A stretch of DNA of 55,665 nucleotides from a virus, in IMG/VR virus record IMGVR_UViG_3300045988_036843, positions 1-55,665 of that record. One strand, written 5' to 3'. Positions 1-55,665 of this stretch are shown here, piece by piece (the first letter of the stretch is position 1; each line of letters begins with the position of its first letter). The translations under genes and the position numbers were made by a program. Below the pieces are notes generated by a model. It was not told the DNA's origin. It did not search any database and saw only the letters and a program-made list of their open reading frames with translations.

Positions 1-119
1 AGTGGTTAGAGAACATCTAGCCGCTGGCTTTTGTGTTTACGGAACTATGAATCGGCAATCAGTGAATTTGTTTCCATCAAAATCACCGACGAATGTAACG
101 GTCTGGCCGGGAGAAAGCC
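1..119. repeat. Direct terminal repeat, left copy (identical to 55547..55665)
   Basis: Read by eye: agtggttagagaac...ggccgggagaaagcc occurs at both contig ends. It contains the 3' end of CDS 37..747 and half of a terminator. Confidence 0.95.
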
Positions 120-747
120 TAGAAATTTTGTCTTTTTCGTTTTCCGGGAATCCAGCCATATAAACTGTATACCCGATGCTATGCGATGTAACAAAGTTAA
201 CGCTGAACATAACGGTATAGGGATTGTTCGTTTTAACCATCATATCAGAAACACTATTAACTTGATACGTTACCTTATATTGCTTTCCTGCATATTTGTC
301 TTTTACTTTTACAGCATTGTCCGCAGCTTGCTTCGCATAATCATCCAAATCGAGAATAGGAATATCATCGTCCGGGTTATGCGAAGAAGCACTGGATGCC
401 AACTTCTCACTGCTTGCAGGTTCAGAGCTTACAGGCAGTTCAGTTTCGGACGTCGCTTCTTGAGATGCAGGAACGCTACTTACTGAGCTTTCGGCAATTT
501 CCTCAATAGAGCTGCCATCTGGTTCCGTTGCCGTAGACTCGACGGAAGAAGATGCAACACTAGAGCTTGTCTGTTCATCATGTGACGGTTCTGGTGTTAC
601 AGCCAAACATATAACAAGAACTGCAAACGATACAAAGAAAGCAATTAGTATCCGATTGTTTTTTCTATGCGTTGCTTTGTTATAAAGGCACAGTGCTCCA
701 AACACAGGCGTTGCAACAAGAGCAATCATTCCAAATAAGGCATACAT
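37..747 (-). CDS. Membrane-anchored protein with C-terminal OB-fold (tRNA_anti-like) domain
   Basis: ORF track 37..822. Start moved to ATG 747 (MYALFGM) behind a GAGAGGCGG RBS. N-terminal TM helices, a Ser/Glu-rich linker, and a C-terminus (KYAGKQYKVTYQV...GQTVTFVGDFDG) that resembles tRNA_anti-like OB-fold lipoproteins. Confidence 0.6.
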   Translation of the reverse strand: MYALFGMIALVATPVFGALCLYNKATHRKNNRILIAFFVSFAVLVICLAVTPEPSHDEQTSSSVASSSVESTATEPDGSSIEEIAESSVSSVPASQEATSETELPVSSEPASSEKLASSASSHNPDDDIPILDLDDYAKQAADNAVKVKDKYAGKQYKVTYQVNSVSDMMVKTNNPYTVMFSVNFVTSHSIGYTVYMAGFPENEKDKISRLSPGQTVTFVGDFDGNKFTDCRFIVP

Positions 748-763
748 TTTATAATTCCGCCTC

Positions 764-1372
764 TCATTCAACAGGAGTAAACAAGACTTGCGTTTCAAGT
801 GACAGCTGAATATTGTAACCATCCTCTACAGTTACTCTTTGTTTTTCGCCTGTTTTTGAAAACCTCAACACAGATTTTACATCATCCGAGTTATCATTAT
901 TCACCACAAAAACAGTAGCCATCTTCTCTCCACCCTTGTTTTCTACGGTGTATTCACCAGCAGGAATCAAATAACGTGTGTAGGTATATTGTCCATAAGT
1001 CTGGCTTGGAATAGTAACCTCTTCACCATATTTTCCAAGTGCTCCATCAACCAGCATAAAAGAATTATCTTCTTTTACAGTTTCAGAAGAAGCAACAACA
1101 GACCATGCGGCTGTTTCACTCTGGCTTTCCACAGAGGATGTAACAGAAGATGTCGGTTCTTCACTTTCAGGATTAGCCGTAACATTCGTTCTTTCTCGTG
1201 GATTCATAAGGTCTTGGATAAAAGATATAACAATCAAGGCTATAAGGGTTTTGAACCACAGCCGCTTATAAGCTGGCTTTGGCGGTGTATTCTCTCCACC
1301 ACACTGCGGACAGGTTTTAGCGGTAGCCGCTATCCTTGCGCCGCAGTGTTTACACTTTACGAGTTTTGCCAT
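764..1372 (-). CDS. Zinc-ribbon / TM-anchored protein with beta-rich C-terminal domain
   Basis: ORF track 764..1408. Start at ATG 1372 (MAKLVKCKHCG...CPQCG) behind an AAAGGGG RBS. CxxC...CxxC motif, one TM helix, Ser/Thr-rich linker. Confidence 0.6.
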   Translation of the reverse strand: MAKLVKCKHCGARIAATAKTCPQCGGENTPPKPAYKRLWFKTLIALIVISFIQDLMNPRERTNVTANPESEEPTSSVTSSVESQSETAAWSVVASSETVKEDNSFMLVDGALGKYGEEVTIPSQTYGQYTYTRYLIPAGEYTVENKGGEKMATVFVVNNDNSDDVKSVLRFSKTGEKQRVTVEDGYNIQLSLETQVLFTPVE

Positions 1373-1788
1373 TTTACAACGCCCCTTTCTTACGGTCAAG
1401 TATAGCACAGATTAGACCGGGAGAGGGGTCTTTTTGTATTTTTCGGAAAATTTGGAGACTTGCACAATCGGATGGGTGCCGTTTTGTGAAGGTGGGGCGG
1501 GTGTTGGCAAAGAAAGTGCCTTTTTTATTTTGGTCGGAGAAGACGAGGCTCACCACCCCCACCCGGGCCTCCGGCCCCATTCCCCCCAGGTGGAGACCCC
1601 AGCCCCAGCGCACCCGGACAGACTGCACATCACAGGCAGCAGGGCAGGCCGTGCCAGAAGCAAGGCAGACCATGCAAGGCAAGGCGCGCACGCTGCACCG
1701 GGTAGATCGTACCAGCGGCGGACGCTGGAGTCTGGCAACGTGTCCGAAACTGTGCAGATTTGGACACAGCACAACAGCGCATAAACGC

Positions 1789-1885
1789 AAACACTAAAAA
1801 GTGTGTAATGTTGCGTGTGCAACTTGACATGAACACTAAAAAGTGCTATTATAATGTCAGAAACAAACGAACACTAAAAAGTGTT
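1789..1885 (+). promoter_or_regulatory. Three copies of operator AACACTAAAAAGTG(T/C) (inverted repeat AACACT-N4-AGTGTT)
   Basis: Copies at 1789-1805, 1832-1846 and 1870-1885. The same motif occurs twice at 53636-53674 on the other strand. Confidence 0.7.
1824..1852 (+). promoter_or_regulatory. Sigma-70-type promoter, TTGACA-17 nt-TATTAT, with an operator in the spacer
   Basis: TTGACA 1824-1829, 17-nt spacer tgAACACTAAAAAGTgc, TATTAT 1847-1852. Sits 64 nt upstream of ATG 1916. Confidence 0.65.
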
Positions 1886-1915
1886 ACACCACCACAAAAC
1901 AGGAGGACAAAAACC

Positions 1916-2239
1916 ATGAAAAGAACCTCTAATATGACTTACCACGAAACAGACGAGAGTAGAGAGCTTGAATTGTACACCACTAACAACGGCGATCTGT
2001 ACCGCCAAATGATAACACCCATTATTAACAGCTTGCGCAAAAAGTACCAGCGCGAAACCTATGACTCAGACAAGGCTGTTAACCTCTGGTATAACGTAGC
2101 TACTGAGGGGGCAAAACGATATAACAAAGAGTTTGGCAGCGACAGCCAATGGAACCGCCTGTTTAACGTCCAGTGCCGCTATACTGTGGCGGTCAACCTT
2201 GAGAGCTACTATAAAGAGGAGGTTAAGTATAATGCTTGA
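1916..2239 (+). CDS. Hypothetical protein (107 aa)
   Basis: ORF track 1760..2239. Start at ATG 1916 behind an AGGAGG RBS (1901-1906). No family recognised. Confidence 0.65.
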   Translation: MKRTSNMTYHETDESRELELYTTNNGDLYRQMITPIINSLRKKYQRETYDSDKAVNLWYNVATEGAKRYNKEFGSDSQWNRLFNVQCRYTVAVNLESYYKEEVKYNA

Positions 2240-2321
2240 TGCAACTCAAATTTACGCCCTCTGGTACGTGGGCGGCATGATCTCCGGTGCACTGGTTATG
2301 ATTGCATTTCTCAACAGCTAA
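2232..2321 (+). CDS. Small hydrophobic peptide (29 aa, one TM)
   Basis: ORF track 2133..2321. ATG 2232 behind a GAGGAGG RBS, overlapping the upstream stop. Sequence MLDATQIYALWYVGGMISGALVMIAFLNS. Confidence 0.4.
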   Translation: MLDATQIYALWYVGGMISGALVMIAFLNS

Positions 2322-2337
2322 TAAGGAGGGCGAATCG

Positions 2338-2670
2338 ATGAAATATCATAAAATCAGAGGGGTGGACAAATCCACCTGCACAGCGGAGCAGAAAATCGCC
2401 TATAACTGTGCATTCCTTATTTTTGAGGACTGCCGTTATAACTGGCCGGAAAATAAGGATAAAGCCCGAAGCGTCCTTGCATATCACGAAACAAGGGCCA
2501 TTACAGAACAGATTGAACGGCTTGCAAAATCTGGATGTAAGTATAACCTAGACGCTGTGCAGTGCGCGTTAAACGCTGGCCTGCATAATTATATCTTTGG
2601 CAAGTATCACATCCTAACAAGCTATCACGATATTGGGGCAGCGTTCCCCGCAAATTATATGGAGGGCTAA
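2338..2670 (+). CDS. Hypothetical protein (110 aa)
   Basis: ORF track 2302..2670. ATG 2338 behind an AAGGAGGG RBS. Confidence 0.6.
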   Translation: MKYHKIRGVDKSTCTAEQKIAYNCAFLIFEDCRYNWPENKDKARSVLAYHETRAITEQIERLAKSGCKYNLDAVQCALNAGLHNYIFGKYHILTSYHDIGAAFPANYMEG

Positions 2671-2674
2671 AAAA

Positions 2675-2938
2675 ATGACGACGTTTGAAGAAAAAGTGAA
2701 CGCATACCGCGAAAACAAGCGGCTCATTGAAGAGCTTGAAGCAATGAACGACGCTGTAAAGGCTGAAATTATTGACATGATGCACGGCGCGCCCGAAATG
2801 GTACAGGGCACTGCAAAGGCCATTTACAAGGACGTTTCTTCTGTCCGACTTGATAGCAAGCTTTTACAGGCCGCGCACCCGGATATCTATGCTGAGTGCA
2901 GCAAGCGCACCACATACAAGCGGTTTAGCGTGGTATGA
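2675..2938 (+). CDS. Hypothetical coiled-coil protein (87 aa)
   Basis: ORF track 2633..2938. ATG 2675 behind a GGAGGG RBS. The N-terminal coiled coil and C-terminal KRTTYKRFSVV resemble small proteins common in Firmicutes mobile elements. Confidence 0.6.
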   Translation: MTTFEEKVNAYRENKRLIEELEAMNDAVKAEIIDMMHGAPEMVQGTAKAIYKDVSSVRLDSKLLQAAHPDIYAECSKRTTYKRFSVV

Positions 2939-3028
2939 GGGGGTGCGACAAGTGATATTTTCTTGCATTCTGTTCTTCTTCTGGTTCTTCTCTGCGCTCT
3001 TTAAGGCCAGCAAATAAGAATCATTCCA

Positions 3029-3058
3029 CCCGGTCAGAAATGGCCGGGCTTTTCTTTT
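3029..3058 (+). terminator. Rho-independent terminator of the 1916-2938 operon
   Basis: CCCGGTCA-GAAA-TGGCCGGG hairpin (one mismatch) followed by CTTTTCTTTT. Confidence 0.6.
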
Positions 3059-3841
3059 GCCTTGCATCTGCTGAGGGTGCAGGGCTTTTATTTTTGTCCT
3101 GCTACAATACAGCCCAATACAAGCGTTTACGGCACGTTTTACGCCGTTAATGCAGTTATACATCCCCGCCACAAAACAGCACACAGGGCTTTACAGGCGC
3201 TTTTCCGGCTATTTGCCGCATTTTACCGACACTATTATATATATGTGTATCCGACTGGACTGCACCACCTGCCCCACGTTGGAGCGTATCACAGCGCCGC
3301 AGCACCTCCAGCACATACAAGATACCAGCACCACGCCGGACACTGTACAGGTCAACGCAGCCGCCTATTATAATAAGGTATATAAGGGTGCAGCGGTGCG
3401 CCGCTATTATAGATCCATGCCAGACAGTGCAGCACATCGCAGACCATGCAAGCCCGGCGGCTTGCAGTCTGGCAGCGGAGCAGTCCAGCGTCATGGGCGC
3501 GGCGGGCGGCGCGGAACCATTGACGGCTACCGCCGTATCTCTTTTCGGGCTTTCGCCCGATAGCTAATAGATGTCAGCAATAGTCGCAGCGTTCCGGCTG
3601 GAATAGTCGTAATATCTTCTGGAATAGTCGTAGTTTCTCCGATAAAATAGTCGTAGAATAGTCGTAAAGTCGTCAGACGGCTAGCTTTTGAAAGTCCTAT
3701 ATATAGTATAGTAGCGAACAGTCCGCTGATAGTCGTAAAGTAATAGTCGTAGCGTTTTCTTGCGAACCATCGTCAAATAGTCGTGTGTTTTTTGTGTGAA
3801 ATAGTCGTTCGCCTTTTAGGAAAAGAGAGGTGCGATAGTCG

Positions 3842-4140
3842 CTAAGTCATCCAACCATTCCAAAAATCACCTCTCGTTCCAATTTCGCATAATATATTCT
3901 TCCGCTAGTTATATCTATTTCGTATAATAACCGTACTTATTATAGTATACAGATATAGTTGCTCCCGATAATTACAGATTATTTCGTATAATAACTCGCA
4001 CCATCCAATTCGGTCTGCTCCTCCTCGATTTAATTCCCAGTAATGCACTATGGTATCTTGCTCAATTCATAGTATTATACCAGGAATAGCCAATGCAACA
4101 TTTGTGCATATTCAACCGACAACAAAACAAAGTCAATTCT
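3842..4140. other. AT-rich block inside the iteron field (possible DNA unwinding element)
   Basis: Visibly AT-rich. Contains a direct repeat ATTTCGTATAATAAC x2 (about 3917 and 3981) and TATAGTATA-like motifs. Confidence 0.45.
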
Positions 4141-4348
4141 CCATGTGAAATAGTCGTAGACCGTCCACCAGTCCGAATCTCACGCCAGTTCTTGCCTTCG
4201 GCCTGCTCTGCTGGCTAACGGTGTAGCTTTTGGAGATAGAGGGTTGTAGGGGGAAAGAACCTTTGCGAAAGCATTTTGTTGTAATTTTCAGTTGTTGCAG
4301 TTGTCGCACCATTTTGGCGTGGGGGCCTCAAACAATTTATTTGTTTGA

Positions 4349-4416
4349 GGGGGGAGTTAGGGGGATTATAGGGGGTAATAGGGGTTGTAGGGGAAAGAGG
4401 GGGAAGAAAAGGGGGG
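4349..4416 (+). repeat. Array of seven G4-G6 tracts with 5-7 nt loops (G-quadruplex-prone; TAGGGG-type repeats)
   Basis: G tracts at 4349-54, 4360-64, 4371-75, 4381-84, 4390-93, 4399-4403 and 4411-16. A further GTAGGGGG lies at 4246-4253. Confidence 0.8.
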
Positions 4417-4423
4417 AAGATTG

Positions 4424-4466
4424 GATGCAAACGCATCATGTGCATCCATTTGCATGCAAACGCATC
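4424..4466. repeat. Two copies of palindromic (G)ATGCAAACGCATC
   Basis: Copies at 4424-4437 and 4454-4466. Each is GATGC-AAAC-GCATC, with TGCATCC/TGCATGC motifs between them. Confidence 0.75.
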
Positions 4467-4981
4467 TTGCCGATAGTCGCAGTCATTCTTTGCTTCCGTC
4501 TCACTTTGCCCTCCGATTGGACGAATAGTCGTTGGCATCTGTGCATCTGGCTGCTATCATCGCTGGAAAGGCGCGTAGGAGCCTGTCTGCCGCGTTTTTC
4601 TGATTGACCCAATAACTTTCACGTCTGACCTTGAAAAGCCGTTCTCCACGCTCCTGCATCGGGCTGATTGCGCGGTCTGGTTTGAGATATACCATCAGCA
4701 TCAACGGAGAGCCGCCTACGAGCGTCTGTGGCGCGTTTTTGCAATGAAACAGATAAAGTTATCGTCCAGTACCTAAAACGCCTTAAAACAGGCTTTCTCT
4801 CGGAGTTGGCGAAAAAACGAAAAGAGCCACTATCGCCGGTAGCCCTTTTACGTCCGTTATTTCATTGATGAAAAATATTTGCGAGGTTCAGGCGGTAACT
4901 TTATCGCCCAGACCCTGTTATCTGTTTTTCTTGCCTATTCTACTGTGACGATACGAACACAGAAGAGATGCTAGGCTACTA

Positions 4982-5257
4982 TCACTCAATCGCTTCGTAT
5001 GTTTTCTCGAAAATGTCAGGTTTACACGGGTAGATTTCGCCATTTACGCCACGAATGATATAATCGCCAGCCCTCGCAACCATAGTCCCTTCAAGCGTTT
5101 TAATCTCGCACCACGCAGGGTCATTGTAAAACTTTCCGAAGTTATGCGTGATAATATCATTGCTACTTACTGCATCCCAGAACCAATCCGCTCCAACAAG
5201 TCCTCGTGCATTGATCTTGAATGCTTCGATAACAACTGGCTTCTTTCTGTATTTCAT
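4982..5257 (-). CDS. PGDYG-domain-like phage protein (91 aa)
   Basis: ORF track 4982..5368. ATG 5257 ([13 protein letters not shown]) behind a GAGGAG RBS. C-terminal [26 protein letters not shown]. Confidence 0.6.
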
Positions 5258-5273
5258 GTTTATTCTCCTCTCG

Positions 5274-6497
5274 TTACATCCACACACATTCTTTGAACTG
5301 CTGCGTTTCCATCTGGAACGTGATGTCCAGTGACCCCACGTTGCCCTCTTTGTTCTTCTCAAGCGCAAAGTGATAATGCTGCTCTGGTCGCTTTTTCGTG
5401 GTCACGTTCTGCGCCAGCAGGATGATTGCATCTGCGTCCTGCTCAATCTGTCCGCTCTCTCGTAGGTCTGCGGCAGTCGGTGGAATACCTGCTCTTGCAG
5501 TCTCTCGATTGAGCTGTGCAAGTGCTACCACCAGCGTTCCTGTGGACTGCGCGAACTCATGCAGTGCCATGCTGATCTCCGTGACAGCACTGTATCGGTC
5601 TTTCGCTCCGGCTTGATGGATAAGCTGCAAATAGTCGATGAACACTACTTTGGCTTGCATCCTGATAGACTGCGTTCTAATCCACCCAACGCTCTTACCA
5701 GCGGCAGAGCGGACAAACAGAGGATATTTCTTGATGGCTGCCAGCCGGTCAAGTTCGTCAATGCTGACAGTCTTGTTTTTGACCGTGTGCAGCGGTACGC
5801 CTAGCTGGTTTGCGATAATACGGGCATAGAGTGTGTCCGGGTCGGTCTCTAGGCTGAAATACGCCACTTTGCGTCCGTTCTTGGCTATTTCACAGGCAAG
5901 TTGCAGGGACAGAGCGGTTTTACCCGCAGACGGTCTGCCGCCGATCACAACGAAGTTGCCCGGCACAAGATGCAAGTTGTTATCCAGAACTCTAAGCCCT
6001 GTACTGATATACTCCGGCTTATCATCCAGCTTGCGAATGTAGTTGTCTATGCCATCGCACATTGGGATGAAATCGCTTCTCTCGTTGTGCAGGTTGATAG
6101 CTTCGCCTAGCTGCTCATAGATGCCTGTCAAGTCTGCGTATCTGGTCGAGTTATCAACGATTTTGAACGCAATCTCTCTGGCTCTAGACAACGCTGCCTG
6201 TTCTTTGACGATTCTAGCCCATCCAAGCATCATGTCATGGGTGACGTTGCGGATGAACTCTGCACCAAAGGCATCCAGGCATTCACCCATTGCTTTCTTG
6301 CAGTTATCGTACCGCCCCATGACTTCTACCGGGTTCCACTTGTCATTGTGTTCCCAATATCCGAGAATGGCAGCGAATGTATCATGCAGTTCAGGGCAGA
6401 AATCGTCGATTTTAAGGTCTTGCAGCACATCGGCGTATTCCGAGAACGTGAGGACTGCCCCCAGCAGGATGTATTGGGTCTGATTTTCAATATTCAC
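5274..6497 (-). CDS. dnaB: Replicative DNA helicase, DnaB family
   Basis: 407 aa. Walker [25 protein letters not shown], and a RecA-like C-terminal domain with LAQLNRE and [10 protein letters not shown]. Confidence 0.85.
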
Positions 6498-7174
6498 CGC
6501 AGAAAGTCTCCCTCGTCAGGCAATTCAGCCATCGTCTGCTGATAGCCGCCGTTCCAGTCCTTCACGTTACGCATCCAGTTCCGTGCAGCAGCTTTCCAGT
6601 CCTTCATAGGCGACTTGCCGACCTTCCAACCATTTGCCGTAAAGTGGTCAACAAACCGCTCTGCTTCTGATTCCATGTAGCCCTTCTCGGAAAAGTATTC
6701 TTTGGCTTGTTCGATAGTCGGAGCTTTGAAGCGTTTGACTTCGTTGGTATTTTTCTTTTCACATTTTTCTTTTTTATCAGATTCAGATACAGAATCAGAT
6801 ACAGATAAGCTACCATTCGTATCAGTTGGTATGTTTGGTATACCATTTATACCATTCGTATCTTGTGATACTATTGGTATGCTTTCGTATTTTTTATCGT
6901 TCCAACGCTTATTTATATTTTTCTTGTTTGCTTCTCGTCTACGCTTATCACGTTCTTCCATCTTCTGCACGTTCATATCATCAAACGCCTTAACAACTTT
7001 CCAGAGCATCCGCATAGCACGGTCGTTGTCGTATGATGGCTCAAGTCCAGTCTCAACATACTGTGCATAGTTGCGGATGAATGCTCCAAATTCCTCGTCT
7101 GTCAGCTCGTCCATCGCATGGACGTGTTCCAGCAGAAGAATCATTGATGTTCTCGGCTTGTGTTCCTGCTCCAT
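6494..7174 (-). CDS. Phage replisome organizer / replication initiation-like protein
   Basis: ORF track 6494..7204. ATG 7174. The N-terminal helical domain and the C-terminal EQAKEYFSEKGY...FVDHFTANGWKVGKSPMKDWKAAARNW are typical of phage DnaD/organizer-like proteins. Overlaps the helicase start. Confidence 0.5.
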   Translation of the reverse strand: MEQEHKPRTSMILLLEHVHAMDELTDEEFGAFIRNYAQYVETGLEPSYDNDRAMRMLWKVVKAFDDMNVQKMEERDKRRREANKKNINKRWNDKKYESIPIVSQDTNGINGIPNIPTDTNGSLSVSDSVSESDKKEKCEKKNTNEVKRFKAPTIEQAKEYFSEKGYMESEAERFVDHFTANGWKVGKSPMKDWKAAARNWMRNVKDWNGGYQQTMAELPDEGDFLR

Positions 7175-7176
7175 AC

Positions 7177-7422
7177 TTAATCCTCTTTGTAGCGTTTGTT
7201 CCACGCTTCGATAGCGTCTTTGCGTCCATCGTGGATAATTTCAATCTCTCCACTATCGTTCATTTTGAACTCGATTTGATAGCATCTATCAGGAATTGTG
7301 GCTTTGCATTTAGAGCATCGGATATTAAATTCATACCCTCGCAGAAGGTTGCATGAAGATGCGGTATTAATGGAAAATACAGCTTTTCCACCGCAGAACG
7401 GACATCTCTTAAGTTCTTCCAT
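7177..7422 (-). CDS. lar: Lar-family restriction alleviation-like protein
   Basis: 81 aa. LKRCPFCGG...CSKC...AIEAWNKR matches the Lar_restr_allev pattern. Confidence 0.55.
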   Translation of the reverse strand: MEELKRCPFCGGKAVFSINTASSCNLLRGYEFNIRCSKCKATIPDRCYQIEFKMNDSGEIEIIHDGRKDAIEAWNKRYKED

Positions 7423-7434
7423 CTTTAATTCTCC

Positions 7435-7710
7435 TCAAAACTGGCACTTAGATTCACGCAGCCAGCCTTCGCCCGGAATGTTGACTATCTCATAATACTG
7501 CCGTGCAACGTAGATTGTTTTCTGCCCATCCTCAGCAATCAGGCCTACGATCAGATAGTTGCCAGCAGCCATAAAGAACCAAGGGTTGCTCTTGTAGGTC
7601 TCGCCCTTCATCCAGTTCTTCATCCTGTTTACGGCTTTTTCAATATCCTTATCAGGGCAGTCCGGGTTTTCGTATGCAAAGAAATCCTCAGGAAATTTAA
7701 GCTTTTTCAC
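7435..7710 (-). CDS. Hypothetical protein (91 aa)
   Basis: ORF in the operon, tightly packed with its neighbours. Confidence 0.55.
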   Translation of the reverse strand: MKKLKFPEDFFAYENPDCPDKDIEKAVNRMKNWMKGETYKSNPWFFMAAGNYLIVGLIAEDGQKTIYVARQYYEIVNIPGEGWLRESKCQF

Positions 7711-7883
7711 TTTCTAAATCCCTCTCTCGTTCTCGTGATTCGCTTATGCGCCTTTACAGATCTTTCGCCTTTGCCATACGCTGGGCGAATATGTTTTGCC
7801 TTGATGTACCCGCAAGGTGGCTTCGGCCCAAAATCAAAAAAGCTCAAGTCCATAATGATGATACCAAACTTCTTGTTCGTCAT
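7707..7883 (-). CDS. Hypothetical protein (58 aa)
   Basis: ORF track 7707..7976. ATG 7883 (MTNKKFG) behind an AAAGGAGG RBS. Confidence 0.45.
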   Translation of the reverse strand: MTNKKFGIIIMDLSFFDFGPKPPCGYIKAKHIRPAYGKGERSVKAHKRITRTREGFRK

Positions 7884-7885
7884 AC

Positions 7886-8092
7886 TCAAGCCTCCTTTGG
7901 CGGTTGAGGAAGGGGCATCCAGTGCGTAATTTTGAATGCACTGGCGTAAGGCTCCATAGTCGGATAGCACCAGCATCCTCCATCAAAGTTCATTACTCGC
8001 ATAACACCCATAGAATTTATTGTCAGCACATCTTTAGATTCGCCGTATTCAGCATTGGGAAGTTTATTTTTTACGCTAATCCATTCATTCAT
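7886..8092 (-). CDS. DUF551-like protein (intact paralog)
   Basis: MNEWISVKNKLP...ITHWMPLPQPPKEA has the typical DUF551 N- and C-terminal signatures. Confidence 0.7.
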   Translation of the reverse strand: MNEWISVKNKLPNAEYGESKDVLTINSMGVMRVMNFDGGCWCYPTMEPYASAFKITHWMPLPQPPKEA

Positions 8093-8101
8093 AACATCAC
8101 C

Positions 8102-8335
8102 TCATACCATCGGGAACGCCATCCAATGCGTTACCGTAACATCTTTCGGCAGTCTCTCACCTATCTCATCCCAGAACTGACCGTCTGCATAACAGCCAAG
8201 AAAGTACGCTGTCGGCGAGAATCATTGCAACATTTTTCCATCTTTATCACACCACGTTGTCTTAGTCACAAGTAACAAAGGCCGCGTCCTCTCTAGCGGC
8301 GGTTCACTTGATGGATGCCAAAGTGTGTTACTCAT
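8102..8335 (-). pseudogene. DUF551-like gene interrupted by an in-frame TGA (8222..8224)
   Basis: MSNTLWHPSSEPP...DKDGKMLQ-TGA-FSPTAYFLGCYADGQFWDEIGERLPKDVTVTHWMAFPMV. Both halves are in the same frame and together make one DUF551-like domain. Confidence 0.6.
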
Positions 8336-8622
8336 AACCTGTTCTCCATCAAAGAACCACAGTTCGGGCAGTAGTTGTAGCGGTCTCGGTTGTTTCTCGC
8401 ATGGCAATTACTGCACATGAACCTCGTCTTATCTTCGTCTTGCACAATCCATTCAGCGGTACGCTCTAAGGCTGTCGGGGCATCTTCCACAACGTCAATG
8501 GCATCGCCAATACCGCAAGCACGGCATTTAACGCCATTGTAGTTCTCGCAGCCATCGCAATATGCTTTCTTGATTCTTTCAATAAGTGCGTTTCGTTCAA
8601 GGTATTCTGGATAATTAGTCAT
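8332..8622 (-). CDS. Cys-rich (multi-CxxC) hypothetical protein
   Basis: 96 aa. Its stop overlaps the next start (ATGA). Confidence 0.6.
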   Translation of the reverse strand: MTNYPEYLERNALIERIKKAYCDGCENYNGVKCRACGIGDAIDVVEDAPTALERTAEWIVQDEDKTRFMCSNCHARNNRDRYNYCPNCGSLMENRL

Positions 8623-8785
8623 TGCCTTTCACCTCGATTGTTGGCGCAGCGTCGATATAGTCAAGCACATCGTCTAGCGCATAGCCCATGTAGGCGTACT
8701 CGACAGTAAACTCTTGCTCTAATTCCTGCATCCATTCTTCGATGCGTTTCCGTAGTGCATTAGCATCAATCGGTCGAGTGCTCAT
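8615..8785 (-). CDS. Hypothetical protein (56 aa)
   Basis: ORF track 8615..8836. ATG 8785 (MSTRPIDANAL). Confidence 0.45.
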   Translation of the reverse strand: MSTRPIDANALRKRIEEWMQELEQEFTVEYAYMGYALDDVLDYIDAAPTIEVKGND

Positions 8786-9011
8786 CTTTCTTCTCCCATT
8801 CCTTGCATCCACGTTCGTCCCACACGAAGTCTGCAACGTGTTCTGACTGGTCGTTCACACACACACCCTCAGGCTCTGCGTACCATTTGCAAGAGCCGCA
8901 GGACGGCTCAGATTTGTTCTCACAGGATTCTGCTGTGCATCGGATAGCTTTGCCAGCAGAGAACTGCTTGATTCCCATGCAAGAGCAATGTTCGGTGGTG
9001 CAGTAAATCAT
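8766..9011 (-). CDS. Cys-rich hypothetical protein
   Basis: ORF track 8766..9026. ATG 9011 behind a GGAGGAAG RBS. Confidence 0.5.
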   Translation of the reverse strand: MIYCTTEHCSCMGIKQFSAGKAIRCTAESCENKSEPSCGSCKWYAEPEGVCVNDQSEHVADFVWDERGCKEWEKKDEHSTD

Positions 9012-9229
9012 TCTTGCTTCCTCCAACCGATAAACTCACACAGGCCGATGGTCTGCGCGTCGCATCTGTGCGTGTATTTGACGGTCGGCAAATTAAACCC
9101 TTTTAAGTTATTGCAAACGGTTTCAAGGCTAAAAAGTTCGTCAAACGCATTGTCAGGAATTTTCGCATCTTCGGTGTTGTAGATAACCATACCGCATTGT
9201 TTGCAACGCCATATAGAACATCTCTTCAT
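9008..9229 (-). CDS. Zn-ribbon hypothetical protein
   Basis: 73 aa with CKQCG...C...C. Stop/start overlaps in the operon. Confidence 0.55.
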   Translation of the reverse strand: MKRCSIWRCKQCGMVIYNTEDAKIPDNAFDELFSLETVCNNLKGFNLPTVKYTHRCDAQTIGLCEFIGWRKQE

Positions 9230-9429
9230 TTTTTCTGCCCTCTCTTTTCCTTATTGAACCGTCCGATCACTCGCCTATACTCTGCATAGCACTCCGGGCA
9301 CAGGTCGCCTGTGTCCCTGCGCCACGCCCAGTCCTTGAAGTATTCGTCAGGGTTCATTATCCTGCCGCCAAGAACCGCTCCGCAGCGGTCGCATACTCGC
9401 TTGTGGTAGATTCCTTTATCAGTTTGCAT
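9226..9429 (-). CDS. Zn-ribbon hypothetical protein
   Basis: 67 aa with CDRCG...CPEC. Confidence 0.55.
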   Translation of the reverse strand: MQTDKGIYHKRVCDRCGAVLGGRIMNPDEYFKDWAWRRDTGDLCPECYAEYRRVIGRFNKEKRGQKK

Positions 9430-9995
9430 TAGCGCTCCTTTTCATCAAATTTCTTCTGCATCTTGGCTCTCAACGCTTCGATACGTTCTTTGTCGTCAGT
9501 GATAATCTCATACTTGTCGCCAGACCAGCCAAGCGGAACATCTTCCGTGTATTCGATATAGATTTTTTCCGGGTGCGTAGGTGGCTCATAAGGGAACGTC
9601 ACGTTTTTGCGAAAGCGGCTACTTGTAAACCACGTAAGGCCACCGTTGTCGGAATAAGCGATTGCGTCAATGTCGTGCACTTCAATCGTGTTACCTTGTG
9701 CATCAGTGGTCTTGAACACGCTTGAGCATCGTTTATTTTGGAAGTATCTTTGCCCCATTTCGTCCGACACTTCTGTCCATTCATCATCTTCGCCAGTCAG
9801 CGGAGTAATAGGTTTGAAGCGCAAAAGTCGCTCCAGAATAGACATTGCATATCCAGCGGTAAATCCACTATGGCCTTGACTTGCAAAAAGTTCAATAATG
9901 TCAAGGATGTTCTTGTTGATTACATCCTGCAATCCGTCTCCGTCTTTCGTAATACGTGCAAGTTCTGATTTTGCATATTCTACGGAATCACTCAT
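9429..9995 (-). CDS. Hypothetical protein (188 aa)
   Basis: ORF track 9429..10016. ATG 9995 behind a GGGGAGGA RBS. Confidence 0.6.
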   Translation of the reverse strand: MSDSVEYAKSELARITKDGDGLQDVINKNILDIIELFASQGHSGFTAGYAMSILERLLRFKPITPLTGEDDEWTEVSDEMGQRYFQNKRCSSVFKTTDAQGNTIEVHDIDAIAYSDNGGLTWFTSSRFRKNVTFPYEPPTHPEKIYIEYTEDVPLGWSGDKYEIITDDKERIEALRAKMQKKFDEKER

Positions 9996-9996
9996 T

Positions 9997-10779
9997 TTAT
10001 TTGTCCTCCCCAACATCCTTAAACAGGATTTCTTTGTCAGCTTTCCAGTCTTTGATTTTGCACGGAATGTCCGTTCCGGGCACTGTCTTTTTCAGCCCAT
10101 CCATCTGCCAGACGTTCCATGAGACGGTATCTGCGATGCAGTCAAGAAACATAGGCATACAGCCGATTTCCAGCCTTTTAGCATCAAACCGATACCTAAA
10201 ATTTTCGATCAGCGTCAGGAACAGGTTGCATCTTGCCAGCAAGAGATTGTCCCCCTGCCACTCATAGCCGTATGTCGATGCGTAGGCGTCGATTGCCCAG
10301 CACATCCACATATCGTAGTCATGGAACTGCTCTGCCAGAACATTCAGCTTCCTATCCAGCAAACCGATTCTGTCCGGCACGGCAATCATCTGCCCTGTTG
10401 TAGTATCGTATCGGCTTGTCAGAAACGGCGCTTCTCCACAGGTGACTTCAAGACAAGTCTTGTTGATGTACTCCTTCCAGTCCTCGCCCTTCAGGTCGTT
10501 TTCGGCAACGTCTGCCATCTTCTTGCAAACCCAAGTCGGCGTAAACACCTCTGCTTTCTTGCTGGTTCTCTTTTTCTGGTCTGCAAGCCGTTTCTGCACA
10601 CGAGGGACAAGCTGAACCTTGTCCAACTGTTCCAGCGTGATTTCATCTGCAAAGCCCACGCCTAGTTCAGGCGGCGGGTCTGTCGCCCAGATGATGTTCT
10701 TTCCTGTCGTGTGGTCTTGCAAGAGGACAGGAAGGAACGTGCGTAGGCAGGGGTCGGAGAAGTTAATCAAAGTTTCCAT
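9997..10779 (-). CDS. DNA methyltransferase-like protein (restriction subunit M-like)
   Basis: 260 aa. KKAEVFTPTWV and LEVTCGEAPFL resemble N6-MTase AdoMet-binding motifs. I did not find a clear (D/N)PP(Y/F) motif. Confidence 0.4.
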   Translation of the reverse strand: METLINFSDPCLRTFLPVLLQDHTTGKNIIWATDPPPELGVGFADEITLEQLDKVQLVPRVQKRLADQKKRTSKKAEVFTPTWVCKKMADVAENDLKGEDWKEYINKTCLEVTCGEAPFLTSRYDTTTGQMIAVPDRIGLLDRKLNVLAEQFHDYDMWMCWAIDAYASTYGYEWQGDNLLLARCNLFLTLIENFRYRFDAKRLEIGCMPMFLDCIADTVSWNVWQMDGLKKTVPGTDIPCKIKDWKADKEILFKDVGEDK

Positions 10780-10961
10780 TGGTCAGCCCTCACCATAATT
10801 GTGTTCTTTTCTTTCAGCCAATCCTTGACGCAATGAAAGCAATGCTCACGGTTCTGGCAACGCTCTGGGTCACGATGCTTAATAAGCTCGCAGATGCCCC
10901 GCGTAAAGTTTTCTGTAATATCTTCGTCCGTCATGGAGCGGATAAAATCGCCGTTAGTCAT
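10767..10961 (-). CDS. Hypothetical protein (64 aa)
   Basis: ORF in the operon, overlapping both neighbours. Confidence 0.5.
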   Translation of the reverse strand: MTNGDFIRSMTDEDITENFTRGICELIKHRDPERCQNREHCFHCVKDWLKEKNTIMVRADQWKL

Positions 10962-11721
10962 CCTCGACCACCTCTTCTGCTACCTCTTTGTACTCCACGT
11001 CAATCCCTTTCGGCAAAGCCGTCTGGTACTTCTGAGCCAACTGTTCTGCGCTCTGGGCATCGCCCAACGGCTGTTCAGGCGGCGCAACGGTGACTTCCAC
11101 GTTGTCACGCATACCAAAGTAATTCTTGGCTCGGAAAATCCACTCTGCCGGGTTCTCCTGACCGTACATACCGTTATATGCCCACATGGACTGCATTTGC
11201 AGAATCAGCTTGAGGATGTACTTCTGCTGCAAGCTGTCGTCACGGCGTTTTCCCGCCATAATCTGCTTCAGGCTCACCCATTCGATGCCAAGCACCAGTG
11301 CAATCCATTCCACCACAGGGGAGATTCTGGCTTCGATGCAAGCGTCAAAGAAGAAGTCAAGACGCTGCTGCACTTCAATCGGATTGTTCATGTCCACGCT
11401 CGGAAGGTCGCCAAAATACTTTGCTGCAATCATGCCGATGACCTTTTTGTCCTCTTCATCGCCAATTCTCGACTGCAAATCGCCTGTGTTCAGCATCTTA
11501 GACCTTGTGATTGCTAACTCCTGTTGTTCTTTCACCTTTTTACTCACCTGTGAGCGGATAGATTTCCGCTTGTTAAGCATCTGCTGTTTCTTCTTCTCTC
11601 GCTCTTTCTCACGCTTCGCAGCGGCTTCTTCTTTCGCCTTTTGCGCCCGTTTCTCACGCTTTTTCTTCTCAGCTTCGGTCAGTGGCGGTCTGCCACGACC
11701 ACGCTTCGGGGGTGTTGCCAT
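10954..11721 (-). CDS. terS: Terminase small subunit-like protein with N-terminal AT-hook
   Basis: 255 aa. KRGRGRPP AT-hook, Lys/Glu-rich linker, then VEWIALVLGIEWVSLKQI...AEWIFRAKNYFGMRD, resembling the HTH core of Firmicutes-phage TerS (GP3_package-like). Confidence 0.5.
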   Translation of the reverse strand: MATPPKRGRGRPPLTEAEKKKREKRAQKAKEEAAAKREKEREKKKQQMLNKRKSIRSQVSKKVKEQQELAITRSKMLNTGDLQSRIGDEEDKKVIGMIAAKYFGDLPSVDMNNPIEVQQRLDFFFDACIEARISPVVEWIALVLGIEWVSLKQIMAGKRRDDSLQQKYILKLILQMQSMWAYNGMYGQENPAEWIFRAKNYFGMRDNVEVTVAPPEQPLGDAQSAEQLAQKYQTALPKGIDVEYKEVAEEVVEDD

Positions 11722-11724
11722 GTA

Positions 11725-11912
11725 TCAGACCTCCTTTGGCGGTTCAGGAACAGGCATCCAATGTGTAACGGTATACGGGATTTCGCTTCCAAGTTCGACC
11801 CAATAGCCATCAGATGTCATAAAACCGAAAATCATATCCGCATTATCGCAATACGCAATTACAGTTTCAAACGATTCTGGAAGTTGTTTTTTACGCTAAT
11901 CCACTCGTTCAT
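11725..11912 (-). pseudogene. DUF551-like gene with a frameshift at an A6 run (plus-strand T6, 11887..11892)
   Basis: MNEWISVK stops after 17 aa. One extra A would give ...KKQLPESFETVIAYCDNADMIFGFMTSDGYWVELGSEIPYTVTHWMPVPEPPKEV. Confidence 0.6.
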
Positions 11913-11916
11913 ACTC

Positions 11917-12081
11917 TCACCTCTTCATCTTTGTTTCAATGCTGTCCAGCTTCCGTGCAATCCACCAGACGGAACAGCAGTTGCCCAACTGCCGCCACCA
12001 AGCGCACTTCTCTTTTTCGCAGATGCACCGACCAAGCGGATTGCTCGTCATCTTCATCGGACAGTAAAGTTCGTTGTCCAT
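11917..12081 (-). CDS. Small Cys-rich protein (54 aa)
   Basis: ORF track 11917..12123. ATG 12081 (MDNELYCPMK...C.C....CAWW...CC) overlaps the upstream stop (TAATG). Confidence 0.5.
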   Translation of the reverse strand: MDNELYCPMKMTSNPLGRCICEKEKCAWWRQLGNCCSVWWIARKLDSIETKMKR

Positions 12082-12545
12082 TATTTCCACCCCATCACAA
12101 CTGCCGTACAAACGGCCAGACACACGTTAATGAACAGCCAGACGAGCATTGCCTGCCGTTCCTCAAACAGGCTGTTCGCCATGCCCTTGATTGTCCGTTC
12201 GGACTGAACCACCACCGCCAGCAGGACTAGGCAGACAGGCCAGCCCAGTACGGCAACATTCTTGCGCTCCGCAAGACGTTTCTTCCAGCGTGGGTATTTT
12301 TCCTGTGCCTTCTCCCAGCATTCTTCGTAAAACTCCTGCATGGCAAAGCCGTTCACAGGCTCGCCCAGCAGGGCATAGATGCTGTTCAGGACATCCCCGA
12401 ACTCCTCTTTCAGATTCTCCCAGCACTCTTCGATGGTCTTGGGAGTAGGGTTCGTGCCATCCAGAGCGCGGCGCAGCTTCAACGCAGCCTGTGCCAGTTC
12501 AGATGCTTCTTCTGCCAACTGCGCTAAGATTTCCGTCTTAGGCAA
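12081..12545 (-). CDS. MazG-like nucleotide pyrophosphohydrolase domain fused to two C-terminal TM helices
   Basis: EEASELAQA...(spacer)...EEFGDVL fits the MazG EExxE...ExxD pattern. The C-terminus (VLGWPVCLVLLAVVV...LVWLFINVCLAVCTAVV) is hydrophobic. TTG start, weak RBS. Confidence 0.45.
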   Translation of the reverse strand: MPKTEILAQLAEEASELAQAALKLRRALDGTNPTPKTIEECWENLKEEFGDVLNSIYALLGEPVNGFAMQEFYEECWEKAQEKYPRWKKRLAERKNVAVLGWPVCLVLLAVVVQSERTIKGMANSLFEERQAMLVWLFINVCLAVCTAVVMGWK

Positions 12546-12581
12546 GATGTCTGAAACTTTTTTCTCACTTCTGTTCTCCTT

Positions 12582-12965
12582 TCAATCGATGTATCTCCAT
12601 GCAACGATTTTGACATCACTTGAAACCCATTCACCACTACTTTGAAACCAGCGTTTATCGTTATATCTACGGTACGCAATGTCGAGGTTTCCATTTTCAA
12701 GCTTTATTTCGACAGCCACGCCACATTGCGGTTGAGTAGTCATGTTGTTCCATTCGTTCTTGTTCCCGTTGTCTAGTTTTTCTTTGTTTGGCTCTAACCA
12801 GTCATTCAATTCTTTCATGCAAGACGGACAAAGTTGAATCGGTTCTTCGCCAGCGATTATGTTTGCTCCGTTTTTTTCTGTCTTGATTTTTGCGATGCCA
12901 TTGAAGCCATCTACTTTGTACCCGTCAAAGACTTCTCCGCATCGGTCACACTTAAAACAAATCAT
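12582..12965 (-). CDS. Zn-ribbon protein with a DUF551-like C-terminus
   Basis: 127 aa. CFKCDRCG...CPSC, and a C-terminal NEWNNM...KIVAWRYID. Confidence 0.5.
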   Translation of the reverse strand: MICFKCDRCGEVFDGYKVDGFNGIAKIKTEKNGANIIAGEEPIQLCPSCMKELNDWLEPNKEKLDNGNKNEWNNMTTQPQCGVAVEIKLENGNLDIAYRRYNDKRWFQSSGEWVSSDVKIVAWRYID

Positions 12966-13480
12966 GTTCTCTCCAATCTCTTTAGCAGCCCATCAACGTC
13001 ATACCGCCAATGGACACGCAGCCTTTTCGCTTTGACCTCTATCCCTTCTTGCTCTGCCCACTGCCAAGGGATGCTCTTTCGGCTTTCGTTGTAACGAAAC
13101 GCCAGAACCTTGCTGGCAGGAATTGCAAAGGTGCGGTTGACCGCTCTGTAATTGACTATCACATGGGCGGTCTGACCGCCGTACCCCATTGCTTCCACCA
13201 TATCAGTGATGTGTTTTTCCTTGCGGTATTTGCACTTTGCCTTGTCGTACTTGCCGAACACTTTTTCCAGAGGGATAGAGGGCGTTTCGATGGTTTTCAG
13301 CTCAAACAAGTGGTTCATCGGGTATCGGTACACAAGGAAGTCGCAGATGTTGTCGATGGAAAAGGACAGGTTCTCGTTGCCGCCGTAGTAGGTGGTAGCA
13401 CTGTCTTTCAGCCGGTAGCACCACGCATCGGACGGGACGGATGCTTTGAAGTCTGCTTCAAACTGCTTTCCGGTGTTCAT
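12962..13480 (-). CDS. recU: RecU-like Holliday junction resolvase
   Basis: 172 aa. ICDFLVY...LFELKTIE fits the PD-(D/E)xK RecU core (DFxx...FEAKET). Confidence 0.6.
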   Translation of the reverse strand: MNTGKQFEADFKASVPSDAWCYRLKDSATTYYGGNENLSFSIDNICDFLVYRYPMNHLFELKTIETPSIPLEKVFGKYDKAKCKYRKEKHITDMVEAMGYGGQTAHVIVNYRAVNRTFAIPASKVLAFRYNESRKSIPWQWAEQEGIEVKAKRLRVHWRYDVDGLLKRLERT

Positions 13481-13483
13481 AAA

Positions 13484-13852
13484 TCAACCCGTCCATCGTT
13501 TTCTTCTCCATGTGTATGGGTAAACATAAAGCATTCCTCTCTTAATCATTCTTTCTGTCATCTGTTTTGCCAGCTCAAGGGATGACGCTCTGGGTGCGAA
13601 AATCTGTTCCGGGTATTTGATTTCCACCATCAATCCGTTTCGGATAATAGATTTTTCGCACGGATACTTGTAACCGTCTTTCAGGATATAGCCGACCACC
13701 TTCTTACCGCTATGTGGCTTGAACCCATACCAAATGCAAGAAAGCGGGCTACTTTCAAACGGAACCAAAATCCGTTTATCCGAATCGAACCTGCAATGGC
13801 TATCTAAGACGGATGCGATGTGCTTCATCGTTTTCTTCGATGGATTTCTCAT
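13484..13852 (-). CDS. Hypothetical protein (122 aa)
   Basis: ORF in the operon. The start is uncertain (M1 or M9). Confidence 0.55.
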   Translation of the reverse strand: MRNPSKKTMKHIASVLDSHCRFDSDKRILVPFESSPLSCIWYGFKPHSGKKVVGYILKDGYKYPCEKSIIRNGLMVEIKYPEQIFAPRASSLELAKQMTERMIKRGMLYVYPYTWRRKRWTG

Positions 13853-13870
13853 CCTCGTTCACCTCTAAAT

Positions 13871-14146
13871 TTATGGAATATGAGTTGCTTTGTCAGCGGG
13901 CTTTTCCATTTCCTTCATAATCCGCTTGTGTTCTTCGATTGTCATGTTGTTCGGGAAGAAACACCTGTCAACCATTTCAAACGGCTCAATATAATGGTCA
14001 AGAACATCTCGTGCTTCTTTTCGTGCTTTTTCTGCACACATTTCGATGTATTCATCTTCGGTCATGTTGTAATCGGTAATGCAATCGACCACCGAAGAAA
14101 ACCGGCACAGCAGACCATTAGGTTGTCTTGCAATGAAAGCTCCCAT
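13871..14146 (-). CDS. Hypothetical protein (91 aa)
   Basis: ORF in the operon. Confidence 0.55.
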   Translation of the reverse strand: MGAFIARQPNGLLCRFSSVVDCITDYNMTEDEYIEMCAEKARKEARDVLDHYIEPFEMVDRCFFPNNMTIEEHKRIMKEMEKPADKATHIP

Positions 14147-14362
14147 TTATCGTTCACCTCTAAATTCACTTCCGAGAAACCGTTTCTTCCCACGCTCCCG
14201 GTGCTTGTCCTCATAATCACGGTGGTACATGCTCTGGCTGTGGTTCAGCTCATACACGAATGCCTTGCGCCCCTCGAAGTCTTTCTTCTCTGCCTTGTAC
14301 TTCTCGCAGGCGTCGTGGCAGGCTTGGTGGCGTGATGTGCAGTTGAGACAACAGGTAATCAT
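14147..14362 (-). CDS. Small Cys-rich protein (71 aa)
   Basis: ORF track 14147..14467. ATG 14362 (MITCCLNCTSRHQACHDAC). Confidence 0.45.
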   Translation of the reverse strand: MITCCLNCTSRHQACHDACEKYKAEKKDFEGRKAFVYELNHSQSMYHRDYEDKHRERGKKRFLGSEFRGER

Positions 14363-14366
14363 TCTA

Positions 14367-15018
14367 TTAACCCCACTGTTCAGACATGGCTTTTGCAATG
14401 CCCGGAAATGTTTTTGCTCGATTTTTAGCGCGATCGGTGGTAAACATACCCTTGTTGCGCTTATCATGCTTATGTGCGTAAGAGCCAGACGGACACCATG
14501 TCGCGGTAGGTTCTACGATGTTTGTCGGGTGCAGCGGCGGTACACCGCGCTCCCACAGTAGCGTTTTCTTGCTGTACGGATGTCCGTATTCGTAGGGCTG
14601 GATTGCCTGCGTAGGCTTTGGGTAATCAAAAATCTTGCTGGGGGTAGGATTCTCAATCACCACTTTTTCGCAATCTGCCGCCCACACGGCAAGAAAAAGC
14701 GCCTTGCCGCACAATCCCTCATAATACCGAGAAAGATTGAGCTTTCCTCCTTTGTACAGGTGTCTTGCTCCCGCGTTGCTCGTCTTTGTGCAGGGGACAA
14801 ATGCGATAATCATATCCCAGCGGGGCACATCATGCGCGATTCCGTCCATGGTCACGACCTGCCCCCCCCTCAATAGCCTTTAGGCAGTCACCAAGAATAT
14901 GCCATTCTGGATTCCCGCCGGACGGCTCAATCAGGTCGCAGGAATAGGCTTCGTGACCTTTCGCCCGGAATGCTTTGCAGACTTCCTGCGATTCCTCACA
15001 GGCAACTAAAACTTTCAT
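14367..15018 (-). pseudogene. Phage small DNA cytosine methyltransferase-like gene split by a G8 homopolymer (plus-strand C8, 14862..14869)
   Basis: ORFs 14830..15018 (MKVLVACEESQEVCKAFRAKGHEAYSCDL) and 14367..14873 (...WDMIIAFVPCT...VIENP...) overlap at the tract. Removing one G joins them as ...KAIEGGQVVTMDG... Confidence 0.55.
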
Positions 15019-15086
15019 CTTTCCAAACGCCCGTCCAGCCAGATAGCGCAGCTCTTATATAAAGTAGGCGGTCGATGCCTTACAGG

Positions 15087-15656
15087 TCAAAACGGTATCG
15101 AACCATCGTCTTCAATCACAGAAAAGTCATCGTTCCCGCCCTGCGAGTAGCCGGAGCCAGACCCACCAGCCAGCGTTTTCTTCGGCCTGACCTCATAATC
15201 GCCGGAACGAATCTTGTCCACGCTGGTAAAGCGGTCAACGACCAGTTTCGTCTTGATGTTGCCATCGTTGCCCATGTACTCTTCCTCACGGAGAACCACG
15301 CCGACCAGCTTGCCACGCAGGGTCTTTTCATCGTTGTTGAACTTGTAGCCGGGATTGGACTGCTCCACAGCGGTGATAAAGCCCTTGAAGAAGGGCAGTG
15401 CCTTCTCCTTGTAGCTCTTAATGGTTTTTCCGCCCCATGCCCATTCGCCCGGATTCAGCTTGCCACGCTCAATAAGGGAAGCAGTCTGCTCACGCCAGTA
15501 GCCCTTGAACTCGCCCTCTGCGACTTCCCACTCGATGTTCAGGCGTTCCTTTGCGGGTTCGTCAATCGCCTTGCAGATACCGGCAACATAGCCGCCAACA
15601 GGCAGGTCACGGCGTTCGGTGGCTTCCTGTACGTCATTCCAGTTGATGTTCTTCAT
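15087..15656 (-). CDS. DUF669-like phage ssDNA-binding protein candidate
   Basis: 189 aa. The N-terminal DLPVGGYVAGI pattern, Gly/Ser-rich linker and acidic SSB-like tip DDGSIPF fit this call, as does its position next to the Sak4-like ATPase. Confidence 0.55.
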   Translation of the reverse strand: MKNINWNDVQEATERRDLPVGGYVAGICKAIDEPAKERLNIEWEVAEGEFKGYWREQTASLIERGKLNPGEWAWGGKTIKSYKEKALPFFKGFITAVEQSNPGYKFNNDEKTLRGKLVGVVLREEEYMGNDGNIKTKLVVDRFTSVDKIRSGDYEVRPKKTLAGGSGSGYSQGGNDDFSVIEDDGSIPF

Positions 15657-15659
15657 CTC

Positions 15660-16292
15660 TCATTCTCCTTTGTTATCCGGCTGAACCGGGATGTTGTAAT
15701 ACTCACGGATGGTCTTGTCTACGGCGGCGAGGTCGTTCTCGATCAGCGCATCGTTGAACATCCCAAGAGGGGTTTTCACGGTGTCCATCCCATCGTTACG
15801 AGTGCTAAACAGGTATCGCCCGTCCTGCACAACGGTTTTCAGAACGATGGTGAAGTACCCTTCGATGCAAACTTTTTCGTCCAGCATCTTTCCTACCGTC
15901 TTGAATTTTTCTCCACCGTTTTCTCCGAATTCGCTGTGCCCGAAAAAGTAGACAACCACATCATCCGGCAGTTCCTTTGCCCGCATCAGCAGAGTGTTGA
16001 AGTTGGCTGCCATGTCGGTAAACTTCTGGTATCCAGCGACCTTTGCGTTCCGCATGAACTCGCCGGTCATAAGGTATGTGGCATCGTCAATGACGATAGA
16101 CTTACGCTTGGTGCTGTGGATTGCGACATCAATCTTGTCGTAGTTGTTGGTGATATAGGTTTTCATGTTGCTGCGGAACGGCAGCGGTTTGCCAAGAACG
16201 TTGATAACCGCAACCTGTTCGGGGTCAAAGTTCCGAAGCGAAGCGGATTTACCGCTGCCGGAGTGACCGTAGACCATTACTAATACTGCCAT
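15660..16292 (-). CDS. Sak4-like (AAA_24) RecA-fold ssDNA-annealing ATPase
   Basis: 210 aa. Walker A GHSGSGKS at the N-terminus and Walker B IVIDD. Confidence 0.7.
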   Translation of the reverse strand: MAVLVMVYGHSGSGKSASLRNFDPEQVAVINVLGKPLPFRSNMKTYITNNYDKIDVAIHSTKRKSIVIDDATYLMTGEFMRNAKVAGYQKFTDMAANFNTLLMRAKELPDDVVVYFFGHSEFGENGGEKFKTVGKMLDEKVCIEGYFTIVLKTVVQDGRYLFSTRNDGMDTVKTPLGMFNDALIENDLAAVDKTIREYYNIPVQPDNKGE

Positions 16293-16309
16293 TTTTCTTT
16301 CCTTTCTTC

Positions 16310-16359
16310 GGCTTCATTAGGCTTCATTGTTATTACTTTGGCTTAATACGGCTTCACAA
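16310..16359 (-). repeat. Five-slot 10-bp phased array of GGCTT(C/A)A units (reverse complement T(G/T)AAGCC)
   Basis: GGCTT starts at 16310, 16320, 16340 and 16350, in exact 10-bp register. The 16330 slot is degenerate. The array lies 18-67 nt upstream of the Sak4-like start. Confidence 0.8.
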
Positions 16360-16361
16360 AA

Positions 16362-16574
16362 TCAGCCAGCCATCAGTTCTGCCATCTGGTGATACAAATC
16401 TCTCAATTCGGATTCCCTGCTGTCGATTTCAGCCTGCAATTCTTCGATTTGCTCCAAACGCTCCGATTCTCTTTCTGCCAAGACATCACATCTGTCCATG
16501 TAAAGCTCTCGATCGTCAGGTTCTTCTCCGCCAAAACGGTCATACTTGCCGGAGCAGTCAAACATTTCGTTCAT
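16362..16574 (-). CDS. Acidic coiled-coil hypothetical protein (70 aa)
   Basis: ORF track 16362..16589. ATG 16574 behind a GGAGGG RBS. Confidence 0.5.
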   Translation of the reverse strand: MNEMFDCSGKYDRFGGEEPDDRELYMDRCDVLAERESERLEQIEELQAEIDSRESELRDLYHQMAELMAG

Positions 16575-16831
16575 TCTGCATCCCTCCATTTGCTGGTGTG
16601 ATGTGTTACACGGCTGATTTTCTTGCTTTTACGGTTTCCATATTCGTTTTCCGCATTAACGCCAAGTGCGCACATGACAAGTGCCACAGCCAAAAGCGAA
16701 ACTGAGAGAAAAGTGTAAAATAGTCCAGCTCCAAGCGTTGTTGCGTTTTCAATTGAGCTTCCGCAGCCAACAGACCAGATCGAGAACAAAATCCCAACTG
16801 TAACCAATATCGTCCCTTTTACGCTTTTCAT
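16571..16831 (-). CDS. Small membrane protein (possible lipoprotein)
   Basis: 86 aa with two or three hydrophobic helices and an SVGCGSS lipobox-like motif. Confidence 0.5.
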   Translation of the reverse strand: MKSVKGTILVTVGILFSIWSVGCGSSIENATTLGAGLFYTFLSVSLLAVALVMCALGVNAENEYGNRKSKKISRVTHHTSKWRDAE

Positions 16832-17064
16832 TTTTTCACCTTTTTCAACACGACATCGAAGTAATCCGGGTTTGAGCTATCAACGATTGCGTATGCGTTC
16901 AAAACATCGCATATCTTCAAAAGTGTCCCTGTTCTGATTCCTTCTTTGTGTCTGGCTCTTCTTCTCCCGAGGATGCTGTCTAGTGTCGGCCTTGACACTG
17001 TGCTTTTGCGGCAAAGCTCATTCACACGAATGCCGCGCGCTTTCATGGCATCTTCGAGCTTCAT
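16828..17064 (-). CDS. HTH DNA-binding protein
   Basis: 78 aa. VNELCRKSTVSRPTLDSIL is a helix-turn-helix-like segment. Confidence 0.5.
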   Translation of the reverse strand: MKLEDAMKARGIRVNELCRKSTVSRPTLDSILGRRRARHKEGIRTGTLLKICDVLNAYAIVDSSNPDYFDVVLKKVKK

Positions 17065-17255
17065 TTTTTCTCACCCTTGTGCCCGAATACCCAAGCCGAT
17101 GCGGCGATGACTGCGGCTGCAATAGTGTATTTCGCAGCTTCAATGCCAACCATCACACCGATCTCGTTCATCAGCCACATATTCACAAGGAGGAATGCCA
17201 GGACGATTGCCAACGTCCCAGCCCAAATCAAGATAAGTTCAACCAACGTCTTCAT
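17061..17255 (-). CDS. Small membrane protein (64 aa)
   Basis: ORF track 17061..17285. ATG 17255 behind a GGGAGGA RBS. Two TM helices. Confidence 0.5.
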   Translation of the reverse strand: MKTLVELILIWAGTLAIVLAFLLVNMWLMNEIGVMVGIEAAKYTIAAAVIAASAWVFGHKGEKK

Positions 17256-17257
17256 AC

Positions 17258-17458
17258 TCAGTCCTCCCGTCCACCAACGGCGCATTCTGCAACCGTGTCT
17301 TCGATTTTCTTACGTAGCATTACACAAACCATGCGGATTTCTTTGAATTTCAAGCCGGAACTAATGACCATGCCATACATATCATTTACGAGCTCGTACG
17401 CTTTGGGGGACAGGTCATCCTGTGCAAGCTTTCGCTTGTATCTTTTGCTTTTGTACAT
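17258..17458 (-). CDS. Hypothetical protein (66 aa)
   Basis: ORF in the operon. Confidence 0.45.
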   Translation of the reverse strand: MYKSKRYKRKLAQDDLSPKAYELVNDMYGMVISSGLKFKEIRMVCVMLRKKIEDTVAECAVGGRED

Positions 17459-17552
17459 TTCTTGCAGTCCTTTCTGTGGATATGTTCTAGGCGGTCAGCT
17501 TCTCGGCTTTGCCATCGAACTTCCCGCTTTCCATAATATTTGCCGTTCATCT

Positions 17553-17996
17553 TTACCACCTATCAATCGTTCCAAGCTGTAGCCCAAGCACTACCTTTCC
17601 GTATGTTGTGCCAAGCTCCTTTGCTTTTGCTTCGATTTCCTCGATGGTATAGTCCTTGCTCTTCGGCTTCGGCTTTTTGGGCTTTTGTTTCTCGCATTGG
17701 TCGCTTCTGCCGTTTTCCAGGTACTTCTCGCGAAGCTTTTTTTGCAAGTCTGCGTAAGCTGCTTTCGTGCACTCTTTGTGATACTTCTGGCAAAGGTTTC
17801 TCCGCACAAGCGGTTTTCCGCACCAAGCGCAAGGAACTGGTTTTGCAGTTTCATTGCGCCTGGCTTCTGTTTCTTTCCGTTTGCGTTCTCTGTCTCGCTC
17901 CAAACTCACGATTCTATAGCAGTCAGCGCAATATTTTCTGTTCGCGGGAGCTAGTCCAAGAAAAGCTCCACAGCGCTCACAGTATTTAATCTCCAC
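17553..17996 (-). CDS. Zn-finger / basic hypothetical protein
   Basis: ORF track 17553..18041. A GTG start at 17996 (VEIKYCERCG) behind an AGGAGAG RBS is preferred. Two CxxC pairs and a Lys/Arg-rich centre. Confidence 0.5.
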   Translation of the reverse strand: MEIKYCERCGAFLGLAPANRKYCADCYRIVSLERDRERKRKETEARRNETAKPVPCAWCGKPLVRRNLCQKYHKECTKAAYADLQKKLREKYLENGRSDQCEKQKPKKPKPKSKDYTIEEIEAKAKELGTTYGKVVLGLQLGTIDRW

Positions 17997-18111
17997 GCTG
18001 CTCTCCTGCTTTCTTCTTGGCTTCCCGGTTGTGGCGTTCAAAGCACTGGTTCAGCGTCTTTTCCATCCACAGTGCCTTGTTGGCATCGTTCCGGGACACG
18101 CCCGCTACCAT
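17986..18111 (-). CDS. Small ORF (41 aa), not in the ORF track
   Basis: ATG 18111, MVAGVSRNDANKALWMEKTLNQCFERHNREAKKKAGEQRGD. Fills an otherwise empty gap and overlaps the next start. Confidence 0.3.
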   Translation of the reverse strand: MVAGVSRNDANKALWMEKTLNQCFERHNREAKKKAGEQRGD

Positions 18112-18155
18112 TGCCAGTTTCAATCTGCGCTTACGGCTTTGCGCTTTACAGAATT

Positions 18156-18539
18156 TCACCAGCACTCACCAGCCTTTTTGATGATGAACTCAGGTACATC
18201 CCTGCCGGTAGCCCGGCACAGGCATACGCACTTGGCAATCCAAACATCCCACTTGGATGAGCCGATATAGCAAGTGCGGTTCGTCATTTTTTTCTCTTCC
18301 GATTCAAGCCACAGGCTAATCGAATGAAGCTCGCAGCTTTCAACTTTGTACCAACTGATGCCGTATCCATCCAAGCACAGCTGCTCCATAATCCGCATCG
18401 CCAGGCATTTCGCTTCGGCGAGTTCCTCTGCCGTCCACTTAAGCTTGTCCGCTTCGTAGGCCTCCACCGCCTTGTTAATGGCGTGGTGCGCTTCGTTCGG
18501 GTGTTCAAGGTCTACCTTTAAGGTGATAATCTGCTCCAT
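18156..18539 (-). CDS. Hypothetical protein (127 aa)
   Basis: ORF in the operon. Confidence 0.55.
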   Translation of the reverse strand: MEQIITLKVDLEHPNEAHHAINKAVEAYEADKLKWTAEELAEAKCLAMRIMEQLCLDGYGISWYKVESCELHSISLWLESEEKKMTNRTCYIGSSKWDVWIAKCVCLCRATGRDVPEFIIKKAGECW

Positions 18540-18551
18540 GTTCAGCCCTCC

Positions 18552-19040
18552 TTATACCGCACCGTCAAACGCCTTATCCATAGCGTCCATGACAGGCTTT
18601 AAGCGTTCCAGCATGTTGTACTTCTGCTTGAAGCTCTGTGCATCCCGGAAAGCGTCTGCCATCATCTGACTGTGCAAATCCGGGTGTTCCAGAACCTCTT
18701 TCATCGGCATATAAGACCGAACAGGCGGTTCTTCCGGCGCAACCACGGTAACGTTGACGTAGGCTCTGACAGGCTCCTGCGTATCCTCGCTGGTGATGCG
18801 AATTGCTCCAATCATGTGCCGTGCCTGACCCTGACGGTACTTCTCTGCGGCAACTTCGTCTCTCCACTCGAAGTCGTTATGCAGAACCGATTCCTTCGTT
18901 CTAGCATAATCGACAACCAGTTCCGGCGTGAGCTTACCGCTGTTCTGCCGGATTTCTTCAAACGCACCAGCGGCTTCATCGGCAGTTGCCTTGTAACAGC
19001 ACTTGTCGCTCTTCCACTGATAACCAGTTTTAATGTTCAT
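18552..19040 (-). CDS. Conserved phage hypothetical protein (162 aa)
   Basis: AAAGGAG RBS. LTPELVVDYARTKESVLHNDFEWRDEVAAEKYRQGQARHMI looks like a conserved phage motif, but I cannot name the family. Confidence 0.6.
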   Translation of the reverse strand: MNIKTGYQWKSDKCCYKATADEAAGAFEEIRQNSGKLTPELVVDYARTKESVLHNDFEWRDEVAAEKYRQGQARHMIGAIRITSEDTQEPVRAYVNVTVVAPEEPPVRSYMPMKEVLEHPDLHSQMMADAFRDAQSFKQKYNMLERLKPVMDAMDKAFDGAV

Positions 19041-19456
19041 TTTTTTGCTCCTTTCTTAATTTTTGGCTCCATGCCAGCCAAAACAGGCCGCTCCTTACGG
19101 TAACGCACCGTGACTAAACGTGCCGAAACTCACCTTACCAGCCCTACCACATCGCAACTCAACGCACCAAACCAGATTGCACCTTACCGGGCCTGCCAGA
19201 CCGTTCCATACATATCCGCAACGTGACTAACCACGCCAGCCGTTCCCTGCCTTTCCTGAGCTTAACTTGCCATACCTTAACAGCCTAACCTCGCCGGAAC
19301 CCAACATAAACCGCCTAGCCTAACCAGCCTTAACGGACCTATCGCTAACATTCCTAAACAAGCCGAACCCCGACTGCCTTGCCAAGCCTCAACGCACAGC
19401 GCCTTAACTCGCCAAAACGCTCCTAGCCTCGCCTCTCCGCAACAGCCAAAAGAGCG

Positions 19457-20146
19457 TTATTCGCTCAGTTCAACATGGAATGCGCCCCAGCTACCGCCCT
19501 TTTCGATGCGCCACTCACCAAGACCGCACTGGCCACCGCCAGCATTCAGCATATTCACGATGTCGGACAAGCTGAAGTTGCCGTTCTCGTTGAAGGAGAT
19601 GGTAACATCCATGTACCAGTTGGCGAACTCAGGACGATAGCGCAGGTCTGCGGTTCCCATGCCGATACGAACAGAATCCTCACGACCTACGAACTTCGGC
19701 TCGCCTTCCGGCTTGAAGGACTTAATTTCGATGAACTCAGAACCGTTGTCACCGAAAATCATAAATGCGCCACGAGCGGAAACCTTATCCTTCGTCCAGC
19801 CCAGACGGAATGCAGCGGAAACGGCAGCAGCCTTAACAGCGCAAGCAGGGAAACCGAACTGCTCAGATGCTGCGTACTTGTCCAGCAGCTCTTCTGTCCA
19901 GTCAGCGTAGGCAACGTCCGGCTTGCCGTTCATCCAGTAAAGGGCTTCAGCGATTTCGCCGTAGACGTTCTTAGCCTGCTTCTTATCCTTCTTGAGCTTC
20001 GTACCCTGCTGAGATGCAAGCAGCTCCTTCTTCGCCTTCTCGCTCCATGCGTGGACAATCAGCGGAGAATCGCCAATAATGCGGATTTTGGCGGTTTTCT
20101 TGACAATGGGCTTGATGCAGACAACGGTAGCTTCTTTCTTAGTCAT
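19457..20146 (-). CDS. Conserved phage hypothetical protein (229 aa)
   Basis: ORF track 19457..20182. ATG 20146 preferred. C-terminal GLGEWRIEKGGSWGAFHV motif; family not recognised. Confidence 0.6.
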   Translation of the reverse strand: MTKKEATVVCIKPIVKKTAKIRIIGDSPLIVHAWSEKAKKELLASQQGTKLKKDKKQAKNVYGEIAEALYWMNGKPDVAYADWTEELLDKYAASEQFGFPACAVKAAAVSAAFRLGWTKDKVSARGAFMIFGDNGSEFIEIKSFKPEGEPKFVGREDSVRIGMGTADLRYRPEFANWYMDVTISFNENGNFSLSDIVNMLNAGGGQCGLGEWRIEKGGSWGAFHVELSE

Positions 20147-20194
20147 TTTAGTTCTCTCTTTCTTTTTTTGTTGTTTGCTCAAATGCGTTTGCAG

Positions 20195-20428
20195 TCACAT
20201 CTGAGGTTCGTTTTCGGTATTCTGCTTGATTTCAAGAATCTTGCAGATGCTCTGGATAATCTTCTCCGGCTTTCGCTCGCCACGAAGAATCTTGTAGAGG
20301 TACGAATCGTCAAGGAACAATCCAGTATCGCTTTGAACCGCCTGAATCAGCTCCGTTTGCTTCATACCTCGCTGCAACAGCTTCATCTTCACTTCTAGCT
20401 CAAAGCCAGAACGGAAGTTTTCTTTCAA
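20195..20428 (-). CDS. Cro-like HTH regulator
   Basis: 77 aa. TTG start behind a GGAGGTGG RBS. GMKQTELIQAVQSDTGLFLDDSYLYKIL is HTH-like. First gene of the leftward early operon. Confidence 0.55.
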   Translation of the reverse strand: MKENFRSGFELEVKMKLLQRGMKQTELIQAVQSDTGLFLDDSYLYKILRGERKPEKIIQSICKILEIKQNTENEPQM

Positions 20429-20455
20429 AATTCCACCTCCATTTGCTAAAATCTA

Positions 20456-20588
20456 TTGACAAGTACGGAAAACTGTACTAATATAAGGGTGTAGAGAGTT
20501 TATATTGTACAGCGTTCTGTACTGCCCATGTCTGTATTATAGTACAAGCTTCTGTACAAGTCAACTCTTTTGTACAAAATTCTGTGCA
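20456..20588. promoter_or_regulatory. Genetic switch: four 18-bp operators (WGTAC-N8-GTRCW) and two consensus promoters that cross each other
   Basis: Operators at 20462-79, 20506-23, 20541-58 and 20571-88. Plus-strand promoter TTGACA (20456-61)-17-TAATAT (20479-84). Minus-strand promoter TTGACT (20559-64)-17-TATAAT (20536-41). Each spacer is an operator. Confidence 0.65.
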
Positions 20589-20621
20589 TTTGTATACTTG
20601 CACAAATATGGGAGCATTCTT

Positions 20622-20951
20622 ATGTCGGACTTGTACAGCAACATCCACGCACTCTGCGAAAAAGAGGGCATCAAAGACGGAACCCTTTGCAGCAACATTG
20701 GGATTCGCCGCAGTTTTCTTTCCGAATTGAAAGCCGGAAGAACCAAAAGCCTGTCCACAGAGGTTCTTTCTAAGATTGCAGCTTATTTCAACGTATCGGT
20801 GGACTACCTTCTCACTGGCGACCAAAAAGAAAACCCGACCCAGCAGCCGCAAAGTGAGGCCGATGCAGCGTTGGAGCGGATTAGAAAAAAGCTTGAATCT
20901 ATGCCGAAAGCGCAGCGTGAAGCGCTGATGAACCTAATCGAGAAGATGTAA
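20622..20951 (+). CDS. XRE-family HTH repressor (CI-like, 109 aa)
   Basis: ORF track 20505..20951. ATG 20622 behind a GGGAG RBS. LCSNIGIRRSFLSELKAGRTKSLSTEVLSKIAAYFNVSVDYLL is a classic XRE HTH. Confidence 0.75.
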   Translation: MSDLYSNIHALCEKEGIKDGTLCSNIGIRRSFLSELKAGRTKSLSTEVLSKIAAYFNVSVDYLLTGDQKENPTQQPQSEADAALERIRKKLESMPKAQREALMNLIEKM

Positions 20952-20976
20952 CGTTCATGCCCGGTAAAATAAAAGA

Positions 20977-21019
20977 ATCCCTTGTGCCGGGCTGGTGTAG
21001 CTCTGCGCAAGGGATTTTC
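20977..21019. terminator. Bidirectional rho-independent terminator
   Basis: ATCCCTTGTGC...GCGCAAGGGAT stem flanked by an A-run and a T-run, between convergent genes. Confidence 0.55.
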
Positions 21020-21021
21020 TA

Positions 21022-21123
21022 TTATTCCAAGTCTAGTGCTTGCTCTGCTGCCGGAATCTTTTCAGGATGTTCCAGTAGCCATGCAATAAATCGGTCAATC
21101 TTAGCTCTTTCCTGTTCACTCAT
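21022..21123 (-). CDS. Small ORF (33 aa), a stand-alone transcription unit
   Basis: ATG 21123 behind a GGGAGGA RBS, MSEQERAKIDRFIAWLLEHPEKIPAAEQALDLE. Has its own promoter upstream and a terminator downstream. Not in the ORF track. Confidence 0.35.
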   Translation of the reverse strand: MSEQERAKIDRFIAWLLEHPEKIPAAEQALDLE

Positions 21124-21170
21124 TGTGGCATATCCTCCCGATCTGTAAGTACGGATGTTCATTTGATATG

Positions 21171-21198
21171 ATTATACATCTTTCAGTTGTGTAGTCAA
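21171..21198 (-). promoter_or_regulatory. Sigma-70-type promoter, TTGACT-16 nt-TATAAT
   Basis: -35 is the reverse complement of 21193-98; -10 is the reverse complement of 21171-76. Confidence 0.45.
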
Positions 21199-21309
21199 TA
21201 CTATTTTAACAACTTCGCAAAAATCGAACATTTTCTTTACATCCATTACTTTACATCAGGGAAGCCCAAAATTGCAATGAGCGTCCAATAAAGCCACGAT
21301 GGGACTCGA

Positions 21310-21555
21310 TTATCCTTTATTTTGCAATACGTCTTTGAGCATGGAACGAAAGGGGTTTTCAGGTAACTTGTCCAGTACATCTGCTTTGACAAGCGCGTTT
21401 GTGCTAATGCTATGCGAAACATTGTTTAGCTGCACAATGGCATCGTCCAAGTCTTTTACGGTTGCTCCACGCCGTTCCATTGACTGGAGAAAAGTTTTCA
21501 CTTCTTCAAGAACGACAGGGTTCTCGGCTTTATAGAATCCATTCGTAAAGTCCAT
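21310..21555 (-). CDS. Hypothetical protein (81 aa)
   Basis: ORF with an upstream RBS (AAAGGAGAAGAAG). Confidence 0.55.
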   Translation of the reverse strand: MDFTNGFYKAENPVVLEEVKTFLQSMERRGATVKDLDDAIVQLNNVSHSISTNALVKADVLDKLPENPFRSMLKDVLQNKG

Positions 21556-21567
21556 CTTCTTCTCCTT

Positions 21568-21774
21568 TCACAGTTCCACAAGCTGTCCGTCAATGCGTTC
21601 GATGTTGTCTGCCGGGTCGCGTCCATCGTCCAAGGCGGCTACGGCGCGTTCCAGGATGCCTTTTGCTTCGAGGTAAGCATCTTTATCAGCTTCGTACCCA
21701 GAAAGGCTCAGGACAAGCTCCAGCGTCCGTCTGCGAGCGTATGGGACAATCAGAGCGTCTACAGTTCGGTTCAT
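21568..21774 (-). CDS. Hypothetical protein (68 aa)
   Basis: ORF track 21568..21789. ATG 21774 (MNRTVDAL) is coupled to the upstream small ORF by TAATG. Confidence 0.5.
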   Translation of the reverse strand: MNRTVDALIVPYARRRTLELVLSLSGYEADKDAYLEAKGILERAVAALDDGRDPADNIERIDGQLVEL

Positions 21775-21884
21775 TAGCTTTCCTCCCACGGTTCAGGTGT
21801 GTGCGGCTTCCCATCGGGGACGCTAGCGGGCATCCCGTCGATGATTGGCATACGTTCATGGTTCCAGATTACAGTTTCTTTCAT
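21774..21884 (-). CDS. Small ORF (36 aa), not in the ORF track
   Basis: ATG 21884 behind an AAAGGAA RBS, MKETVIWNHERMPIIDGMPASVPDGKPHTPEPWEES. Confidence 0.35.
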   Translation of the reverse strand: MKETVIWNHERMPIIDGMPASVPDGKPHTPEPWEES

Positions 21885-22046
21885 TTTGCGTTTCCTTTCT
21901 CTTTGGGATTTTTTGACAATACTGTTATAACATATCTCGCTGTTTCAATGGAACAGCGACTTTTTTCAATTATTGTTTCACATTTTGAACAATATATCAG
22001 TTAAATTTCTTTGTTTTTGTATCGTTTTGTCGAAAGAGGGGTATTT

Positions 22047-22640
22047 ATGGATGATTATAGAATACGAGTGGCAAAAGCGTTAGAGATGGCAAGAGCGGAA
22101 TCTGGACTTAGCCAACAGAAGCTTGCGGACAAAATGGGTGTAGGCCGGACATCCATTTTTCGTTATGAGCAAGGAACAATGACCCCAGATGCTCCTACTA
22201 TCATAAAGTGGTTTGTATGCTGCGGTGTTGCGGCCAAGCCGTACATAGATACCTGTTTGCATCCTGGCTTGTTGGAAAGCCTGGCTAGCGATGCCAACAC
22301 CGAAAGAAAGAGGGATGCGCTGATAGAGCATATCAAAGAAGCCCATCCACAGGAAATTGACCTGCTGTGCTATCTGATCTATGGCAATCACGGCTCAGAT
22401 TACCTTGCCGTTCTGTGCGAAATGGTAGCCAACCTTCACACGACTTTGCGTGATCGTGTGTCCGTCTGTCGCACCGTCACAGGTCATTATGAGATGGCGC
22501 AGGCCACCAAAACCGACCCAGACCCAGACGGAACACAACCTAATATGCATATTTTGTATCAGGCACAAGACTGTGGAGAAGCTGCGGCCATGAAGCGAAA
22601 CGATTCTTATACCATCAATGAAGAAAACATTTTGCGCTGA
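22047..22640 (+). CDS. XRE-family HTH regulator with a ~130-aa C-terminal domain
   Basis: ORF track 22011..22640. ATG 22047. SGLSQQKLADKMGVGRTSIFRYEQG is an HTH. First gene of the plus-strand maintenance module. Confidence 0.7.
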   Translation: MDDYRIRVAKALEMARAESGLSQQKLADKMGVGRTSIFRYEQGTMTPDAPTIIKWFVCCGVAAKPYIDTCLHPGLLESLASDANTERKRDALIEHIKEAHPQEIDLLCYLIYGNHGSDYLAVLCEMVANLHTTLRDRVSVCRTVTGHYEMAQATKTDPDPDGTQPNMHILYQAQDCGEAAAMKRNDSYTINEENILR

Positions 22641-22953
22641 TTGTCGAATTATCGCAGTTTTTGAAGAACATCTTGTACACCTTTCAACGAATTGATTTCT
22701 ACTTGTGATGCATATATTTCTCTTGTTGCGTAGATAAATAACGTTAATATGTTATGTTTTTGCTCGCCCTAGCAAAATTATAACTTGATTATCAAAACTA
22801 AAACCTGTGCACATTAAGTACACCATTGTGTAAAATTGACTTTCATTTTGATAAAATAAGAAAAAAATAGAGATTATGGAGCTTCTTCTTTTGTTTAGTA
22901 GAAGATTATTTAACTCTTGTTTATAATCTTGTTTATATATAATGTAAGAATGG

Positions 22954-23044
22954 GTACGAGATGTGCATGATTGGGTACGAGATGTGCATAAGCGTGTACG
23001 AGATGTGCATCAAATAAGGGGGTCTATGTGTACAAGATGTGCAT
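22954..23044 (+). repeat. Four iterons GTAC(G/A)AGATGTGCAT upstream of rep
   Basis: Copies at 22954-68, 22975-89 and 22996-23010 (21-bp spacing) and at 23030-44. An AT-rich region precedes them. Additional GTACAC(C) motifs lie nearby. Confidence 0.8.
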
Positions 23045-23100
23045 GAATCAATGTAAGTGAATAAAACTATTGACGTGTACACCTTTATGTGATAAAATGA

Positions 23101-24201
23101 GTGTACAGAGAAAGGAGATGTACACTATTGGCAGAACTTTACGAAAATAACCTGATTGAAAAAAGCAAGGCGCTTGTTTGGGCAGAGTTTAATGATTACA
23201 CTGTTGGAGAACTGCGGCTTTTGGAAGTATATCTTAGCCGTATCAATCCTAGAGATGAAAAATCTAGCGAAGTCAAGTTTACCCTTTCGGAATATTGCGA
23301 TTTGCTTGGGCTGCGTGTTAATAGCAGGAACATCGAGAAACAAATTGAACATTTTCTTGGAAACGTTGTGACGCTTCCCCTTAATGATGATGGAAGCGAG
23401 TACAATATGTATACGCTTTTTACGAAAGCAAGTGTTACGATTGATAAAAACTTAGGAATGTACGTCGTTACCCTCTGCTGCAATCCTGAATTGAGAAGTG
23501 TTTTCTTCGATATTGCTAAGAGCGGTTATATCAAGTATAGACTTCGCTATACGGTTAAAATGAAATCGCAGTATAGCATTCTGCTCTATTCGATGCTGCG
23601 AGATATGATGAATCGTGGTGGAGACCATTTTGATATCAGCATCAATCGGCTCCGTTCACATCTCGGCGCAAATGCAGGATGCTATGAGAGTTTCAAAAAC
23701 TTTAGACGGAGAGTTTTGGATGCAGCAGTTGAAGAAATCAATGATGTGTCAGACATTTATGTTACTTACGAAAAAATCTCGTTTGGAAACAAGGCTGTTG
23801 CCGTTTCTTTTGTCGCCAAGAAAAAAGACGAAAAGCCTGTCGCTGAATTAAAGGCGAAAGAATATAAAGAGGAACTTCCGTTCAATGACAACATTCTTGT
23901 CAGCCGACCGAATAAAAAGGCTTACAGTGATGTAGATTGGGAGAATATAGCGCCAGACCTTGAGAAATCAGAGTGCATCGGCATTGCAAGAATGGTTGGG
24001 AAAAGGATGATCGAGAGCTTCCCTGCTATTAAGGCTCATAAGAAGAAAGCTGCCGTTGTAAATATTGTGAGTAATGCGTACAATAAAATCTTGAAAGACA
24101 AGAAGGAATGGCCTGATAACCCCGCTGGCTATCTTTACAGAGTTATCGAAAACTCCGACTTGGATGAGTTTGCGACTTTTGACGATAGCTTCTTGAAGTA
24201 G
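23101..24201 (+). CDS. rep: Plasmid-type replication initiator (Rep_3/RepB-like winged-helix)
   Basis: 366 aa. The layout NNLIEKSKALVWA...ELRLLEVYLSRI...YIKYRLRYTVKMKSQYSILLYSML...FKNFRRRVLDAAVEEIN, plus upstream iterons, resembles theta-plasmid initiators. Start is GTG 23101 or TTG 23128. Confidence 0.65.
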   Translation: MYRERRCTLLAELYENNLIEKSKALVWAEFNDYTVGELRLLEVYLSRINPRDEKSSEVKFTLSEYCDLLGLRVNSRNIEKQIEHFLGNVVTLPLNDDGSEYNMYTLFTKASVTIDKNLGMYVVTLCCNPELRSVFFDIAKSGYIKYRLRYTVKMKSQYSILLYSMLRDMMNRGGDHFDISINRLRSHLGANAGCYESFKNFRRRVLDAAVEEINDVSDIYVTYEKISFGNKAVAVSFVAKKKDEKPVAELKAKEYKEELPFNDNILVSRPNKKAYSDVDWENIAPDLEKSECIGIARMVGKRMIESFPAIKAHKKKAAVVNIVSNAYNKILKDKKEWPDNPAGYLYRVIENSDLDEFATFDDSFLK

Positions 24202-24255
24202 TCAGATGCAGCGCATTAAACAGAATGAGCAGACAATGCAGAAAGGAGAAAGAGT

Positions 24256-24537
24256 ATGATTCCGATGTTTCCGAAAGGATATGACAAGGACAAGTGGTAC
24301 ATGACCAAAGATGTTATGCCGGATAAAAGCCTAGAAAGATGGCCGCATGGGCTTTTACTTCGTGTCGAAGATGAGAAAACAGGAGAAAAAAGTTTCATAA
24401 CCGGCGAGTACGATACAATCAATGGCAAATGGTTTGATTCCGATAGTAATGAAATCAAAGGAGCTGTAATTGCATGGCACGTCACGCCTGTGTTGTGGGT
24501 CGGAGACGAGATAAAAGCAGCATATCCGTTCTACTAA
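24256..24537 (+). CDS. DUF551-like hypothetical protein (93 aa)
   Basis: AAAGGAG RBS. KWYMTKDVMPD...GAVIAWHVTP. Confidence 0.5.
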   Translation: MIPMFPKGYDKDKWYMTKDVMPDKSLERWPHGLLLRVEDEKTGEKSFITGEYDTINGKWFDSDSNEIKGAVIAWHVTPVLWVGDEIKAAYPFY

Positions 24538-24574
24538 AAAGAAAAAGTGGCCAGAACGACGAGGAGGTTGACTC

Positions 24575-25111
24575 ATGGCAGCAAACGCTGGGTATTTGCT
24601 ATCTGATCGTTCAAAAAATGGGGATGAACAGTATACGCCAAGTTATGCTGTAAAACCTCTTTTGGAATTTATTCCGAACGACAAAATTATTTGGTGTCCG
24701 TTTGATAAAGAGTGGTCTGCATTCGTGAATGTTTTCAAAAAAGCAGGACATAACGTGATGTATAGCCATATTGACTATGGGCAGGATTTCTTTTGCTACG
24801 AGCCAAAAAAATGGGACATAATGGTTTCAAACCCACCATTCAGCAAAAAAGATGCTGTGCTCTGCAGAGCGTATAAACTAGAAAAACCGTTTGCACTGCT
24901 TCTTCCGGTAAACTGCATTCAAGGGGAAGAGAGATATAAAATTTTCAAGAATGACATTCAAATGCTTTGTTTTGACAAAAGAATAGGTTTTATAAATCAA
25001 AACAATATGGGCAAGCCGGTGGAGAGGGCGGCTTTTGGAAGTGCATATTTTTGCCGAAATCTACTTCCAACTAAACTTGAATTACGCAGTCTGAGCAAAG
25101 AAAACGCATAA
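24575..25111 (+). CDS. Small N6-adenine DNA methyltransferase-like protein
   Basis: 178 aa. GAGGAGG RBS. EQYTPSYAVKPL and IMVSNPPFSKKD (NPPF motif IV). Confidence 0.55.
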   Translation: MAANAGYLLSDRSKNGDEQYTPSYAVKPLLEFIPNDKIIWCPFDKEWSAFVNVFKKAGHNVMYSHIDYGQDFFCYEPKKWDIMVSNPPFSKKDAVLCRAYKLEKPFALLLPVNCIQGEERYKIFKNDIQMLCFDKRIGFINQNNMGKPVERAAFGSAYFCRNLLPTKLELRSLSKENA

Positions 25112-25175
25112 TATTGATTTCATGCTTTAATATAAAACAGTTAAACTATATTTTTAAGTAAGAAAGAGTGATAAA

Positions 25176-25955
25176 ATGGCAAAAATCATAGCTGTCGCCA
25201 ATCAGAAGGGCGGCACAGGAAAGACCACAACAAGCACCTGTTTGGCTGGTGCGTTGCAGTTACTTGGCGAGAAGGTCTTGCTAGTGGACTGCGATGCCCA
25301 GTGCAACGCAACGGACACCTACGGCGCACAGACAGAGGACGTATGCACCCTGTTTGATGTGATGACCAGGCAGGGCACGGTCGAAGAAGGAATCCAGCAC
25401 TGTGAAGCTGGTGACATTCTTCCGTCTGATAACGCATTGAAGGACATTGACGAACAGCTTGTGCGGGACATAGGCAAGAACTTCCGGCTGCGAGAAGCCC
25501 TTGAAAGCGTGTCTGAGCAGTATGATTACATTGTGTTGGACACTCCCCCGCAGCTTGGTCTTGCGCTTGTGAACGCTCTGATCGCCGCCAACAGCATCAT
25601 CGTGCCCATCACAGCAGACCGATATGCACTGGCTGGTTTGAGCCAGCTTTCGCAGACCATCGGCGATGTTCGCAGATATTTCAATCCGACTTTGAAGATT
25701 GAAGGATTGCTTCTGAATCAGTACAAGAGCCGTGAGAACCTGTCCAAAGAGGTTGTGGAGCAGCTTCCTGTGATTGCACAGAGCATGGGAACAACCCTGC
25801 TGGATGTGAAGATTAGACCATCTATGGGCGTCCGTAAGGCGCAGGCAGAGCGTCACAGCCTGTTTAGCGGAGACACGGCAAAGAGCACCAGCGCAGAGGA
25901 TTTCAAGGCGTTGGCGCAGATGATTGTGGAGGGAGATAACAATGCGACTGATTGA
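25176..25955 (+). CDS. parA: ParA/Soj-family partition ATPase
   Basis: 259 aa. Deviant Walker A ANQKGGTGKTTT, DCDAQ, IVLDTPP. Confidence 0.85.
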   Translation: MAKIIAVANQKGGTGKTTTSTCLAGALQLLGEKVLLVDCDAQCNATDTYGAQTEDVCTLFDVMTRQGTVEEGIQHCEAGDILPSDNALKDIDEQLVRDIGKNFRLREALESVSEQYDYIVLDTPPQLGLALVNALIAANSIIVPITADRYALAGLSQLSQTIGDVRRYFNPTLKIEGLLLNQYKSRENLSKEVVEQLPVIAQSMGTTLLDVKIRPSMGVRKAQAERHSLFSGDTAKSTSAEDFKALAQMIVEGDNNATD

Positions 25956-26277
25956 CGGCGAAATCGTTCAGAGTGAGATTTCTGGTTATTGGGCTGGAGC
26001 TAAAAGCAAGGAAGAAAAAGACGCATATATGGACGCTCTTGTGGCAGTTATGGACACAGCAGAGTTTCAAAAATGGACACCAACAAACTATGAATGGGAT
26101 TTGCCAAAAGAGAAGAAAGAAGTTTTGTTGGCTGACAAAGATGGAAGCATTTATATTGGATATTATTGGAAAGGGCTTTGGTGGAATAATCGGGGAATTG
26201 TAAAACAGTTCAATCCGGGAGAAATTGAATATTGGATGCCAATTCGTGAACTTCCGAAGAAAGTAGAGGAAATGTAA
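25942..26277 (+). CDS. DUF551-like protein (111 aa) between parA and the RHH gene
   Basis: ORF track 25924..26277. ATG 25942 behind a GGAGGGAG RBS. ...EIEYWMPIRELPKK. Confidence 0.5.
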   Translation: MRLIDGEIVQSEISGYWAGAKSKEEKDAYMDALVAVMDTAEFQKWTPTNYEWDLPKEKKEVLLADKDGSIYIGYYWKGLWWNNRGIVKQFNPGEIEYWMPIRELPKKVEEM

Positions 26278-26278
26278 A

Positions 26279-26851
26279 ATGAAATCAACCAGCAAAAAAT
26301 CCTCAGGCTTGCTTGGCGGGTTTGATTTCCGGCCTATTTTTTCGGAGCAGGCATTAAGCCGAAGTGAGCCAAAGGAAGAAGAAGTAAGCCAAGCAAAGCC
26401 GAACGAAGCTGAACAAGCACCGATTAAGCCCAGTGAAGCCACAGACAGCCATGCACAGCCCAATGAAGCACAGTTAAGCAGTATTAAGCCGAAGCATGCC
26501 AAAGACAGCGAAATACAGCCAAACAATGCCGTAGTAAGCGAAAGTAAGCCAAAGAAGTTGAAACAGGCGAGGGAAGTTCAACGTCTTATCGAACAGGGCG
26601 ATGTTCCCGGCGCACTAGCCGAAGCTGGTTTGACAAAGAAAAAAATCCCGATGCCAGTATCGCATCAGGGCGTTGCAAGTGGCGATGGCAAGCGTTCAAA
26701 GCGCATTACCATCCTTATGAGCGAGGAAGAGCGCAAGTACATCAACCGTGAAGCCAGACGGCATGGAATGACGATTGGGCAGTTCGTGTACGCTCTGGCG
26801 GTTGCAGCGGCAGAGGGAAAGATTGAGTTGGAGGATTTCTTGGAGGATTGA
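26279..26851 (+). CDS. Ribbon-helix-helix protein with 10-aa tandem repeats (candidate centromere-binding protein/regulator)
   Basis: 190 aa. C-terminal KRITILMSEEERKYINREARRHGMTIGQFVYALAV is an RHH fold. The N-terminal half has (xxxKPxEAxx)n repeats. Confidence 0.6.
   Translation: MKSTSKKSSGLLGGFDFRPIFSEQALSRSEPKEEEVSQAKPNEAEQAPIKPSEATDSHAQPNEAQLSSIKPKHAKDSEIQPNNAVVSESKPKKLKQAREVQRLIEQGDVPGALAEAGLTKKKIPMPVSHQGVASGDGKRSKRITILMSEEERKYINREARRHGMTIGQFVYALAVAAAEGKIELEDFLED
26351..26550 (+). repeat. 20 tandem 10-bp units (NNNNWRAGCC) in perfect register inside CDS 26279..26851
   Basis: Eleven units end exactly in AGCC and most others differ by 1-2 bases. There are no indels over 200 bp. Confidence 0.9.
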
Positions 26852-26854
26852 CGT

Positions 26855-27412
26855 ATGATTGTTTATAGACCTCATCGTGGCTCTTTGGAAGATGCCATGA
26901 AAGAAGTAAAAACATTTGACAACTGGTATCAGATGACACATTATATTGCAAATAATTGGAATTTGGCGGTTGGCAAGAAAGTGATAGACCCTGATGATAT
27001 TGTTATGGACGATAAACCGGTCAATGATGACCGTGTTGGTTGGAAAGACGTTCACATGGTTTTGGCAACTCGTATTGGGAACGACAATTTTATGGAGAAA
27101 TACGGAAACCCGCAGTGTATCGGGTATTGCACTTACGATGTCTCAAGTGTCAAAAAACACTTAACACCGAAAGAAGTAGTTGGTGAAAACTTTTATTGGG
27201 TCAAAATCCAGTACGATGATGACGAAAAATGCAGACACTTTCAAACTCCGTTCGTTTTGTTTGCGAATGACAAGGATGAAGCAAAGAAGAAAATCGAGCG
27301 AGAAGTTCCCGGCAAGTTTTCCATTGTCGGAGTGGTGGAACTTGACAAGAGCCTTGTATTCCATCCGCAAGACCTATTTGACATAAAAGCCGAATCCGTA
27401 CTTTGGGAATAA
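26855..27412 (+). CDS. Hypothetical protein (185 aa)
   Basis: GGAGGA RBS. No family recognised. Confidence 0.6.
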   Translation: MIVYRPHRGSLEDAMKEVKTFDNWYQMTHYIANNWNLAVGKKVIDPDDIVMDDKPVNDDRVGWKDVHMVLATRIGNDNFMEKYGNPQCIGYCTYDVSSVKKHLTPKEVVGENFYWVKIQYDDDEKCRHFQTPFVLFANDKDEAKKKIEREVPGKFSIVGVVELDKSLVFHPQDLFDIKAESVLWE

Positions 27413-27546
27413 GGAAAACGCTAGAGGATAGAACAGGCAGCTATCACCCATCGTTAGGAGATGTGGGAATCGTCACCCCACCTAGCTTTTTCAATAGTAA
27501 ACCCCTGTGTAGTCGCAATGACCGCACAGGGGAGAAAGGAAACGAC

Positions 27547-27720
27547 ATGAACAAGAAACCGATTGATAAAGAAAAGAAATCAAACATCAAATGCGAACAT
27601 TGCGAATATTGGACAGGGCTATTGTGGGACGAAGCAAGATGTAAACTGAACAGCCAGCCGAAACAATATTATCAAAGATGCAAAAACTTTTCGTGGAAAG
27701 AAACTTTGCTTTATAAATGA
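27547..27720 (+). CDS. Small Cys-rich protein (57 aa)
   Basis: ORF track 27403..27720. ATG 27547 behind a GAGAAAGGAAA RBS and after an 8-bp hairpin. Confidence 0.45.
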   Translation: MNKKPIDKEKKSNIKCEHCEYWTGLLWDEARCKLNSQPKQYYQRCKNFSWKETLLYK

Positions 27721-27721
27721 G

Positions 27722-27767
27722 AAAAACCCCCTGTACGGAATTATAACCGTACAGGGGGTTCTGTTTT
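27722..27767. terminator. Bidirectional rho-independent terminator
   Basis: Perfect 12-bp stem CCCCCTGTACGG/CCGTACAGGGGG (27727-38 / 27747-58) flanked by an A-run and a T-run. Confidence 0.8.
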
Positions 27768-28311
27768 ACTTATCAGCAATGCAATCCCAGTAGAGATATG
27801 CCTTGCCATATGCGGCATCTGCGTCCTCAAGGAACGCCTTTGCCATGTCAGCGTAGAAGCCCGGAGTATCAACGGACTGACGCTTTGCGACCTGACAATA
27901 ATCCGAGTACATCATGTTCATGACAGCCCAGAAATCGTTCGGGTCACAGGTAATATTGCGCTGCTTGGCCACGTCCTGCGTCTGCTCTAGCGTCCAGTGA
28001 CAGCCCTTCGTGCCGTCAGCGTTTACCATACTGTCGCACCATTCCTCTGCTTCATCGTGGGTGAGGTGCTGGCGTGGCATCTTGATCGAGCGGCTGTCTG
28101 CACCGCCTTGACCGGTTGCGCCAGTGCCGACCAGATAGGGGATGTAGGCGTTCATGCCGTTGTCACCGCCGTTGCGGCCATAGCCGTTTGCGCCCCAGCC
28201 GAAGATGATGGCAAGGATAATAACAGCCCACAGACCTTCGTTGCCGAAGAATCCGCCGTTGTTATTGCCGCCGTCCTGTCCGGCCAGATAGCCAGTTGCA
28301 AAATCGTCCAT
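27766..28311 (-). CDS. Gly-rich N-terminus/TM protein with a conserved C-terminal domain
   Basis: 181 aa. GGNNNGGFFGNEGLWAVIILAIIFGWG (YjcZ-like Gly-rich TM), then HWTLEQT...MNMMYSDY. Confidence 0.55.
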   Translation of the reverse strand: MDDFATGYLAGQDGGNNNGGFFGNEGLWAVIILAIIFGWGANGYGRNGGDNGMNAYIPYLVGTGATGQGGADSRSIKMPRQHLTHDEAEEWCDSMVNADGTKGCHWTLEQTQDVAKQRNITCDPNDFWAVMNMMYSDYCQVAKRQSVDTPGFYADMAKAFLEDADAAYGKAYLYWDCIADK

Positions 28312-28433
28312 AACAAAACTCCTTTCAGTTTTGCGTTATGCTATCCCACCGCCGTGTGCGATGGGCGAAGCCAAACAAAAGCGGTTTTTTTCAAGTCCGC
28401 AAAACTGAGAAGCGTTTCGCTTAGAGGGATGCT

Positions 28434-28685
28434 TTATCGGGGCAGCGTCAGATTCAGGACGCTTGCCAGCTGGTTCAGGTCGATACCACGCTCTTTGGCG
28501 AGGTTCTGCGCCATCGTTCGGAGCTGTGCTTCGTTCTTGCCCTGAATCAGGTTCAGCCCCTGCATGATGGGCGCGCTCTGCCCGCCCAACTGCTGGATAA
28601 GCCCCATCGGGTTTTGTCCGGCGCGAGCCAGATTTGCAAGCTGCATGATAGGGCTGTGAGTAATCATGTCAAACGGAGAGGACAT
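28434..28685 (-). CDS. Hypothetical protein (83 aa)
   Basis: ORF in a three-gene cargo unit. Confidence 0.5.
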   Translation of the reverse strand: MSSPFDMITHSPIMQLANLARAGQNPMGLIQQLGGQSAPIMQGLNLIQGKNEAQLRTMAQNLAKERGIDLNQLASVLNLTLPR

Positions 28686-28688
28686 TAT

Positions 28689-29207
28689 TTATTCTCCTTT
28701 CTTCGCTGCGGCAGTGGGCTTAGAAAAGCTCTTCTGCCACTTTTCCAGTTCATCCAGTCGGTGCACGAGGGCATTGTACTGCTCAATAGGCACATACTGC
28801 TGTGTCGGTGCAGCGGCCTGCTGTGCCTGTTGTGCTTGCATCTGTCTCCACGCTTCCGGGCTGTAAAACTCCTGCACATAGGATTCACAGGTGTCCGGGT
28901 TGAGCCGCTTGCAGTAGATCACGCCACTGCGCAAGTCCGGGCAGTAGGTCGGTCTGCCGTACAGGTCGGATGGTATTGCCAAAAATTCTTCCCTGCTGGA
29001 GACAGGTCTGCCAAGCAACCAGCCGCCATCTTGTGCCGACTGCTGAACAGGCTGCTGCCCATTCATCGGCTGTGGACGCTGCGGCTGTGCCTGTTGCATC
29101 TGCGTGTTGGGTAGGGGAGTGGCAAGCCCAACTGTGCCCATGCCACCGTAAGGATTGACAGGCTGTTGCGGAACGTAGGGCGCTCCGGGTGTCGGATAAT
29201 AGCTCAT
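28689..29207 (-). CDS. Gln/Pro-rich hypothetical protein (172 aa)
   Basis: ORF track 28689..29300. ATG 29207 behind an AAGGAGGGG RBS. Confidence 0.55.
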   Translation of the reverse strand: MSYYPTPGAPYVPQQPVNPYGGMGTVGLATPLPNTQMQQAQPQRPQPMNGQQPVQQSAQDGGWLLGRPVSSREEFLAIPSDLYGRPTYCPDLRSGVIYCKRLNPDTCESYVQEFYSPEAWRQMQAQQAQQAAAPTQQYVPIEQYNALVHRLDELEKWQKSFSKPTAAAKKGE

Positions 29208-29410
29208 AAAACACCCCTCCTTGTGCATCCAGTGTACCGCATCGGCAAAAAGCGAAGGACAACGAAGGTATAACGAAGGACAAAAAAGAAAAGCGCCCAC
29301 ACGGAAAAAACCGCATGAGCGCTTAACTATTAAAGGTGCACACTTTGAAGTGCAATACTAAAATATCACGTTTTGACTTGCAAGACAAGAGTTTCGACAA
29401 AACTAGTGTA

Positions 29411-29490
29411 AATAAAACAAAATCCCCCACTTTGCCTACAAAGTACCCCGCGTGGCACGCAGGGCTTCGGCAAAGCAGGGGATTTTTTTG
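29411..29490. terminator. Long compound hairpin, bidirectional terminator-like
   Basis: AATCCCCCACTTTGCC (29421-36) pairs with GGCAAAGCAGGGGATT (29469-84). There is an inner CCCCGCG/CGCAGGG stem, and T-runs follow on both strands. Confidence 0.6.
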
Positions 29491-29623
29491 CAAAATCAAG
29501 AGCGGAACCGCCCACAGGCAATGCCGCTCTCTACAAAGGCCATGGCCTTTCAAATATCCACCCTAATGCGCTTCTCCGAGAGGCCGGGAGGATTTGTTGA
29601 GATAATTATACCACAATTCGTGC

Positions 29624-29660
29624 AAAAAGAAAAGCGGCAGACCCGAAAGCCTGCCGCTTC
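29624..29660 (-). terminator. Rho-independent terminator after the late operon
   Basis: AGCGGCAG/CTGCCGCT stem, followed on the minus strand by TTTTCTTTTT. Confidence 0.65.
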
Positions 29661-29702
29661 AACGCGCTTCACAAGAAAACGCGCCCAATTAAAGGTATAG
29701 TA

Positions 29703-30026
29703 TCACACATTCAGTATTTTGTCAATAATTTTCAGCCTATTGCCGATTGATGTCCGACAATACGGCACACGCGCTGCAATATCAACTTGGCATAGCTGGT
29801 CAACGTACCGCAACCGGGCGATTTTCCGGTCATACCTCCCAAGCGGCGCACGTTTTATCACAGCTTTTATCTGTTCTGCATTAAGCCCTTGCAACGCTGG
29901 CGGAAAGACTATGCGAGCCGCCGCCACAGGTAGCACCGAGCCAGAAAGGCTGCGGCAGCTGCCCGGCGTTTCGCTTAGATACGCATTTTGCCATATTAAA
30001 ACCGCAAATTTGCATTTTTTTCTCAA
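29703..30026 (-). CDS. Sigma-70 region-4-like / HTH transcription regulator
   Basis: 107 aa. LNAEQIKAVIKRAPLGRYDRKIARLRYVDQLCQVDIAARVPYCRTSIGNRLKIIDKIL resembles phage sigma/ArpU-like C-termini. Overlaps ORF 29881..30159. Confidence 0.4.
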   Translation of the reverse strand: MRKKCKFAVLIWQNAYLSETPGSCRSLSGSVLPVAAARIVFPPALQGLNAEQIKAVIKRAPLGRYDRKIARLRYVDQLCQVDIAARVPYCRTSIGNRLKIIDKILNV

Positions 30027-30159
30027 ATTTGAGCCTTAATACCCCGATTTTGTTGGCCTTAACAAAATCGCAGACCATTTTCGTGACGCCACGAAATTGC
30101 TCTTGTGCGGCGTACATATCGGTGACGCCACCGGGATGCTCGTATGTAATGCTTGCCAT
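29881..30159 (-). CDS. Hypothetical ORF (92 aa), possibly the N-terminal part of the regulator gene
   Basis: Overlaps 29703..30026 by 146 nt in another frame. An A7 run (plus-strand T7, 30015-30021) sits at the start of the overlap. Confidence 0.3.
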   Translation of the reverse strand: MASITYEHPGGVTDMYAAQEQFRGVTKMVCDFVKANKIGVLRLKFEKKMQICGFNMAKCVSKRNAGQLPQPFWLGATCGGGSHSLSASVARA

Positions 30160-30169
30160 GATATCCTCC

Positions 30170-30508
30170 TTACTCCTTTTCCAGCGCCGCTTTCATGCGG
30201 TCAAAGAAAAACTGGATAATGGTGCCGATGGTCTCATCGGTGATGGCCCACGAGATGAATCTGCCCCACTTGCTGGCGTTGAGGGCCATGCGGAGCATCT
30301 GCGCCACCCACGCCTTGCGCTCTGTGCCTCTCTTGGTGCCCTGGATCTCGTGCTCTGCCTGCTCGATGAGGTCGAGCACAGTGCCCTTGACAGCCGCGCC
30401 ATAGCCCAGCCGGATGCAGCCCAGTGCGTAAAACACAAAGCCGCCCAGCATAAGCACAAGGGCCGCAGGGGCGGGAATGACGCCCAAAATGTTATTGATC
30501 GTTGCCAT
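30170..30508 (-). CDS. Holin, LL-H-like family
   Basis: 112 aa. N-terminal TM (APAALVLMLGGFVFYALG) plus a charged helical C-terminal domain. Confidence 0.55.
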   Translation of the reverse strand: MATINNILGVIPAPAALVLMLGGFVFYALGCIRLGYGAAVKGTVLDLIEQAEHEIQGTKRGTERKAWVAQMLRMALNASKWGRFISWAITDETIGTIIQFFFDRMKAALEKE

Positions 30509-30511
30509 GTA

Positions 30512-30769
30512 TTACTCTCCTCTCTCTTTTTCGAGGTCTGCAATGCGGTGGTTTGCCACCTTCATCTGTTCTTCCAGCACCGGGATGCGCTGGGCGAAGT
30601 TGTTGTGTGTCCGAACTTCCCGGGTCAGCTCGTCCAGCTTAGTGTCGGTAATGGCCTGCTGTTTTTCCAGCTTGGCGTCCATGTTTTGAGCGGCCCTGCT
30701 GTTAGAGATAAGCACGCCGATCAGGCTCAGGCCGCCAGTGATGAGTGCTACGATGATCGCGTCGCTCAT
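30512..30769 (-). CDS. Membrane-anchored coiled-coil lysis-associated protein (XhlA-like)
   Basis: 85 aa. N-terminal TM (IIVALITGGLSLIGVLI) plus a coiled coil ending VANHRIADLEK. Confidence 0.45.
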   Translation of the reverse strand: MSDAIIVALITGGLSLIGVLISNSRAAQNMDAKLEKQQAITDTKLDELTREVRTHNNFAQRIPVLEEQMKVANHRIADLEKERGE

Positions 30770-31569
30770 GCGTCCTCCCGGAGACGGGTCAGACCCTTCT
30801 TGCGGATGATACGGGGGTAGTTGAGAGTGGTCACGTTGAGGTCAACGTTGCCGGAGATGCCCGGCACGCGGCCCTCGCTGGTGTGCTGGTGGGCGTTGTA
30901 GTGGTAGCCAACGGCGGGGGTGTGCCCGGTTGTATCGGACAGCCAGACGTCCCAGCGGCTTGCCAGACGGCCCATGTCCAGCTCCATGTTGGAGTAGTGG
31001 GTGTAGGTGTACAGCTGGGCGTAAAATCCCATCTTTTCCACCTGTTCCAGCGCGTAGGCGGTGAGATTGGTGAGGTCGAGGGTGCTCATGGGTTTGAGCT
31101 TGTTTTCCTCTACGTCCACCGCGAGGGGCATGGTCAACTCCTTGCCGTAGACCGCCTGCCGCACAAGGGCAAGCTCTGCATCGGCCATCGCTTCGCTGGT
31201 GGCGTAGGTGTAGTAATAGACGCCCACGTCCAGCCCGGCAGCCCGGGCGTTGCGGTAGTTGGTCTCAAAGGTCGGGTCGATGTACAGGCCATCTGTCCGC
31301 TTGGAAAGCTTGTGGTTGGTGGATACCGTCTTGAGCATGGCCCCCTTGTAACCCGCCGCCTTGACCTGCTTCCAGCCGTCGAGGGTGATTTTGCCCTGAT
31401 AGCGGCTCACGTCGAGATAGCGGTAGGGCGGCTCACCCGTCCAGCCCGGCACGGTGTCCACTGTGGACACTTTTTCAGGAGCGGGGGCGTCCGGCTCCTC
31501 TGCCTTGTCTCCGGCCGCGTGAGAGAGCGCCGCCAGAAGCTTGGAAATAAACTCGAAAAATGCTTTCAT
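30766..31569 (-). CDS. Endolysin, GH25 muramidase
   Basis: 267 aa. YLDVSRYQGKI...AAGYKGAMLK...AAGLDVGVYYYTYA is typical of GH25. Confidence 0.75.
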   Translation of the reverse strand: MKAFFEFISKLLAALSHAAGDKAEEPDAPAPEKVSTVDTVPGWTGEPPYRYLDVSRYQGKITLDGWKQVKAAGYKGAMLKTVSTNHKLSKRTDGLYIDPTFETNYRNARAAGLDVGVYYYTYATSEAMADAELALVRQAVYGKELTMPLAVDVEENKLKPMSTLDLTNLTAYALEQVEKMGFYAQLYTYTHYSNMELDMGRLASRWDVWLSDTTGHTPAVGYHYNAHQHTSEGRVPGISGNVDLNVTTLNYPRIIRKKGLTRLREDA

Positions 31570-31580
31570 TCCACGCCGCC

Positions 31581-31733
31581 TTACTGCCCGAGGGCTTCTT
31601 TGATGGCTTCCAGGTCGTCGGTGGTCAGGGCCGGGTAATCCGCAGCGATATCCTCAAAGGTCTCACCAGCGGTCAGCCGGATGCGGAATGCCCGCACCAT
31701 GATTCGGGTTTTTAATGCGTTCAAAGTCTTCAT
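31581..31733 (-). CDS. XkdX-like small protein (50 aa), not in the ORF track
   Basis: ATG 31733 behind a GGAGG RBS, MKTLNALKTRIMVRAFRIRLTAGETFEDIAADYPALTTDDLEAIKEALGQ. Confidence 0.45.
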   Translation of the reverse strand: MKTLNALKTRIMVRAFRIRLTAGETFEDIAADYPALTTDDLEAIKEALGQ

Positions 31734-31737
31734 AGTT

Positions 31738-32079
31738 TTAACCTCCAATCAAATCAGCCATCATCAGGATCATATCGTTGTTTGCCGCTTCCAGAGCGTC
31801 CATGCGGCCCGGCACGGCTTCCAGCTCTGCCTTTTTCTTTGCTTCGGCAGCGGCGGCTTCCTTTGTCTCTTCCTGCGTGGCCAGCTCCTCAGCGGTCGGG
31901 GGCGGTACAGCGGCCACCGTGTAGCAGTTCTCGCCGTCCTCAATCATCCACCGGGTGTCTCCGTCCCCACAGGCAGCATTGTGCTCGTTCACGGCCTGCG
32001 CCATCGCAGCGTAAGCGGTGCACTCGTCCTGTGTCGCCACAGGCTTTGCGAGGGTGTAGCCCAAAACAATTTCTTCCAT
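31738..32079 (-). CDS. Hypothetical tail-associated protein (113 aa)
   Basis: ORF track 31738..32178. ATG 32079 behind an AAGGAGG RBS. Ala/Glu-rich coiled coil. Confidence 0.5.
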   Translation of the reverse strand: MEEIVLGYTLAKPVATQDECTAYAAMAQAVNEHNAACGDGDTRWMIEDGENCYTVAAVPPPTAEELATQEETKEAAAAEAKKKAELEAVPGRMDALEAANNDMILMMADLIGG

Positions 32080-32089
32080 GTGTACCTCC

Positions 32090-32857
32090 TTACTTCCAAC
32101 GACCAATAGCAATACAATCGTGTCCAACGCCAGCGTTGTTGGGATTGCTTTTGCTGTTGTATACTGACACATTTGCACCTGTAGTGGTTTTATCGACGAG
32201 GTTTATCGCAAGAAAATTTGTTCCGCCTACATCATGAGTTTGAAGCGACATAATCGCATAACCCGTATCCGCAAAAGGCACCGCAAAAGTGAACGTACTA
32301 TATGTTGCCGAAGAGGGATTCATCTGCCCAAAAGTGATATATCCCCAGCAAATCTGTGTCCCGTCGCCAAAGCGGACGTAGCCAGCGCCGGAGGCGACGA
32401 CGCCGTTGTCTGCGGGGCCCCTAAAACGAGTGGCACTTACTATGCCGCTTCGACAATCAATACCGACAGCAGTCTTCCCGGTATAGGTTTGGTCTGGGCA
32501 ATCTGTTGTAAAAGATACGCCTCCCCAGGATTTGATTACCAAATTAGCTAAGGCGTCTCCAGGTTGTGGGCTAGCTGAATCGGATCCGCCTAAAATCGAA
32601 CCATAGTAACTGTTTAAAAATATTAGTTCGCCGCTCATCGCCCCGCCCGTCAAATCGAGTTTTCCCGCCAGTAGCTTGTCCACAACATCCTTGCTGTAGA
32701 AAATCACGTTGCCCTCTTCGTCGAGGATGACGTCTTTGTTCGCCTTTTCGTCAAGCGCTTTGCCCACGGCAGCAGCGTCGGCGGGGGCGCCGGAGACGGT
32801 GAGGGTTTTGTCGATCACATCCACCGTGCTATTGGTGGTCATAGAACCAATTGCCAT
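32090..32857 (-). CDS. Tail fiber / receptor-binding protein
   Basis: 255 aa. SGAPADAAAVGKAL is a motif common in tail fibers. Beta-rich C-terminus. Confidence 0.55.
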   Translation of the reverse strand: MAIGSMTTNSTVDVIDKTLTVSGAPADAAAVGKALDEKANKDVILDEEGNVIFYSKDVVDKLLAGKLDLTGGAMSGELIFLNSYYGSILGGSDSASPQPGDALANLVIKSWGGVSFTTDCPDQTYTGKTAVGIDCRSGIVSATRFRGPADNGVVASGAGYVRFGDGTQICWGYITFGQMNPSSATYSTFTFAVPFADTGYAIMSLQTHDVGGTNFLAINLVDKTTTGANVSVYNSKSNPNNAGVGHDCIAIGRWK

Positions 32858-33814
32858 TCAGTTCACCTCATTCTTTGCCAGCAGGACCACCACAATGTTG
32901 ATGTCTACTGCCGGCCTGTTCTTTGCATACACGCGGATGTACCCGTCAAAGGTCTCCATCGTTGCGCTCAGGCCCGGAGCGGAGAGGGCTTCGGTGGTGT
33001 TTTCCAGTGCGGCCATACCCATTGGTACTTTTTCAACAGAAGAGTCTTCCAGCGTCAAATCGCATTGCCACTGGTTGGCCCCCACAGTGTTTTCTGCCTG
33101 TACCCACCCATTGGCAGGTACCGTCAGGCTGTAAGTGCGGGAACCTACCGCAAACACTGAGAGAGTAAACTTCACATCTCCCTCCGGCGCGTTCACCGCA
33201 TACAGACGTACGCTGCCATCCTGCGTTTCAATGATATTCGCCACCCGCGCCACAAAGGCCGTCATGGCGCTCTCCGGCAAAACCGCCGCAAAGGCGTTCC
33301 ACTTGGCGGTGCAGTCCGTGAGGGGCACGTCCACATAATAGCGGTAAATGCCGATGGGCGTTTCCAGCGCCGTCCACTCGGCCTGCGGGGCCGTCAAGGT
33401 AAAGGTGCGAGAGTACCCGCCGCCGTATCCTTTAGCATTCTGTGTTACCACTTCTTTGGCAGCTTCCGAGTAAAGCTTGGAGCTTGCTTCAGACGCAGCG
33501 GCAGCTTCTTTGCTGGCAAGAGCGCTGTCTGTGTAACCTTTGATAAGCTTCGTTGCTTCGTTGACGGCGTTTCCTGCGGCAGCTTCCGCTTTCTTGCTGT
33601 CTTCCTCCGACTTCTTTGCGGCAGCTTCCGCCTGTATACGCGCAACGTCTGCGCCTGCAACATCACTTAAAGTATTCAGCGTCTCCGCGTTCATCGGAGT
33701 GCCTTCAATCTCAGGCTCATCATTGCGAACCAGCGTGACAACTTCCGATGTGCCGTCAGATTTTCTCATCGTCCACCGGCCAGGGTACTTTGCCTTGCGG
33801 TCAACAAATACCAT
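32858..33814 (-). CDS. Tail fiber-like structural protein
   Basis: ORF track 32858..33847. ATG 33814 behind a GGAGGTGA RBS. The N-terminal VDRKAKYPGRW...TPMNAETLN is typical of phage fiber N-termini. Confidence 0.5.
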   Translation of the reverse strand: MVFVDRKAKYPGRWTMRKSDGTSEVVTLVRNDEPEIEGTPMNAETLNTLSDVAGADVARIQAEAAAKKSEEDSKKAEAAAGNAVNEATKLIKGYTDSALASKEAAAASEASSKLYSEAAKEVVTQNAKGYGGGYSRTFTLTAPQAEWTALETPIGIYRYYVDVPLTDCTAKWNAFAAVLPESAMTAFVARVANIIETQDGSVRLYAVNAPEGDVKFTLSVFAVGSRTYSLTVPANGWVQAENTVGANQWQCDLTLEDSSVEKVPMGMAALENTTEALSAPGLSATMETFDGYIRVYAKNRPAVDINIVVVLLAKNEVN

Positions 33815-34265
33815 AGTAAGGTTCACCTCCACAGATTGGCTCGTCACAGTAAAGCAAATGGTCGTTTGCGATTCGCTCTATCTTAGCCAGGATTTCTTCG
33901 ATTTCATTCATGGTCTTGTACGCCAACTTATCCATGCTGGTTGGAGTGCTTGGCAGACCACCGGGGCCGCTGCACTTGGCCCGAATGTTGGATACGTTCG
34001 ATAGCCAGCGATTTGCGTCGCTTGTGGTCATATATCCTTCCGCCGTCCAGTTCGTTTTGATGGAAACGGACGCGCCAAGTGTAGCCGCAAGTTCGGACAC
34101 ACCGCTTTCGATGCGATTGTAGTCCATGTAACTCAACGCGCCCTTCATGCCAGCTGCCCATTCTATCTGCTCTTCTTCTGTCCACGTTCCAACGTTGGCT
34201 TTATCATGCAGTTCGTTCACGCGGTCAACATCTGACTGCGTGCGGTCTGTAATCCATATTGCCAT
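33801..34265 (-). CDS. Tail-associated hypothetical protein (154 aa)
   Basis: ORF in the tail module. WITDRTQSDVDRV...DYNRIE pattern. Confidence 0.5.
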   Translation of the reverse strand: MAIWITDRTQSDVDRVNELHDKANVGTWTEEEQIEWAAGMKGALSYMDYNRIESGVSELAATLGASVSIKTNWTAEGYMTTSDANRWLSNVSNIRAKCSGPGGLPSTPTSMDKLAYKTMNEIEEILAKIERIANDHLLYCDEPICGGEPYYGIC

Positions 34266-34274
34266 AAAGCCTCC

Positions 34275-37094
34275 TTACAACATAATGCGCCCATTGGCAT
34301 CAACTTCAACGTCGTTGGGGAAGGTAAAGGCGGGAATGACATATTCCTTTTCTGTAACAATCTGAACGTCAGCAGAAATTCCGTAGGAAGTTCCTCTGGC
34401 CCAAAAAACAATGTTTCTATACGGGGTTCCACTTATCGTATAGTTTAAGTCCCAGCCATCATAGGCATTAGAAAGTTTGTAATCAAGCCTTGTTCTTGTC
34501 CAGGCAAATTTACCATTAAGGATTGTATAATAGAGAGAATCAATATTAGAAAGGCCACTGCCCTCATGTGGGACGTCAGGCGTGCTTGTATACTCGCCTA
34601 ACTCCGTCGTCGACAAAACGAAAGCTTTCCGTCGTATTGTTTTATAATGGTCATAGTGATACGCCTCATGTTCATCATCATCATAGCTAAATGTAGTGAA
34701 ATAAGTTGTAATCGCTGTATCGCCCATTTTGCTACGGATGGAATCAGAAAAGTTGGTTGGCCATGTGCCATTTACCCAACTATCAAGTTCGCTGCCATCA
34801 TAGTTATCGGAAACATCATTTCTGTCAGTATACGACTTTCCTTTATCTTCGTTCCATCTGCGAACGCTTTCAAGCCCCATCTGCAACATCAAATTGCGTC
34901 CGTTACCGTTCAAGCCGCTTTCGTAGTTGTGCTTGACAAGAGCGATGCGCACAGTTCCGTTGCCTTTTGCAAGCGTAAGAATCGTGCCTTCGGGAATAGT
35001 GTCCAGAGTAGATGCATAGGCTGTAACGGCACAGGTGAGGCGTTCTTCGGCGGATGTGACAGTAATGGTAGCGTTTCCTTTTTTAAGCCAGGTCACGCGA
35101 CAGGTCGAAGAACCGTTGCTCTTGGCTACGATATCCAGTCGAACGACGTCAGAAGGAGACGCAGACCAGTTGATTTCAGGAGCCCCGTAGTTGTTGGGTG
35201 TAAACGTTGCGGTGATATCCTGCGGGGCACCCCAACGAACGCCAAGAGCGCGTGTGCTCAAGTACAAAGAAGGGGAGTTGTTGATGACCGGGATTGATGA
35301 ACTGACAGAGCCAACGTATGCCGAAACGGTAGCGTTTCCCTTGCGGTTATACTTGACCTCACAGGTGGATTTGCCGGATTCGTTTGTAAGAACACGAAGC
35401 GTGACGATTCCTTCCGGCGAAGCACGCCAGCTGACAGTAGGCAAGTCGGGGTCATAAGGCAGAAGTTCTGCGGTCAACACCTTTGACTCATTGTAAATCA
35501 ACGACAGAGAAGACGGAGACAAAGACACGGACGAAACGTCTGCCAGGACATAGCCGGAAAGCGTGCCTTTGAAGCAACCCGTATACTGGTATTTGCTTTC
35601 CGTTACGAAAACGCTGGATGCGTAGCCAAAGTTGTGATTGAATTTTACATGGTCAAACGCATCGATGTGCGGACTGGCGCGATACTCAAGCTCGACCTTT
35701 TTGCGGTTTGCCAGCATAGCATAAGCTTCGGTGATGGAGTTTTTGCTCTTAACAAGCATTGCTTCGGTCAGAAGTTCATTGCTGACAGTCTGCGTAACAC
35801 CTTCCGCGTTGGAGCCTTCCGGGTACAGATGCTCTTTGCCATTGACGTTGCAAGACACATTCTTGACGCGGGACGCAAAGGAGATTTCGGGCCACTGGAA
35901 GTTATTGATAACAGGAATCTCATAAACTTCTGTACCTTCTTCTGCGGTCAAGTTGACTCGTTCGATACGAATGTGACCATCTCGCGTCTGGTACAAAGCC
36001 ATACCCGCTGCGTTTGCGGCCAATTGTAAGATGTCTGAATTTTTGTACGAAGTTTTTTCGGAAGAAATGTCGGTGCTGTATTCTTTTAGCTCTTCGGAAA
36101 TGTAGAACGAAGGAACGTTGGAGGGCAACGTCTCTAGTGCGTCGTAGCACATCTGATAGAGCGTGCCCGTCTTTCGACCCGTGTAGTTTGAGGTCATCAT
36201 GAACTCAAGAGCATCACGAGCCGTGAAAGACGCTTCCAAACCATTAGAAGGAACGCTCCATTCCGAAAGATAGAATTTGCCGCCATTAATCCATTGCGTT
36301 TCTCCATCCACGTCCATGCCGTAACGGACGTCCACTTCCTGTCGTTCATACAGATATCGGAACATACCGCGAGGGTTGATAGCATCCCACGTTTTTTGGC
36401 TGTTGTCCAAAGAAAATTCGATGCTGTCTTTCGGTAGCTGCGCCGAGATCGGGTCTCGGCTGGATGTGTGCGTGTACGAAACAAGGTCTTTTTTGTTATA
36501 CACCTCGTGAAAGCCGACCATGATCCATTCAATGCGAGCACGACGATTTGGAATGCTCCATTCCAGAATGTCAATGGCAATGGAGTCGTAGCCGTAAATT
36601 TCCCATTCGGTCTCAGAATAAACGCTTTTGTTATTTGATACAGTGATGGTACTCACAACGGCGGTTCCCTTATAGGTCGTGAGCTTGAATTTAGTTGCCC
36701 ATTCGTTCATCATGGACGACCAAACAATTGTCAAACCGGGAACGGCACGTGTGTGCACGCTGCCAAACGAAAGGATAATGCGCGGGTGGTTGGAATCGCT
36801 CACGAGCGTCTGACTGATAAAACCAGCATCCGCATAGGGGACAGAATCCGGCAACAATCTGAAACTACCGTCCAGAACGTGCAGATTTGTTTCCCCTGTT
36901 GCATATTTCGTCAATGCACGGTCAAGTTCCTTCGTGGTATTTTCGATATTACCAAAAGGAACCTGCGCAGTTGCGCTTGCGGTGGCGTCCTCTTGAACGC
37001 CAGGTTCGGTGCTATCGTAAGAAATCTCAACAAACTCTTCCGGCACAAGCGTGTCATTGAACTTGTTAAGCCATGCTTGAGATGGATGTTCCAT
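34275..37094 (-). CDS. Large tail/baseplate protein with Big_2 (Ig-like) domains
   Basis: 939 aa. Tandem Ig-like repeats (SWRASPEGIVTL...GNATVSA; NWSASPSDVVRL...GNATITV). Confidence 0.6.
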   Translation of the reverse strand: MEHPSQAWLNKFNDTLVPEEFVEISYDSTEPGVQEDATASATAQVPFGNIENTTKELDRALTKYATGETNLHVLDGSFRLLPDSVPYADAGFISQTLVSDSNHPRIILSFGSVHTRAVPGLTIVWSSMMNEWATKFKLTTYKGTAVVSTITVSNNKSVYSETEWEIYGYDSIAIDILEWSIPNRRARIEWIMVGFHEVYNKKDLVSYTHTSSRDPISAQLPKDSIEFSLDNSQKTWDAINPRGMFRYLYERQEVDVRYGMDVDGETQWINGGKFYLSEWSVPSNGLEASFTARDALEFMMTSNYTGRKTGTLYQMCYDALETLPSNVPSFYISEELKEYSTDISSEKTSYKNSDILQLAANAAGMALYQTRDGHIRIERVNLTAEEGTEVYEIPVINNFQWPEISFASRVKNVSCNVNGKEHLYPEGSNAEGVTQTVSNELLTEAMLVKSKNSITEAYAMLANRKKVELEYRASPHIDAFDHVKFNHNFGYASSVFVTESKYQYTGCFKGTLSGYVLADVSSVSLSPSSLSLIYNESKVLTAELLPYDPDLPTVSWRASPEGIVTLRVLTNESGKSTCEVKYNRKGNATVSAYVGSVSSSIPVINNSPSLYLSTRALGVRWGAPQDITATFTPNNYGAPEINWSASPSDVVRLDIVAKSNGSSTCRVTWLKKGNATITVTSAEERLTCAVTAYASTLDTIPEGTILTLAKGNGTVRIALVKHNYESGLNGNGRNLMLQMGLESVRRWNEDKGKSYTDRNDVSDNYDGSELDSWVNGTWPTNFSDSIRSKMGDTAITTYFTTFSYDDDEHEAYHYDHYKTIRRKAFVLSTTELGEYTSTPDVPHEGSGLSNIDSLYYTILNGKFAWTRTRLDYKLSNAYDGWDLNYTISGTPYRNIVFWARGTSYGISADVQIVTEKEYVIPAFTFPNDVEVDANGRIML

Positions 37095-37097
37095 ACG

Positions 37098-37472
37098 TCA
37101 GACCTCCACAAGCGCAAGTGCGCAATTAGTCCAGCCCATTATCTTGCCGGTTTTAGGCCCTCTACGCCACATACCAGCCGTTCGGTCGGAAACGTACATC
37201 TGACGCGTTTCATACGCGTTAGTAGCTTGATTCAAAAACCGAACGGAGCAATAAAACTTGGTAGTAAATGGGCCAATGGCAGCGGCCCATTGTTCGGCGG
37301 TAAGGTAGTTCCATTTCACGGAAACTTTCGCCACGTCATGCCGAACAACGGAGCCGACCACCTTACCCTGCACATTACGGCCAGAGTCAACGATCGTGCT
37401 GGTCGTCGCTTCATAAGAAGACGGCTCCGGCATTTCTCTGCCGTCAATCGTAATGAGCGCCGGAATTGCCAA
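37098..37472 (-). CDS. Distal tail protein-like
   Basis: 124 aa, immediately downstream of the tape measure gene. Confidence 0.45.
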   Translation of the reverse strand: MAIPALITIDGREMPEPSSYEATTSTIVDSGRNVQGKVVGSVVRHDVAKVSVKWNYLTAEQWAAAIGPFTTKFYCSVRFLNQATNAYETRQMYVSDRTAGMWRRGPKTGKIMGWTNCALALVEV

Positions 37473-37486
37473 AGTGAGCCACCTCC

Positions 37487-40400
37487 TTAATAACTGTATG
37501 CTTCGTTGCCCATGATGGTGCGTCCACGGTCACTCTGCGTCTTTTCGACTGCGGCAGTGACCTGCTTGCCATCAATAAACAGCTTGATGATATTGTTCTT
37601 ATCTTCTTTGCCGTAGCGCTGCTTATAATCTAACAGTGCGTTATAAGCGCCGTTGTACACAGCTTCTTTGATTTCCGATGCGCTGAGTTGCTGTGTTGCG
37701 CTTGCAGTGTAGCTGCTCTGGACACCACTGTTAGCATCGTTGTACTGAGAGGTGCCAGGAACGTTGCTATAGTCAATCTGGCTCAAGTCGGATTCATCGT
37801 AGCCAGTAGAGCCATAGGAGCTACTGGAAGAGCTCTTTTTGCCGCCCATTCCACCAACGATGCTGGCAATGGAAACAGCCAGGACAGCCGCAGCGCCCAG
37901 GGCAACCAGTCCGGCGGGAATGCCGAAAATGGTGGCAGACAAAGCCGCGCCAATGGCGTGAAGCATCGCCACAAACGATGCGCCGATGGTAGAAATCAGA
38001 GTGCCCATAGACGCATAGATGGTCGGGAAAGCACTTGCGAGACCGCCAGAAAGAGCCGCGCTAATTGCCGTAGCGACAGATTTCAACGGCCCTCTCACAG
38101 CCTGGAACGTTGAGCTGAGGGAACCGCCAAGCTGTTTGGTCTTCTGCAAAATCTCGCCGAATTTTGAGGTAATGCCGTTCAGAAGCTCGCCGCCAATTTG
38201 ATACGCCTGTGCGGACAACGTAGACAACGCATTGGTCAGTTGCGTGCTCAAGTCGGTAATCATGTTGGTTGCGATCGTCTTGATTTGAGTGCGCTGCTCT
38301 TCGCCCATTGCGTGCCACAACACGGCAGCAATCGTCGTGCCAATGGTCTTCACATCGCCACTCTGAGCGGCTTCCAAAAGGTTCTGAATAGTACCAAAGA
38401 AATCGTTCTGCAAATTGGTATCGAGCTGCTGCCAAGTGCTAGTGAGAGTCTGGTCAAGGCTGTTCACAAAGCCAATACCAGTCTGCTTGCCCTGTTCGAT
38501 GAACTGGTTTCCAGCATTGGTCACACCATTGATAAGGCCCTGCATGGCCTCATCAACATAGCCTTGAGCAGCGGCGATACCGTTTGCAAGGCCCTGGTCG
38601 ATGTAGATGCCGAACTGTTCAAAGAGCTTGGAAGGAGAGTGGATTTCGGTTTCAGTAGTAAACTTATCAATGATGGCTTTTGCAAGACCGCTAACAGTTT
38701 TCTTCGCATTTTCGATGCCTTGATTGATTCCGTTAATCAACCCTTGGACAATATTCTTGCCGAAATCAAGCATTTTCTTAGGAATTGCAGCAACCGTCTG
38801 AACCATGCTGTCCCAAGATTTATCCCAATTTTCCTTAAAGCCAGTCCACTTTTGGTTCCACCACTCGCCAACGCCAACGAACCATTGCTTCAAATCGGCG
38901 CTTGCTTGATCTAATCCATCTTTTGCAGAACTGACAGCATTTTTTAAGCTATCCCAAGATTTGCCAAAGTTTTCTTTAAATCCTTCCCACTTTTGGTTCC
39001 ACCACTCGTTAAGCGCTTTAAGCTTTTCGTTGAACGTGTATCGGAAAATCTCAAAAGTAGAATCAATCCCTTGTTCTGCCATGTTGATTTCATTATCCGA
39101 AAAGCCGAGATTCTTTAAGCGATAATGAATCGCAAGGGTTGTATAACCGGCATCTTCGTAACGCTTGATATAATCTTCAACGTCTTTGATGCGGTCTTTT
39201 TCGCCAAAGGTAATGCCAAGCTGCTCCAAAACAACGCCAACGCCAACACCAAGAATAAGCGCTGCGCCAGCAATCGGAGCGGAAGCGCCAGCAGCCAAAG
39301 CGAGCGTAACACCAGCGAGACCGCCAGCAGCGGCAGTTAATGCGGTCAATAAGGCATCAATGGAATCACCCGGTTTAATGGAGCCGCCTTTTGTGCCACC
39401 ATAAGTGATGGCAGACAAGGCGAGAACAGCGCCAACGGAAAGACCGAGCGAGAATCCTGTAGCAGTTTTGGTAAATACCGCACCAGCGATTCCAGTTGTT
39501 ACGGCGGCGCTAATGCCTTGAATCCAAACGGATGCGTCGGTAGCTTTTACAACGCCTTCAGACAAGTTTGTCTTGATGGACTCAAGCTGTACGACTGCGT
39601 TTACAATAAGAGCAAGAGATGCGCCTTCCGGCCCCAACAAAGCATATCCGCCAATCGCTGCGGCTGCGGCGGTGAGCCATTCGCCAAACAATTTTGTCGT
39701 GTCGCCGGTTTTCAGGAAACTATCGGAGAGCTTTTGTGTAATGGCCCACTCCACAACAAGAATGGCAATCATGGCGGCGGCTTTTTGAATGCCGTTCATG
39801 CCTTTGATAACTTCACCAATTTGTTTGATGAATTTTCCAAGCTCCCAAAGAGCAAATGCAGCCGCAATAGATTCAATCAGAGGAAGCATACTTTTGATTT
39901 TTTGCTTCATCTCATCAATAGATGTGCCAACATAGTTCTTGAACATATCGTAGCCGGACAAGTCTACATCGCCCAAGATGTTGCCAGCAGATGCACCGCC
40001 GCCAGAGCCGGAGCTTCCCTGCGTTGGGTCAATGATGTTCAGTTCATCAAAACCCATCGTATAGTCCTTGAGGGCTTTGGCAGCTTTCTTTGTCGAATCT
40101 GCCGTGTCATCCATTGCATCACCGATGCCGCCAACACTGTCAGCGCTCTTGGTGAAATCAGTAAACACAACCTTTACACCCATCAGCTTTGCCACCCACT
40201 CAACAAATTCTCGAATGAGCTGTACGGCGGCAATCAGCGGGGGAAGAATGGATTTCATGGCAGGGTAGAGCAGAGAGCCAACAGACTTCGCCAGCATATC
40301 CAACTGAGCTTTCAGAATCTTAATCTGATTTGCAGGGCTCTGGATAGTCTGTGCGAGGTTGCCCTGCACGTTGGCAGTCTGCTTCATAATGGCAATGTAG

Positions 40401-41482
40401 CGCAGAACCGCCTTATCTGCCTGAGACAGACTAGAAACCTGCTTGTTAAAGCCCAAGGCAAGAAGCTCCTGCTGTAACCGTGCCTGAGACAGGTCGACGC
40501 CCAAACGGCGGATAGGCTCAATCTCGCCAGAGATTGCGGAGGACATTGCTGTAAAGGTCTCTGCAACGTCCTTATTCCAATAGGAACCTTCGTCATAGGC
40601 AAGCTGAGTCAGGTTCTTGGACAGAATGTATGCTTTGTCGCTGGTCAGACCAAACGAAGTACCCAAGCTCTGGATGGTAGCCATGTAGGTCATCGCTTTG
40701 GTCGGGTCAACGCCAAGCAAGCCCTGCATCTTACGAATGAGCGTATCGGCTTCACCGCTCAAATTGCCCATAGCATTATGAAACAGGTCTGTTGCTTCAT
40801 AGAAGTCGTTAAACTTTGCAACAGCGTTACCAAGATACTCAGCAATGGCTTTCAGCGAAACCAGCTTTGCCATGTTCCGCATAAAGCCGTTCATCTGATT
40901 GGACAGACTGAGATAGCTCTTGCGCTGCTTTTCGTTGGCAGCGGTCACACGGTTAGCCTGTGTAACCACCTTGCTCAACTGCGGAGGGAGCTTCGCAAAA
41001 GCGTTTCCTACCTTATCCAGTTGAGATGCAAGGGGAGTGAGCGAGGTGGAGATGCTATCACAAGCAGTCTTGAACTTATTAAGCGTGTCTGCATCCAACT
41101 TATCATTGATAGATGGGATTTTAGCAATAGCGTTCATTGCACTGCCAACCGCTTTTAATCCAGAAGCATCAAGGTTCTGCAAGGGCCGTAATTCGCTTTT
41201 CAACGATTCCAGCTTTGCGCTTAAACCAGTAAAATCAATTCCAGAAACATCAATGTTTGACATCTTTTCGATGTTCTTAAAAATAGAACCAATGCCTTTG
41301 GATGCAGACTTCAGCCCAGCGATAGAACCAGCTAGTTTATCAAGGCCATCGCAGACGGCAGAAACATTGCCCTTAGAACGAAGATTGGCGATAGCGTTAG
41401 CCAATTTATTGATGTTAAGCTCTGCGCCCTGCGATTCCGCAGAAATCTCTACGGATAAGCTCGTAATATCAACATCAGCCAT
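37487..41482 (-). CDS. Tail tape measure protein
   Basis: ORF track 37487..41497. ATG 41482 overlaps the chaperone stop. 1331 aa, helical and Ala/Gly-rich with TM-like central segments. Confidence 0.85.
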   Translation of the reverse strand: MADVDITSLSVEISAESQGAELNINKLANAIANLRSKGNVSAVCDGLDKLAGSIAGLKSASKGIGSIFKNIEKMSNIDVSGIDFTGLSAKLESLKSELRPLQNLDASGLKAVGSAMNAIAKIPSINDKLDADTLNKFKTACDSISTSLTPLASQLDKVGNAFAKLPPQLSKVVTQANRVTAANEKQRKSYLSLSNQMNGFMRNMAKLVSLKAIAEYLGNAVAKFNDFYEATDLFHNAMGNLSGEADTLIRKMQGLLGVDPTKAMTYMATIQSLGTSFGLTSDKAYILSKNLTQLAYDEGSYWNKDVAETFTAMSSAISGEIEPIRRLGVDLSQARLQQELLALGFNKQVSSLSQADKAVLRYIAIMKQTANVQGNLAQTIQSPANQIKILKAQLDMLAKSVGSLLYPAMKSILPPLIAAVQLIREFVEWVAKLMGVKVVFTDFTKSADSVGGIGDAMDDTADSTKKAAKALKDYTMGFDELNIIDPTQGSSGSGGGASAGNILGDVDLSGYDMFKNYVGTSIDEMKQKIKSMLPLIESIAAAFALWELGKFIKQIGEVIKGMNGIQKAAAMIAILVVEWAITQKLSDSFLKTGDTTKLFGEWLTAAAAAIGGYALLGPEGASLALIVNAVVQLESIKTNLSEGVVKATDASVWIQGISAAVTTGIAGAVFTKTATGFSLGLSVGAVLALSAITYGGTKGGSIKPGDSIDALLTALTAAAGGLAGVTLALAAGASAPIAGAALILGVGVGVVLEQLGITFGEKDRIKDVEDYIKRYEDAGYTTLAIHYRLKNLGFSDNEINMAEQGIDSTFEIFRYTFNEKLKALNEWWNQKWEGFKENFGKSWDSLKNAVSSAKDGLDQASADLKQWFVGVGEWWNQKWTGFKENWDKSWDSMVQTVAAIPKKMLDFGKNIVQGLINGINQGIENAKKTVSGLAKAIIDKFTTETEIHSPSKLFEQFGIYIDQGLANGIAAAQGYVDEAMQGLINGVTNAGNQFIEQGKQTGIGFVNSLDQTLTSTWQQLDTNLQNDFFGTIQNLLEAAQSGDVKTIGTTIAAVLWHAMGEEQRTQIKTIATNMITDLSTQLTNALSTLSAQAYQIGGELLNGITSKFGEILQKTKQLGGSLSSTFQAVRGPLKSVATAISAALSGGLASAFPTIYASMGTLISTIGASFVAMLHAIGAALSATIFGIPAGLVALGAAAVLAVSIASIVGGMGGKKSSSSSSYGSTGYDESDLSQIDYSNVPGTSQYNDANSGVQSSYTASATQQLSASEIKEAVYNGAYNALLDYKQRYGKEDKNNIIKLFIDGKQVTAAVEKTQSDRGRTIMGNEAYSY

Positions 41483-41897
41483 CACTACCACCATCACTTT
41501 CCATCATAGAGAACATCATTCTCTTGATTCGCTCCTGCGCCTCAACTGCGCGTTGGTATTCATACTCGTCTTTCTCCTTTTGGGTAAGGGGAATCGGTCT
41601 ATCCATGTACTTGATGGGGCTAGACCCTTTCTTTCGGAACATATTGCCAACCGTAGAGGAAAGTGCAGATGCCATGTAAAAGCCGTTTCTCCACGCTTCT
41701 GCATTGGCTCTGCGTTCCCGCAGCTCCTCTGCGTCACGGTAAACTTTCGCCAGCCAGACATCGCCGTACCAAAACTGGTCGTAGGTCATGCCGATGGAGA
41801 TGTAATAGGCTTCTACATCGTGGAACAGCTTAGAGAAGGAGAATGGCTCTCCCTCTCCGTCTGTTTCCTGAGATTGTGCAGTTACACAATCTCCCAC
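41475..41897 (-). CDS. Tail assembly chaperone, -1 frame extension (gpT-like)
   Basis: The frame is open from just downstream of the slippery site. It would be expressed as a fusion with 41882..42229. Confidence 0.6.
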   Translation of the reverse strand: MGDCVTAQSQETDGEGEPFSFSKLFHDVEAYYISIGMTYDQFWYGDVWLAKVYRDAEELRERRANAEAWRNGFYMASALSSTVGNMFRKKGSSPIKYMDRPIPLTQKEKDEYEYQRAVEAQERIKRMMFSMMESDGGSDG

Positions 41898-42229
41898 GTT
41901 GCGTTTTTTGCGGTCTTGTCCTCAGTGTCAGTTGCCAACAGAGACTTGGAAGCATCCATGAACATCTCAAGCAGAATGCCCATCAGGTCTTCCTTCTCCT
42001 CGATGTGCTGGAACATCTCGTCAGTGACCTTGCGCCTGATGCCCTTGTTCCGAGCAATGAAAGCGCCGTAGAACAGGGCACGAGAGTTGGACAGCAGATT
42101 GGTCATCTGGGTGTACTGGCCAATCTGAAAACCTGCACGCTCAGCAGCTTCCACGCTGTCACGGGTGAAAGTCAGCTCATAAGTGTTCTTGCCATCGGGG
42201 GAATGAAAGTTGATAACCTTAGCAGCCAT
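41882..42229 (-). CDS. Tail assembly chaperone (gpG-like)
   Basis: 115 aa, between the major tail and tape measure genes. Confidence 0.65.
   Translation of the reverse strand: MAAKVINFHSPDGKNTYELTFTRDSVEAAERAGFQIGQYTQMTNLLSNSRALFYGAFIARNKGIRRKVTDEMFQHIEEKEDLMGILLEMFMDASKSLLATDTEDKTAKNATWEIV
41903..41909 (-). promoter_or_regulatory. Programmed -1 frameshift slippery heptamer A AAA AAC
   Basis: Minus-strand GCA AAA AAC lies 6 codons before the chaperone stop. A -1 slip reads AKKRNVGDCVTAQ..., which is the 41475..41897 frame. Confidence 0.65.
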
Positions 42230-42313
42230 AATAAATGCTCTCCTTTATAAATAGGGGCAGAACCAAATCCGATGTTCAGTTCTGCCCAGTTTGATTGATT
42301 CGATTTTTGCGGT

Positions 42314-42751
42314 TTAGCCGCCATTGACAGTCAGGGCCTCGCTGAACTCAGGCTTCTTGGTGAAGATGCAGTTGATGGTCATTTCCACAACCTCGTCCAC
42401 GCCAAAGCCGGACAGGCCAACCTGATGCATACCCTGCCAAGTGAAGCCGGAGCCGTCCTGCATCTTCAGGGCGTAATACTTCACGGTGTTGCTCTCGGAA
42501 GTCTCATCATAGCCAGCCTCCTTGACCTTCTTGTAGTCAGTCTTGTTGTAGTTGGCAGTAAAGGACTTGGTGTCACTCTGGATAATGCCAAAGATGTTGA
42601 CCTGCATAGGGTCAGACAGAGTAGTGGCATCCAGAAGGTTAGGTTCGGAGATTAGGTCGGGTACATCCTTGATGTCGCACAGCTTCGTCAGAGCGGTTGC
42701 GCTGTCGCCACAATACAGGGTGGTATTCAGACCGGAGATAGCAGTACTCAT
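42314..42751 (-). CDS. Major tail (tube) protein
   Basis: 145 aa. Assigned from its position upstream of the chaperones and its beta-rich sequence. Confidence 0.6.
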   Translation of the reverse strand: MSTAISGLNTTLYCGDSATALTKLCDIKDVPDLISEPNLLDATTLSDPMQVNIFGIIQSDTKSFTANYNKTDYKKVKEAGYDETSESNTVKYYALKMQDGSGFTWQGMHQVGLSGFGVDEVVEMTINCIFTKKPEFSEALTVNGG

Positions 42752-42766
42752 AGAATGTTTACCTCC

Positions 42767-43168
42767 TTAGTTTCGGTAAATCATTCCGTCCTCTCCGATT
42801 GTTGCCCCGTAGCTGCAATCAATCCGATAGACGGAATTGTTGTACAGCCCATTCAACGGGGCAAACGACTTGCGATAAAATTTAAGCGGTTCAAGAACAG
42901 AATCCACGATGCCAACAATGGAACGTGCTTCTGCAATGCGTCCGGTGTTCTTGTTAGAGTAGACCCGCACACGCAGGGAAACGGCGGCGTACTTGCTGTG
43001 ACCAGCAGAATCAATGTGCACAGGAAGATTGTTGTTTTCCTCTATCTGCACACACGGAAACTTCTTGACATTGCTGTCATTGATTTCACCAGTAACAAAG
43101 ATGCCGGGAACTTGCTTTCGCAGCTCCTTAGCAACGGCCGTGAAGATAGAATTGAAATAATCAATCAA
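42767..43168 (-). CDS. Tail completion/terminator protein
   Basis: 133 aa. Assigned by synteny. Confidence 0.5.
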   Translation of the reverse strand: MIDYFNSIFTAVAKELRKQVPGIFVTGEINDSNVKKFPCVQIEENNNLPVHIDSAGHSKYAAVSLRVRVYSNKNTGRIAEARSIVGIVDSVLEPLKFYRKSFAPLNGLYNNSVYRIDCSYGATIGEDGMIYRN

Positions 43169-43686
43169 CTATTCCAAACCTCCCTCCACGTTGCTTCGAC
43201 CTGAGAAGCCATTTCCTCAACAGCCCCCCACATAGCCATAGCTGGCTCGTTGCCGTCGGTGTAATTCAACTGACCTTTGCCGTCCACTTCCTTAACAGGA
43301 GTGCCAGCATTGCCGGATTCTCCGTAGTAATACCATCTGCGGTTTGCACCTTGCCCTTTGCCGTAGGAGCCATGCGCCCCAACGCCGGGCGGTAGTTCGC
43401 CGCCATATCCGTTGTGATGCGCGCCAGTGCCAAACTCGATAAAGGCAACTGCTTTGCCCTCTGCAATGATGGTGCAGGTGTTTCCGTTCTGCTCAACACG
43501 GCAAGAGACATCGTTGCTACCGGCATATTCTGCATTCGCAAAGCGAACTTTCGCCACATCAAGCCCTCTATCAGCCAACGCCCTCGCAAACTCCTGTGCT
43601 TTTTGATTCAGGGTGGTCTTGTACTCCTGTATCTGACGTTCCGCATCACGAAGTCCGGCATCGCTCAACCTCACTTTAATTTTCAC
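43165..43686 (-). CDS. HK97 gp10-like head-tail joining protein
   Basis: 173 aa. The N-terminal helical region plus FIEFGTG motif are typical of the gp10 family. Confidence 0.5.
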   Translation of the reverse strand: MKIKVRLSDAGLRDAERQIQEYKTTLNQKAQEFARALADRGLDVAKVRFANAEYAGSNDVSCRVEQNGNTCTIIAEGKAVAFIEFGTGAHHNGYGGELPPGVGAHGSYGKGQGANRRWYYYGESGNAGTPVKEVDGKGQLNYTDGNEPAMAMWGAVEEMASQVEATWREVWNS

Positions 43687-44050
43687 TTGCAGCCACCTCT
43701 TTCAGCGCATACAACGTGTCCGTGATATGCTCTGCGACCTTGACCACAATGTAGTTAAAAGGCTTTGAAACGTCCGTCTGAAACCAGACGTGCGTGCCCT
43801 CATAAAGTGGAGTGTTATGCTTTTTGCTGGATGAACTGACCACATAGCTGTAATCCGTGAACGCCCCAAAAGGGCTTGCTTCCGCAGAACCAGTAGGCGG
43901 GCTGACGTTCAGAATCAGCTTTGCAGGGTCACTCCACGTCTGCGATGTCTCGCCAGTTTCGTTTCCCCATTCGTCCACAACAGGCGTTTTCTCGCCAACA
44001 GGGTTCGAGTACCACAGCGGGCGCTTGTCCAGCGGGCTTCCATTGAACAT
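43676..44050 (-). CDS. Head closure / head-tail adaptor protein
   Basis: 124 aa. Assigned by synteny. Confidence 0.5.
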   Translation of the reverse strand: MFNGSPLDKRPLWYSNPVGEKTPVVDEWGNETGETSQTWSDPAKLILNVSPPTGSAEASPFGAFTDYSYVVSSSSKKHNTPLYEGTHVWFQTDVSKPFNYIVVKVAEHITDTLYALKEVAASEN

Positions 44051-44394
44051 CAGCCGATAACACCTACTCTCGGAACAACTTCATTCAGCAGAGACTGCGC
44101 CACATCGGAGCTTTCCCACACACGAGTGATGCCGTTGTTGGTATAGCTCGTCTGTCCATTTGCGCCGATGTGGTTATACAGTTCCGCTGCAATGCGTATC
44201 TGCAACGACTCATATTGCGAGGGCAGCTCGTCCGGTCTGTTACCAAAGGGGTAGCCCTGTGCAAATATCTTGTCTTTGGCGAAATCAAGCAGCAGGTCGA
44301 AGAGTGGGTAGTCCTCGTCCGTGATTTCACGGTCAAGTGCTGGGGCAATGTACTGCCCCAGCTTGACTGCCGATTCAGAATACTGGTCTCCCAT
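44050..44394 (-). CDS. Head-tail connector (gp6-like)
   Basis: 114 aa. Assigned from synteny after the major capsid gene and an acidic helical N-terminus. Confidence 0.5.
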   Translation of the reverse strand: MGDQYSESAVKLGQYIAPALDREITDEDYPLFDLLLDFAKDKIFAQGYPFGNRPDELPSQYESLQIRIAAELYNHIGANGQTSYTNNGITRVWESSDVAQSLLNEVVPRVGVIG

Positions 44395-44414
44395 GCTGCT
44401 TTCCTCCTTTCGCC

Positions 44415-45494
44415 TTAGTAAGCCTTGATGCAGTACACAGCGTCCATGCGCTCAAAGGACGGCAGGACGATTTCGGAAGCGTAGACGTTGGCGTTGACCG
44501 GATGAACGGTCAGCTCAGTGGTGATGGCAACGCCAGTGTTCACGATGGACACGGATGCGCCAGACTGACCAGACAGCAAGTCGGCCTCTTCAGGAGTAGT
44601 GCCGTACCAAGTGCTGCCCAGAGCGCCGGAAGGAGCAACCACCACCATGCCATCGGGCAGGTACTTCTCACTTGCGCTGTACTGGTCTGCCTTGAACATC
44701 TTGTCATAAAGATGGATGGTCAGACCGGTTGCAGATTCGATAATCTGCCGTGCTTCGGCATCCAGCAGAACAGCATTTGCCTTTGCGGTGACGGTCATGA
44801 ACCGGTTCTTCACCTCGTCCGCAGCAATCATGTTGCGGAAGGTTGCGGTGTTCATGTAAACCTCAGTCACGACCTCGCCCACGCTCGCCAGAACAGCATC
44901 CTTTGCGGCGTTCAGGTCGGCAATGGGGGTGGCGGTGGCAGCAGACCACTTAGACTTTGCGACACCACTGATATCCTTAAAGTTGGTGGACTTCCAGCCG
45001 CCGTCCGGGTCGTAGTTGTAGGTGTAGTTCACGCCGTTTGCCTTGATGGTGATGCCAGGAATGCCATTGGCGGGAGCCAGAAGCTGCCAGATCATGCGCT
45101 CAGGAACGATACGCGCACCAGTGATAAGCTGTGCGGTGTCATCGTACAGGCGGTTCATCACGTCACGAGCATAGGGGTCGTTGCTGTCAAGAACGCGCAG
45201 GATCTCCTGACGGTCTTTTTCACCCAGATGGTAGCCCTCACGGAAGAACGGCATCTCGGTCTCATCAAACTTGAAGCCCTCACGGGTGCGGAACGTAGCC
45301 TTTGCGTCAAATGCGCTGGGCATCAGAGAAACGCCAACGCCCTTGTGACCACGCAGCCACTTCAGGTCAAGGCCAGCCTTTTTCTTGGCAGGGAACAGTG
45401 CGTCAGATGCAAAGGGCATCGCATTGGTGGGGTCGTTCGTCCAATAGGCGGCAATCGCAGCCGGGGCAAAGACTTCCTTAAGATTCAGTGCCAT
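44415..45494 (-). CDS. Major capsid protein (lambda gpE-like family)
   Basis: 359 aa. N-terminal LKEVFAPAAIAAYW...ALFPAKKKAGLDLKWLRG and overall length fit the gpE-type MCP. Confidence 0.75.
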   Translation of the reverse strand: MALNLKEVFAPAAIAAYWTNDPTNAMPFASDALFPAKKKAGLDLKWLRGHKGVGVSLMPSAFDAKATFRTREGFKFDETEMPFFREGYHLGEKDRQEILRVLDSNDPYARDVMNRLYDDTAQLITGARIVPERMIWQLLAPANGIPGITIKANGVNYTYNYDPDGGWKSTNFKDISGVAKSKWSAATATPIADLNAAKDAVLASVGEVVTEVYMNTATFRNMIAADEVKNRFMTVTAKANAVLLDAEARQIIESATGLTIHLYDKMFKADQYSASEKYLPDGMVVVAPSGALGSTWYGTTPEEADLLSGQSGASVSIVNTGVAITTELTVHPVNANVYASEIVLPSFERMDAVYCIKAY

Positions 45495-45510
45495 GTTGTT
45501 TTACCTCCTA

Positions 45511-45855
45511 TTAAGCGTTTACGCTGATGTTGTCACGGCAGAAGATGCCAGGAATGGCAGTCTTAAGCGCAGTGACCGCATCAGAATCATAGGTAAAGCC
45601 GGAGCTTGCAGCGGCCTTCTTGGTGTCGATAACGCCACGAATCAGCAGAGCGGCATTGGGGTTTTCTGCCGGGTCAACGTCATACAGCAAAATGCCGTCT
45701 GCCGTGGCAGAGGTTGCTTTCTTGCCAGCTTTGGTCATGGGATAGCCAGCCTTAACCGCAGCAGTTTCGGTCACGGTAAAGGGAATGGCAGTGTAGTCAT
45801 TGGAAGCAAGGATGGTATCGTTGATTCCGTTGACCGTGTTTCGGGTAAACTTCAT
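45511..45855 (-). CDS. Head decoration protein-like
   Basis: ORF track 45511..45882. ATG 45855 behind an AAGGAGG RBS. Lies between scaffold and MCP, as lambda gpD does. Confidence 0.45.
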   Translation of the reverse strand: MKFTRNTVNGINDTILASNDYTAIPFTVTETAAVKAGYPMTKAGKKATSATADGILLYDVDPAENPNAALLIRGVIDTKKAAASSGFTYDSDAVTALKTAIPGIFCRDNISVNA

Positions 45856-45868
45856 GTTTTCCTCCTTG

Positions 45869-46450
45869 TTAATGGAAAGCACTCATTGCGTCACTCGATG
45901 CCTTAGAAGCATTTGCGTTCTGCTGTGCAAGGCTCTTGGCAAACGCCACGCCCTCACTGTCAGAGCCGCCCTTGCCATCCGCACCCGGAGGTGTGGGCAT
46001 ATCCTTCAGCAGAGAAGCCTTGTATGCGGTGTCGTGGGCGGTCATAAACTCCGACTGGAACTTAAACACCTTGTCCATGTCACCGTCAGCCAGTGCAGAT
46101 GCGGCTTTGTTGGCAAGTTCAGCGTCATAACCCTGTGCAACGAACTTCTCACGGTAAGATGCAAGGGTCTTTTCCTTAACGAGGTTCTCTTTGTCGGCAG
46201 TCAGGGCTTCAATCTGCTTCTGCATCTCTTCCAGCCTGTCAGCCTGTTCCTGTGCAGCATTCTCGTCATCGGTACGCTTTGCCTTGAGCTGCTTCTTGTA
46301 CTCAGCAGCTTCGCCGTTGGCTTTCGTCACGGCGTTGCGCAGCTTCTCGACCTCTGCGTTAGGGTCTGCAACCTTTTCAAGCGCAGAGATGATTTCATCG
46401 GCGGTCATGCCCTCTTTGTAGGCATCACCAAGCAACACATTGAGTTTCAT
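45869..46450 (-). CDS. Scaffolding protein
   Basis: ORF track 45869..46495. ATG 46450 behind an AGGAGG RBS. Helical, Ala/Lys/Glu-rich. Confidence 0.65.
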   Translation of the reverse strand: MKLNVLLGDAYKEGMTADEIISALEKVADPNAEVEKLRNAVTKANGEAAEYKKQLKAKRTDDENAAQEQADRLEEMQKQIEALTADKENLVKEKTLASYREKFVAQGYDAELANKAASALADGDMDKVFKFQSEFMTAHDTAYKASLLKDMPTPPGADGKGGSDSEGVAFAKSLAQQNANASKASSDAMSAFH

Positions 46451-46544
46451 ATCGTTAATTTCCTCCTGCGTTTTTTTACCGTTGCTTCCCTGCAACGCTG
46501 CGAAATTTATATCCCGGCTTCCCTGCCGTGTTTATGGCAAAGGA

Positions 46545-48059
46545 CTATTCGCCCTCTGTTTCTTTATTGGTATCGGTAGTCTGTTTGTCTTCCGTGTTCC
46601 CGACATTTGCGTCGGTAGCATTCTGTTTGGGCTGTTCCTGCGGCTTCGGTGCTTTCCCATCTTCGCCCAGCTTGCCAGCGGCAATCAGGAAGGGCTTGCT
46701 CATTTCGTAAGCAGCCTGCGGGTCAGGAAACAGACCGGGCGTGGTGAACGCCAACTGCGGGTCAATCGGCTGCTGAATCATCTGCGCAAAAATCTGAACC
46801 TTGCTCTGCTGGTTATCGTACTGACGGCGGGGCAGTTTGATGTTGATGTCACTCGCCATCAGCTTAGAACCAGCCGTGTCACGCAGGATTTTAAGCATTA
46901 CAGACAGGCTTTGGCGTTCCGAGAACTTGAACATATTCTCGTACTGCTGCGCCCTTGCTTCTGTGTGATTCCAGCCGTTGCGGACGATGACTGCGCCCAC
47001 GTTGTCGGACGTTGCGTTCTCGCTACCAGTAGCACTGGGCATGGCGGTCAGGCTGCGGTACACATTCAACATGGAATCAAGCAAAGTCTGGCTCTGCTGC
47101 TGGTCAAGCTCGTTTGCAATCTGCGAAACGGAGGCGGGCAAGCTGGTTGTAGATTTCAAGCACATTGCCCCAAGTTCTTTGACCTGTTTCAGTGCGTTAT
47201 CATCCACAAGACAGTTGGTAAATACCATGATGGACTGGATGAACTGCGCTACACCGTCCAGACGGTTGCTTTCAAGGTCGTTGATGGCATCCAGAACGGG
47301 AATAGCCGGTTCAAACAGACCCATTCGTTCCGGGTTCAGCTTGTATTCGACCATCGGCAACATTCCAAGAGAATGGTTCTCAGACTTTGTAACCTTGCCG
47401 TTGTCGATTTCAAAGTACTGGTTTGGCGTATACACACAAATCAGGTCGTTCAGGTCATTCTGATAATTGCGTGGGATGTGCAGCACGTTGGCAATAGGCT
47501 TGTGCCCGATGCCGGAGTTGTAAATCACATACGCCATGTCGGGGTCGGGAACGTCAACCAGCAGGGGCGTTTCGTCCGGGTAGTTGCCGCCATACCCCTT
47601 GTCAGGAAGAACAATCCGGTATCCCTGTCCGCATTCCAACATCCACTGCCAGAGCCGCCGATCAAGTGCATCTTTACCCTCATACTGCAAGGCGTTAGAC
47701 AGCCGGGCGATTTCCTCACCGTCACCTGTTGCCGTTTCAGACCGCACATAAGAGCAGGGAGTGCCGCTCATGTAGCCTGTGTAGAAGCCCACGCACTCAT
47801 TGGCGTGGTTCTCTACAATGCGGTTCGTGATTTCCGCGTGGTATTCCTTCGTGCGGTGGAGGACTGGCTGGCTACCCAAGTAGTAGTTGTGCAGAAAGCG
47901 AATCTCGTTCTTATTCAGCAGATGAATAGGCTCTGCCTTACCCATGACCACTTTCAGCACGTTCTCCCGATTGATTTCCGTCTCCGGTGTTTCAATCGGT
48001 CTGCGTCCGGTCAGCGGATTATTCAAAAAGCCGCAAACGACCATCTGATACTCAGCCAT
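46545..48059 (-). CDS. Portal protein (SPP1 gp6-like)
   Basis: ORF track 46545..48143. ATG 48059 behind an AAAGGAGGAA RBS. 504 aa, with the acidic/polar C-terminal tail typical of portals. Confidence 0.8.
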   Translation of the reverse strand: MAEYQMVVCGFLNNPLTGRRPIETPETEINRENVLKVVMGKAEPIHLLNKNEIRFLHNYYLGSQPVLHRTKEYHAEITNRIVENHANECVGFYTGYMSGTPCSYVRSETATGDGEEIARLSNALQYEGKDALDRRLWQWMLECGQGYRIVLPDKGYGGNYPDETPLLVDVPDPDMAYVIYNSGIGHKPIANVLHIPRNYQNDLNDLICVYTPNQYFEIDNGKVTKSENHSLGMLPMVEYKLNPERMGLFEPAIPVLDAINDLESNRLDGVAQFIQSIMVFTNCLVDDNALKQVKELGAMCLKSTTSLPASVSQIANELDQQQSQTLLDSMLNVYRSLTAMPSATGSENATSDNVGAVIVRNGWNHTEARAQQYENMFKFSERQSLSVMLKILRDTAGSKLMASDINIKLPRRQYDNQQSKVQIFAQMIQQPIDPQLAFTTPGLFPDPQAAYEMSKPFLIAAGKLGEDGKAPKPQEQPKQNATDANVGNTEDKQTTDTNKETEGE

Positions 48060-48150
48060 GTGTTCCTCCTTTCCGGAAAAATAAAAAGCGCAGCAAGAAA
48101 ACCTGTTAAGGTCTATCTCACTGCGCTTACAACTGCGCTTCAAAAGCTAT

Positions 48151-48339
48151 TCAGTTTTTAAACTTTGGTACGGAGACCCATGTATCTTTTGGAAGGTTGG
48201 AATCTCCAATTGTAATCCAATGGCAAAGAGGACACAGAAGGGAGAACTTACCTTCCACTTCGCCAAGATAACGTCCGCAATCACATGGATTGCCGTTTGC
48301 GTCTTTTCGAGGACGCTTGCATCTGACTTTTGCTACCAT
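48151..48339 (-). CDS. Zn-ribbon protein (Mu Com-like pattern)
   Basis: 62 aa. CDCGRYLGEVEGKFSLLCPLCH. AAAGGAG RBS. Confidence 0.45.
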   Translation of the reverse strand: MVAKVRCKRPRKDANGNPCDCGRYLGEVEGKFSLLCPLCHWITIGDSNLPKDTWVSVPKFKN

Positions 48340-48501
48340 CTGTGCTCCTTTCGTTGGATTCCTGGAAACAGGCTGTTGAGCACAGACCTGTCAGAAGCTG
48401 CTGGGAAACTGTTCGCACTTCCAGCTGTGCTATTCCTCTGCCCAGAGAAAGCCATTGCAGCTTTTTTGGTCTACTTGCGGACAGACGCTTGGCTGCAATT
48501 T

Positions 48502-48579
48502 TGGTGCTGCATAATGGATTTGAACCAGTGTATGCCCGGTTATGAGCCGGGTGCTCTAGCCATACTGAGCTAATGCAAC
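48502..48579 (-). tRNA. tRNA with anticodon CAT (Met or Ile2), CCA encoded
   Basis: Hand fold: acceptor GTTGCAT/ATGCAGC, D arm GCTC-AGTATGGCTA-GAGC, anticodon arm CCCGG-CTCATAA-CCGGG, T loop TTCAAAT (one T-stem mismatch), then ACCA. Confidence 0.75.
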
Positions 48580-48712
48580 ATAAAGACCCAGCTTGATTCA
48601 TCGTTGCTCTTTGAAATGGTAAAATGTCACAAAACCCATTTCATCGAGAGCCGGGAATAACGATTGGAGGTTGTAAAAGGAAAATTTCTATGAAAGCAAA
48701 AGTGAATCGTTG

Positions 48713-48796
48713 TGCTGCGTGACGGATTTGAACCGCCTTATTCTGGAAGTCAAGATTTGAAGGGCGAACCAGACCCCATCCAACACGGGACGCAAC
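48713..48796 (-). ncRNA. tRNA-like element (84 nt) with canonical acceptor and T arms but a non-canonical core
   Basis: Acceptor GTTGCGT/ACGCAGC (one base different from the neighbouring tRNA) and T arm GGCGG-TTCAAAT-CCGTC. The 52-nt core contains CTTCAAAT but I could not fold it into D and anticodon arms. No CCA is encoded. Confidence 0.4.
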
Positions 48797-48988
48797 TTAT
48801 ATATCCCAGCAATGGGAAAGAGTGTGGAAACCATTGCTGGGCAGAAAGGAGAACGCCTACAAAGCATTCAGCTCGGAGCCGTAAAGCGTGTAGCAGGCAT
48901 CATGCCGGAGCCGCCAACTCCTTACATACATTATACCAAAAACAACGCTGTAAAGTCAATAAATTAAATTATACGTTACAACTTTTTT

Positions 48989-50656
48989 TCAAAATGGCCT
49001 TTTTATAGGTTCAATTTTGCTGATTCCGTTGTAAAGTTCATCGGCAAGCTGTGCCAGACTGTCCGGCGCATCATCGTGCGGGACTTTGCCAAGCTGCGTA
49101 AACATCGTTAACTGTTCCATGAACGCCTTGTACTCTTTCGACTGGTGTTTTTCGTCAAGGAAATAGAACCGTTTGATGTCCGGCGCATACTGGATGATTC
49201 TTGACAGCTTGCTTTGGCCACTGGGCGCACGTTGACTGCGAACAGAGCAGTGATAGCCTTGCTGCCGAAGCATACTGTCTATACTATCGCAGTATTCATC
49301 GCCACCATTATTGGCTTCACCTCTGTATGTGTTCAATTTATGTTGAATAATTTTTCCGACCGTTTCAGGCTTGGTAACGGTTTTATCGCCATTATTGAAA
49401 ACAACATCGGGAATAAACACAGAACCATTATAAACATAGGCGATGGGGCCGGATGTAAAATCGCCGCCGCCCCAAGCAATATCTTCGACCATGAGCTTAC
49501 GATCAGGCTCTCCGTCAGGCAGAACGCCGTTGAAATACCGCAGTTCATCGGCAGGGAACAACAAGCCTTCACGCACATAGGGCTTGCCCATGTATTTTGC
49601 CCACCATGTTGCATCATCAATGCTGGCTTTCATATCGGCGTAGTAGGCATCGTCAAAGCCCACACCATAGTCATAATTGAAGTTGCTGTGTCCGTTCTCG
49701 TCCACCGCAGGAATCACCCGGAATCTGTACTTCGGATTGTCTGCATACTGGTTCTGAATACGCCCCAGAGGGTCAAGCACGTTCCAGCGTGTACCAACCA
49801 TCAGCTCCAATGCTCCCTGCTTTTTGCGGTCTTTCAGCTGGTTCAGGTAGGCATCGTACTTGTTGTTCAGACGCTCAACATTCAGGCTTTCCTCCAAGTC
49901 CTCAATCAAGTCATCACTGTACAGAACGCCGCCCTCGCCAATTTCAACAGCACCAGTCAACGTACCGCCGATCGAGCGGCAAGTCAGGGTAGGGAAACGC
50001 TTCTTTCGGCTCAGGTCAACGCTTTCATCCTTTGCGCTTTTGTCCACAAGCTGAACTTCAGGGAAGATTTTCCCCCAGTTGTAAGTCACAGGGTCGGTGA
50101 TGATGGACAGCACTTCGCCGTAGAAGCCGTTGGTCAGCTTGTCAGAATGCCCGCTCATAACCGATGCAACGTCAGGGCGGTTGCCCATTAGCCATGTGAT
50201 AAAAAATATACAGAGCGTACTTTTTCCAGTACGCGGGGGCTGACTTACCCCAAGAAATTCTACACGGTGGAAAAACAAGTCCTCTAGGTCACGAACCAAC
50301 GTCAGAAGCACCTTTCTGCGTGGCTGGTAGAACTTCTTCTCCGGCGCACGATTCCATTCAAGGTAGATGCAATAGCTGTCAAACACATCTTTTGCTTCAA
50401 ACAGGTACGTCCGGCCGATAATGTCATAGACCTTTGCCACATCCTCGCCTGTTTTCATCTTGCCCATCATGGCTGCGCAGACAGAACGCAGTTCACCAGA
50501 GTATTTGTAGGCATCGAACCGCTTGTCTTGCGGCAGAACATCTCTCAGGTTCACCACCGCCTGAAACCAGTCCTCGTAGACCTGTGCTTCGGTCGGATTC
50601 TGCTTTGCATACGCTTTGATGCTGTCAATGATAGCGATACACTGTTTTGGCTGCAT
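48989..50656 (-). CDS. terL: Terminase large subunit
   Basis: ORF track 48989..50710. ATG 50656 (MQPKQ). Walker A QPPRTGKST and a C-terminal nuclease-like domain. Confidence 0.85.
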   Translation of the reverse strand: MQPKQCIAIIDSIKAYAKQNPTEAQVYEDWFQAVVNLRDVLPQDKRFDAYKYSGELRSVCAAMMGKMKTGEDVAKVYDIIGRTYLFEAKDVFDSYCIYLEWNRAPEKKFYQPRRKVLLTLVRDLEDLFFHRVEFLGVSQPPRTGKSTLCIFFITWLMGNRPDVASVMSGHSDKLTNGFYGEVLSIITDPVTYNWGKIFPEVQLVDKSAKDESVDLSRKKRFPTLTCRSIGGTLTGAVEIGEGGVLYSDDLIEDLEESLNVERLNNKYDAYLNQLKDRKKQGALELMVGTRWNVLDPLGRIQNQYADNPKYRFRVIPAVDENGHSNFNYDYGVGFDDAYYADMKASIDDATWWAKYMGKPYVREGLLFPADELRYFNGVLPDGEPDRKLMVEDIAWGGGDFTSGPIAYVYNGSVFIPDVVFNNGDKTVTKPETVGKIIQHKLNTYRGEANNGGDEYCDSIDSMLRQQGYHCSVRSQRAPSGQSKLSRIIQYAPDIKRFYFLDEKHQSKEYKAFMEQLTMFTQLGKVPHDDAPDSLAQLADELYNGISKIEPIKRPF

Positions 50657-50768
50657 AAAAAAATAGGCACCCCCTACCTGAAAATGTAAAGAGTGCCTAC
50701 AACTGCACAAAAATCAAATATTCAGCTTTATAATGCTGCTTTAGAAATTTTCTTTATTGACTCGATTT

Positions 50769-50966
50769 TCAAATTCCTTCCGCTGCTTTGATGGCAGCAC
50801 GAACTAATTTATATACGCAAAACTCTCTGTTCTCCCAAGTGGACTTTCGACATTCTTCTGCACACTGAATAATATCCAAAAGGCTCCCTCCGTTCATCAT
50901 TTGAGTCAAAATACGAATATCTTCTTCACTCCACCACTCCGGGACTTTCACAGCTTTGTTGTCCAT
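50769..50966 (-). CDS. Hypothetical protein (65 aa)
   Basis: ORF track 50769..50984. ATG 50966 behind a GAAGGAG RBS. Confidence 0.5.
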   Translation of the reverse strand: MDNKAVKVPEWWSEEDIRILTQMMNGGSLLDIIQCAEECRKSTWENREFCVYKLVRAAIKAAEGI

Positions 50967-51001
50967 ATTTTCTCCTTCGCACAAAAATAAAATACTCGGT
51001 T

Positions 51002-52216
51002 TTATTCTCCAGCTTTGAAATTGTAAATCGGCTTAATATGCTTTACAATATCAACGGTTGGAGAGATTGCGTTGATAATTTCCTGCGCTGGCTTATATGC
51101 CATCGGGCATTCATCCAACGTGGATTCATCGGCTGACGTAGTATAAATGCCGTTCATTTGCTTTTGGTATTCCTCAACGCTGAATGCTTTTTTAGCCGCT
51201 GTTCTGCTATATAGTCTGCCAGCACCATGCGGAGCAGAGAAATTCCAATCAGGATTTCCCTTACCAACACAGATAAGGCTTCCATCTCTCATATTAAGAG
51301 GAATAATCAGCTTCTCGCCCTCTCTAGCGGATACAGAGCCTTTTCGGATAATATCATCCGATTCATCAATATAGTTATGAACGGTTTCAAAGAAGGACGC
51401 ATGGGTCAGCATAGAGTCAATTCCAACACCATCTAAAATAGTGTGCATAATTCTCGCTCGATTCATGCTCGCAAAAGCCTGACAAATCCGCATATCGTTA
51501 AGGTAAGAATCGCGTTCTTTACCTTCGAGATAGCAAAGCTCATTCGGAATATCAGGGAACCGAATATCCAGCTCTTTGATTTTTTGCGAAATTTCCTGTT
51601 CACGACCTTGCTCTTTCAGTTCCGCAATCAGACGTTCCGTAGCTTCTTTTCTTTTGTTCTTTCCTTTGATATTTGAGATAGCTACGCTTTGATGATACTC
51701 TGCAACTTGCTTGCCAAGATTTCGGCTTCCAGTATGGATAACAAGGTACTGGTTTCTTTCTTCGTCTTCGTCCAGCTCGATAAAATGATTGCCGCCGCCC
51801 AAAGTACCCATACTGCGAAGAATCCAGTCAACATTATGTAGACTATCTTTGCATTCAAGCTGGCTAAGGAAAGCATCCGACATTTTCTGCGATTCATGAA
51901 CATTCATTCCAGCCGGAACTCGTTCTCTAATCACTTTATCTAACTTTTTTGGGTCAATGTGTTCAATTCCAAGCTCAGCGACAAGCATTCCGCAACCAAT
52001 GTCCACGCCCACAATATTCGGGATGACTTTCTTGCCCAAATCTGCCGTAAAGCCAATTACGCACCCAGAACCGGCGTGAACGTCTGGCATAATACGAATC
52101 TTGCATCCGTCAACAAAGCTCTGATTGCAAAGCGTCAAAATCTGCTCAGCCGCTTTATCTTCAATATTGTCTGTAAACACCTTTGCGGACGCATATTTTC
52201 CTTCAATCGTTTTCAA
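51002..52216 (-). CDS. rtcB: RtcB-family RNA 3'-phosphate ligase
   Basis: ORF track 51002..52276. A TTG start at 52216 behind an AAAGGAG RBS is preferred. Motifs DVHAGSG, GGGNHFIELD, HTGSRNLG, APHGAGR. Confidence 0.85.
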   Translation of the reverse strand: MKTIEGKYASAKVFTDNIEDKAAEQILTLCNQSFVDGCKIRIMPDVHAGSGCVIGFTADLGKKVIPNIVGVDIGCGMLVAELGIEHIDPKKLDKVIRERVPAGMNVHESQKMSDAFLSQLECKDSLHNVDWILRSMGTLGGGNHFIELDEDEERNQYLVIHTGSRNLGKQVAEYHQSVAISNIKGKNKRKEATERLIAELKEQGREQEISQKIKELDIRFPDIPNELCYLEGKERDSYLNDMRICQAFASMNRARIMHTILDGVGIDSMLTHASFFETVHNYIDESDDIIRKGSVSAREGEKLIIPLNMRDGSLICVGKGNPDWNFSAPHGAGRLYSRTAAKKAFSVEEYQKQMNGIYTTSADESTLDECPMAYKPAQEIINAISPTVDIVKHIKPIYNFKAGE

Positions 52217-52262
52217 CTTGTTCTCCTTTCTTATTCGATTTTGTTTTAGGTTGCGAACAATG

Positions 52263-52583
52263 TCAATTGAAAACATTAGCTAGCACAATGCTAATCAGCC
52301 CTGCAACAACGCTGGTCAAAACGCCGCAAGCAAATCCTATCCCACGTTCTTTCCACTGTTCAATCTTTTCCAACTTATGAATTTTCTTATAGTTCCTTGC
52401 ACGTTCCAACAGCCAGAATGCTGTGTGCTGCGTGTCGCCCCAGCGTATCAGCCCATCGTTGGCAAGGGATTCAAGAACGAACTGTGCCGTAAAGTCCAGT
52501 TTGTCTTGCAGGGCTTTTACAGAATAAAATCCATTCGGAAGGTCTGGCTCATAGGTGTTCAGCGTGTCGATCAGGCGCTTCAT
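52263..52583 (-). CDS. Hypothetical protein with a C-terminal TM anchor (106 aa)
   Basis: ORF track 52263..52673. ATG 52583 (MKRLIDTL). Confidence 0.5.
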   Translation of the reverse strand: MKRLIDTLNTYEPDLPNGFYSVKALQDKLDFTAQFVLESLANDGLIRWGDTQHTAFWLLERARNYKKIHKLEKIEQWKERGIGFACGVLTSVVAGLISIVLANVFN

Positions 52584-52587
52584 GTTA

Positions 52588-52695
52588 TCACTAAGTATCA
52601 CAGAACGCACCTCGCAACCACAACTACGATGAAGAACCCGGTAAGCAGTCCAACGACCGCCCCAGCAAGCCAATCATACGAGTTCCTGTTGTTCC
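52588..52695 (-). CDS. Small hydrophobic peptide (35 aa), not in the ORF track
   Basis: ATG 52695 behind an AAAGGAG RBS, MDKWNNRNSYDWLAGAVVGLLTGFFIVVVVARCVL. Confidence 0.4.
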
Positions 52696-52720
52696 ACTTA
52701 TCCATAGGCTCTTACTCCTT

Positions 52721-53296
52721 TCACCTGTTCTGTTCAGCAATCCGATACCATGTCTGGCGGGTCACACCAAGCTGTTTGGCAGCGTCCGTGACCGTGAGAA
52801 TGCGCTTCTCCACCTGCTCGTGGAGAACGTCAAAGAGGTTGCGGTCATACTCGGTTGGCTTGCGGCCTTCCCTGTAATCGGGGCGCTGACTAGCAATCTT
52901 CTTGCCCTCTCTGGTGCGTTCAACAATCATGTCACGCTCAAACTCGGCGAATGCAAGCATCACCGTGCGAATGACCTTGCCGGTGGGGGAGTTATTCATA
53001 ACCCCCATGTTCAGGATGTTCACCGAAACGCCCTTATCAATAAACTGGTCTATCAGTTCAAGACCATTCTTAGCGGAACGGGCAATGCGGTCAAGCTTCG
53101 CCACGATCAGCGTATCTCCCGGCTGGATTTCAGCCATCAGCTTGTCCAATTCAGGTCGATGCAACTTCGTGCCGGTGTAAACATCCGAAAAGATTTTCTG
53201 TGCGCCGTTAACTTTCAGAAGTTCCGACTGTGCTTCAAGGCTGTTGCCGTCAATCGCTTGTCCAGCGGAACTAACACGAGCGTAACCGTAAATCAT
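52721..53296 (-). CDS. Small serine recombinase (resolvase/invertase family)
   Basis: 191 aa. [12 protein letters not shown] catalytic motif, resolvase core and C-terminal HTH ([16 protein letters not shown]). Confidence 0.9.
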
Positions 53297-53604
53297 TTTC
53301 CTTCACTCGCTTCCTTTGCTTTTCTTGTAAAGTATTCCGTCTTAAATTCATCTAGGCCATCGTCAAGAATATACCTTTCGTTGCAATTCGGGTCAACTGG
53401 TTCAAGAACGATGCGATAGCCTAAAAGCCAACAAAATCTTGCCAAAATTCTAACAGTGAGACCGTCGCCTCTTAAACGCTGCGTGACGAAAGAACTTGTT
53501 TTTTCCTTCCCGCCAATTTCGTGCGCCCAATAAGTCTTGGTTTTGCTTTTATCTCTTTTCTGTTCTTTTTCTATAAGTTCTCTGACCACTTCATTGCTCC
53601 GCAT
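53293..53604 (-). CDS. HTH DNA-binding protein (candidate binder of the AACACT operators)
   Basis: 103 aa. An XRE-like segment ...[33 protein letters not shown]. First gene behind the operator-bearing promoter. Confidence 0.5.
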
Positions 53605-53630
53605 AAGGCTCCCTCTCTTTCTTTAAGACA

Positions 53631-53674
53631 ATTATAAACTTTTTAGTGTTGGTTGTCAAGAACTTTTTAGTGTT
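53631..53674 (-). promoter_or_regulatory. Consensus promoter TTGACA-17 nt-TATAAT with two AACACTAAAAAGTT operators
   Basis: -10 is the reverse complement of 53631-36 and -35 the reverse complement of 53654-59. Operators at 53636-50 (in the spacer) and 53661-74. ATG 53604 lies about 27 nt downstream of the -10. Confidence 0.7.
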
Positions 53675-53837
53675 GGAATTTATTTTTTACTATCATTAGG
53701 GTGGTCAAACGGCTGTAAACTTTTTCGTTGCTTTACAAACTGTATACTTGAATAGTAGCCTTACGAATTATCGAAGAATAATTTTCAAGTTACTATCACT
53801 ATGGTAAACTAATCCGTTTACGAAAGTACTATCAAAT

Positions 53838-53853
53838 AACGTAAATTTACGTT
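53838..53853. repeat. Perfect 16-bp palindrome AACGTAAATTTACGTT
   Basis: Read directly. Related half-sites TTTACG lie at about 53817 and 53761. ACTATCA occurs three times nearby. Confidence 0.85.
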
Positions 53854-53904
53854 AGAATGAGTAAAAATAAGAAATATCTGATGCAAATTATACAAATTGG
53901 GCTG

Positions 53905-53933
53905 TTGACAACTATATACCAATCGTCTATAAT
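53905..53933 (+). promoter_or_regulatory. Perfect consensus promoter TTGACA-17 nt-TATAAT
   Basis: TTGACA 53905-10, TATAAT 53928-33. Followed by a ~210-nt structured leader. Confidence 0.7.
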
Positions 53934-54145
53934 CTAAGACAGCAGAACACACGATGAATCAGCCAACAACGACAGATTTATCCTTTGTGGCATAAAAAAT
54001 AGGCCGTCAGCCCCACCGACCAAAGTAGTACTGACGACCTATTCCACCACAAAACAGAAGCTGCGCAACCAAGGGCGCAGTCTCGGTTTCTGTTAATTAT
54101 TATAGCAGAAGCAGACAACTTCTGCAATAGAAAGGAGCAAAAAAC

Positions 54146-54298
54146 ATGAAATTCCCCACGACAACCGAAGAATTCCTGAAAACCCTTGCACACGGCAAAG
54201 AGCCGACCAGCGAGGACAGGGAGTACGCAGAAGCGCTGGGCAAGCTGTCCGAACTGAACTACCGGGCAGGGTACGAAGCGGGACGTAAAGAAAAGTAA
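54146..54298 (+). CDS. Small protein (50 aa), not in the ORF track
   Basis: ATG 54146 behind an AAAGGAG RBS, MKFPTTTEEFLKTLAHGKEPTSEDREYAEALGKLSELNYRAGYEAGRKEK. Confidence 0.45.
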   Translation: MKFPTTTEEFLKTLAHGKEPTSEDREYAEALGKLSELNYRAGYEAGRKEK

Positions 54299-54355
54299 CA
54301 TAATTTCGGCAATTCGTATGTATTATAAATTACATCGTAAAATCGTTTGAAATTA

Positions 54356-54383
54356 TTTACTTCACAAGGAAAAGTGGTATAAT
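54356..54383 (+). promoter_or_regulatory. Extended -10 promoter (TTTACT-16-TGgTATAAT)
   Basis: TGGTATAAT at 54375-83, upstream of the RHH gene. Confidence 0.45.
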
Positions 54384-54412
54384 ATAATTACGCCGAAAGG
54401 AGGTGAATGAGT

Positions 54413-54586
54413 ATGACGTACAACAACCCGAATGGTGCACAGTGCAACGCCAACGTCAGCAAGGAAATGCTGGCAGAGATCAATCACTACTGCACCGTAT
54501 GCGACCTTAATCGAAGTCAGTTTATGCGCAGAGCCATTTCAGAGTATCTGCAAAATCATCCGCTGCCCGATGAAAACGAAAAATGA
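54413..54586 (+). CDS. Ribbon-helix-helix (Arc/CopG-like) regulator (57 aa), not in the ORF track
   Basis: ATG 54413 sits 8 nt after an AAAGGAGG RBS. VSKEMLAEINHYCTVCDLNRSQFMRRAISEYL fits an RHH strand-helix-helix. Confidence 0.6.
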   Translation: MTYNNPNGAQCNANVSKEMLAEINHYCTVCDLNRSQFMRRAISEYLQNHPLPDENEK

Positions 54587-54704
54587 TACGCTCGCTAAAG
54601 TTACCAGCCACAGCGAACGTATCATGTAAACCCTGAGAGAAGCATTCTCTCGCCGTTATTATAGCAGAAAATCGCTTCTCTCACAAGTGAAAAGGAGATT
54701 TTTA

Positions 54705-55529
54705 ATGCAACTTTCTTTGTCTGAGAACATCAAAATCTTCAACAACGCCGAGTTTGGCGAAATTCGTGCCGCACTTATTGACAACGAACCGTGGTTTGTG
54801 CTGAAAGATGTATGTGTAGCGTTTGGAGAAACCAATTATCGACGCGTTGCCGCCAGATTAGATGATGAAGAAAAGGGTGTGTCACAAATCAACACCCCCG
54901 GCGGCACACAAAGCATGACTGTTGTGAATGAAGCTGGGCTTTATTCTGCGTTGTTTGCAATGCAGCCAGAGAAAGCTCGTGGTGTCAATGAGGAATATAT
55001 TTCCAATAGACAAGAGCAATTAAAGAAATTCAAGCACTGGGTCACTCACGAGGTTTTGCCATCCATCCGCAAGCATGGGATGTATATGACCGACAACCTG
55101 TTGGAGACAGCTATTGCCAACCCGGACTTCGTGATCGGTCTGATTCAGAACATGAAAGCCGAAAAGGAAAAGAACGCAGCATTACAGACGCAGAACAAGC
55201 AGCTCTGTGAGAAGAACGAGGAGATGCAGCCTAAAGCGGACTACTTCGATGACCTTGTGGCGTGGAACGTATCTACCAACTTCCGCTCGACCGCAAAGGA
55301 GCTGCGTATCCCTGAACGTCTGTTCATCAAGATGCTTATTTCTGACGGATACATCTACCGTGACAAGAGCAAGGGCATCCTGCCGAAAGCTGGCAAGGGT
55401 GACGGTCTCTTTGCCGTCAAGGAATACTGCAACCAGAAGAACAAGCACGGTGGCGTACAGACCAGAGTAACGCCGAAAGGCCGTGAGACATTCCGTTTGC
55501 TTTATGCAAGCATCCGTAAAAGCGTATAA
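54705..55529 (+). CDS. ant: Antirepressor (BRO-N domain plus KilAC/ANT C-terminal domain)
   Basis: ORF track 54687..55529. ATG 54705 behind an AAGGAG RBS. FGEIRAALIDNEPWFVLKDVCVAFG...EAGLYSALF...WVTHEVLPSIRKHGMY. Confidence 0.85.
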   Translation: MQLSLSENIKIFNNAEFGEIRAALIDNEPWFVLKDVCVAFGETNYRRVAARLDDEEKGVSQINTPGGTQSMTVVNEAGLYSALFAMQPEKARGVNEEYISNRQEQLKKFKHWVTHEVLPSIRKHGMYMTDNLLETAIANPDFVIGLIQNMKAEKEKNAALQTQNKQLCEKNEEMQPKADYFDDLVAWNVSTNFRSTAKELRIPERLFIKMLISDGYIYRDKSKGILPKAGKGDGLFAVKEYCNQKNKHGGVQTRVTPKGRETFRLLYASIRKSV

Positions 55530-55537
55530 CAACCTAT

Positions 55538-55584
55538 AAAAAAGCCAGTGGTTAGAGAACATCTAGCCGCTGGCTTTTGTGTTT
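55538..55584. terminator. Bidirectional terminator spanning the repeat junction
   Basis: AAAAGCCAGTGG...CCGCTGGCTTTT stem (one G-T pair) with an A-run and a T-run, between convergent ant (+) and CDS 37..747 (-). Confidence 0.65.
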
Positions 55585-55665
55585 ACGGAACTATGAATCG
55601 GCAATCAGTGAATTTGTTTCCATCAAAATCACCGACGAATGTAACGGTCTGGCCGGGAGAAAGCC
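55547..55665. repeat. Direct terminal repeat, right copy (identical to 1..119)
   Basis: See the left copy. Confidence 0.95.

What the first reader, a model, noticed from the sequence alone, without database searches (positions are those of the whole stretch)
26351..26550. Twenty 10-bp AAGCC-type units in perfect helical register inside the RHH gene, read in all three frames
From 26351 to 26550 the sequence can be written as 20 consecutive 10-mers with no indel: gcattaagcc gaagtgagcc aaaggaagaa gaagtaagcc aagcaaagcc gaacgaagct ... aaagtaagcc. Eleven end exactly in AGCC and most of the others are within 1-2 substitutions. Because 10 is not a multiple of 3, the AGCC core is translated in all three phases (aAG CCn, AGC Cnn, gaA GCC). 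This argues that the constraint is on the nucleic acid, not only on the resulting 10-aa peptide repeat (xxxKPxEAxx). A 10-bp period places every core on one face of B-DNA. Arrays of short contiguous repeats are how RHH partition and regulatory proteins bind (omega of pSM19035, ParR/parC of R1, ParG). I found no repeat array flanking parA, so this intragenic array is a candidate centromere or autoregulatory site embedded in the gene of its own binding protein.
Basis: partly seen in the sequence, partly recalled or inferred. Interest (0 to 1): 0.85.

Follow-up and report, generated by a model that had tools for sequence, protein, structure and literature searches.

The report
Partition-site repeats inside their binder's gene
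A circular gut phage-plasmid carries twenty 10-bp DNA repeats inside the gene for its own plasmid-partition DNA-binding protein, and selection preserves the DNA motif rather than the encoded peptide, so the repeats are most likely that protein's binding site (centromere) written into its own coding sequence.

Summary
Window 26351-26550 is 20 gap-free 10-mers (consensus RAARWMAGCC), read in all three codon phases. The periodicity exceeds synonymous-codon controls (z 4-8).

The array encodes the disordered linker (residues 25-91) of a 190-aa protein. That protein has a conserved N-terminal KKxSGLLGG peptide and a C-terminal ribbon-helix-helix (RHH) domain. Its gene lies downstream of a Soj-like ParA, in a Rep3/iteron module of a 55.5-kb tailed phage-plasmid.

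In 80 close relatives, diversity follows the 10-mer register and not the codon register. Synonymous diversity is suppressed.

Every divergent homologue with a long linker also has a short-period array there: 10 or 20 bp in most lineages, 9 bp in one. Each lineage has its own core. Three lineages, and less clearly a fourth, have a second array of the same motif elsewhere:
- upstream of parA in L088, and weakly in L091;
- in another gene in L096/L097;

Best reading: these are binding arrays for the RHH protein, that is, a centromere, an operator, or both. This would be a new variant of type Ib partition.

Binding and partition are untested. One relative clade keeps the small array after the RHH gene was exchanged, which is unexplained.

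The parts
26351..26550 (+). Main array: 20 contiguous direct 10-bp units, consensus RAARWMAGCC. It doubles as codons 25-91, the disordered linker of the centromere-binding protein (CBP).
   Evidence: periodicity and controls; diversity follows the 10-mer register; residues 24-88 have pLDDT < 50.
26279..26851 (+). CBP gene, 190 aa. Parts: N-terminal peptide MKSTSKKSSGLLGGFDF (26279-26350); linker (26351-26550); helical hairpin, residues 90-115 (26546-26623); RHH domain, about residues 140-178 (26696-26812).
   Evidence: Pfam NikA-like E = 1.9e-5, below the curated cut-off. AF2 model. Top Foldseek hits are CopG, Arc, TacA, AtaR, AmrZ and NikA. Family alignments show K2, S5, G10 and the RHH residues invariant.
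25176..25955 (+). parA: small Soj-like Walker ATPase, 259 aa, with no N-terminal HTH.
   Evidence: Pfam AAA_31 1.3e-53, CbiA, MipZ. PDB: 8ray 3e-41, H. pylori Soj 6iub, T. thermophilus Soj 1wcv. PHROG ParA-like.
25942..26277 (+). Variable cassette ORF (111 aa) inserted between parA and the CBP gene. Probably not part of the system.
   Evidence: Replaced by unrelated ORFs in L001 and L002, and absent in L083, L091 and L096-98, where parA and the CBP gene abut or overlap.
16310..16359 (-). Second array, non-coding, five units. On the minus strand it reads TTGTGAAGCC GTATTAAGCC AAAGTAATAA CAATGAAGCC TAATGAAGCC. It ends about 17 nt before the ATG (16292) of an AAA_24 (Sak4-like) ATPase gene.
   Evidence: It is the only place besides the main array with 3 or more in-register [AC]AGCC cores within 50 bp; 0 of 200 simulated genomes have one. 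Cores are conserved in relatives.
23101..24201 (+). Rep3-type replication initiator (context: the same plus-strand module).
   Evidence: Pfam Rep3_N 6e-21, Rep3_C 2.5e-14.
22951..23010 (+). Putative Rep iterons: 21 bp x 2.9, TGGGTACGAGATGTGCATAAG. Unrelated to the AAGCC units.
   Evidence: The best promoter-like site, 23070-23098, lies just downstream of them.
27723..27762 (.). Bidirectional terminator-like hairpin that closes the plus-strand rep-parA-CBP module.

Best explanation
The 200-bp array is a cis-acting protein-binding site: the centromere-like site (possibly also an autoregulatory roadblock) of a type Ib-like partition module. It is written into the coding sequence of the protein that reads it.

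Proposed mechanism; all steps are inferred, none is shown:
1. Dimers of the C-terminal RHH domain bind successive 10-bp units cooperatively, one dimer per unit, contacting the [A/C]AGCC core through the beta-ribbon. This coats about 200 bp.
2. The disordered linkers project the conserved N-terminal KKxSGLLGG peptides outward. These peptides engage nucleoid-bound ParA-ATP and stimulate its ATPase, which segregates the circular prophage-plasmid.
3. The five-unit array at 16310-16359 is a second site for the same protein. It could be an operator for the AAA_24 operon, an auxiliary centromere, or both, as with the several omega sites of pSM19035.

The linker peptide only has to be hydrophilic and flexible. 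The DNA constraint therefore dominates its evolution, and the gene becomes a self-contained cassette of protein plus site.
For: SHOWN BY COMPUTATION

1. The periodicity is a DNA property. It exceeds synonymous controls in the window (z 6.4-8.3 on resampling, 4.0-4.4 on permutation). The same holds in homologue L088 (z 6.4 and 3.6) and in L091 at lag 20 (z 4.1 and 2.7).

2. Purifying selection acts in the 10-bp register. The data are 81 sequences, 74 of them unique, all 573 nt with no indels.
- Diversity (pi) inside the array is explained by 10-mer position: eta2 0.194, z 7.45, 0 of 5000 permutations reach it.
- It is not explained by codon position: eta2 0.02, p 0.13.
- Other periods from 5 to 15 give z of 3.4 or less.
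- Two-fold degenerate sites have pi 0.049 inside against 0.156 outside; four-fold sites 0.142 against 0.232.
- Non-degenerate sites have pi 0.051 inside against 0.013 outside.
- 10-mer position 1, the degenerate position of the consensus, evolves at the neutral level in all three codon phases (0.15-0.25).

3. It is a family trait. Every divergent CBP homologue with a long linker has a short-period array in the linker DNA.
- L088: 12 units of CAGWGGWAGT.
- L092, L096, L097, L098: xxACAGCGxx.
- L094, L095: G[G/A]AAG cores, seen by eye in 10-mer print-outs; weak or 20-nt lag signal and no statistical control.
- L091: 20-bp units of the CACTTTGAGGCAGAA type.
- L083 clade: 19 units of the 9-bp CAGAWTGAR.
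. Where several kb of the locus are held, the linker holds the most periodic segment, or the second most periodic in L088. L091 is the exception, where only the array upstream of parA ranks.

4. Second arrays carry the same lineage-specific motif.
- L088: five hits at exactly 10-bp spacing in the rep-parA intergenic region, found with a PWM built only from the linker units; 0 of 300 simulations.
- L096 and L097: five units inside another gene's low-complexity region; 0 of 300.
- Window: 16310-16359, non-coding; 0 of 200.
- Differences between relatives in that small array fall outside the cores, and one unit toggles between AAGCC and CAGCC, both of which occur in the main array.

5. Protein anatomy fits a partition adaptor.
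- RHH fold.
- Disordered residues 24-88.
- The N-terminal motif is conserved across the family. It resembles the ParB N-terminal peptide MAKNKVLGRG that binds H. pylori Soj (PMC11229316); the window's ParA is Soj-like.

6. Cassette behaviour. ParA is 96.5% identical between the window and L083. The CBP is 45% identical, although its first 20 residues are 85% identical, and its array type differs.

7. There is no RNA structure (z +0.23) and no Rfam hit in the array. The motif is unrelated to the Rep iterons.

FROM ESTABLISHED KNOWLEDGE
RHH partition proteins bind arrays of short contiguous repeats. ParB of pSM19035 needs at least 4 gap-free heptads to activate ParA (PMC9499535). ParG binds degenerate tetramer boxes in parH (PMC3130281 abstract).
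Against: 1. No binding, footprint or plasmid-stability data exist.

2. The array sits inside the CBP gene, so array type and RHH type travel together by linkage alone. Only the second arrays provide less-linked support.

3. All four L083-clade genomes examined (exchanged CBP, 9-bp array) keep the AAGCC small array with intact cores. Two of them (L223, L225) have no window-type RHH within 10 kb either side. Three explanations remain open: another factor reads [A/C]AGCC; the exchanged RHH still recognises the shared [C/A]AG core; or a paralogue lies elsewhere in those genomes. None was tested.

4. Every array, coding or not, is in the sense orientation relative to local transcription. An RNA-level role is therefore not excluded.

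5. The 9-bp array of the L083 clade is not distinguishable from a tripeptide repeat (z 2.1 and 0.8).

6. The L091 match between the upstream and linker motifs is weak.

7. The 80 relatives were chosen as the best tblastn hits. That ascertainment can lower non-synonymous diversity, though it cannot create a 10-nt period.

8. The window has another non-coding repeat region, the G-tract array at 4340-4420, which could in principle be the true centromere.
Confidence: 0.6

Rival explanations
1. Operator only. The RHH protein binds both arrays, but purely for transcriptional control: autorepression by roadblock within its own gene, and control of the AAA_24 operon. The true centromere is elsewhere, or partition does not depend on these arrays.
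For: - The small array sits immediately upstream of a gene start.
- The L088 and L091 arrays sit in the classic operator position upstream of parA.
- Another non-coding repeat region exists at 4340-4420.
- From my own knowledge: ParG, omega and many other RHH proteins are transcriptional repressors.
Against: - The N-terminal ParA-type peptide is conserved across the family, so the protein is a partition adaptor and needs a site.
- Twenty contiguous units far exceed what repression needs. pSM19035 arrays of 4 or more contiguous units are what activate ParA.
- From my own knowledge: in type Ib systems the operator and the centromere usually coincide.
- No array lies upstream of parA in this window.
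Confidence: 0.15
2. The arrays are read by a factor other than the RHH protein, either another phage protein or a host protein. The CBP linker merely hosts the site.
For: - The AAGCC small array keeps intact cores in L223 and L225, which carry a different RHH and no window-type RHH within 10 kb either side.
- Co-variation between the main array and the RHH is trivially explained by physical linkage.
Against: - The CBP is the lineage-specific DNA binder of the module.
- Similar beta-strands go with similar cores: RITILM in the window with [AC]AGCC, and RITIIM in L092, L096-98 with ACAGCG.
- The window has no RHH paralogue.
- Rep iterons are unrelated.
- L221 and L222 keep a truncated window-type RHH together with a residual array.
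Confidence: 0.1
3. RNA-level element. The repeated motif acts in the mRNA, for example as a platform for an RNA-binding factor or as an unstructured translational leader, rather than in duplex DNA.
For: - All arrays are sense-oriented relative to local transcription. This includes the three non-coding ones: window 16310-16359, and the arrays upstream of parA in L088 and L091.
- The small array ends at a ribosome-binding site.
Against: - No stable structure (z +0.23) and no Rfam family.
- Three of three sense-oriented non-coding arrays is only p = 1/8 by chance.
- For the coding arrays, sense orientation is forced, because the reverse complement would encode hydrophobic residues (antisense translation).
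- A strict 10-nt spacing of contiguous direct repeats is the signature of RHH-DNA arrays, and no RNA-binding candidate is evident.
Confidence: 0.07
4. Neutral by-product. The array is a degenerate minisatellite created by slippage or conversion in a tolerant low-complexity linker, kept periodic by concerted evolution and with no function.
For: - The linker peptide is nearly unconstrained: non-degenerate pi is 0.051 inside against 0.013 outside.
- Linker length differs between distant lineages, 131-197 aa.
- Conversion between units could mimic conservation of the shared positions.
Against: - There is no length variation in 80 relatives.
- Units are only about 58% alike, which makes them poor substrates for slippage or conversion.
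- Synonymous diversity is depressed up to three-fold, and only consensus position 1 is at the neutral level.
- The same motif recurs in separate arrays kilobases away, in the opposite orientation, and in non-coding DNA.
- A 10-nt unit would shift the reading frame unless gained or lost in threes.
Confidence: 0.05
5. The signal reflects an overlapping antisense gene (ORF 25903-26526, minus strand, 207 aa).
For: A long open antisense frame spans most of the array.
Against: - Its third codon positions coincide with the sense third positions, so it cannot explain suppressed synonymous diversity or a 10-nt pattern (frame arithmetic).
- Its remainder covers the variable cassette, which is replaced in close relatives.
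- Its product is the hydrophobic mirror expected from GGCTT repeats.
Confidence: 0.01

Closest known systems
delta/omega partition-regulation system of pSM19035 (RHH ParB omega; parS made of contiguous 7-bp heptads at several promoters)
   Same: - A small Walker ParA plus an RHH protein with a flexible N-terminal tail that stimulates ParA.
- Sites are gap-free arrays of short repeats, with one dimer per unit.
- Several arrays lie on one replicon and serve both regulation and partition.
- Contiguity is essential (PMC9499535).
   Different: - Units here are 10 bp (9 bp in one clade), not 7 bp, and are all direct.
- The main array has 20 units, and it lies inside the coding sequence of the binding protein rather than in promoters.
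- There is no detectable sequence similarity to omega.
- Binding is untested.
ParF/ParG/parH of TP228 (type Ib)
   Same: - Type Ib organisation: ParA-family ATPase, RHH protein with an unstructured N-terminal tail, and a centromere made of an array of degenerate short boxes (PMC3130281 abstract).
- The tail of ParG activates the ATPase (cited in PMC11229316).
   Different: - parH lies upstream of parF and is non-coding, with tetramer boxes separated by AT-rich spacers.
- The ParA here is Soj-like rather than ParF-like.
- The linker here is much longer, about 65 disordered residues.
pB171 par2 (parC1 upstream and parC2 downstream of parA-parB); recalled from my own knowledge
   Same: Two separate arrays of the same short repeat flank or accompany a type Ib parAB operon, as in L088 (array upstream of parA plus a second array).
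   Different: Both pB171 arrays are intergenic. Here the downstream array is inside the CBP reading frame, and in this window the upstream array is missing.
ParR/parC of pSK41 and R1 (type II); recalled from my own knowledge
   Same: RHH dimers bind 10- to 11-bp steps of tandem direct repeats and form a continuous superhelical nucleoprotein filament. That is a plausible structural model for 20 units of 10 bp.
   Different: The motor there is the actin-like ParM; here it is a Walker ParA. parC lies upstream and is non-coding.
Chromosomal parS sites inside spo0J/parB genes; recalled from my own knowledge
   Same: A centromere sequence located within the coding sequence of its own binding protein.
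   Different: Those are single 16-bp palindromes bound by HTH, CTP-dependent ParB, and they fit an ordinary structured coding region. Here a 200-bp array of direct repeats defines the whole linker sequence and dominates its evolution.

Membership tests
Type Ib partition system (small ParA + RHH centromere-binding protein) | Small Walker-type ParA with no N-terminal HTH domain | tested here: met
   259 aa. Pfam AAA_31, CbiA and MipZ domains only. The closest solved structures are ParA and Soj proteins of about 255-276 aa.
Type Ib partition system (small ParA + RHH centromere-binding protein) | Partner protein with a ribbon-helix-helix DNA-binding domain | tested here: met
   - Pfam NikA-like E = 1.9e-5, 25.2 bits against a cut-off of 27.
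- PF21983 is precomputed on most homologues.
- AF2 gives strand-less helix-helix at residues 149-178 with pLDDT 83-93.
- The top 15 or so Foldseek PDB hits are all RHH proteins, with CopG at TMt 0.82 and probability 0.98.
- The PDB sequence search alone was not significant.
Type Ib partition system (small ParA + RHH centromere-binding protein) | CBP gene directly downstream of parA in one operon | tested here: met
   Adjacent or overlapping in L083, L091 and L096-98. In the window a variable 111-aa ORF is inserted between them. Same strand, no terminator between.
Type Ib partition system (small ParA + RHH centromere-binding protein) | Flexible N-terminal tail of the CBP that contacts and stimulates ParA | tested here: inconclusive
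   The motif M-K-x-[TS]-S-K-K-x-S-G-L-L-G-G is conserved across the family, with K2, S5 and G10 invariant. It is kept at 85% identity when the rest of the CBP is exchanged. It resembles the HpParB N10 peptide MAKNKVLGRG. Function cannot be tested here.
Type Ib partition system (small ParA + RHH centromere-binding protein) | Centromere made of an array of short repeats specifically bound by the CBP | not testable with these tools
   Arrays exist and are under DNA-level selection. Binding needs EMSA, footprinting or ChIP.
Type Ib partition system (small ParA + RHH centromere-binding protein) | Confers stable inheritance and incompatibility | not testable with these tools
   Needs a plasmid-stability assay.
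Type II ParMRC | Actin-like ParM motor | tested here: not met
   The adjacent NTPase is a Walker ParA.
Rep3 iterons (origin or handcuffing sites) | Sequence matching the iterons next to rep | tested here: not met
   The iterons at 22951-23010 are 21-bp TGGGTACGAGATGTGCATAAG, unrelated to RAARWMAGCC.
Slippage-prone coding tandem repeat (contingency-type or neutral minisatellite) | Near-identical units and copy-number polymorphism among close relatives | tested here: not met
   Units are about 58% alike. All 80 relatives have exactly 573 nt. Most of the protein clusters listed are 190 aa.
Structured RNA or known RNA family | Stable or conserved secondary structure, or an Rfam match | tested here: not met
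   Folding z-score +0.23. No Rfam hit within the array at E of 1 or below.

The most novel reading that the evidence does not exclude
A bacterial centromere encoded inside the reading frame of its own binding protein. A single gene would carry the ParA-activating peptide, the DNA-binding domain and, as the codons of the linker between them, the 20-unit cis site. Together these make a self-contained, exchangeable partition and incompatibility cassette. The design recurs with lineage-specific 10-bp motifs across a family of gut phage-plasmids. It could favour cis-loading of nascent protein onto the DNA that encodes it.
Probability: 0.5. Interest if true: 0.85.

Novelty: new variant of a known kind. 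Interest (0 to 1): 0.78.

Why it matters
If confirmed, this is a clean natural example of dual coding in which a protein-binding DNA array, not the protein, dictates the sequence of a coding region.

- It would show that partition sites can hide inside genes, where annotation pipelines and centromere searches that look only at intergenic repeats miss them.
- It would explain how partition specificity, and therefore incompatibility, can be exchanged as a one-gene cassette while ParA stays constant. That pattern is seen between the window and the L083 clade.
- The element belongs to an abundant family of human-gut phage-plasmids, with more than 500 IMG/VR relatives. It therefore bears on how such phages persist as plasmids.
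- The hypothesis is directly testable by peptide-preserving recoding of the linker.

Tried and rejected
- Tandem Repeats Finder sees only fragments of the array: 26396-26418 and 26485-26554, with low scores. It would have missed it as a whole.
- Antisense ORF 25903-26526 was rejected on frame arithmetic and lack of conservation.
- RNA structure and Rfam gave nothing.
- A PWM scan at a high threshold found no second cluster. The small array emerged only later, from an in-register core search.
- A PDB sequence search with the family profile was not significant; the best RHH hit was CopG at E = 0.79. Fold comparison was needed.
- PHROGs has no family for the CBP.
- The genome-contig scan failed once because the alignment was too divergent, and then found no relative. 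The host is therefore unknown.
- P0132 was not found in viral contigs; it was retrieved through the look-up of encoding contigs instead.
- The spaced GGCTT pattern scan of viral contigs was swamped by the main array and gave only one small-array hit.
- L083-clade 9-bp array: the DNA-beyond-peptide test was negative, so that clade neither supports nor refutes the idea.
- L091: the upstream and linker motif match did not pass a strict in-register test.
- Four literature searches for a repeat-array centromere inside its binder's gene found no precedent. The one 'within the parB gene' hit concerns an mRNA structure. A fifth search was uninformative. The library is open-access only, so absence is weak evidence.
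Full report
1. THE OBSERVATION

The consensus is RAARWMAGCC.
- G at position 8 in 19/20 units, C at position 9 in 18/20, C at position 10 in 14/20.
- A at positions 2, 3, 6 and 7 in 14-17/20.
- Eleven units end in AGCC.

The array starts in phase with ORF 26279-26851. The core is therefore read as AGC-C (Ser), AAG-CC (Lys-Pro) and GAA-GCC (Glu-Ala), and the core is present in all three phase classes. Base identity at lag 10 (0.579) is not lower than at lag 30 (0.547), so the repeating entity is the 10-mer and not a 10-residue peptide unit.

The periodicity exceeds every control:
- synonymous resampling, z 6.5 and 8.3, 0 of 2000;
- permuting the region's own synonymous codons, z 4.0 and 4.4, 0 of 2000;
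- shuffling codon order, z 9 and 24.

In a blind scan of the whole window for lags 6-12, the two most periodic 80-nt stretches are both in this array.

2. CONTEXT

The window's ends overlap by 119 bp, so this is a complete circular or terminally redundant 55,546-bp genome. It encodes a terminase, portal, major head protein and tape measure protein. It also carries a plasmid-type module on the plus strand:
- an HTH regulator (22011-22640);
- 21-bp iterons (22951-23010);
- a Rep3 initiator (23101-24201);
- two small genes;
- a Soj-like ParA (25176-25955);
- a variable 111-aa ORF;
- the 190-aa protein containing the array;
- one more ORF and a bidirectional terminator (27723-27762).

It is therefore a tailed phage-plasmid. 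More than 500 close relatives of 50-60 kb occur in IMG/VR, and the two GenBank relatives come from human faeces. No relative was found in the genome collection, so the host is unknown.

3. THE PROTEIN

AlphaFold2 gives the following:
- residues 24-88, which are exactly the array, at pLDDT below 50 (disordered);
- a helical hairpin at residues 90-115;
- two confident helices at 149-161 and 166-178.

The best PDB fold matches are all ribbon-helix-helix proteins: CopG-DNA at TMt 0.82, then Arc, TacA, AtaR, AmrZ and NikA. Pfam NikA-like scores just below its cut-off.

The N-terminus, MKSTSKKSSGLLGGFDF, is the most conserved part of the family outside the RHH domain. It resembles the ParB N-terminal peptide that binds Soj-type ParA (PMC11229316). 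The window's ParA is Soj-like.

The protein thus has the anatomy of a type Ib centromere-binding protein (CBP): a ParA-activating tail, a flexible linker and an RHH DNA-binding domain.

4. IS THE CONSTRAINT ON THE DNA?

Eighty relatives all have a 573-nt gene with no indel. Outside the array, diversity shows the usual coding signature. In the RHH part, pi at codon positions 1, 2 and 3 is 0.020, 0.0005 and 0.208. Inside the array that signature is almost erased: 0.051, 0.049 and 0.081.

Diversity by site class:

| Site class | pi inside the array | pi outside |
|---|---|---|
| Two-fold degenerate | 0.049 | 0.156 |
| Four-fold degenerate | 0.142 | 0.232 |
| Non-degenerate | 0.051 | 0.013 |

Diversity inside the array is structured by 10-mer position (eta2 0.194, z 7.45, 0 of 5000 permutations). 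It is not structured by codon position (eta2 0.02, p 0.13). No other period between 5 and 15 comes close.

The degenerate consensus position 1 evolves at the neutral level in all three codon phases. Positions 2, 4, 6 and 8-10 are four to eight times slower. So the peptide is nearly free and the nucleotide motif is conserved.

Three alternatives do not account for this:
- The antisense ORF shares third positions with the sense frame, so it cannot produce this pattern.
- The RNA has no structure (z +0.23).
- The 80 loci were the best tblastn hits. That ascertainment cannot generate a 10-nt period.

5. HOMOLOGUES

A search of the 50%-identity protein representatives finds only a handful of divergent full-length relatives. 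All sit in the same Rep3-ParA-CBP module. Their linkers are unalignable as peptides, but each carries a short-period DNA array.

| Lineage | Linker array | Test |
|---|---|---|
| L088 | 12 units of CAGWGGWAGT, 10 bp | lag-10 z 6.4 and 3.6 against synonymous controls |
| L092, L096, L097, L098 | xxACAGCGxx, 10 bp | L092 first segment z 2.4, second segment not beyond permuted codons; L096-98 by blind periodicity scan only |
| L094, L095 | G[G/A]AAG cores, 10-bp register | read by eye; lag signal weak or at 20 nt; no control run |
| L091 | 20-bp units | z 4.1 and 2.7 |
| L083 clade | 19 units of CAGAWTGAR, 9 bp | not separable from a Q-x-E tripeptide repeat, z 2.1 and 0.8 |

(Sequences.) Where several kb of the locus are held, the linker holds the most periodic segment, or the second most periodic in L088; L091 is the exception, where only the array upstream of parA ranks. 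A period that is not a multiple of three, recurring with different motifs, cannot come from peptide repeats.

Similar RHH beta-strands go with similar cores: RITILM with [AC]AGCC, and RITIIM with ACAGCG. Different strands (RMAIAM, RVSV[PA]M, RRMCVAM) go with different cores. All cores share [C/A]AG, and the beta-strand arginine is invariant. This co-variation is partly trivial, because the array and the domain lie in the same gene.

6. SECOND ARRAYS

These provide the less-linked evidence.
- L088. A PWM built only from the linker units lights up five sites at exactly 10-bp spacing in the 78-bp rep-parA intergenic region. That is the classic operator and centromere position in type Ib systems. 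In-register clusters occur only at these two places, and in 0 of 300 simulated sequences.
- L096 and L097. Five ACAGCG units lie, on the other strand, in the low-complexity part of another gene about 3 kb away (0 of 300).
- L091. CACTTTGA occurs three times at 10-bp spacing upstream of parA and twice in the linker. This is suggestive only.
- This window. The minus strand of 16310-16359 reads TTGTGAAGCC GTATTAAGCC AAAGTAATAA CAATGAAGCC TAATGAAGCC. This non-coding array lies just upstream of the ribosome-binding site and ATG of an AAA_24 (Sak4-like) ATPase gene.

In the window, only the main array and this site have 3 or more in-register [AC]AGCC cores within 50 bp, and none of 200 simulated genomes has any. 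In relatives the cores are kept while the non-core positions vary. One unit switches between AAGCC and CAGCC, the two variants used in the main array.

7. CASSETTE EXCHANGE AND A CAVEAT

Between the window and the L083 clade, ParA is 96.5% identical and the flanks about 92-95%. The CBP is 45% identical, except that its first 20 residues are 85% identical, and it carries the other array type.

L083 (L221) and L084 (L222) still hold a truncated window-type copy, residues 72-190, together with a three-unit residual array. L223 and L225 have none within 10 kb either side. Yet all four keep the AAGCC small array with intact cores.

Three readings are possible, and I could not decide between them:
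- the exchanged RHH still recognises the shared [C/A]AG core;
- a window-type RHH lies elsewhere in those genomes;
- a different factor reads [A/C]AGCC.

This is the main evidence against the simple model. A second caveat is that every array, coding or not, is sense-oriented with respect to transcription, so an RNA-level role is not strictly excluded.

8. MECHANISM

The best-supported reading is that the arrays are binding sites for the RHH protein. The 20-unit array would be the centromere of a type Ib-like partition module. It may also act as an autoregulatory roadblock. The five-unit array would be an operator or auxiliary site.

One RHH dimer per 10-bp unit would coat 200 bp and display up to 40 ParA-activating tails. 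The requirement of pSM19035 for four or more gap-free repeats to activate ParA (PMC9499535) gives a rationale for the strict contiguity and the absence of indels.

What is shown: DNA-level selection in a 10-bp register, family-wide arrays, second arrays with matching motifs, and the protein's anatomy.

9. COMPARISON WITH KNOWN SYSTEMS AND NOVELTY

It works like the type Ib RHH systems: omega of pSM19035, ParG/parH of TP228, and pB171 parC1/parC2. Structurally it may resemble ParR/parC filaments.

It meets the testable membership features of type Ib: a small ParA, an RHH partner, operon linkage and a conserved N-terminal tail. It differs in that the principal repeat array lies inside the reading frame of the binding protein and dictates the linker sequence.

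Chromosomal parS sites inside parB are single palindromes for HTH ParB (recalled from my own knowledge), not arrays that define the coding sequence. Four literature searches found no precedent, and a fifth was uninformative.

I rate it a new variant of a known kind. Confidence is about 0.6 for the binding-site and centromere reading. The finding is of high interest because the hypothesis is directly testable by peptide-preserving recoding.

Noticed in passing
window 1-119 and 55547-55665: The two ends of the window are identical over 119 bp. The sequence is therefore a complete circular or terminally redundant genome of 55,546 bp (GC 48.4%).
   Followed up: partly
window 27417-27489 (+): Full-length match to the Rfam 'skipping-rope' RNA motif (RF02924): 58.9 bits against a gathering score of 36.7, E = 1.2e-12. 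It lies just downstream of ORF 26855-27412, in the same plus-strand module.
   Followed up: no
window 22951-23010 (+): Three 21-bp direct repeats (TGGGTACGAGATGTGCATAAG) upstream of the Rep3 gene, with the best sigma-70-like promoter at 23070-23098. These are presumably the plasmid-origin iterons. L083 has different 21/43-bp repeats in front of a diverged rep gene (L083 1622-1717).
   Followed up: partly
window 4340-4470: A non-coding G-tract array: GGGGG every 9-12 bp, about 7 copies, at 4340-4420. It is followed by imperfect inverted repeats (TGGATGCAAACGCATC ... GCATGCAAACGCATC). It lies about 800 bp from a DnaB-like helicase gene (5274-6497, minus strand). It could be a lytic origin or a packaging site. 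It is also the only other repeat region that could compete as a centromere candidate.
   Followed up: no
window 29253-29283 (read on the minus strand); L096 and L097 upstream of their 171- and 174-aa genes: Three TTGTCCTTCG-type repeats at 10-11-bp spacing lie upstream of gene 28689-29207 (minus strand). They are conserved upstream of the homologous gene in the distant L096 and L097 plasmids, even though the CBP arrays differ there. This is probably the operator of a different, conserved regulator.
   Followed up: partly
window 25942-26277; L001 4762-5097; L002 4784-5371; L088 2038-2454: The junction between parA and the CBP gene is an insertion hot spot. Unrelated small ORFs occupy it in close relatives. 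Several have C-x2-C ... C-x2-C motifs. In L083, L091 and L096-98 the two genes abut or overlap.
   Followed up: partly
L083 4898-5218 (same as L221 10859-11215); L222 10829-11185: Genomes whose CBP was replaced by the 9-bp-array type retain a truncated copy of the window-type protein. It has the hairpin and the RHH domain (106 aa) but no N-terminal peptide and only about 3 array units. It is either a possible stand-alone regulator or a decaying remnant.
   Followed up: partly
L096 5321-5375 and L097 5601-5650 (minus strand): The second ACAGCG arrays lie inside the low-complexity region of a 171- or 174-aa protein. As a result that protein and the CBP linker share the peptide QPNTAQYSAGQ. This is a second case of a repeat array embedded in coding sequence.
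   Followed up: partly
window 16293-16361 compared with L222, L223, L225: The small array and the end of the upstream gene are conserved, while the gene downstream of it (AAA_24 in the window) is replaced by unrelated genes. The array therefore sits at a mosaic module junction.
   Followed up: no
window 24575-25111 (+): A 178-aa ORF with a sub-threshold match to the EcoRI-type adenine methyltransferase family (E = 2e-5, 24.6 bits against a cut-off of 26.4). It lies between rep and parA and is absent from L083 and L088.
   Followed up: no
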